Assembly: GCF_003334355.1 (NCBI RefSeq)
Contig: NZ_QOWP01000004.1
Strand: one strand, 5' to 3'
Origin: Escherichia coli
GTDB taxonomy: Bacteria > Pseudomonadota > Gammaproteobacteria > Enterobacterales > Enterobacteriaceae
Length of the DNA: 64,000 nucleotides
In this document: positions 1 through 64,000 of the stretch, in pieces
Layout: each line of letters starts with the position of its first letter
Numbering within the stretch: the stretch's first letter is position 1
Position numbers and translations under genes: made by a program
Notes under the pieces: generated by a model
What the model was told of the DNA's origin: nothing
Database searches by the model: none
Seen by the model: the letters and a program-made list of their open reading frames with translations, nothing else

Positions 1-1211
1 GCCTGCTGGTTTATCCATACTTCATAGTGCAGATGCGGCCCGGTTGAACGTCCGGTATTACCGGAAAGCGCGATACGGTCGCCACGTTTCACCTTCTGTC
101 CCGGTTTCACCAGAATCTTGCGCAAGTGCATATAACGCGTGGTGTAGCTGCGACCATGACGAATAGCCACATAATAACCTGCTGCGCCACTGCGTTTGGC
201 AACCACCACTTCACCATCACCCACTGAAAGCACTGGCGTACCCTGCGGCATGGCGAAATCAACACCTCTGTGTGGTGCAACGCGACCGGTCACCGGATTA
301 GTACGACGCGGGTTAAAGTTAGACGAGATACGGAACTGTTTCGCCGTCGGGAATCGCAAGAATCCTTTCGCCAGACCAGTACCGTTACGATCGTAGAATT
401 TGCCATCTTCAGCGCGGATAGCGTAATAATCTTTACCTTCTGAACGCAAACGTACGCCCAGCAGCTGGCTTTGCTCACGTTTACCATCAAGCATTTCTCG
501 AGACATTAACACCGCAAATTCATCGCCTTTTTTCAGTTTGCGGAAATCCATTTGCCACTGCATGGCTTTAATCACTGCGCTCACTTCGGCGCTGGTTAAA
601 CCGGCGTTTCTGGCGCTGGCAACAAAGCTTCCCCCGACGGTACCTTTCAGCAGATTGTTAACCCACTCTCCTTGCTGCATTTCGCTGGTCATTTTAAAAC
701 CGTTAGCGGCAGTACGGTCATAGGTTCGGGTTTCACGACGAGACACTTCCCAGGTGAGGCGCTGCAGTTCGCCGTCCGCGGTTAATGTCCAGGAGAGTTG
801 TTGACCGATTTTCAGGTTACGCAATTCTTTGTCGGCCGCAGCCAGTTGGGTGATATCACCCATATCAATACCATACTGATTGAGAATGCTGCTTAGCGTA
901 TCGCCAGTGGAAACAACATATTCATGCACGCCCGCTTCACCGGCGATTTTGTCATCCAGTTCGTCCTGGGGAATGGCTTCATCTTCTTGTGCAGCTTGAT
1001 CAATCGGCTCACTGGCTTCAGGTAAGAGCGAACGAATTTCGTTCTGTTCCAGCTCAATGGTTTTGACAATTGGCGTGGCATCACGGTGATAAACATAAGG
1101 CCGCCAGACAGCGACGGCCAGAGTAAGAACGGTGAGCGACCCCAACATAACGCGGTGTAGTCGCGGTAAATTATTAAACGCCAGGGCGACAGAGCGGGCT
1201 ATCTGTTGCAC
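1..1211 (-). CDS. mepM: Murein DD-endopeptidase MepM (YebA), partial; C-terminal end lies beyond window start
   Basis: Minus-strand frame starting at GTG (plus 1209-1211) reads MQQIARSVALAFNNLP...; stop not reached within window; conserved position next to znuA. Confidence 0.85.
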   Translation of the reverse strand, partial: MQQIARSVALAFNNLPRLHRVMLGSLTVLTLAVAVWRPYVYHRDATPIVKTIELEQNEIRSLLPEASEPIDQAAQEDEAIPQDELDDKIAGEAGVHEYVVSTGDTLSSILNQYGIDMGDITQLAAADKELRNLKIGQQLSWTLTADGELQRLTWEVSRRETRTYDRTAANGFKMTSEMQQGEWVNNLLKGTVGGSFVASARNAGLTSAEVSAVIKAMQWQMDFRKLKKGDEFAVLMSREMLDGKREQSQLLGVRLRSEGKDYYAIRAEDGKFYDRNGTGLAKGFLRFPTAKQFRISSNFNPRRTNPVTGRVAPHRGVDFAMPQGTPVLSVGDGEVVVAKRSGAAGYYVAIRHGRSYTTRYMHLRKILVKPGQKVKRGDRIALSGNTGRSTGPHLHYEVWINQQ

Positions 1212-1226
1212 GTAATCACTTCCTCA

Positions 1227-2159
1227 TTAATCTCCTTTCAGGCAGCTCGCATACTGGTTGGCTAATTGACTCAGGAATTCTGAATAGCTTGTTTTACCCA
1301 GTTTGATATTCGTCCCCAGGGGATCCAACGTTCCCATACGAACGGATGTCCCTCGTGCGACGCTCTCAACGACCGCTGGCCTGAACTGTGGCTCAGCAAA
1401 AACGCAGGTTGCTTTTTGCTCAACCAACTGTGTTCTTATTTCATGTAAACGCTGCGCGCCAGGTTGAATCTCAGGGTTAACGGTAAAATGACCAAGCGGT
1501 GTCAGTCCAAACTGTTTTTCGAAATAGCCGTAAGCATCGTGAAAAACGAAATAACCTTTCCCCTTGAGCGGCGCGAGCTCGTTACCAACCTGCGTTTCGG
1601 TTGAGGCTAATTGTGCCTCAAAATCCTTCAGGTTGGCGTCAAGTTTGGCTCGACTTTGCGGCATAAGTTCCACTAATTTTCCATGGATTGCAACCGCTGT
1701 AGCCCGCGCTATCTCTGGGGAAAGCCAAAGATGCATGTTGAAATCGCCGTGATGGTGATCTTCGTCACTTTTTTCCGCGTGGTCGTGATCATCATCATCG
1801 CCGTGAATACTTTTCATCAGTAGCGGTTTCACATCTTCAAGCTGCGCAATCGTTACCTGCTTCGCTTCTGGTAATTTGCTTACCGGTTTTTGCATAAACG
1901 CTTCCATCTCCGGGCCAACCCAAACGACTAAGTCCGCGTTCTGTAAGCGTTTTACATCCGATGGACGCAGTGAATAATCATGTTCAGAAGCGCCGTCAGG
2001 CAGTAAAACCTCCGTTTCTGTTACACCATCAGCAATGGCAGAAGCGATGAACCCAACGGGTTTAAGCGAAGCGACAACGGCGGCATCTGCGGCCTGTGTT
2101 GCACCTCCCCAGAGAGCGGCGGATAATGCTGCGAAAAGAAGCGTTTTTTTATGTAACAT
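1227..2159 (-). CDS. znuA: Periplasmic zinc-binding protein ZnuA (310 aa)
   Basis: ORF-track frame 1227..2285; conserved start [14 protein letters not shown] at ATG 2159; signal peptide; His/Asp-rich loop [21 protein letters not shown] typical of ZnuA. Confidence 0.93.
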
Positions 2160-2191
2160 AATGCGACCAATCATCGTAATGAATATGAGAA

Positions 2192-2211
2192 GTGTGATAT
2201 TATAACATTTC
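2192..2211. promoter_or_regulatory. Zur box in the divergent znuA / znuCB promoter
   Basis: Palindrome GTGTGATATTATAACATTTC between the znuA and znuC start codons, matching the known Zur operator GAAATGTTATAATATCACA. Confidence 0.6.
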
Positions 2212-2237
2212 ATGACTACTGCAAGACTAAAATTAAC

Positions 2238-2993
2238 ATGACAAGTCTGGTTTCCCTGGAAAATGTCTCGGTTTCTTTTGGCCAACGCCGCGTCCTCTCT
2301 GATGTGTCGCTGGAACTTAAACCTGGAAAAATTTTGACTTTACTTGGGCCAAATGGCGCAGGTAAGTCGACACTGGTACGGGTAGTGCTCGGGCTGGTAA
2401 CACCCGATGAAGGGGTTATCAAGCGCAACGGAAAACTGCGCATCGGCTATGTACCGCAGAAGCTGTATCTCGACACCACGTTGCCACTGACCGTAAACCG
2501 TTTTTTACGCTTACGCCCTGGTACACATAAAGAAGATATTTTGCCTGCACTGAAACGTGTCCAGGCCGGGCACCTGATTAACGCACCGATGCAAAAGCTC
2601 TCTGGTGGCGAAACGCAGCGTGTACTATTAGCGCGAGCATTGTTAAATCGCCCGCAATTATTAGTGCTGGATGAACCCACTCAAGGCGTGGATGTAAATG
2701 GCCAGGTGGCGTTATATGACCTTATTGACCAACTGCGTCGTGAACTGGATTGTGGCGTTTTAATGGTTTCTCACGATCTGCATCTGGTGATGGCAAAAAC
2801 CGATGAAGTGCTGTGCCTGAATCACCACATTTGTTGTTCCGGCACACCGGAAGTTGTTTCCCTGCATCCGGAGTTTATTTCAATGTTTGGTCCTCGTGGC
2901 GCTGAACAACTGGGTATCTATCGCCATCATCATAACCATCGTCACGATTTACAGGGACGAATTGTTTTGCGTCGGGGAAATGATCGCTCATGA
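2238..2993 (+). CDS. znuC: Zinc ABC transporter ATPase ZnuC
   Basis: 251-aa ORF with Walker [13 protein letters not shown] signature LSGGE, Walker B LLVLDEP; conserved context. Confidence 0.95.
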
Positions 2994-3775
2994 TTGAATT
3001 ATTATTTCCCGGTTGGTTAGCCGGGATCATGCTCGCCTGTGCCGCGGGTCCGCTGGGTTCGTTTGTAGTCTGGCGTCGTATGTCTTATTTCGGTGATACG
3101 CTGGCTCATGCCTCATTACTTGGCGTCGCGTTTGGTTTGTTGCTGGACGTGAATCCATTCTATGCGGTGATTGCCGTTACGCTGCTGCTGGCGGGCGGTC
3201 TGGTATGGCTGGAGAAGCGTCCACAGCTGGCGATCGACACGTTATTAGGGATTATGGCGCACAGTGCCCTGTCGCTGGGCCTGGTGGTCGTGAGTCTGAT
3301 GTCTAATATTCGTGTTGATTTGATGGCTTACCTGTTCGGTGATTTGCTGGCAGTGACGCCAGAAGATCTCATCTCTATTGCGATTGGCGTGGTCATCGTG
3401 GTGGCTATTTTGTTCTGGCAATGGCGCAATTTGCTGTCAATGACGATAAGCCCGGATCTGGCGTTTGTTGATGGTGTGAAATTACAGCGAGTGAAATTGT
3501 TGTTGATGCTGGTGACGGCATTGACGATTGGTGTAGCGATGAAATTTGTCGGTGCGTTGATTATTACTTCGTTGCTGATTATTCCTGCTGCTACTGCGCG
3601 TCGCTTTGCCCGCACGCCGGAACAGATGGCTGGTGTCGCTGTTTTGGTGGGGATGGTGGCAGTGACTGGCGGTTTAACCTTTTCCGCGGTTTACGATACG
3701 CCGGCGGGTCCGTCGGTGGTGCTATGTGCGGCACTGTTATTTATTCTCAGTATGATGAAAAAGCAGGCCAGCTAA
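2990..3775 (+). CDS. znuB: Zinc ABC transporter permease ZnuB
   Basis: 261-aa hydrophobic multi-TM ORF; 4-bp overlap with znuC stop (translational coupling). Confidence 0.95.
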
Positions 3776-3792
3776 TCTATCGCTGAACACAT

Positions 3793-4112
3793 TTGTCGGA
3801 TGCGGCGCGAGCGCCTTATCCGACCTACGGTTCGCTATCTCTGGCTGGCCTGATAAGACGCGAACAGCGTCGCATCAGGCACACTGCCAATGTCGGATGC
3901 GGTGCGAGCGCCTTATCTGACCTACGGTTCGCTATCTCTCGTAGGCCGGATAAGACGCGAATAGCGTCGCATCAGGCACACTGCCAATGTCGGATGCGTC
4001 GCGAGCGCCTTATCCGAGCTACGGTTCGCTATCTCTGGTAGGCCGGATAAGACGCGAATAGCGTCGCATCAGGCACACTGCCAATTTCGGATGCGGTGCG
4101 AGCGACCAATCC
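3793..4112. repeat. BIME/REP cluster: about 3.3 tandem copies of a roughly 97-bp composite REP unit
   Basis: Unit tgtcggatgcggcgcgagcgccttatccgacctacggttcgctatctct..gccggataagacgcgaatagcgtcgcatcaggcacactgccaa repeats at about 3795, 3891, 3989, 4085 with point differences; contains inverted REP palindromes. Confidence 0.85.
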
Positions 4113-4115
4113 GAC

Positions 4116-5129
<1,014 letters not shown>

Positions 5130-5134
5130 TTACC

Positions 5135-5746
5135 TCATAACGCGGCGCGTAGGGCTTCGCGAATTAATGTTTCACTGCTGGCGTCAGGGCGAGCGATTTT
5201 GCTCACCATGCGGCTTGCTTCTTGTGGTTTATAGCCCAGCGCCACCAGCGCGGCAACCGCTTCCTGTTCAGCATCGTCGGTTGCCGGGCTGGCAGGTGAT
5301 GTGAGTACCAGGTCGGCGGCTGGCGTAAAGAGATCGCCATGCAGACCTTTAAATCGGTCTTTCATTTCAACAATCAAGCGTTCGGCGGTTTTTTTGCCAA
5401 TACCCGGCAGTTTCACCAGCGCCCCCACTTCTTCACGCTCAACGGCATTAACGAACTGCTGCGCTGACATTCCGGAGAGGATCGCCAGCGCCAACTTCGG
5501 GCCGACGCCGTTGGTTTTGATCAACTCTTTGAACAACGTGCGCTCTTGTTTATTGTTAAAACCGTACAGCAGCTGCGCGTCTTCACGCACCACAAAGTGG
5601 GTGAAAACGATCGCTTCCTGTCCCGCTTCAGGGAGTTCATAAAAACAGGTCATCGGCATATGCACTTCATAGCCTACGCCGCCCACTTCAATTAACACCA
5701 GCGGGGGTTGTTTTTCAATGATGATGCCTCTGAGTCTGCCTATCAC
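5135..5746 (-). CDS. ruvA: Holliday junction DNA helicase subunit RuvA
   Basis: 203-aa [18 protein letters not shown]...; immediately upstream of ruvB. Confidence 0.96.
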
Positions 5747-5797
5747 ATGACGCTCCTGCGTAATGAATCAAAGATAATGCTGTATGATAAAAAAATG

Positions 5798-5813
5798 CTG
5801 GATAGATATCCAG
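5798..5813. promoter_or_regulatory. LexA (SOS) box of the ruvAB promoter
   Basis: Perfect palindrome CTGGATAGATATCCAG (CTG-N10-CAG) about 50 bp upstream of ruvA start. Confidence 0.6.
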
Positions 5814-6020
5814 CGAAGGATGAAGAAAACTTGCGAGGTGTCTCGATGATCTGAAAAATGGCACAGTATAATTTATTCTACAGGTTATTTTGGAAGCAAA
5901 TATTTTAATATTACATATTCAGTGAAAAAATGCGTAATAAAAATATACATTGCGCCTCCTGAAAAAATAAATTTTTTATGCTATTACGTATATTCGTATC
6001 TATTTCAATGGAATGACAAC

Positions 6021-6623
6021 GTGAATATTAATTACCCTGCTGAATATGAAATTGGAGATATCGCCTTTACATGTATAGGTGCTGCCTTATTTGGTCAAAT
6101 ATCAGCTGCATCAAATTGTTGGAGTAATCACGTCGGGATCATTATCGGTCATAACGGTGAAGACTTCCTGGTTGCAGAAAGCCGGGTCCCCCTTTCAACC
6201 ATCACCACGCTATCTCGTTTTATTAAACGTTCTTCTAATCAACGCTATGCTATAAAGCGATTAGACGCTGGGCTGACAGAACAACAAAAACAACGAATTG
6301 TTGAACAGGTTCCCTCCCGGCTACGCAAACTTTACCACACCGGTTTTAAATACGAATCTTCGCGCCAGTTCTGTTCAAAATTTGTTTTTGATATTTATAA
6401 AGAAGCGCTATGTATTCCGGTGGGTGAAATAGAGACGTTTGGAGAATTGTTAAATAGCAATCCGAATGCAAAACTCACTTTCTGGAAATTCTGGTTCCTG
6501 GGTTCTATTCCGTGGGAGCGTAAAACCGTCACGCCAGCCAGTTTGTGGCATCATCCGGGTTTGGTGTTGATTCATGCGGAGGGAGTGGAAACGCCTCAGC
6601 CGGAACTGACCGAGGCGGTATAA
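6021..6623 (+). CDS. yebB: YebB, YaeF/YiiX-family permuted papain-like protein (200 aa)
   Basis: ORF frame 5922..6623; conserved start [13 protein letters not shown] at GTG 6021 (alternative in-frame start at 5922); AT-rich gene. Confidence 0.8.
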
Positions 6624-6624
6624 C

Positions 6625-7146
6625 TTAACGCAGTCGCCCTCTCGCCAGGTTCAGCCGCGATTCGCTCATCTGCATCGCATTCTGACTAACGTGGCAGTGG
6701 GTGATGGCAATCGCCAGCGCATCGGCGGCATCCGCCTGTGGATTAGCGGGCAGTTTCAGCAAGGTGCGGACCATATGCTGCACCTGGCTTTTTTCGGCAC
6801 TACCAATACCTACCACCGTTTGCTTTACCTGACGTGCCGCGTATTCAAATACTGGCAACTCCTGATTCACCGCCGCCACAATCGCCACGCCGCGCGCCTG
6901 GCCCAGTTTCAGGGCTGAGTCAGCATTCTTTGCCATAAAGACTTGTTCAATGGCGAAATAATCAGGCTGGAACTGGGTGATGATTTCCGTCACGCCCGCA
7001 TAGATGAGTTTCAGACGAGACGGTAAATCATCCACTTTGGTGCGTATGCATCCGCTACCCAGGTAGGACAGTTGCCTACCTACCTGGCGGATGACGCCGT
7101 AGCCGGTCACGCGCGAACCCGGATCAATGCCGAGAATAATAGCCAT
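6625..7146 (-). CDS. ruvC: Holliday junction resolvase RuvC (173 aa)
   Basis: ORF-track frame; conserved start [12 protein letters not shown] at second Met. Confidence 0.94.
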
Positions 7147-7180
7147 CACGCGTCTCCGTTTTGCTGTTTAGCAGGCCTCA

Positions 7181-7921
7181 TCAGAGAGTCGCTGCGACCT
7201 CATCAGAGATTTCACCGTTATGGTAAACTTCCTGCACGTCGTCGCAATCTTCCAGCATATCGATCAGACGCATCAGTTTCGGTGCGGTTTCTGCATCCAT
7301 ATCAGCTTTGGTAGACGGGATCATGGAAACTTCCGCGCTGTCTGCTTTCAGACCTGCCGCTTCCAGAGCGTCGCGCACTTTACCCATTTCTTCCCATGCA
7401 GTGTAGACATCAATCGCGCCGTCATCATAGGTCACAACGTCTTCAGCACCTGCTTCCAGTGCTGCTTCCATGATGGTGTCTTCATCGCCTTTCTCGAAGG
7501 AGATGACGCCTTTTTTGCTGAACAGATAGGCTACGGAACCATCAGTACCGAGGTTACCGCCACATTTGCTGAATGCATGACGCACTTCAGCAACGGTACG
7601 GTTGCGGTTGTCAGACAGACATTCAATCATGATTGCCGTGCCGCCAGGACCGTAACCTTCGTAGATGATGGTTTCCATGTTCGCATCATCATCACCGCCC
7701 ACACCACGTGCAATTGCGCGGTTCAGAGTGTCACGGGTCATGTTGTTAGACAGTGCTTTATCCACCGCTGCACGCAGACGCGGGTTAGCGTCCGGATCGC
7801 CACCGCCCAGCTTAGCCGCGGTTACCAGCTCACGAATGATTTTAGTGAAGATTTTACCGCGCTTAGCATCCTGCGCAGCTTTACGATGTCTGGTGTTGGC
7901 CCATTTACTATGACCTGCCAT
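7181..7921 (-). CDS. yebC: YebC/PmpR-family transcriptional regulator
   Basis: 246-aa [21 protein letters not shown]...; conserved upstream of ruvC. Confidence 0.94.
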
Positions 7922-7949
7922 AAAAATATCTCCAGATAGCCCTGCCTGT

Positions 7950-8402
7950 TCAGGCAGCGTTAATTACAAACTGTTCAATCGCCTGCCGGTTGCTCCAGGA
8001 CTTAGTGAGCGCCGCGGCAGCAGGCGCATCAAGCCACTTGTAAGCCAGATGTTCAGTGAAGACTACCTGGCGTTCGTGCGGGAGCGCAAGACAGAACCAT
8101 GATTCCGTATTACGCGTCACGCCCGGCGCATAGCGATGACGTAAATGTGAAAAAATTTCAAACTCTACCGTGCGCTGACAGTCAATTAAGGTCAGTTGTT
8201 CAGCGACAACATCAATGGTGACCTCTTCCTTTACTTCGCGCATGGCAGCTTGCGGCGCGGTTTCACCCTCTTCCACGCTGCCGGTTACCGACTGCCAGAA
8301 ATCGGGGTCATCACGCCGCTGCAACATCAGCACCCGTTTCGTATCTTGTGCGTAGATGACCACTAAGATCGAAACGGGACGCTTATACACTTTATCCTTC
8401 AC
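7950..8402 (-). CDS. nudB: Dihydroneopterin triphosphate pyrophosphatase NudB (150 aa)
   Basis: Nudix box in ORF; conserved start at GTG giving [11 protein letters not shown] (track ORF extends 19 codons upstream). Confidence 0.88.
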
Positions 8403-8519
8403 GCTGCCTCTTCGTTGACTGCCTTCGCTCATCCCATTCACATAGTTATCTATGCTCATGGGAGTTCACTCAGTTGCCGCCTTGATGCAACGCGAATGAT
8501 TTCGTGTATTTGAGTCATA

Positions 8520-10292
8520 TCAGTTATTCTCAGCCTTCTTCACAACCTGAATGCTCAGCTCAGCCAGTGCAGTCGGGTTAGCAAAGCTCGGTGCTTCAGT
8601 CATCAGACACGCTGCCGCCGTGGTTTTCGGGAAGGCGATAACGTCACGGATATTGTCGGTGCCAGTCAGCAGCATGGTCAGACGGTCAAGACCGAATGCC
8701 AGACCTGCGTGCGGCGGAGTACCGTATTTCAGGGCGTCGAGCAGGAAGCCGAATTTCTCGCGCTGTTCCTCTTCGTTGATACCCAGAATACCAAACACCG
8801 TCTGCTGCATATCACCATTATGGATACGTACTGAACCACCGCCCACTTCGTAACCATTGATGACCATATCGTAAGCGTTCGCCACCGCATTTTCCGGTGC
8901 AGCTTTCAGTTCTGCAGCAGTCATGTCTTTCGGTGAGGTGAACGGATGGTGCATTGCCGTCAGGCCGCCTTCACCGTCGTCTTCAAACATCGGGAAGTCG
9001 ATAACCCACAGCGGTGCCCATTTGCTTTCGTCGGTCAGACCAAGGTCTTTACCCACTTTCAGGCGCAGTGCGCCCATCGCGTCGGCAACAATTTTCTTGT
9101 TGTCGGCACCGAAGAAAATCATATCGCCATCTTGCGCGGCAGTACGATCCAGGATGGCTTCGATGATTTCTGCATTAAGGAACTTCGCTACCGGGCTGTT
9201 GATACCTTCCAGACCTTTCGCGCGTTCGTTAACTTTGATGTAAGCCAGACCTTTCGCGCCGTAGATTTTAACGAAGTTACCGTATTCGTCGATCTGCTTA
9301 CGGGTCAGCGATGCGCCACCCGGAACACGTAGAGCGGCAACACGGCCTTTCGGATCGTTCGCCGGCCCCGCAAATACTGCAAACTCAACAGATTTCAGCA
9401 GATCGGCAACGTCGGTCAGTTCCATCGGGTTACGCAGATCCGGTTTATCAGAACCATAACGGCGTTCTGCTTCCGCAAAGGTCATTACCGGGAAATCGCC
9501 CAGATCCACGCCCTTCACTTCCAGCCACAAATGACGCACCAGCGCTTCCATCACTTCACGCACTTGCGGCGCGGTCATGAAAGAAGTTTCCACATCGATC
9601 TGAGTAAATTCAGGCTGACGATCAGCGCGCAGGTCTTCGTCACGGAAGCATTTAACGATCTGATAGTAGCGGTCAAAGCCGGACATCATCAGCAGCTGTT
9701 TGAACAACTGCGGGGATTGTGGCAGCGCGTAGAATTTACCTTTGTGCACACGAGAAGGCACCAGGTAGTCACGCGCGCCTTCCGGCGTGGCTTTGGTCAG
9801 CATCGGAGTTTCGATGTCGAGGAAGCCGTGGTCATCCATAAAACGGCGCACCAGGCTGGTGATTTTAGCGCGGGTTTTCAGGCGCTGAGCCATTTCCGGG
9901 CGACGCAGGTCGAGGTAGCGGTATTTCAGACGCGCTTCTTCGGTGTTGACGTGGTTAGAGTCAAGCGGCAGAACATCTGCGCGGTTGATGATAGTCAGCG
10001 AGGACGCCAGCACTTCGATTTCGCCGGTCGCCATATCGCGGTTAATATTTTTTTCGTCACGCGCACGTACGGTGCCCGTGACCTGAATGCAGAACTCATT
10101 ACGCAGTTCAGAGGCCAGCTTTAACGCGTCCGCACGATCCGGATCGAAAAATACCTGCACGATACCTTCGCGGTCGCGCATATCGATGAAGATCAGGCTA
10201 CCAAGATCACGACGACGGTTGACCCAACCACACAGAGTCACCTGCTGCCCCACGTGGGACAAACGGAGCTGTCCACAATATTCTGTACGCAT
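8520..10292 (-). CDS. aspS: Aspartate--tRNA ligase
   Basis: 590-aa [27 protein letters not shown]...; class II aaRS. Confidence 0.97.
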
Positions 10293-10601
10293 GAGATATC
10301 CCTTAACTTAGCTGCCGGCGGATGCCCCCTGCTGCGCAGGTGACCAAGTCGCAGCGTTAGCTGTATGTCACAACTGAATGAAAAAAGGCGGCTATTATAC
10401 TGGAAATTCTGCCGCACCGTAAGAGCCTGGCCCGCGCTGGAACGCCTCGTTACCACTTTATATCGGGCCTGAAATCAGACTCTACGCCAGTTTGCTATAA
10501 AGGTGTTGCCCGAACTCATAAAAATTAACAAAATTTGTCGTTCCGCCATCGGCTAATCGCATTAAGGTGTGAGGCACGATTTTGTTTTTTCAGGAGTCAG
10601 C

Positions 10602-11168
10602 ATGCTTGAACTTAATGCTAAAACCACTGCGTTGGTGGTGATCGATTTACAAGAAGGCATCTTACCTTTTGCCGGTGGTCCACATACTGCCGATGAGGTA
10701 GTTAATCGCGCCGGGAAGCTGGCGGCGAAATTTCGCGCCAGCGGTCAGCCCGTGTTTCTGGTGCGCGTTGGCTGGTCTGCCGATTACGCCGAAGCATTAA
10801 AACAGCCGGTTGATGCCCCCTCCCCCGCTAAAGTGTTGCCCGAAAACTGGTGGCAACATCCAGCTGCATTAGGTGCAACTGACAGTGATATCGAAATCAT
10901 CAAACGTCAGTGGGGTGCGTTTTACGGTACGGATCTGGAGTTGCAATTACGCCGCCGAGGTATCGATACAATAGTGTTATGTGGGATCTCGACCAATATC
11001 GGTGTTGAATCCACCGCCCGCAATGCCTGGGAACTTGGCTTTAATCTGGTGATTACCGAAGACGCCTGTAGTGCCGCCAGCGCCGAGCAGCACAATAACA
11101 GCATCAACCATATCTACCCACGCATCGCCCGTGTGCGCAGTGTGGAAGAGATCCTTCACGCGTTATGA
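10602..11168 (+). CDS. yecD: Isochorismatase-family hydrolase YecD (188 aa)
   Basis: ORF frame 10569..11168; start chosen at ATG 10602 ([17 protein letters not shown]) preceded by CAGGAG RBS. Confidence 0.88.
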
Positions 11169-11983
11169 TTTACATCGGTCTACCGCAATGGTCGCATCCT
11201 AAATGGGTGCGGTTGGGGATCACCAGCCTTGAAGAGTATGCCCGCCACTTTAACTGCGTGGAGGGCAACACCACGCTTTACGCCCTGCCGAAACCCGAGG
11301 TTGTCCTGCGCTGGCGTGAGCAGACCACAGATGACTTCCGCTTCTGTTTTAAGTTTCCGGCGACCATTTCGCATCAGGCAGCATTACGGCATTGCGATGA
11401 TTTAGTGACTGAATTTTTGACCCGCATGTCACCGTTGGCTCCGCGCATTGGGCAATACTGGCTGCAACTGCCTGCCACATTCGGCCCACGGGAGCTGCCT
11501 GCGCTTTGGAATTTTCTCGATTCTCTCCCTGGCGAATTTAATTATGGTGTGGAAGTCCGCCATCCACAGTTTTTCGCCAAAGGGGAAGAGGAACAAACGC
11601 TTAATCGCGGTTTACATCAGCGCGGCGTTAATCGGGTGATTTTAGACAGCCGCCCGGTTCATGCAGCATGTCCACACAGTGAAGCTATTCGCAACGCTCA
11701 ACGAAAAAAACCTAAAGTTCCGGTACATGCTGTACTGACGGCGACAAATCCGCTGATTCGTTTTATCGGTAGTGATGATATGACGCAAAACCGGGAATTA
11801 TTTCAGGTCTGGTTACAGAAATTAGCGCAGTGGCATCAGACCACTACGCCTTATCTTTTTTTACATACGCCAGATATTGCCCAGGCCCCGGAACTGGTAC
11901 ATACCCTGTGGGAAGACTTACATAAAACGCTTCCAGAGATCGGAGCAGTTCCGGCTATTCCACAGCAATCTTCTCTTTTCTGA
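11165..11983 (+). CDS. yecE: DUF72-family protein YecE
   Basis: 272-aa ORF; 4-bp overlap with yecD. Confidence 0.9.
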
Positions 11984-12035
11984 ATTTGCCACCTATCATA
12001 GACAGGTGCAATCGGCCATTTTAAAGGGAGTTTGT

Positions 12036-14183
<2,148 letters not shown>

Positions 14184-14198
14184 AGGTCTGGTATTACT

Positions 14199-14298
14199 GC
14201 CGGATGCGGCGTGAACGCCTTATCCGGCCTACAAAACCTTGCTAATTCAATATATTGCAGGGACTATGTAGGCCTGATAAGCATAGCGCATCAGGCAG
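14199..14298. repeat. Pair of inverted REP elements
   Basis: tgccggatgcggcgtgaacgccttatccggcctaca and inverted tgtaggcctgataagcatagcgcatcaggca between convergent cmoB and torZ. Confidence 0.8.
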
Positions 14299-14347
14299 CT
14301 TTACGTTTGCATAACCTCAGCGCCCGTTTCCGGGCGCTATTCACTTC

Positions 14348-16777
14348 TTATGCCTGAATAGCTGGCTGATCAAACGCCGTTAACTTCGGCGCATTGCCCG
14401 TATATTTTTCGATATACACCAGCGCAGAGTTACCGGCACAGGCATTTGCCAGCTGCGAGCTGGGGATATCCGCCGTTAACACGTTCGCACTGCCGTTTTT
14501 ACACAAGCCATTTTCCAGATCTGGCCATGCACCTTCATGCACGCATACCACGCCTTTTTTGATCCCGTCAGTCACCACCGCGCCTGTCAGAATCTGACCA
14601 CGTTTGTTCCACACACGCACCAGATCACCATTCGCAATACCAAAGCGAGCAGCATCTTCGGTGTGAATAGTGATTGGTTCACGATCTGCAACCGCATATT
14701 TTTTACGCAGTTCCGCATAGTTAAGCTGACTATGTAAACGGTGTGCCGGATGTGCGGTCAGAAGCTGCAACTGCTTCTCGTCGGCGGTACCCTTCCACTC
14801 ATCAGGCGCAAGCCAGGTTGGGTGTGCCGGGCAATCCTTATAGCCAAATTTTTCCAGCGTTTTGGAGTAAATCTCAATTTTGCCGCTTGGCGTACCCAGC
14901 GCATTTTTCACCGGATCGGCGCGGAAATCACCATAACGAACGTACTGTTCGTTCTTCTCGCTGCGGCGCATTTCGATCAGTTTATTTTGCTGCCAGAAGG
15001 CATTAAACATCGGCATAGTCACGCGTTGCGCACGGGCACCTTTCTGAGCGGCATCATAGAAAAATTTCAGCCACGCCATTTCATCTTTACCTTCGGTATA
15101 GATCTCTTTTCCGCCAGGTTTGAGTAATTCCGCAAGATCGGCAAACACATCAAAATCGTTTCGCGCTTCAAATTGCGGAGCAACAACCTGCTTCATCGGC
15201 ACAATATGCTGGTTGCTGTAATCACCGGTCATCGTTAAGTCATTGCGCTCAAACGATGTGGTGATCGGTAATACGATATCTGCATGTTTAGCAGCTGCGG
15301 TCCAGTAGCATTCAGAAACGACGATCATCTCCGGTTTCTGCCATGCTTTAATCAGACGATTAGTATCCTGGTGATGGGTAAAGTTACCGCCACCCGCCCA
15401 CCAGATCATTTTGATATTCGGATACGTTTGCTCTTTACCGTTATGCTGATATTTGCCGCCAGGATTTTCCAGCGCATCGACGATACGGGCAACAGGAATC
15501 GCCGTCATTCCGCCATCATCAGCGGCCTCGCTGGCCTGTCCGGCAATCGCCGCAGACATTTCCGGCAGCACGCCGCCAACACGTGTCGGGTTGCCACCAT
15601 TGGAGTAATGATAAGAGAAACCAAAACCGCCGCCCGGTGTACCAATCTGCCCTAACATCGCCGCCAGCGTCACCAGCATCCAGTGTTTCTGTTCACCATA
15701 TTGCTGGCGCTGAATTCCCCAGCCTGCCATCAGCATTGTGCGATTCGCCGCCATCAGTTCAGCGAGTTTGACTATCTGCGCTTCCGGTACGCCAGTAATT
15801 TCCGCCGCCCAGGCCGCGCTCTTCGGAGTATTATCGCTCTTACCTGTCAGATATTCTTCAAACTGCGGATACCCGGTGGTGTATTTTTCAAGGAACACTT
15901 TATCGTGTTTGCCTTGTGTCATCAGGGTATGCGCAATCCCTAACATCAGTGCCACGTCGGTGCCCATATTCGGCGCGATCCAGGTGGCATTATCGCCAAA
16001 GAACTCAATGGTTTCGGAGCGGATAGGATCAATGGCAATCACTGGTTTGCCAGATTTTTTCAGCTGATGGAAGTATTCCAGCCCTTGCTCATCGGTACTG
16101 CTCCAGGCAATTTTTAAGGTATTCAGCGGGTTCATCCCCCACAGCACCACAACCTGGCTGTTTTCCAGAATCAGCGGCCAGGAGGTCTGCTGTTCATACA
16201 CCTCTACAGAACCGACCACATGCGGCATGATCACCTGTGCTGCCCCGGTTGAATAATCGCCGCTATGCCCGGAATAACCGCCCGCGAGGTTCATATAACG
16301 TTGCAGTAAGGTTTGCGCTTTATGCAACACGCCAGAAGAGCGCCAGCCGTAAGATCCGGCAAAAATGGCCGATGGTCCGTTAGCTTTACGAATACGATCG
16401 TGTTGCTCATGAATCAGTTTTAATGCTTGTTCCCAGCTCACCTGTACATAGGTATCTTCGCCTCGACCTTTCGCCGGTTGCAGTGGATTATCGAGATAGC
16501 TTTTTCTCACCATCGGATGCTGAATACGCGCCGTGGTGTGTACCTGATCCGCCGCCGTAGACTGTAAGGAGTTCGGTATGGTTTTCGCCAGCGCGCCTGT
16601 CGAAGAAACAATCTTGCCGTCCTTCACTTCTACGTTCATCGCTCCCCAGCGTCCCGCGGTGAGGATTTTACCGCCCTTCTCTTCTGCCCATGCGGGTAGC
16701 GGTGCTGCCGATGTCACCACCAGCGCTCCAGCGGCAATACCGCTGTGTTTAATAAATTCACGTCTTGTTAATGTCAT
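14348..16777 (-). CDS. torZ: TMAO/N-oxide reductase catalytic subunit TorZ (BisZ), molybdoenzyme
   Basis: Frame 14348..16795; conserved start [21 protein letters not shown] (Tat twin-arginine signal RREFIK). Confidence 0.93.
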
Positions 16778-16801
16778 AACTTCCTCCCTGATCAACGAGG
16801 A

Positions 16802-17902
16802 TCACTGTTTCTCGGTAATATCTTTGGCGTTGTACTGGAAATACCGCGTTAAAATGTCCAGTTCGTTTTCGCTCATGCTGGTTCGTGCCCCCATTCCTTT
16901 GGCAATGGACGGCCACGCATTGACGGTGTAATGGTCGGCGGCAATAGGGGCATGACAACCAGCGCAATAGGTATCGTCAAGTTTTTCAGCGTATTGCCAT
17001 AGCGGTTTACGGTCCGCTAATGCGGGATCGGTAAGCGCACCCTGTAAAGACGCCTGACGCCATTGATTGCCGTATTCGTCAGCCTGCCATTCCCCGTTTA
17101 CCGTGAGCGCCTTGATACCTTCTTCACTTAATGTGGCTAGCGCCAGCCGTTGACCTGCCGCCAGGTAGAGCGTGTTTTCACTGCCCTGCATTTGATAACC
17201 CTGCAACAGAACGATCGGCTGTTTGCCACTGGCATCAACGACGGTGAGATCGGTACCAGGATTCACGGTAGCCAGCTCGCCTATGCGAGAAGTTTTGAAA
17301 GGATAAATATGTGCGCCATTAGTCACTGAAGTAGCGGTCTGACTTTCCAGCTCATGCGCCGCGTTGTCATCCATTTTTATTTCTGGCGGAAAATGGGCAA
17401 TGCCTTTATGACAATCGATACAGGTTTCGCCGCCCTTTTGTGCTTTGTTATGCATTTTCTGCGCAGATTCACTTTGCGAGGCAATATCCATGGCATCAAA
17501 AGAATGGCAACTACGGCACGTTGCAGAGTCAGTTGCTTTTAATTCTTTCCATACTGTTTCGGCCATTTCCTGGCGATGAGTTTCGAACTTATCGTCACTG
17601 TCTATTTTGCCGCTAACAAATTCATGATAAATATCTTTAGATGCTTTTAATTTAGCAAATAAATAATCCATCCCTGACTTTGGAATATGGCAATCGGCAC
17701 ATTCCGCACGTATCCCTTTCTGGTTCGAAAAGTGGACAGTTCCCTGATATTCCTCAAAAGGTTTACTCATCGAGTGGCAGGAAAGGCAAAATGCTGTATC
17801 CGACGTTTTATGTAAGGCTTTTTGCGCCAGCAATAACCCGCCGCCACCAACCACAACCGCTATCAGCAAAAACAATAACCCAATGCGTTTTTTCCCTCGC
17901 AT
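16802..17902 (-). CDS. torY: Membrane-anchored pentahaem cytochrome c TorY
   Basis: 366-aa ORF with N-terminal TM and multiple CxxCH haem motifs (CLSCH, CADCH, CRSCH, CIDCH, CAGCH). Confidence 0.94.
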
Positions 17903-18210
17903 AGATTCCTCTAAATAAATTCCAGAACACCGAAATCATTGTATAATTAAATACACAACGAATTAACCGCTTGCATAACTCGGCACAACACTGCCTGAAA
18001 TAATCGATAAAGAATATGATTTATTACAATGTAATCATTAATTGCTAAGGAATAACCCAGTTGCTATTTAGAATATATATTTATCAGTTTTAGCAATTTA
18101 AATCCCATAATCAATGTGAATATAAAAAATATTTTTAGCACAACGCTATGCGCACTGTCACCCGCTCAACAGATCACGGTTATCGTTCGTTTTTTATACT
18201 GCTCAGGGAT

Positions 18211-19045
<835 letters not shown>

Positions 19046-19049
19046 TTAA

Positions 19050-19616
19050 TTACGCCGACTGCTCGCTGGCAACGATCTCTTCAATGGACCACGGATGAAA
19101 CTTAATAGTTGTTTTGCCATCGCTGACCGCCAGCGTCGGATTCGGTAATCGCTCATGCTCACCTTTTGGCGAACTGGTTTTCACTGAGATCCCCGGTAGG
19201 CTGAGTCCTTCATCAGAAAGCAATGCCAGCGCACGGGCATTCAGCGTTTCTGGATCACCCGGCAGAACGATTTCAATATGTTCCCAACCTTCGTGTGGGT
19301 AACGTTTTTCCCCGGGCCACGGTAGCTCCACAATAGAAAACTGCCAGTGCGCAACCTGTACCGGTTCATGCAATTTAAACAGACAAATCGGTCTGCCATT
19401 GATCATATTTTCTGACAAAAGCTCGCCACACTGTTCAAACCCGCGACGCCAGCGTTCAGCAGTGGCGTTTTGATGGCAACGCAAAGAAATGTGATCGGCA
19501 GTCAGCGGAGTGATATTCAACCCCAGACGGCGGGAAAGTTCATCTAATGCGTGGGTAAATCGCGGTAAATCCGATGCAATATCCTGCAGCTCGTCGATAG
19601 ATTGCCAGTTCGCCAT
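19050..19616 (-). CDS. yecM: VOC/glyoxalase-fold protein YecM (188 aa)
   Basis: Frame 19050..19622; conserved start MANWQSIDELQ at third Met. Confidence 0.85.
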   Translation of the reverse strand: MANWQSIDELQDIASDLPRFTHALDELSRRLGLNITPLTADHISLRCHQNATAERWRRGFEQCGELLSENMINGRPICLFKLHEPVQVAHWQFSIVELPWPGEKRYPHEGWEHIEIVLPGDPETLNARALALLSDEGLSLPGISVKTSSPKGEHERLPNPTLAVSDGKTTIKFHPWSIEEIVASEQSA

Positions 19617-19831
19617 AATCACTCTTCGTCTTTCAGTAAAAGCGTTAATTTACCCTGTTGCCCTGTGCCAACCAACCGCTGATTTCACGCCGCTTCTGAT
19701 GCAATAGTGAAAACGGCAATACGCCACGCGCACGTTGCTGACGAAAACAGCCATTTGCAGTATACTCCCGCCCTAATTTCTTTAACTGGTGCGGGCAATT
19801 TTTGCTCGCTTCATCAATGTAAGGTATTCCG

Positions 19832-21565
19832 GTGAATATTCAGGCTCTTCTCTCAGAAAAAGTCCGTCAGGCCATGATTGCGGCAGGCGCGCCTGCGGAT
19901 TGCGAACCGCAGGTTCGTCAGTCAGCAAAAGTTCAGTTCGGCGACTATCAGGCTAACGGCATGATGGCAGTTGCTAAAAAACTGGGTATGGCACCGCGAC
20001 AATTAGCAGAGCAGGTGCTGACTCATCTGGATCTTAACGGTATCGCCAGCAAAGTTGAGATCGCCGGTCCAGGCTTTATCAACATTTTCCTTGATCCGGC
20101 ATTCCTGGCTGAACATGTTCAGCAGGCGCTGGCGTCCGATCGTCTCGGTGTTGCTACGCCAGAAAAACAGACCATTGTGGTTGACTACTCTGCGCCAAAC
20201 GTGGCGAAAGAGATGCACGTCGGTCACCTGCGCTCTACCATTATTGGTGACGCAGCAGTGCGTACTCTGGAGTTCCTCGGTCACAAAGTGATTCGCGCAA
20301 ACCACGTCGGCGACTGGGGCACTCAGTTCGGTATGCTGATTGCATGGCTGGAAAAGCAGCAGCAGGAAAACGCCGGTGAAATGGAGCTGGCTGACCTTGA
20401 AGGTTTCTACCGCGATGCGAAAAAGCATTACGACGAAGATGAAGAGTTTGCCGAGCGTGCACGTAACTACGTGGTAAAACTGCAAAGCGGTGACGAATAT
20501 TTCCGCGAGATGTGGCGCAAACTGGTCGACATCACCATGACGCAGAACCAGATCACTTACGATCGTCTCAACGTGACGCTGACCCGTGATGACGTGATGG
20601 GCGAAAGCCTCTACAACCCAATGCTGCCAGGAATTGTGGCGGATCTCAAAGCCAAAGGTCTGGCAGTAGAAAGCGAAGGGGCGACCGTTGTATTCCTTGA
20701 TGAGTTTAAAAACAAGGAAGGCGAACCGATGGGCGTGATCATTCAGAAGAAAGATGGCGGCTATCTCTACACCACCACTGATATCGCCTGTGCGAAATAT
20801 CGTTATGAAACACTGCATGCCGATCGCGTGCTGTATTACATCGACTCCCGTCAGCATCAACACCTGATGCAGGCATGGGCGATCGTCCGTAAAGCAGGCT
20901 ATGTACCGGAATCCGTACCGCTGGAACACCACATGTTCGGCATGATGCTGGGTAAAGACGGCAAACCGTTCAAAACCCGCGCGGGTGGTACAGTGAAACT
21001 GGCCGATCTGCTGGATGAAGCCCTGGAACGTGCACGCCGTCTGGTGGCAGAAAAGAACCCGGATATGCCAGCCGACGAGCTGGAAAAACTGGCTAACGCG
21101 GTTGGTATTGGTGCGGTGAAATATGCGGATCTCTCCAAAAACCGCACCACGGACTACATCTTCGACTGGGACAACATGCTGGCGTTTGAGGGTAATACCG
21201 CGCCATACATGCAGTATGCTTACACGCGTGTATTGTCCGTGTTCCGTAAGGCAGAAATTAACGAAGAGCAACTGGCTGCAGCTCCGGTAATCATCCGTGA
21301 AGATCGTGAAGCGCAACTGGCAGCTCGCCTGCTGCAGTTTGAAGAAACCCTCACCGTGGTTGCCCGTGAAGGCACGCCGCATGTGATGTGTGCTTACCTG
21401 TACGATCTGGCTGGTCTGTTCTCTGGCTTCTACGAGCACTGCCCGATCCTCAGTGCAGAAAACGAAGAAGTGCGTAACAGCCGTCTGAAACTGGCACAAC
21501 TGACAGCGAAGACGCTAAAGCTGGGTCTGGATACGCTGGGTATTGAGACAGTAGAGCGTATGTAA
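19832..21565 (+). CDS. argS: Arginine--tRNA ligase
   Basis: 577-aa ORF starting at GTG 19832; HIGH-type motif HVGHLRS; class I aaRS. Confidence 0.97.
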
Positions 21566-21584
21566 TCGATTTTTCGTGAGAGTA

Positions 21585-21619
21585 AAGCCTGATCAGGGTT
21601 ACCTGATCAGGCTTTTTTA
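21585..21619 (+). terminator. Rho-independent terminator of argS
   Basis: Hairpin aagcctgatcagg-gtta-cctgatcaggctt followed by TTTTTT. Confidence 0.85.
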
Positions 21620-21720
21620 TTGCCATCTAAATGTATTCTGAAAATGGACATGCCATTGTTTTCTCACTGTTGGATAAGAGGCCAGAAGCGTAATATCCGG
21701 CCCCAGGGAAACGATAACGG

Positions 21721-22230
21721 TTGAATTTAAGGAATACCGCAGTGTTTAAATTTCTTGTATTAACATTAGGCATTATCTCTTGCCAGGCTTACGCAGAAGA
21801 TACGGTTATAGTAAACGACCATGACATTTCAGCCATCAAAGATTGTTGGCAAAAAAATTCAGATGATGATACTGACGTTAACGTGATCAAATCATGCCTG
21901 CGACAAGAATACAATCTCGTCGATGCGCAATTAAATAAAGCCTATGGTGAAGCTTATCGTTATATAGAACAAGTGCCACGCACAGGTGTAAAAAAACCTG
22001 ATACCGAACAACTTAACTTGCTTAAAAAATCACAGCGAGCCTGGCTGGATTTTAGGGACAAAGAATGTGAATTAATCCTTTCAAATGAGGACGTTCAGGA
22101 TTTAAGTGACCCTTATTCTGAATCAGAATGGCTCTCATGTATGATCATACAGACCAATACGCGAACTCGCCAGTTGCAGCTATACCGTAACTCTGAAGAT
22201 TTTTATCCAAGCCCTTTGACAAGAGGATAA
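21721..22230 (+). CDS. yecT: DUF1311 (LprI-like) secreted protein YecT
   Basis: ORF with N-terminal signal peptide ...FKFLVLTLGIISCQAYA; AT-rich; start ambiguous (TTG 21721 or GTG 21742 with AAGGA RBS). Confidence 0.75.
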   Translation: MNLRNTAVFKFLVLTLGIISCQAYAEDTVIVNDHDISAIKDCWQKNSDDDTDVNVIKSCLRQEYNLVDAQLNKAYGEAYRYIEQVPRTGVKKPDTEQLNLLKKSQRAWLDFRDKECELILSNEDVQDLSDPYSESEWLSCMIIQTNTRTRQLQLYRNSEDFYPSPLTRG

Positions 22231-22350
22231 TTCACATATTTTTGGCATGTTTTGTTGCAATCTATTCCTGATAAATGATTGCAACAAAACATCCAGCCTT
22301 TTTCACTGAGTTATTAAACATACTCGCGAGCGCGTAATTTTTTTTGTCCT

Positions 22351-22743
22351 TCAGCGATAATTCACAATCACTTCATTACGTTGTACTTTCAGCGACGGAA
22401 TTAACCGCCCACCGCCAGGCACTTCCCAGATAAATCGCAACGGTTCTGCTGCCGCTATACCGGAAAAGGCCACGGTGGTTCCGCTCTGCCCCTCTAATTC
22501 GACACAACGAGATTGCGAACACAAGCGAACCCGCAGTCCTGAAGGTGTCGGGCCGATAAGCTGATAACGCCACGCTACCAGCGTCATCAATCCTGAAGCA
22601 GGTTGTCGCGTAGAAAGAGGCGCAGACGACATCGACTCACCGCGATGATTTAGCGTAATTCCTACACTACTTGCCTGCCACATCCCCTCCCCGGCGGCTT
22701 GCACCAGCAGCGGAAACAATAATATTGCTAATAAGGTTCTCAT
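22351..22743 (-). CDS. flhE: Flagellar protein FlhE
   Basis: 130-aa ORF with signal peptide MRTLLAILLFPLLVQAAGEG; start overlaps flhA stop by 1 nt. Confidence 0.93.
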   Translation of the reverse strand: MRTLLAILLFPLLVQAAGEGMWQASSVGITLNHRGESMSSAPLSTRQPASGLMTLVAWRYQLIGPTPSGLRVRLCSQSRCVELEGQSGTTVAFSGIAAAEPLRFIWEVPGGGRLIPSLKVQRNEVIVNYR

Positions 22744-24821
22744 TATTTGCCGCCAATTATCGCCGTCATGCGGATATGTCGGTTATCAGACAGTTCCAGA
22801 TTCGACAGGACCACTAACTGCGGCAAGCTGCGGCGCAGGAAGCGAGACAATAATGGTCGCAGCGCGTGGTTCACCAACAATACTGGCGGCGCACCCAGCA
22901 TCTCCTGACGGGATAGCGCTTCCTGAGTTTGCGCCAGTAAACGATCCGCCAGCCCTGGCTCCAGTCCTCCCCCGCCCTGCAGCGCCTGTAGTAACAAACG
23001 TTCCAGCGGTGTATCGAGGCCAATAACATGGACTTCATCTTTGCCAGGAAACCACTGTTGGGTAATCGCCCGTCCCAACGCCACGCGCACGACGGCGGTT
23101 AATTCATGTGGATCGCTTTGGATGGGCGCATGTTCCGCCAGCGTTTCGAGAATGGTGCGCATATCGCGAATCGGTACTTTTTCATCGAGGAGATTTTGCA
23201 GCACTTTATGCAGTGTGGTGAGCGTGACGACGCCAGGAACGAGATCTTCCGTCAGCTTTGGCATCTCCTGGGCGACGCGATCCAACAGCTGTTGCGCCTC
23301 CTGACGACCAAACAGCTCTGCGGCATGCTGGCTAATGAGGTGGTTAAGATGCGTTGCTACCACCGTGCTGGCCTCAACCACTGTGTACCCCTGAATCTGC
23401 GCCTGTTCTTTTAGCGCACTTTCAATCCAGATAGCATTCAGGCCAAATGCCGGATCGACGGTCGCCTCACCAGGTAACGTCCCGGCAGCGGTTCCAGGGT
23501 TAATCGCCAGCCAGCGCCCCGGATAAGCATCACCACTGCCAATCTCCACGCCTTTCATCAAAATGCGATAGCGGGCAGGTTGCAGATCCATATTGTCGCG
23601 AATGTGCACCACTGGCGGCAGAAATCCCATCTCCTGGGCAAATTTCTTGCGGATACTGCGTATACGGCCCAACAACTCACCATCCTGCTGGAAATCGACC
23701 ATCGGGATCAGTCGATAACCCACTTCCATTCCCAGAGAATCTTCCAGTTGTACATCGTTCCACGTCGCTTCGACAACGGTATTATTCTCTGCCATTTTTA
23801 CCGGTTTGGGTTCGGCAGGCGCTTTTTGTTCGCGTCCGCGTATCCACCAGGCCAGCCCGAGCAATCCGGCAGTGAACAGCAAAAATACCAGGTTCGGCAT
23901 TCCAGGCACCAGGCCGAGTAAACCGAGCACGGTGGCGCTTAACAACATAACGCTTGGGTTACTGAAAAGCTGATTCACCATCTGCTCGCCAACATCCTGA
24001 TCGGTGCTGACACGCGTAACGATGACCCCCGCGGCGGTAGAAATCACCAGCGCCGGAATTTGTGCCACCAGACCGTCGCCAATGGTCAATAGCGTATAAC
24101 TTTCCGCCGCGTGTCCCATGCTCATGCCATGTTGCAGCACGCCGACCAGCAACCCGCCGACAACGTTAATGACCATGATGAGGATCCCGGCGATGGCATC
24201 GCCGCGAACAAACTTACTTGCCCCGTCCATTGAGCCGTAAAAATCGGCTTCCTGAGTCACTTCGGAGCGGCGTTTTTTCGCCTCATCTTCACCAATCAAT
24301 CCGGCGTTAAGGTCGGCGTCAATCGCCATCTGCTTACCCGGCATACCATCGAGAACAAAGCGCGCACCCACTTCTGCGATACGCCCGGCACCTTTGGTAA
24401 TGACCATAAAGTTGATGATCACGAGAATGACAAACACCACGATACCGATAGCGAAATTGCCACCAACGAGGAAGTGACCGAACGCTTCGACCACCTTCCC
24501 TGCCGCCGCCGCGCCGGTATGCCCTTCCATTAAAATGATACGGGTTGAAGCCACGTTAAGTGCCAGACGCAACAGCGTGGTAAACAACAGAATGGTCGGA
24601 AACGCAGCAAACTCAAGCGTGCGCTGGGTAAACATCGCCACCAGCAACACCATGATCGACAAGGCAATATTGAAGGTAAACAACAGGTCGAGTATGAATG
24701 CGGGCAGTGGCAGCACCATCATCGACAAGATCAACAGGATCAAAATCGGTCCGGCAAGGATCTGCCATTGTGTCGATTTCAGGTTTGCGGGCAGGCGCAG
24801 CATCGCGGCCAGATTACTCAT
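22743..24821 (-). CDS. flhA: Flagellar type III export apparatus protein FlhA (692 aa)
   Basis: Frame 22743..24896; conserved start MSNLAAMLRLPANLKSTQWQ. Confidence 0.94.
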   Translation of the reverse strand: MSNLAAMLRLPANLKSTQWQILAGPILILLILSMMVLPLPAFILDLLFTFNIALSIMVLLVAMFTQRTLEFAAFPTILLFTTLLRLALNVASTRIILMEGHTGAAAAGKVVEAFGHFLVGGNFAIGIVVFVILVIINFMVITKGAGRIAEVGARFVLDGMPGKQMAIDADLNAGLIGEDEAKKRRSEVTQEADFYGSMDGASKFVRGDAIAGILIMVINVVGGLLVGVLQHGMSMGHAAESYTLLTIGDGLVAQIPALVISTAAGVIVTRVSTDQDVGEQMVNQLFSNPSVMLLSATVLGLLGLVPGMPNLVFLLFTAGLLGLAWWIRGREQKAPAEPKPVKMAENNTVVEATWNDVQLEDSLGMEVGYRLIPMVDFQQDGELLGRIRSIRKKFAQEMGFLPPVVHIRDNMDLQPARYRILMKGVEIGSGDAYPGRWLAINPGTAAGTLPGEATVDPAFGLNAIWIESALKEQAQIQGYTVVEASTVVATHLNHLISQHAAELFGRQEAQQLLDRVAQEMPKLTEDLVPGVVTLTTLHKVLQNLLDEKVPIRDMRTILETLAEHAPIQSDPHELTAVVRVALGRAITQQWFPGKDEVHVIGLDTPLERLLLQALQGGGGLEPGLADRLLAQTQEALSRQEMLGAPPVLLVNHALRPLLSRFLRRSLPQLVVLSNLELSDNRHIRMTAIIGGK

Positions 24822-25962
24822 GGGTCGGTTTCTCGTTAATAAAATCCAGGGCTTCCGGCACCGGAAGATGAGTAGGTTGTACAGGGCGCTGTCCACCAGC
24901 CAGACGCCAGCGTTTCAGTTGCCAGACCCAGGCCAGCACTTCCGCCACCGCGGCGTACAGTTGACCCGGGATTTGTTGACCAATCTCCGCATGTCGATAC
25001 AGCGCTCGCGCCAGCGGCGGCGCTTCAAGCGTCGGGACGTTATTTTCAGCGCCAATTTCACGAATGCGCAGCGCGACCAGCCCTGCACCTTTAGCGACCA
25101 CTTTCGGTGCGCTCATTTTGTTTTCGTCATACTGCAACGCTACCGAATAGTGGGTCGGGTTATTGACAATGACATCCGCTTTCGGCACATCGGCCATCAT
25201 CCGACGCCGTGCGGCAGCTCGCTGCATCTGACGGATCCGTCCTTTAACATGGGGGTCGCCTTCGCTTTGTTTGAACTCATCACGAATATCCTGCCGCGAC
25301 ATTCGCAGCTTTTTCAGGTGGCTGAAGATTTGGAAAAAGACGTCAAATCCCACCATTGGAATGACACCAAGCACCACCAGCAGTGCGCATAGCCCTACCA
25401 AATCCATCGCATTACCCATGGCGGTAATCGGAGACTCGGCCATTAAGCGCATCATCTGCGGCCAGTGATGCCAGAGAAAAAACCCCGTCACGCTGCCAAC
25501 CAGGATGGTTTTCAAAATTGCTTTAAGCAACTCCGCGCCAGTCTGAGCCGAGAACATCCGTTTAATGCCCGGTAGCGGGTTGAGTTTGGAAAACTTCGGC
25601 TGCAAGGATTTGCCGCTAAATACCAGCCCTCCCAGCATGACCGGAGAAATGAGCGCCACCAGTACCACGCCGCTAATCAGTGGCAGCAGCGCCAGCATGG
25701 CTTCTCTGATCAGCAGAATAATCTGCCCGAGGATCAGATTCGGGTCTTTGATAATACTGTGATCAAAATGCAGCCCAGCGGAGAGCATGCCCGACAATCG
25801 ACGGGCCAGCGACACACCGCCAAACCAGATAACACTAACGCCCACCAGCAAAATCAGCAGTGAGGTCAGTTCACGGGAACGCGGGATTTGCCCCTCTTCC
25901 CGCGCTTTTTCTAGTCGGTGAGGTGTGGGGGCTTCTGTTTTGTCGTCGCTCTCGTCAGACAC
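24814..25962 (-). CDS. flhB: Flagellar export apparatus substrate-specificity switch protein FlhB
   Basis: 382-aa ORF; NPTH autocleavage motif present (NNPTHYSVAL); overlaps flhA start by 8 bp. Confidence 0.95.
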   Translation of the reverse strand: MSDESDDKTEAPTPHRLEKAREEGQIPRSRELTSLLILLVGVSVIWFGGVSLARRLSGMLSAGLHFDHSIIKDPNLILGQIILLIREAMLALLPLISGVVLVALISPVMLGGLVFSGKSLQPKFSKLNPLPGIKRMFSAQTGAELLKAILKTILVGSVTGFFLWHHWPQMMRLMAESPITAMGNAMDLVGLCALLVVLGVIPMVGFDVFFQIFSHLKKLRMSRQDIRDEFKQSEGDPHVKGRIRQMQRAAARRRMMADVPKADVIVNNPTHYSVALQYDENKMSAPKVVAKGAGLVALRIREIGAENNVPTLEAPPLARALYRHAEIGQQIPGQLYAAVAEVLAWVWQLKRWRLAGGQRPVQPTHLPVPEALDFINEKPTHE

Positions 25963-26091
25963 GTCGCCAATCCTGGAAAGAGTATTAAGCGTGAATGATG
26001 CCAGAGCGCAAAGCGTTCAATGGTTTGAGTAAGGGGCAAAACAGGCGGGATTTAGGGCTTTTGCTGCCACACATCAAGCATAGTGTGCGTT

Positions 26092-26157
26092 TGTCGGATG
26101 CGGCGTCATCGCCTTATCAGACCGCCTGATATGACGTGGTCACGCCACATCAGGCAA
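26092..26157. repeat. REP element pair
   Basis: gtcggatgcggcgtcatcgccttatcagacc / gcctgatatgacgtggtcacgccacatcaggca between flhB start and cheZ end. Confidence 0.75.
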
Positions 26158-26163
26158 TACAAA

Positions 26164-26808
26164 TCAAAATCCAAGACTATCCAACAAATCGTCCACCTGA
26201 TCCTGACTGGCTACCACACCGGCTTTGCTGGTATCGACCTGAGGTCCATTAAGCAAACTCTGGTTTTCACGTTTTGGACGCGACTCCTGTTCCGGGATGT
26301 TTTCCAACAGCACCATCAGCAACTGGCGTTCGATCTCCTGAATGACATCCATCATCCGCTTAATGACCTGCCCGGTGAGATCCTGAAAATCCTGCGCCAT
26401 CATGATTTCCAGCAGTTGCGCGTTAGTAAAGCTGGTATGCGCGGGTACATCTGCCAGAAATTGTCGTGTATCTGTTACCAGTTCACGGGCGTCGGCAAGG
26501 TCAATCGGATCGGCAAACCAGTCATCCCAACGTTGGGTTAACGCTTTTGCTGATTTCTCCATTTGATCCTGATGCGGTTGTGACGCCTCAACACTGTTCA
26601 GCGCCCGCTCCGCAGCCTGGGCGGTCATCTGCACAACATAGTACAAACGATCGCGCGCATCGGGGATGGCTTCCGCCGCTTCGGCAATGGCCTGATCCAG
26701 CCCCAGTTCCCGCAAACTGTCGCGCAGCATACGCGTCAGGCTGCCGATGCGCGCAATGATATCGCCAGCTGAATGCTCGTCAGCAGGTTTGATTGATGGT
26801 TGCATCAT
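26164..26808 (-). CDS. cheZ: CheY-P phosphatase CheZ (214 aa)
   Basis: Frame 26164..26838; conserved start [22 protein letters not shown]. Confidence 0.92.
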
Positions 26809-26818
26809 AGTCGCATCC

Positions 26819-28272
<1,454 letters not shown>

Positions 28273-28274
28273 CG

Positions 28275-64000: not shown

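What the first reader, a model, noticed from the sequence alone, without database searches (positions are those of the whole stretch)
3793..4112. Tandemly amplified BIME cluster between znuB and ruvB
About 3.3 near-identical copies of a roughly 97-bp composite REP unit are present here, with point differences between copies (e.g. gctggcctgataag vs gtaggccggataag). BIME copy number at a locus varies between strains, and such clusters bind IHF and gyrase and can act as transcript-stabilising or insulating elements between the convergent znuCB and ruvAB units.
Basis: partly seen in the sequence, partly recalled or inferred. Interest (0 to 1): 0.25.

Follow-up and report, generated by a model that had tools for sequence, protein, structure and literature searches.

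The report
Expanded BIME-2 REP cluster, znuB–ruvB
This is an ordinary, well-known type of E. coli intergenic repeat (a BIME-2 cluster of REP hairpins) that here has 7 palindromic units where most strains have 3; it is real and not an assembly error, but it is nothing new.

Summary
Window 3794-4121 holds 3.4 in-register copies of a 97-bp unit (91% match, no indels). They fill the 340-bp gap between convergent znuB (+) and ruvB (-). Each unit is a Y-type REP plus an inverted Z2-type REP, giving seven palindromic units (Y Z2 Y Z2 Y Z2 Y). That is the definition of a BIME-2.

All 5,426 complete E. coli genomes have a REP element at this junction. A systematic sample gives about 71% with 3 units (K-12 included), about 8% with 5, about 7% with 7 (this allele, also E. 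coli B), about 2% with 9, and about 10% interrupted by the REP-targeting IS1397. The alleles share recognisable units, so they form a stepwise gain and loss series. Independent assemblies agree on the 7-unit form, so an assembly artefact is excluded.

Published Topo-seq data list this very locus as a gyrase-cleaved BIME-2 in K-12. The IHF claim is wrong for this element: IHF sites belong to BIME-1 L linkers, and none is present here. Two true BIME-1 elements elsewhere in the window do carry an IHF-like site.

The most likely roles are a gyrase site or topological barrier and a two-way 3'-UTR hairpin array. The extra units are probably near-neutral. This is already known, and interest is low.

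The parts
3794..4121 (.). BIME-2 array: 3.4 copies of a 97-bp Y/Z2 unit, seven palindromic units in all
   Evidence: TRF period 97, 3.4 copies, 91% match, no indels. Alternating Y(+) and Z2(-) units.
3794..3830 (+). Y-type REP 1. Its GTAG box reads on the minus strand at 3822-3828.
   Evidence: 4 edits from the Y consensus. Hairpin -19.2 kcal/mol on the + RNA and -18.8 on the - RNA. The stem starts 19 nt after the znuB stop codon.
3843..3881 (-). Z2-type REP 1. Its GTAG box is mutated to GCTG.
   Evidence: 4 edits from Z2 against 8 from Z1. Hairpin about -21.5 kcal/mol on both strands. Carries TGCCTGAT, a TnpAREP type I motif.
3891..3927 (+). Y-type REP 2
   Evidence: Differs from Y1 at 3903 and 3918.
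3940..3978 (-). Z2-type REP 2, with an intact GTAG box at 3941-3944
3988..4024 (+). Y-type REP 3
   Evidence: Unit-specific changes at 3999 and 4018.
4037..4075 (-). Z2-type REP 3, with an intact GTAG box at 4038-4041. Its sequence is identical to Z2 REP 2 from the GTAG box onward (the two differ only at the first base, 3940 C versus 4037 G).
4085..4121 (+). Terminal degenerate Y-type REP, present in all alleles. It overlaps the last codon and the stop codon of ruvB; the GTAG box has become GTAA, which contains the TAA stop.
   Evidence: 86% identical to the start of unit 1 over 35 nt. Hairpin about -10.8 kcal/mol, starting 1 nt after the ruvB stop on the minus-strand RNA. E. albertii has the intact form CCG-TAG-GTCGG.
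3847..3922 (-). Match to Rfam RF02564 (naRNA4) above the gathering score. It spans Z2 REP 1 and Y REP 2.
   Evidence: 61.1 bits against a gathering score of 59.5. Further copies score 52, 40 and 37.5 bits on the same strand. This reflects homology of BIME-2 units to REP325, not a separate gene.
2990..3775 (+). znuB, the upstream convergent gene. The array lies in its 3' UTR.
   Evidence: NCBIfam NF007089 equivalog, 532.8 bits.
4116..5126 (-). ruvB, the convergent gene on the other side. The array lies in its 3' UTR.
   Evidence: NCBIfam NF000868 equivalog, 539.7 bits.

Best explanation
The feature is the expanded (7-unit) allele of the BIME-2 REP cluster that sits between the convergent znuCB and ruvAB operons in all E. 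coli.

Anatomy (shown): Y and Z2 palindromic units alternate in inverted orientation. Their GTAG-box ends face each other across a 12-13-nt linker, and their other ends face each other across a 9-nt linker. Together these make a 97-bp unit repeated 3.4 times.

Origin (shown by comparing alleles): a 3-unit Y-Z2-Y element shared with E. albertii gained whole 97-bp units step by step, from 3 to 5 to 7 to 9. At least one lineage lost units by an in-register crossover between unit 1 and the last unit. Whether these events use RecA or replication slippage, or the REP-associated transposase TnpAREP, is not resolved.

Function (inferred from the class, and partly from published data on this locus):
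1. In the DNA, the Y units are preferred, transcription-independent gyrase binding and cleavage sites. This makes the cluster a sink or barrier for the positive supercoils that pile up between two convergent operons.
2. In the RNA, the hairpins form the 3' UTR of both transcripts. There they block 3'-to-5' exonucleases and attenuate read-through into the antisense strand of the facing gene.
3. The terminal hairpin starts 1 nt after the ruvB stop codon. That places ruvB in the class in which a REP can stall terminating ribosomes.

The four extra units relative to K-12 add more of the same hairpins and gyrase sites and are most likely near-neutral. It is not an IHF site.
For: Anatomy. The Y units are 4-6 edits from the Y consensus. 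The Z2 units are 4 edits from Z2 against 8 from Z1.

Family definition: BIME-2 is z2 + y in multiple tandem copies with short linkers, and its copy number at a locus varies between strains (PMC3333891).

Population: all 5,426 genomes match. In a 59-chromosome systematic sample, 4 have 7 units, 5 have 5 units, 42 have 3 units, 1 has 9 units, 1 has the 216-bp variant and 6 are IS-interrupted (alleles read).

Stepwise series: BHD6 is U1-U2-T. The window, E. coli B and SW071610 are U1-U2-U3-T. S171-1 is U1-U2-U2-U3'-T with a perfect U2 duplicate. AW1.7 has a U1/U3 chimera, with the crossover between 3846 and 3851.

Age: the Y-Z2-Y element is also in E. albertii. Other genera have a single REP or an unrelated GC-rich hairpin in a 23-140-bp spacer.

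Gyrase: Table DS3 of PMC6379681 lists this locus with 2 (Cfx), 2 (RifCfx), 0 (microcin) and 2 (Oxo) cleavage sites, while most BIME-2 rows are 0. Y units are cut more often than Z2 units, and the signal rises with rifampicin. BIME-2 elements have been proposed as topological barriers.

RNA: all seven units fold on both strands, at -7 to -22 kcal/mol. The whole spacer folds with z = -7.7 on the + strand and -6.7 on the - strand against shuffles. No intrinsic terminator or promoter is predicted in the spacer. REP325, which has the same architecture (period 100, 5.8 copies), acts as a partly Rho-dependent attenuator and an mRNA stabiliser, and convergent gene pairs with a REP between them show higher expression.

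[quoted passage not shown] The distance is 1 nt for ruvB and 19 nt for znuB.
Against: No experiment or transcript data exist for this 7-unit allele. The gyrase data are for the 3-unit K-12 allele only. The 2026 preprint finds REP effects to be strongly context-dependent and finds no general lengthening of mRNA half-life at REP-terminated transcripts, so a stabilising role here is not assured. I could not find this locus in the held part of that preprint's tables. I could not compare the linkers with the published S, s, l and r motif definitions, and they differ from the REP325 linkers (about 77% identity over the unit). Y2 and Y3 are weakened on the minus strand (-7.2 and -9.3 kcal/mol), and two of the seven GTAG boxes are mutated, so some units are decaying. 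That fits neutrality better than selection for a higher copy number.
Confidence: 0.85

Rival explanations
1. The extra units have no function of their own. The array is a passively expanding and contracting selfish or neutral repeat, and only the basal 3-unit element (or just some hairpin) matters to the cell.
For: About 71% of genomes manage with 3 units, and about 10% tolerate an IS1397 inside the element. Both gains and losses are seen. Some units carry stem-weakening and GTAG-destroying mutations. Other genera need only one GC-rich hairpin in the same spacer.
Against: This overlaps with the best explanation rather than excluding it. The 7-unit allele is stably inherited in several hundred genomes. 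More Y units should mean more gyrase sites, but this is untested.
Confidence: 0.5
2. It is an IHF-binding BIME (RIP/RIB, BIME-1 type) that bends DNA between the two operons, as the first reader partly suggested.
For: REPs as a class are often quoted as IHF sites (for example in the background of PMC1525189).
Against: IHF sites lie in the L linker of BIME-1, which is z1 + y in a single copy. Here the units are z2 + y in tandem with 9-13-nt linkers. No IHF consensus is present with 2 mismatches or fewer. The BIME-1 controls in the same window do have the site.
Confidence: 0.03
3. It is a cluster of naRNA4-like nucleoid-associated RNA genes whose transcripts, together with HU, bridge cruciforms and condense the chromosome.
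For: One copy exceeds the Rfam RF02564 gathering score (61.1 against 59.5 bits) and three more score 37-52 bits on the same strand. The Y/Z2 architecture is the same as REP325. Qian et al. 2015 proposed this role.
Against: The Rfam model is essentially one BIME-2 unit, so any BIME-2 will hit it. There is no promoter in the spacer. The 2026 preprint from a group that includes an author of the original work reports that REP325 deletion or overexpression does not change nucleoid volume and that REP-REP contacts are not seen.
Confidence: 0.05
4. The repeat count is an assembly artefact, either a collapse or an expansion.
For: Tandem repeats of about 100 bp can be mis-assembled from short reads.
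Against: 290-342 complete genomes from unrelated projects carry the identical 340-bp spacer at 99% identity or more. Three were read base by base. The units carry distinct diagnostic SNPs, which makes collapse or expansion detectable. The 5- and 9-unit alleles are separately documented.
Confidence: 0.02
5. The 82-codon ORF at 3793-4041 (+) encodes a protein.
For: It appears in the mechanical ORF list.
Against: It lies entirely within the repeat and starts with TTG. It exists only because the 97-bp period is not a multiple of 3 and the repeat happens to lack stop codons. It is absent or much shorter in the roughly 71% of genomes with 3 units.
Confidence: 0.01

Closest known systems
BIME-2 family of E. 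coli REP clusters (Gilson, Bachellier and Hofnung; as summarised in Ton-Hoang et al. 2012, PMC3333891)
   Same: Alternating inverted y and z2 REPs, multiple tandem copies, short linkers, a position at the 3' ends of genes, and strain-to-strain variation in copy number. The K-12 form of this very locus is already catalogued as a BIME-2 (Table DS3 of PMC6379681).
   Different: Nothing essential. This allele has 7 units where K-12 has 3. Two GTAG boxes are mutated, and the terminal unit overlaps the ruvB stop codon.
REP325 / naRNA4 (yjdM-yjdN BIME-2, Rfam RF02564)
   Same: Y/Z2 tandem array. REP325 has period 100 and 5.8 copies; this array has period 97 and 3.4 copies. The palindromic units are 86-91% identical, and one copy passes the Rfam gathering score. 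It is the best experimental model for the attenuator plus stabiliser role.
   Different: REP325 lies between tandem genes within one operon, whereas this array lies between convergent operons. The linkers differ, giving about 77% identity over the whole unit. It is a different locus.
BIME-1 / RIP / RIB elements (IHF-binding)
   Same: They contain a Y REP paired with an inverted partner and sit at 3' ends. Two examples lie in this window, at 14199-14296 and 60963-61061.
   Different: BIME-1 uses z1 rather than z2, is single-copy, and has a 35-36-nt L linker with an IHF site. None of this holds at 3794-4121.
Gyrase-cleaved BIME-2 sites such as sucB-sucC, tldD-yhdP and araD-araA (Espeli and Boccard 1997; Sutormin et al. 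2019)
   Same: Same family. The K-12 allele of this locus is in the same table with non-zero, rifampicin-resistant cleavage counts.
   Different: The counts are lower: 2 here, against 6 for sucB-sucC and 35 for tldD-yhdP under ciprofloxacin. The 7-unit allele itself has not been measured.

Membership tests
BIME-2 | Built from y-type and z2-type REPs in alternating inverted orientation | tested here: met
   Y(+) units are 4-6 edits from the Y consensus. Z2(-) units are 4 edits from Z2 against 8 from Z1. blastn-short agrees. The consensus sequences were recalled from the literature, not taken from a curated file.
BIME-2 | Multiple tandem copies at one locus | tested here: met
   3.4 copies of a 97-bp unit, seven palindromic units.
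BIME-2 | Short linkers, with no L motif or IHF site | tested here: met
   Linkers are 12-13 nt and 9 nt. The best IHF-consensus match has 3 mismatches.
BIME-2 | Linkers match the catalogued S, s, l or r motifs | not tested
   No reference sequences for these motifs were available. The linkers differ from those of REP325. Ton-Hoang et al. note that BIME-2 linkers vary in length and sequence.
BIME-2 | Copy number at a given locus varies between strains | tested here: met
   Alleles with 3, 5, 7 and 9 units.
BIME-2 | Bound and cleaved by DNA gyrase in vivo | not testable with these tools
   Published for the K-12 3-unit allele of this locus: 2 (Cfx), 2 (RifCfx), 0 (microcin) and 2 (Oxo) cleavage sites. 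Not measured for the 7-unit allele.
BIME-1 (RIP/RIB, IHF-binding) | z1 + y pair in a single copy | tested here: not met
   The units are z2, and the array is tandem.
BIME-1 (RIP/RIB, IHF-binding) | Long L linker carrying an IHF site | tested here: not met
   No site with 2 mismatches or fewer in 3776-4115. The positive controls at 14245-14257 and 61009-61021 have 1-mismatch sites in 35-36-nt linkers.
REP / palindromic unit | Imperfect palindrome of about 35-40 nt that folds as a hairpin on either strand | tested here: met
   All seven units fold at -7.2 to -21.8 kcal/mol on both strands.
REP / palindromic unit | Conserved GTAG tetranucleotide 5' of the stem | tested here: inconclusive
   Present in 5 of 7 units. 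Z2 REP 1 has GCTG and the terminal Y has GTAA.
naRNA4 (Rfam RF02564) | Covariance-model score at or above the gathering threshold | tested here: met
   61.1 against 59.5 bits for 3847-3922 (-). The other copies score 52, 40 and 37.5 bits, below the threshold.
naRNA4 (Rfam RF02564) | Discrete HU-bound RNA with a role in nucleoid condensation | not testable with these tools
   No expression data are available. The role itself is disputed by the 2026 preprint.
TnpAREP (RAYT) substrate | GTAG-boxed REP with a stem mismatch, plus CC^T cleavage motifs in the inverted partner | tested here: met
   5 GTAG-boxed REPs, 3 copies of TGCC^TGAT and 4 copies of [GT][GTA]CC^TAC, at an exact 97-bp spacing. Criteria are from PMC3333891. 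This tests the motifs only, not enzyme activity.
Translation-modulating REPs (Liang, Rudd and Deutscher 2015) | REP hairpin fewer than 16 nt downstream of the stop codon | tested here: met
   Met for ruvB, with a 1-nt gap. Not met for znuB, with a 19-nt gap. The rule is taken second-hand from PMC12306157 because the original paper is not held.

The most novel reading that the evidence does not exclude
Unit number at this BIME-2 acts as a heritable dial. Going from 3 to 9 palindromic units changes, in steps, the gyrase load or supercoil insulation between znuCB and ruvAB and the 3'-end stability of both mRNAs. Gains and losses are catalysed at the CC^T sites by the REP transposase TnpAREP rather than by general recombination. 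The single informative deletion junction (AW1.7) falls in a 4-nt interval right next to such a site.
Probability: 0.1. Interest if true: 0.4.

Novelty: already known. Interest (0 to 1): 0.1.

Why it matters
It matters little beyond annotation. The element should be labelled as a BIME-2 REP cluster with 7 units, not as an IHF site, an sRNA gene or an ORF. The znuB-ruvB spacer is a clean natural allelic series of 3, 5, 7 and 9 units, plus an IS1397-interrupted form, at a locus with published gyrase cleavage. It could therefore serve as a convenient test bed for whether REP copy number tunes supercoiling or 3'-UTR behaviour, and for how BIME units are gained and lost. It is also a handy strain-typing polymorphism.

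Tried and rejected
- IHF consensus scan at 0 and 1 mismatch: nothing in the array. The best match has 3 mismatches.
- Sigma-70 promoter and intrinsic terminator scan of 3400-4500: nothing in the spacer. The only terminator-like hit lies inside znuB and is at chance level.
- A fuzzy-regex census of REPs over 64 kb timed out. I replaced it with blastn-short.
- The Liang et al. 2015 paper (PMC4427526) is not held. I took the 16-nt rule second-hand and could not check whether ruvB is in their gene list.
- The held supplement text of the Harris 2026 preprint has no ruvB row, and its only znuB row is a differential-expression line. I therefore could not check whether this REP is among their 78 bidirectional-terminator REPs.
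- The K-12 RefSeq feature table returned no REP features for this region, so I did not obtain the K-12 REP number of the locus.
- Rfam search of the 66-71-nt insert in the 216-bp allele found no family other than naRNA4 hits on the neighbouring REPs.
- The assembly-artefact and coding-ORF readings were rejected (see the rival explanations).
- The cross-species scan returned a sparse sample (80 of more than 600 matches, with no Salmonella), so the age estimate rests on E. albertii and a few genera.

Full report
**Observation.** The sequence at 3794-4121 is a clean tandem array. Tandem Repeats Finder gives period 97, 3.4 copies, 91% matches, no indels and a score of 551. The repeat finder shows three in-register copies exactly 97 bp apart. 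blastn of unit 1 against the whole window finds units 2 and 3 at E = 3e-35 and 1e-37, and no other full copy. NCBIfam equivalog models identify znuA (-), znuC (+) and znuB (+, ending at 3775) on one side and ruvB (-, stop at 4116-4118) and ruvA (-) on the other. The array therefore fills the 340-bp gap between two convergent operons.

**Anatomy.** Each 97-bp unit has four parts. First comes a Y-type palindromic unit on the + strand (TGTCGGATGCGGCGCGAGCGCCTTATCCGACCTACGG). A 12-13-nt linker follows. Next is an inverted Z2-type unit (GTAGGCCGGATAAGACGCGAATAGCGTCGCATCAGGCA), and then a 9-nt linker. Approximate matching to the Y, Z1 and Z2 consensus sequences (recalled from the literature) places the + strand units 4-6 edits from Y. 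The inverted units are 4 edits from Z2 but 8 from Z1 (blastn-short agrees). The layout is Y Z2 Y Z2 Y Z2 Y, ending in a degenerate Y at 4085-4121. All seven units fold as hairpins on both strands, at -7 to -22 kcal/mol. The whole spacer folds far better than shuffled controls on both strands, with z = -7.7 and -6.7. Five of the seven units keep the conserved GTAG box. The array carries three TGCC^TGAT and four [GT][GTA]CC^TAC motifs, the consensus cleavage sites of the REP transposase, all at a 97-bp spacing (criteria from PMC3333891).

**Which family.** Ton-Hoang et al. (PMC3333891) summarise the definitions. BIME-1 is z1 + y in a single copy, with a long L linker that frequently carries an IHF site. 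BIME-2 is z2 + y in multiple tandem copies with short linkers, and its copy number at a locus varies between strains. The element here meets every BIME-2 criterion I could test and fails the BIME-1 criteria.

The IHF point has an internal control:
- The array has no match to WATCAANNNNTTR with fewer than 3 mismatches.
- The window contains two genuine Y/Z1 pairs, at 14199-14296 and 60963-61061. Their 35-36-nt linkers carry ATTCAATAWATTG, one mismatch from the consensus.

Only the gyrase half applies here.

**Population comparison.** All 5,426 complete E. coli genomes match the locus. In a systematic sample of 59 chromosomes taken down the ranking, the spans of the matches give the following.

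| Allele | Spacer | Rows of 59 | Approx. share |
|---|---|---|---|
| 7 units (this window) | 340 bp | 4 | 7% |
| 5 units | 243-245 bp | 5 | 8% |
| 3 units (K-12 type) | 146-151 bp | 42 | 71% |
| 9 units | 437 bp | 1 | 2% |
| 216-bp variant | 216 bp | 1 | 2% |
| Match breaks off at window position 3860 | - | 6 | 10% |

- In the genome I fetched from the last class, an IS3-family IS1397 sits in the loop of the Z2 unit, with ACA duplicated. IS1397 is known to insert specifically into REPs.
- Between 290 and 342 records carry the 7-unit allele at 99% identity or more.
- I read three of them base by base: the window, E. coli B ATCC 11303 and SW071610.

**History.** The alleles share recognisable units.
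- BHD6 is U1-U2-T.
- The window, E. coli B and SW071610 are U1-U2-U3-T.
- S171-1 is U1-U2-U2-U3'-T, with a perfect second copy of U2.
- AW1.7 has 3 units, but its Z2 is a chimera: the 5' end of the window's U1 (GGCTGGCC) joined to the remainder of U2/U3 (GGATAAGACGCGAATAGCG). It also carries the window's terminal Y. One in-register deletion, with a crossover between 3846 and 3851, explains it.
- E. albertii and a divergent E. coli lineage carry the 3-unit Y-Z2-Y form.
- Pseudocitrobacter and Citrobacter have a single REP-like unit. Enterobacter, Pluralibacter and other genera have 23-140-bp spacers with unrelated GC-rich hairpins.

The convergent gene arrangement is old. Some hairpin is always kept between the two stop codons. 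The Y/Z2 element dates to the genus Escherichia, and the expansions are events within E. coli.

**Mechanism.** Three roles are supported for the class.

1. *Gyrase.* Sutormin et al. (PMC6379681) find gyrase cleavage sites over-represented in a subset of BIME-2 elements. Y units are cut more than Z2 units, and the signal increases when transcription is blocked. Their Table DS3 lists this very locus in K-12 W3110 ('BIMEs2 1947056-1947182, znuB>-<ruvB'). It has 2 cleavage sites with ciprofloxacin, 2 with rifampicin plus ciprofloxacin, 0 with microcin B17 and 2 with oxolinic acid. Most BIME-2 rows are zero, and BIME-1 elements are depleted in cleavage sites. BIME-2 elements have also been proposed as topological barriers. 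A convergent junction is where positive supercoils accumulate, so a gyrase sink there is a sensible function. It is my inference, not a measurement, that the 7-unit allele offers more sites (four Y units against two in K-12).

2. *RNA.* No intrinsic terminator or promoter is predicted in the spacer, so the REP hairpins are the only structured 3' elements for both operons. REP325 has the same Y/Z2 tandem architecture (period 100, 5.8 copies, units about 77% identical). A 2026 preprint shows that it acts as a partly Rho-dependent attenuator and an mRNA stabiliser. The same preprint reports that convergent gene pairs with a REP between them have higher expression. It also stresses strong dependence on context.

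3. *Translation.* The terminal hairpin begins 1 nt after the ruvB stop codon, while the first hairpin is 19 nt after the znuB stop. [quoted passage not shown] 2015, as cited). This unit is common to all alleles, so it does not distinguish the expanded form.

**naRNA4 hit.** Rfam RF02564 matches 3847-3922 (-) at 61.1 bits, against a gathering score of 59.5. Further copies score 52, 40 and 37.5 bits. The model is in effect one BIME-2 unit, so the hit shows homology to REP325 units rather than a distinct gene. The proposed HU and nucleoid role is contradicted by the 2026 preprint.

**Verdict.** The feature is real and correctly recognised as an amplified BIME between znuB and ruvB. More precisely, it is the 7-unit allele of a catalogued BIME-2. 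The gyrase link is documented for this locus, the IHF link does not apply, and the extra copies are probably near-neutral. Both the kind of element and its copy-number polymorphism are already known, so interest is low. The only mildly open questions are whether unit number tunes anything and which enzyme changes it. For the second, the single informative junction lies next to a TnpAREP-type site. That is one observation and proves nothing.

Noticed in passing
window 14199-14296 and 60963-61061 (also 26092-26123): Two Y(+)/Z1(-) REP pairs with 35-36-nt linkers carrying ATTCAATAWATTG, one mismatch from the IHF consensus. These are BIME-1 (RIP-type) elements. There is also a lone Y-like REP at 26092-26123.
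   Followed up: partly
window 4085-4121; L006 (E. albertii) ruvB 3' end: The ruvB stop codon lies inside the terminal REP. E. albertii reads CCG-TAG-GTCGG, so the REP's conserved GTAG box supplies the stop. E. coli has GTAA, so the stop is TAA. The hairpin starts 1 nt after the stop.
   Followed up: partly
L005 (NZ_CP022730.1) 2870-4218; class H36-39 and H94-99: About 10-12% of complete E. coli genomes appear to have the REP-targeting IS1397 (IS3 family) inserted in the loop of the Z2 unit at this same locus, with a 3-bp ACA duplication. Only one genome was read directly. The class size is inferred from identical coverage break-points.
   Followed up: partly
L004 about 529-600 (NZ_CP070066.1) and L005: The 216-bp allele carries a 66-71-nt hairpin-containing insert directly after the first Y REP. 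The insert is itself a dispersed, unannotated repeat, present in 2,233 of 5,426 genomes with a median of 5 and up to 27 copies per genome. It has no Rfam family and is absent from this window. It looks like a small REP-associated mobile element.
   Followed up: partly
L091 (NZ_CP058725.1, strain S171-1) 701-1137: A 9-unit allele with a 437-bp spacer exists. It contains a perfect duplicate of unit 2, which suggests a very recent gain of one 97-bp unit.
   Followed up: yes
window 3793-4041 (+): A mechanical 82-codon ORF starting with TTG lies wholly inside the repeat. It is a by-product of the array and should not be annotated as a gene.
   Followed up: yes
L003 (NZ_CP073624.1, strain AW1.7) spacer: This 3-unit allele has a Z2 that is a chimera of the window's unit 1 and unit 3. 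The crossover lies in a 4-nt interval next to the GTAG box, which is the complement of a TnpAREP type II cleavage site. This is a single case, so it is only a lead.
   Followed up: partly

Follow-up and report, generated by a model that had tools for sequence, protein, structure and literature searches.

The window analysed here is a stretch of 64,000 nucleotides from the Escherichia coli chromosome, in which the genes around yebB follow the order znuB, REP repeats, ruvB, ruvA, yobI, yebB, ruvC, yebC, nudB and aspS. The genes ruvB (4116-5126), ruvA (5135-5746) and ruvC (6625-7149, stop codon at 6625-6627) are encoded on the minus strand, as is yobI (5885-5950), a gene of 21 codons that is annotated in RefSeq and in MG1655. 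The yebB gene is located on the plus strand at 6021-6623; it has 200 codons and a GTG start, preceded by a weak GGA Shine-Dalgarno sequence at 6010-6012. A 1151-nt query across the locus found a match in all 5,426 of the 5,426 complete E. coli genomes, covering at least 80% of the query in 5,391 of them, and the RefSeq annotation under this match comprises ruvA, yobI, yebB and ruvC. In MG1655, yebB is b1862 (NP_416376.2, 603 nt, the 200-residue form) and yobI is b4677. Current annotation and the literature already contain the gene yebB and its family, as well as the curated start and the LexA box of this locus.

YebB is a circularly permuted NlpC/P60 cysteine enzyme of the YaeF/YiiX type, in agreement with the permuted papain-like family to which the earlier note had assigned it. 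The protein matches Pfam family PF05708 with an E-value of 2.6e-44 over residues 10-184 of the 200-residue form (residues 43-217 of a longer, 233-codon frame discussed below), and it reaches 403 bits with the NCBIfam YebB equivalog NF008547, for which the cut-off is 227. At the sequence level it resembles the YiiX structure 2IF6 with an E-value of 3e-17 and 28% identity. A first AlphaFold model generated from 27 close homologues had a poor pLDDT of 67; the model used here, generated from 114 sequences, reaches 94.9. Foldseek superposed this model on 2IF6 with TM-scores of 0.82/0.90 and an rmsd of 2.1 Å, as expected for a papain-like fold; the model also matches the PPNE protein of B. cereus (3KW0, E ~1e-6), a distant relative with 16% identity to YebB. 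The catalytic residues reported for YiiX, His49, Glu64, Tyr115 and Cys128 (PMC3142127), align with His37 (6129-6131), Glu53 (6177-6179), Tyr105 (6333-6335) and Cys118 (6372-6374) of YebB. None of the four varies among the 27 close homologues, and in the 114 sequences, which extend down to 26% identity, each is conserved to at least 90%. YebB and YiiX share the fold and the permuted order of His, Glu, Tyr and Cys, but YebB scores only 76 bits against the YiiX equivalog, missing its cut-off of 216, and has its own equivalog, NF008547. In addition, YebB starts right at the catalytic domain; the chain in the YiiX structure has a few residues ahead of it. Full-length YiiX has an N-terminal leader that is missing in YebB. 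Comparisons among strains gave 22:5, 15:2 and 39:13 synonymous to non-synonymous codon differences in yebB; the clear excess of synonymous changes shows purifying selection on the gene.

No signal peptide or lipobox was found in YebB, unlike in several distant homologues, which have signal or lipoprotein leaders. From this we infer that YebB acts in the cytoplasm, where access to the cell wall is unlikely. This bears on whether YebB could be a peptidase or amidase with peptides or peptidoglycan as its substrate instead of an enzyme directed at lipids or acyl groups. The NlpC/P60 superfamily is best known for its peptidoglycan hydrolases, and the names given by Pfam ('amidase', peptidase family C92) and in EcoCyc style point in the same direction. 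Against this stand, besides the missing leader, the structural relatives. YiiX, the nearest structure, was crystallised with a fatty acid in its hydrophobic S1 pocket (Xu et al., PMC3142127), and other permuted members act as acyltransferases or phospholipases (PMC7387801, PMC12994826). The characterised permuted members LRAT/HRASLS, Tox-Act1, TseH and LnsA act on acyl chains; together with PPNE they have the permuted papain-like core and the Cys/His dyad in common with YebB, and an acyl-enzyme mechanism has been proposed or shown for them. A peptidase or amidase function thus appears unlikely to us. Our best guess, made by analogy with these proteins, is that YebB is a cytoplasmic thiol acyl-hydrolase or acyltransferase: Cys118 would form an acyl-thioester as in other permuted members, and the enzyme would hydrolyse or transfer a fatty-acyl group (for example of an N-acyl amino acid, a lipopeptide or a phospholipid) and not cleave peptidoglycan. 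That the substrate class is indeed acyl or lipid we put at roughly even odds. YebB differs from the lipid-directed permuted enzymes in having no secretion-system, immunity-gene or lipoprotein-pathway neighbours. Its neighbours are different in every bacterial family examined, and genomic context is therefore uninformative about the substrate. The only phenotype found in the literature searched is a long lag phase of a yebB transposon mutant (PMC5996734).

The start of yebB had been described as ambiguous in the earlier note, which placed the conserved N-terminus at GTG 6021 and pointed out a second in-frame start at 5922. The longer frame does exist: from GTG 5922 to the stop at 6623 it has 233 codons, and GTG 6021 lies 33 codons downstream of its beginning, at the conserved N-terminus. 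The ambiguity itself did not withstand comparison, for homologues, strain variation, Shine-Dalgarno sequences and annotation all back 6021. When the 233-residue translation was searched against 5.8 billion proteins, no homologue contained the 33-residue extension; the maximum coverage of the query by any match was about 86%, which corresponds to the 200-residue part. Among 27 aligned homologues, 25 start at the column of residue 1, and the two longer ones have unrelated extensions. The codon equivalent to 6021 is ATG or GTG in E. albertii, the divergent Escherichia L009, Salmonella, two Klebsiella, two Pseudocitrobacter and one Citrobacter, and it is preceded by a GGA-type Shine-Dalgarno sequence in these relatives. 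Upstream of it their frame ends after 4-25 codons without a start codon; the one exception is a metagenome assembly of Pseudocitrobacter, which has a GTG 42 nt upstream.

Variation within E. coli points the same way. Of seven strains compared, five have GTG and two have ATG at codon 6021, whereas codon 5922 is GCG in two of them (PK8275 and ST131), and in ST80 a 1-nt insertion between the two positions puts 5922 out of frame. The calculated Shine-Dalgarno energies amount to +1.9 kcal/mol for 5922, that is, no such sequence, and to -3.3 kcal/mol for 6021, a weak one. In the 200-residue form the Pfam domain starts at residue 10, and positions 5922-5950 overlap the first ten codons of yobI in antisense orientation. 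RefSeq and the MG1655 annotation both use 6021, and the version suffix of NP_416376.2 suggests that curators have already shortened the record. On this comparative evidence we judge GTG 6021 to be the start of yebB and the upstream extension (5922-6020, plus strand, 33 codons) to be untranslated.

Most likely, yebB is transcribed from a sigma-70 promoter of its own about 30 nt upstream of GTG 6021. A genomic SELEX peak and a consensus assignment have led to the prediction of CTGAAA-17-TATTAC as the yebB promoter, a predicted and not a mapped start (PMC3946193). In the window this promoter would occupy 5959-5987 on the plus strand, with CTGAAA at 5959-5964, a 17-nt spacer and TATTAC at 5982-5987. 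The implied transcription start is near 5994, and the predicted transcript therefore excludes 5922. The same study likewise predicted, without a mapped start, a yobI promoter TTGTCA-15-TACAAA (PMC3946193). Here the corresponding site is found on the minus strand at 5993-6019 (TTGTCA at 6019-6014, a 15-nt spacer and TACGAA at 5998-5993), the -10 element being TACGAA in this strain and TACAAA in K-12. The predicted yobI promoter overlaps the promoter and leader of yebB.

The yobI gene was absent from the earlier note although it is located between the LexA box and yebB. Its product matches NCBIfam family NF038179 over residues 1-21 of 21 with 59.2 bits (cut-off 33), and it is preceded by a strong Shine-Dalgarno sequence, AGGAGG at 5956-5961 in plus-strand coordinates, with a duplex energy of -10.3 kcal/mol. 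yobI is limited to E. coli; the start of the gene has been lost by deletion in L009 and reads ATA in one strain, and among strains it shows more non-synonymous than synonymous differences. YobI is not named in the E. coli small-protein papers searched, and a paper on small proteins in Mg starvation mentions neither yebB nor yobI. We also considered whether yobI is an N-terminal relic of the gene for a 228-residue membrane protein present in E. albertii and Salmonella. This was rejected, as positions 5817-6006 have no DNA homology there. A search of the ruvA-yebB spacer for known RNA families found none; the only matches were of the REP-type naRNA4, upstream of ruvB.

The LexA box claimed at 5798-5813 is present. 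Its sequence, CTGGATAGATATCCAG, is a palindrome, is followed on the ruvA strand by seven T, and reads in reverse complement as TTCGCTGGATATCTATCCAGCATTT, the LexA box published for ruvA (PMC3009722 Table 4). The 17 other published boxes were combined into a position weight matrix, which gives known sites 13.4-28.7 bits. The box at 5798-5813 is the best match in the 64-kb window with 18.6 bits, the runner-up reaching 12.3. The bare pattern CTG-N10-CAG occurs 29 times in the window and for that reason proves nothing on its own. The box can fold into a hairpin of -10.6 kcal/mol (z = -5.9). A consensus scan revealed a promoter-like site for ruvAB at 5784-5812 on the minus strand (-35 TGGATA at 5812-5807, -10 TATCAT at 5789-5784); the predicted -35 element falls within the LexA box, and the sequence is conserved upstream of ruvA in a comparison of 79 Enterobacterales loci. 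In 66 of these 79 loci the LexA palindrome lies 65-83 nt, mostly 66-69 nt, before the GTG of ruvA, and in one more the distance is 104 nt; in the remaining 12 no palindrome was found within 110 nt of the ruvA start. The great majority of the loci without yebB have the palindrome, at about 67 nt before ruvA. The fixed distance to ruvA in species that lack yebB indicates that the operator is older than the yebB insert and positioned for ruvA. In sequence and position the box is identical to the published ruvAB operator of E. coli, and we regard it as just this operator, which by the comparison of loci predates yebB.

The box had also been described as directly beside yebB, and this does not hold: yobI intervenes and the start codon is 208 bp away. 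The only promoter proposed for yebB (5959-5987, predicted) begins about 146 bp from the box. A credible LexA box does lie in the regulatory region (18.6 bits, in the intergenic region shared with ruvA), though it is the known ruvAB operator, and it neither overlaps nor abuts the predicted, unmapped promoter of yebB. Could yebB nevertheless belong to the SOS regulon through this box, with divergent promoters under one operator and perhaps also a 233-residue form starting at 5922? The box and yebB share one intergenic region, and a regulon-association study based on expression compendia and a shared site predicted yebB as a LexA target (PMC2689187); this prediction is the sole positive hint of SOS control. 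The frame from 5922 is open in six of the seven E. coli strains, with GTG at 5922 in five. Moreover, a longer transcript covering 5922 could arise from the perfect TATAAT at 5867-5872, which has been conserved in the divergent Escherichia lineage. A second CTG-N10-CAG at 5851-5866 abuts this TATAAT. As a second LexA box it was rejected: it scores 2.9 bits, compared with at least 13.4 for real boxes, ranks 51st in the window and is variable among strains. The matrix scan found no other credible LexA site near yebB. Nor is yebB mentioned in the text of a UV tiling-array paper on induced genes, and the supplements searched contain no entries for yebB, yobI or ruvA. Together with the distances given above, the fixed spacing of the box to ruvA in species without yebB, and a codon 5922 that is lost or frameshifted in some strains, has no Shine-Dalgarno sequence and would add residues seen in no homologue, these data leave the shared-operator and long-form explanation very little chance, and SOS control of yebB is unlikely.

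yebB is indeed more AT-rich than the flanking ruv genes, as had been noted from the sequence. Its GC content is 0.439 (GC3 0.393), compared with 0.538 for ruvA, 0.530 for ruvB and 0.556 for ruvC; yebC has 0.524. This value falls into the lowest 8.4% of the 603-nt windows of the 64-kb stretch (mean 0.503, sd 0.043). The ruvA-yebB spacer (5747-6020) is lower still with 0.31. We collected 80 loci with close RuvC relatives, one genome per species, located RuvC, RuvA, RuvB and YebB in each, and counted spacers in the 79 Enterobacterales loci that contain both ruvC and the ruvA start. The spacer was at most 100 nt in 55 loci and 101-226 nt in 13, all without yebB, and at least 764 nt in 11. Altogether, 68 of the 79 loci thus have a short spacer of 72-226 nt without yebB, which confirms the proposal that yebB was inserted between ruvAB and ruvC and shows that the gene is absent from the orthologous junction. 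Such empty sites consist of the ruvC stop, a linker of about 12 nt (e.g. TGACAAATCAGG), GGCTGGAT-N4-ATCCAGCC, seven T, TATGAT and ruvA.

yebB fills the junction in Escherichia, Salmonella, Pseudocitrobacter, Citrobacter sp. FP75, Klebsiella sp. RHBSTW-00484 and, with a frameshift, K. spallanzanii, and in every intact copy its stop is one base from the ruvC stop. On the ruvA side the junction comparison places the boundary of the insert only within 5815-5830; homology to relatives with an occupied site stops between 5813 and 5829, depending on the species. The insert, from about 5815-5830 to 6624, is about 0.8 kb long and carries yobI and yebB. As a whole it has a GC content of 0.40, with flanks of 0.52-0.56, and Salmonella, Klebsiella, Pseudocitrobacter and E. 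albertii show the same offset, so that across these Enterobacteriaceae the insert lies 6-14 points below its flanks. No convincing terminal repeats were found at the insert ends, and no mobility genes within it. Phage copies of yebB were not found either, nor was there a copy on any plasmid that is truly mobile: the plasmid records that matched measure 0.25-4.9 Mb, the largest having the size of a chromosome, and all were typed as non-mobilizable. The locus resembles other small AT-rich chromosomal islets at conserved junctions, which probably spread through recombination within the core genes beside them, in being present or absent at one exact junction, in its atypical GC content and in the alternative cargo described below; it differs in that here there is no integrase, tRNA, attachment site or direct repeat and in that the insert in E. 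coli is smaller than 1 kb.

By this comparison, the insert of about 0.8 kb is best explained as a small, old, horizontally acquired segment that entered the ancestral ruvC-ruvA junction after the ruvC stop and ahead of the LexA operator of ruvAB. Recombination within the conserved genes on either side would have spread it, possibly out of a low-GC donor, and yebB would be close to the LexA box merely through the position at which the insert landed. YebB is 74-79% identical between genera in which RuvC is 97-98% identical. Homologues in Providencia and Proteus (about 70% identity) have unrelated neighbourhoods and a GC content equal to the local one, and the homologue in Budvicia is found in yet another genomic context. 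One could instead suppose that yebB was ancestral at the junction and was lost from most Enterobacterales, its AT-richness being due to local mutation bias or H-NS-type constraints; its presence at one and the same junction in several genera, always 1 nt from the ruvC stop, the missing mobility genes and repeats, and the decay in Klebsiella (the frameshifted K. spallanzanii copy and a 3' relic only in K. oxytoca) speak for it, but we see hardly any chance for it, because repeated deletions would not recreate the same empty site, with its tight spacer of 72-100 nt and common 12-nt linker, near-identically over many genera including the outgroups Erwinia, Pantoea, Rahnella and Edwardsiella, and because occupied and empty lineages are interspersed (both states occur within Citrobacter and within Klebsiella), YebB has diverged far more than RuvC, the Morganellaceae and Budvicia homologues sit in unrelated contexts with matching GC, and the junction is used by other cargo as well.

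At least four unrelated types of cargo were found at the junction: yebB with or without a membrane protein, a gene pair in the Kosakonia group, a 220-226-residue protein, and a four-gene set in E. coli AST85. The Kosakonia group carries genes for a regulator-like protein of 273-280 residues and a dehydrogenase-like protein of 289 residues, with a GC content of about 0.6. In K. oxytoca a protein of 220 residues is found together with a relic of the yebB 3' end, and proteins of 220-226 residues are the cargo type in K. oxytoca and Citrobacter. An additional membrane protein of 228-231 residues is encoded beside yebB in E. albertii, Salmonella and Citrobacter FP75. One of the four genes at the AST85 junction encodes an 80%-identical copy of the YebB family. 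Searches of YebB and the alternative cargo for defence-system or curated-family matches found none, except for a YebB-family protein and a PstS-family protein. That the ruvC-ruvA junction holds different cargo in different lineages is one modest new point of this analysis.

In the empty sites additional G-C pairs lengthen the operator palindrome and a run of seven T comes after it; this combination of LexA palindrome and T-run looks like a terminator for ruvC. Cassettes of the yebB type bring their own conserved hairpin, which is placed right after ruvC. According to the computed fold this hairpin lies at 6592-6617 on the minus strand, the strand of ruvC, has 9-10 bp and is followed by GUUUC; it begins 8 nt past the ruvC stop and is contained within the last 10 codons of yebB. 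Ten yebB-type inserts preserve it, four of its nine pairs show compensatory changes, and it has been retained in K. oxytoca despite the loss of yebB there. It is a plausible candidate for a terminator shared by the convergent genes ruvC and yebB. Tentatively, and with somewhat less than an even chance of being right, we propose that the ruvC-ruvA junction of Enterobacteriaceae is a recurrent landing and exchange site for small accessory cassettes, which would always be inserted within the roughly 12 nt that separate the ruvC stop from a dual-purpose hairpin. This hairpin may serve as the ruvAB LexA operator and, in empty sites, as a terminator-like structure for ruvC.

Taken together, we consider it quite probable that yebB belongs to an acquired islet, starts at 6021, is expressed from its own promoter beside a LexA box that belongs to ruvAB, and encodes an acyl-directed, cytoplasmic permuted enzyme. 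The practical value of these results is mainly corrective: the 233-codon frame should not be revived, yobI has to be reckoned with, and the nearby SOS operator is no proof that yebB is a member of the SOS response. As a conserved and apparently cytoplasmic member of its enzyme family, YebB may be of interest to specialists. The junction itself represents a tidy natural case of varied cassettes at one exact site beside an operator and terminator-like hairpin.

In species without an insert at the ruvC-ruvA junction, the palindrome of the ruvAB LexA operator, located at 5797-5814 in the window, is longer and consists of GGCTGGAT-N4-ATCCAGCC followed by seven T (L014, a locus with an empty junction, positions 2815-2870, and the other empty-site loci). 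This extended palindrome starts approximately 12 nt downstream of the ruvC stop codon, and folding of the hairpin yielded −21 kcal/mol with a z-score of −5.3. The empty-site palindrome looks like a ruvAB operator and an intrinsic terminator of ruvC in one.

At the 3′ end of the inserted gene yebB a hairpin of 9-10 bp followed by GUUUC is present on the minus strand (6592-6617), 8 nt past the ruvC stop codon and within the final ten yebB codons. All ten yebB-type inserts compared retain this hairpin, and four of its nine pairs show compensatory changes among them. K. oxytoca has lost yebB and still carries the hairpin.

The region between the LexA box and yebB contains yobI, an annotated gene of 21 codons on the minus strand (5885-5950), which is served by a strong AGGAGG Shine-Dalgarno sequence. 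In the loci compared, yobI appears to be confined to E. coli: the divergent Escherichia lineage (L009) has lost the start through a 7-nt deletion. E. coli strain PK8275 has ATA as the yobI start codon, and across six strains the non-synonymous differences in yobI outnumber the synonymous ones. A genomic SELEX study assigned yebB a plus-strand promoter and yobI a minus-strand one, together spanning 5959-6019 (PMC3946193). The proposed promoters overlap back to back and the starts implied by their predicted positions are only about 8 bp apart, thus yebB and yobI may compete for RNA polymerase. The plus strand also carries a perfect TATAAT (5867-5872) that is kept in L009 and in six of seven E. 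coli strains; no good −35 element was found for it. This TATAAT could give rise to a long leader that runs antisense to yobI. A conserved stretch within yobI (5910-5922) and yebB codons 7-11 (6040-6052) form a 13-nt inverted repeat with 92% complementarity, which may be a chance product of AT-rich sequence.

Other lineages carry unrelated cargo between ruvC and ruvA (spacers of loci L018, L041, L043, L042, L026, L069, L008, L002 and L089). Kosakonia and relatives carry two genes there, one regulator-like and the other dehydrogenase-like; a protein of 220-226 residues is encoded at the junction in K. oxytoca and Citrobacter FP75, and a multi-pass membrane protein (228-231 residues) adjoins yebB in E. 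albertii, Salmonella and Citrobacter FP75. The junction of E. coli AST85 holds four genes, one of which encodes a PstS-family protein. The hypothetical cargo proteins had no match in NCBIfam or PADLOC.

Elsewhere in the window, the spacer between znuB and ruvB (3753-4116) is taken up by four REP/BIME-type repeats in tandem; they match Rfam naRNA4 (RF02564) with a top score of 61 bits (3847-3922, minus strand). Three further AT-rich patches (about 17300-18000, 21400-22000 and 37650-38600) have a GC content equal to or below that of yebB, with a minimum of 0.327 near 38050.

In Klebsiella spallanzanii (L033, 990-1469) a frameshift divides yebB into frames of 202 and 80 residues, which makes this copy probably a pseudogene. 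Together with the relic in K. oxytoca, this frameshift suggests that yebB is dispensable in Klebsiella.

What the first reader, a model, noticed from the sequence alone, without database searches (positions are those of the whole stretch)
22247..22292. Perfect 16-bp inverted repeat between convergent yecT and flhE
atgttttgttgcaatc and gattgcaacaaaacat form a perfect 16-bp palindrome arm pair separated by a 14-nt spacer. This is longer and more perfect than typical intergenic hairpins, and only a weak T-run (ccagcc then TTTTT) follows on the plus strand. It could be a yecT terminator, an RNA processing/stability element, or a protein-binding operator.
Basis: seen in the sequence. Interest (0 to 1): 0.35.

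Follow-up and report, generated by a model that had tools for sequence, protein, structure and literature searches.

The report
Probable yecT terminator hairpin
The perfect 16-bp inverted repeat is real, but it is most likely an ordinary stem-loop that ends transcription of the silent, horizontally acquired gene yecT; its perfection is a quirk of a minority E. coli lineage.

Summary
It is the longest perfect short-range inverted repeat in the window, and no dinucleotide shuffle came near it.

The perfection is lineage-specific. Only 183 of 5426 complete E. coli genomes carry this exact allele. The conserved feature is a 14-bp stem with an 18-nt loop, a GGC/GCC clamp and a T5 run directly after the clamp on the + strand. 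The K-12 allele (2481 genomes) has an A-to-G change that gives G.U on the + strand RNA but C.A on the - strand.

The element starts 14 nt after the yecT stop. It lies in a 38.5%-GC yecT segment of about 786 bp that about a third of E. coli lack. It is single-copy, matches no Rfam family, and was not found in phages or true plasmids.

Published K-12 data place the flhE 3' end 93 nt beyond the hairpin, in a Rho-dependent region. So the hairpin neither terminates nor caps the flagellar transcript. No yecT 3' end has been mapped, because the gene is H-NS-silenced.

Best reading: a non-canonical intrinsic terminator for yecT (confidence about 0.55). Interest is low.

The parts
22247..22262 (+). Left arm of the inverted repeat. 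The conserved core is 22247-22260. Position 22261 is T only in this lineage and G in all other sampled alleles.
22263..22276 (+). Loop of 14 nt in this strain. It is effectively 18 nt in most E. coli, because the top two pairs are missing there.
22277..22292 (+). Right arm. The conserved core is 22279-22292. Position 22277 is G here and in O157, A in most alleles, and C in E. whittamii. Position 22288 is A here and G in the K-12-type majority allele, which gives a G.U pair on the + strand RNA.
22244..22246 (+). GGC, the 5' half of a 3-bp G+C clamp that extends the stem. Invariant in all 9 alleles.
22296..22298 (+). GCC, the 3' half of the clamp, separated from the right arm by a 3-nt bulge (22293-22295). 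Invariant in all 9 alleles.
22299..22303 (+). T5 run (U-tract) directly after the clamp. Conserved in 8 of 9 alleles and weakened to GTTTA in E. whittamii. The - strand has no equivalent: the hairpin there is followed by GCCAAAAAT.
21742..22230 (+). yecT (LprI-family / PF07007 protein), the gene the hairpin is proposed to terminate. It is repressed by H-NS and activated by BglJ-RcsB in K-12.
21569..22354 (.). Low-GC (38.5%) variable segment carrying yecV, yecT and the hairpin. In about a third of E. coli (L001, L002) it is replaced by a roughly 52-bp argS/flhE terminator.
22154..22350 (-). flhE 3' UTR, projected from K-12 mapping (MG1655 coordinate = window + 1,940,230). The flhBAE transcript reads through the hairpin and ends near 22154, inside antisense yecT. 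A Rho-dependent region lies near 22171.

Best explanation
The inverted repeat encodes the stem-loop of a factor-independent (intrinsic) transcription terminator for yecT, on the + strand.

Proposed mechanism: when yecT is transcribed, the RNA folds 14 nt after the stop codon into a 14-16-bp A+U-rich stem closed by a GGC/GCC clamp. This is followed directly by UUUUU, so RNA polymerase should release the transcript at about 22304-22307. That would also keep yecT transcription from running antisense into flhE-flhA.

On the - strand the same sequence is only an internal hairpin in the long flhE 3' UTR, and it does not terminate there.

Shown here: the anatomy; the conservation of the stem, clamp and T-run; single-copy status; and read-through on the - strand in K-12. 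Inferred: that termination actually occurs on the + strand.
For: Position and orientation: the extended hairpin spans 22244-22298 and starts 14 nt after the yecT stop. T5 follows on the + strand, whereas the - strand has GCCAAAAAT.

Folding: the extended stem forms in the lowest-energy fold of every allele tested, at -21 to -25 kcal/mol with z of -3.6 to -6.8. For comparison, the mapped argS terminator next door is -19.5 kcal/mol with 6 of 8 U.

Conservation: all 14 core pairs and all 3 clamp pairs hold in 9 of 9 alleles, including E. whittamii and Escherichia sp. E1V33. In those two outgroups the 28 core-stem nucleotides have 0 changes. The rest of the 120-nt spacer has 34/92 changed positions in E. 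whittamii (this count includes a 14-nt deletion) and 13/92 in E1V33.

Strand asymmetry: the only substitution inside the core stem is A-to-G at 22288. It is derived, and it is present in 2481 genomes. It keeps pairing as G.U on the + strand RNA but gives C.A on the - strand and breaks the DNA palindrome.

The - strand role is excluded by data: the flhE 3' terminus maps to MG1655 1962384, which is 93 nt past the hairpin. It lies next to a bicyclomycin-sensitive (Rho) region at 1962401.
Against: No experimental yecT 3' end exists in the datasets I could read. yecT is silent in standard conditions.

The hairpin is not canonical. The loop is 14-18 nt, the stem is A+U-rich, there is a 3-nt bulge next to the clamp, and there are only 5 U. 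The consensus terminator scan did not call it.

There is no compensatory covariation. All stem pairs are invariant or change on one side only, so the alignment cannot separate an RNA structure from a DNA palindrome.

The U-tract is degraded in E. whittamii (GCCGUUUAA) while the stem is intact.

A single wobble-compatible transition is a coin-flip level of evidence for strand.
Confidence: 0.55

Rival explanations
1. It is a structural element of the flhBAE mRNA on the - strand. The hairpin sits in the 197-nt flhE 3' UTR and could slow 3'-to-5' exonucleases after Rho-dependent termination, or serve as a binding or processing site (Hfq, ProQ, RNase III). This could hold in addition to the yecT terminator role.
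For: The - strand RNA folds equally well, at -21.3 kcal/mol. flhBAE transcripts cross the hairpin, because the flhE 3' end lies at MG1655 1962384. Termination downstream is Rho-dependent. An Hfq RIL-seq network contains a node named flhE.yecT.IGR, with 22 chimeras and one partner.
Against: The mapped 3' end is 93 nt beyond the hairpin, not at its base. Term-seq lists no 3' end at the hairpin. The majority K-12-type allele introduces a C.A mismatch into the - strand stem. About a third of E. coli have a working flhBAE operon without the element. The RIL-seq node has a predicted sRNA probability of about 1e-4.
Confidence: 0.15
2. It is a DNA-level protein-binding palindrome, that is, an operator or nucleoid-protein site. 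One candidate is a CytR-type site, because each arm contains the hexamer TTGCAA.
For: The arms are conserved as sequence with no covariation, which a DNA site would also produce. Published CytR consensus descriptions include TTGCAA and TGCAA-N-TTGCA, with flexible spacing of up to 2-3 helical turns. The two TTGCAA hexamers here lie 24 bp apart, centre to centre.
Against: The site lies between two convergent 3' ends, and no promoter-like site is present in the spacer. CytR needs flanking CRP sites, and matches to the CRP consensus around the element are at chance level with none flanking it. A spacing of 24 bp is not a whole number of helical turns. The majority allele breaks the palindrome at 22288. 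The comparative-genomics paper on the CytR regulon does not mention yecT or flhE.
Confidence: 0.07
3. It has no function. It would be a leftover palindrome carried in with the horizontally acquired yecT segment, kept only because the segment is young.
For: The segment is 38.5% GC against about 53% for its neighbours. It is present or absent as a block. Close relatives of YecT were found only in Escherichia. Overall diversity is low, with at least 96% identity within E. coli.
Against: In the two most diverged genomes the stems have no changes, while the rest of the spacer has 14-37% changed positions. The clamp and T-run are also kept. A 14-bp perfect inverted repeat is not expected by chance.
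Confidence: 0.15
4. It is a small protein gene. ATG at 22247 opens a 20-codon ORF (MFCCNLFLINDCNKTSSLFH, 22247-22309, + strand). The mirror ATG at 22292 opens a 29-codon ORF on the - strand.
For: Both ORFs exist. A 14-aa protein, YecV, is annotated nearby in K-12.
Against: There is no Shine-Dalgarno sequence within 5-10 nt of the ATG, and the start codon is buried in the stem. Changes between alleles are mostly non-synonymous: N5K and D11N in K-12; N10S, D11N and S16W in E1V33. In E. whittamii the ORF is cut to 15 codons. It is not annotated in RefSeq records that do annotate yecV.
Confidence: 0.02

Closest known systems
Intrinsic (Rho-independent) transcription terminators of E. coli, for example the neighbouring argS terminator at 21584-21615
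   Same: A stem-loop just downstream of a stop codon, with G+C pairs at the base of the stem followed directly by a U-run. It is directional. Its folding energy (-21 to -25 kcal/mol) is in the same range as the mapped argS terminator (-19.5).
   Different: The loop is 14-18 nt rather than 3-8. The stem is long and A+U-rich. A 3-nt bulge separates the main stem from the G+C clamp. There are only 5 U. No mapped 3' end exists. The consensus scan did not call it.
Bidirectional terminators between convergent genes, for example the argS/flhE terminator in E. coli strains that lack yecT (L001, L002)
   Same: It sits between two convergent genes, and the hairpin can form on both strands.
   Different: There is no A-run upstream of the stem, so the - strand RNA has no U-tract. 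The flhE transcript is mapped as reading through it.
Stem-loops that mark processed 3' ends of Rho-terminated transcripts (Dar and Sorek 2018, PMC6061677)
   Same: On the - strand it is a stable hairpin without a U-tract, upstream of a Rho-dependent termination region.
   Different: The reported flhE 3' end is 93 nt downstream of the hairpin, not at its base.
CytR operators (TTGCAA / GTTGCATT half-sites)
   Same: Each arm contains TTGCAA, and the half-sites are inverted.
   Different: There are no flanking CRP sites and no promoter. The spacing is non-integral. The location is at gene 3' ends.

Membership tests
Intrinsic terminator | A stable RNA stem-loop forms on the strand of the upstream gene, shortly after its stop codon | tested here: met
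   The hairpin at 22244-22298 starts 14 nt after the yecT stop. It appears in the lowest-energy fold of all four + strand alleles folded.
Intrinsic terminator | A U-rich tract directly 3' of the stem | tested here: met
   UUUUUCAC follows the GCC clamp (5 of 8 U). It is conserved in 8 of 9 alleles and is GUUUAACC in E. whittamii.
Intrinsic terminator | A compact, G+C-rich stem with a short (3-8 nt) loop | tested here: not met
   The loop is 14-18 nt. 12 of the 16 stem pairs are A-U. G+C pairs occur only in the clamp, after a 3-nt bulge. The consensus scan did not call it.
Intrinsic terminator | A transcript 3' end mapped at the U-tract | not testable with these tools
   No yecT 3' end appears in the Term-seq or TRS tables I could read. 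yecT is H-NS-silenced.
Bidirectional terminator | An A-run 5' of the stem, so that the opposite strand also has a U-tract, with 3' ends on both strands | tested here: not met
   The upstream flank is TTTTTGGC, which reads GCCAAAAA on the - strand. The flhE 3' end is mapped 93 nt beyond the hairpin.
Dispersed repeats (REP/BIME, ERIC, MITEs) | Many copies per genome | tested here: not met
   There is one place per genome in every E. coli genome that has it. No other copy with up to 3 mismatches is above chance in the window.
Rfam RNA families | A score at or above the family's gathering threshold | tested here: not met
   The best hit is 23.6 bits against a threshold of 50. All hits are generic hairpin matches with E of 0.5 or higher.
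CytR operator | CytR half-sites sandwiched between two CRP sites in a promoter | tested here: not met
   TTGCAA hexamers are present, but CRP-consensus matches are at chance level (6 found, 5.2 expected) and none flanks the element. There is no promoter in the spacer.
Small protein gene | A ribosome-binding site and a conserved reading frame | tested here: not met
   There is no Shine-Dalgarno sequence. Changes are mostly non-synonymous. The ORF is truncated in E. whittamii.

The most novel reading that the evidence does not exclude
The conserved hairpin could be a cis-acting element of the long flhBAE 3' UTR, for example an Hfq/ProQ or RNase III site. It could also act as a barrier between convergent yecT and flagellar transcription. 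It arrived with the low-GC yecT segment. If so, strains with and without the segment would differ in post-transcriptional control of the flagellar export genes.
Probability: 0.08. Interest if true: 0.4.

Novelty: new member of a known kind. Interest (0 to 1): 0.12.

Why it matters
Little changes if this reading is right. It would add one non-canonical terminator to the E. coli catalogue. It would also explain how a silenced, horizontally acquired gene is kept from transcribing into the flagellar export operon when it is switched on.

The practical lesson for the scan is that the feature which caught the eye, 16 perfect pairs, comes from two recent point changes in about 3% of E. coli genomes. 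It is not a conserved property.

The surrounding biology is more interesting than the hairpin. yecT is a present-or-absent, low-GC segment, and its nearest non-Escherichia relatives sit in type VI secretion effector loci.

Tried and rejected
- Rfam at permissive E-values gave only sub-threshold generic hairpin hits.
- The sigma-70 promoter and consensus terminator scan found nothing in the spacer.
- A search for further copies of the arm in the window gave nothing above chance.
- The whole yecT segment searched against phages gave no match.
- The same search against plasmids gave only mis-filed chromosomal pieces or contaminants.
- The inverted-repeat pattern was absent from viral contigs.
- YecT searched against one genome per species found only E. 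whittamii and Escherichia sp. E1V33.
- More distant YecT homologues (about 60% identity) have no such hairpin downstream. DNA similarity to them stops at the coding sequence.
- CytR/CRP operator idea: the motif resemblance is real but the required context is missing.
- Small-ORF idea: rejected on conservation.
- Tus/Ter, Fur, IHF, dif and FliA-promoter resemblances were considered by eye against consensus sequences recalled from memory. No convincing match was seen, and none was tested further.
- Supplements of two other 3'-end papers were either not held as text or had no entry for yecT or flhE.
- My first structure string for pair counting was mis-registered by 2 columns. It was redone correctly.

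Full report
OBSERVATION. The window carries argS (19832-21565, +), yecT (21742-22230, +), flhE (22351-22743, -) and flhA. RefSeq annotation of identical or near-identical E. coli genomes confirms these gene names. The inverted repeat is exactly as described: ATGTTTTGTTGCAATC at 22247-22262 and GATTGCAACAAAACAT at 22277-22292, 16 of 16 complementary, with 14 nt between the arms. It is the longest perfect short-range inverted repeat in the 64-kb window. The next is the 14-bp argS terminator. In 60 dinucleotide-preserving shuffles of the window the longest perfect arm was 9-12 nt. As RNA it folds at -20 kcal/mol on the + strand and -21.3 on the - strand, with z about -7.

WHAT IS CONSERVED AND WHAT IS NOT. 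I aligned the yecT-flhE spacer from this window with eight other alleles: K-12 MG1655, O157:H7, O145:H28, three further E. coli, E. whittamii and Escherichia sp. E1V33.
- Every other allele has G, not T, at 22261.
- Most have A, not G, at 22277.
- The top two pairs of the '16-bp' stem therefore exist together only in this lineage.

A census using exact 68-nt queries against 5426 complete E. coli genomes gave these counts:

| Allele | Genomes with exact match |
|---|---|
| Window allele (perfect 16 bp) | 183 |
| 14-bp perfect allele (strain E308 type) | 538 |
| K-12 allele | 2481 |

The K-12 allele has a further A-to-G change at 22288. Both outgroups have A there, so G is the derived state. It gives U.G on the + strand RNA, C.A on the - strand RNA, and an asymmetric DNA site.

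Four things are invariant or nearly so in the nine alleles:
- the 14 core pairs (22247-22260 with 22279-22292);
- a GGC/GCC clamp (22244-22246 with 22296-22298) across a 3-nt bulge;
- most of the loop;
- the T5 run at 22299-22303, conserved in eight of the nine.

In the two outgroups the 28 core-stem positions carry no change. The other 92 spacer positions carry 34 changes in E. whittamii (this includes a 14-nt deletion) and 13 in E1V33. There is no compensatory double change anywhere. The alignment therefore shows constraint but cannot by itself tell an RNA helix from a DNA palindrome.

CONTEXT. The hairpin belongs to a variable segment.
- 3550 genomes match the whole yecT-flhE query, and about 1700 match only from the flhE end.
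- In the genomes that match only the flhE end (L001, L002), argS is followed after about 52 bp by flhE. A single A-run/hairpin/T-run terminator lies between them.
- The segment in the window (about 21569-22354) is 38.5% GC against 53-55% for argS, flhE and flhA.
- That composition fits the published finding that yecT is repressed by H-NS/StpA and activated by BglJ-RcsB (PMC3950696).
- The segment is not found on phages. The only 'plasmid' hits are mis-filed chromosome pieces or contaminants.
- The repeat is single-copy in every genome that has it.
- It matches no Rfam family and was not found in viral contigs.

STRAND AND MECHANISM. On the + strand the extended hairpin starts 14 nt after the yecT stop. 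It is followed directly by UUUUUCAC. On the - strand it is followed by GCCAAAAAU, which is not a U-tract. The architecture is therefore that of a one-way intrinsic terminator for yecT.

Published K-12 data agree for the - strand (MG1655 coordinate = window + 1,940,230).
- The TRS analysis of RNAtag-seq places the flhE 3' terminus at MG1655 1962384 and labels it 'distant primary', giving a 197-nt 3' UTR. That corresponds to window 22154, which is 93 nt past the hairpin and inside antisense yecT (PMC10687069).
- Adams et al. list a bicyclomycin-sensitive Rho termination region at 1962401 on the - strand. They list no curated Term-seq 3' end at the hairpin (PMC7815308).

So the flagellar transcript reads through the hairpin and is ended by Rho further on. 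The hairpin is neither the flhE terminator nor its mature 3' end.

No dataset reports a yecT 3' end. This is expected for a silenced gene, and it leaves the + strand role inferred rather than shown.

Three points count against a textbook terminator. The loop is 14-18 nt. The stem is A+U-rich with a bulge next to the clamp. The simple consensus scan did not call it. The folding energy of -21 to -25 kcal/mol and 5 of 8 U compare reasonably with the mapped argS terminator, at -19.5 kcal/mol and 6 of 8 U.

RIVALS.
(a) A role within the flhE 3' UTR. The RNA is there, and an Hfq RIL-seq network has a weak node for this spacer. However, the majority allele weakens the - strand stem, a third of E. coli do without the element, and the mapped 3' end is elsewhere.
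(b) A protein operator. Each arm contains TTGCAA, which resembles CytR half-sites as summarised in PMC3454398. There are no flanking CRP sites above chance and no promoter in the spacer. The site lies between two 3' ends.
(c) A neutral leftover. This is contradicted by the contrast between stem and flank substitution rates.
(d) A 20-codon ORF starting at the first base of the repeat. It has no ribosome-binding site, mostly non-synonymous variation, and truncation in E. whittamii.

COMPARISON AND NOVELTY. The element works most like an intrinsic terminator and meets the position, hairpin and U-tract criteria. It does not meet the compact G+C-rich stem criterion, and the mapped-3'-end criterion could not be tested. 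I found no description of it in the papers searched. It is best filed as a new, unremarkable and somewhat non-canonical member of a known kind.

VERDICT. Interest is low, about 0.12.

Noticed in passing
window 21569-22354; L001 and L002 2958-3011: yecV, yecT and the hairpin form a 786-bp, 38.5%-GC segment. It is present in about 3550 of 5426 complete E. coli genomes. In about 1700 it is replaced by a roughly 52-bp shared argS/flhE terminator. Close relatives of YecT were otherwise found only in E. whittamii and Escherichia sp. E1V33. Which state is ancestral was not resolved.
   Followed up: partly
L014 2501-2986; L015 1965-2986; L016 2501-3085: The nearest non-Escherichia YecT homologues (about 60% identity, PF07007 LprI) include two in type VI secretion loci. 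They lie just downstream of a CHAP-domain or pesticin/lysozyme-like protein and upstream of PAAR and IcmF/TssM genes. In one locus a second LprI gene sits alongside. E. coli yecT may therefore be an orphan type VI immunity gene against a cell-wall-degrading effector.
   Followed up: partly
window 22226-22236 and 22356-22366: A perfect 11-bp direct repeat, GATAATTCACA, sits at the yecT stop and inside the flhE 3' end. It brackets the 130-bp spacer that holds the hairpin. My rough chance estimate is 0.03-0.08 for this region. It does not fit a target-site duplication of the whole segment, and it remains unexplained.
   Followed up: partly
window 22154-22171 (- strand), projected from MG1655 1962384-1962401: In K-12 the flhBAE mRNA has a 197-nt 3' UTR that runs antisense into the last 77 nt of yecT and ends in a Rho-dependent region. 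Strains that carry yecT and strains that lack it must therefore end this flagellar operon by different mechanisms: Rho in one case, a shared intrinsic terminator in the other.
   Followed up: partly
L004 3077-3829 (strain EC06); window about 22176: In strain EC06 an IS1 element sits in the 3' part of yecT, and the whole flh-che-mot region is missing, with uspC following directly. This matches published IS1-mediated motility deletions that end in yecT or just upstream of flhE (PMC3203608; bioRxiv 10.1101/2020.12.04.412072).
   Followed up: no
L017 2750-2760 (window about 21990-21997): A run of A's inside yecT is one base shorter in a Shigella-like contig. This truncates YecT to 110 aa. Many database entries for S. 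flexneri YecT are partial, which suggests yecT is decaying in that lineage.
   Followed up: no
window 22247-22309 (+) and 22203-22292 (-): Both arms begin with ATG on their own strand, so the palindrome opens a 20-codon ORF on the + strand and a 29-codon ORF on the - strand. Neither looks conserved as a protein.
   Followed up: yes
window 22325-22347: A second + strand feature lies between the hairpin and flhE: a 3-bp CGC/GCG mini-hairpin followed by a T8 run (T7 in K-12, interrupted in other alleles). The mini-hairpin and the start of the T-run fall within a 14-nt deletion in E. whittamii. It may be a weak back-up terminator or nothing at all.
   Followed up: no
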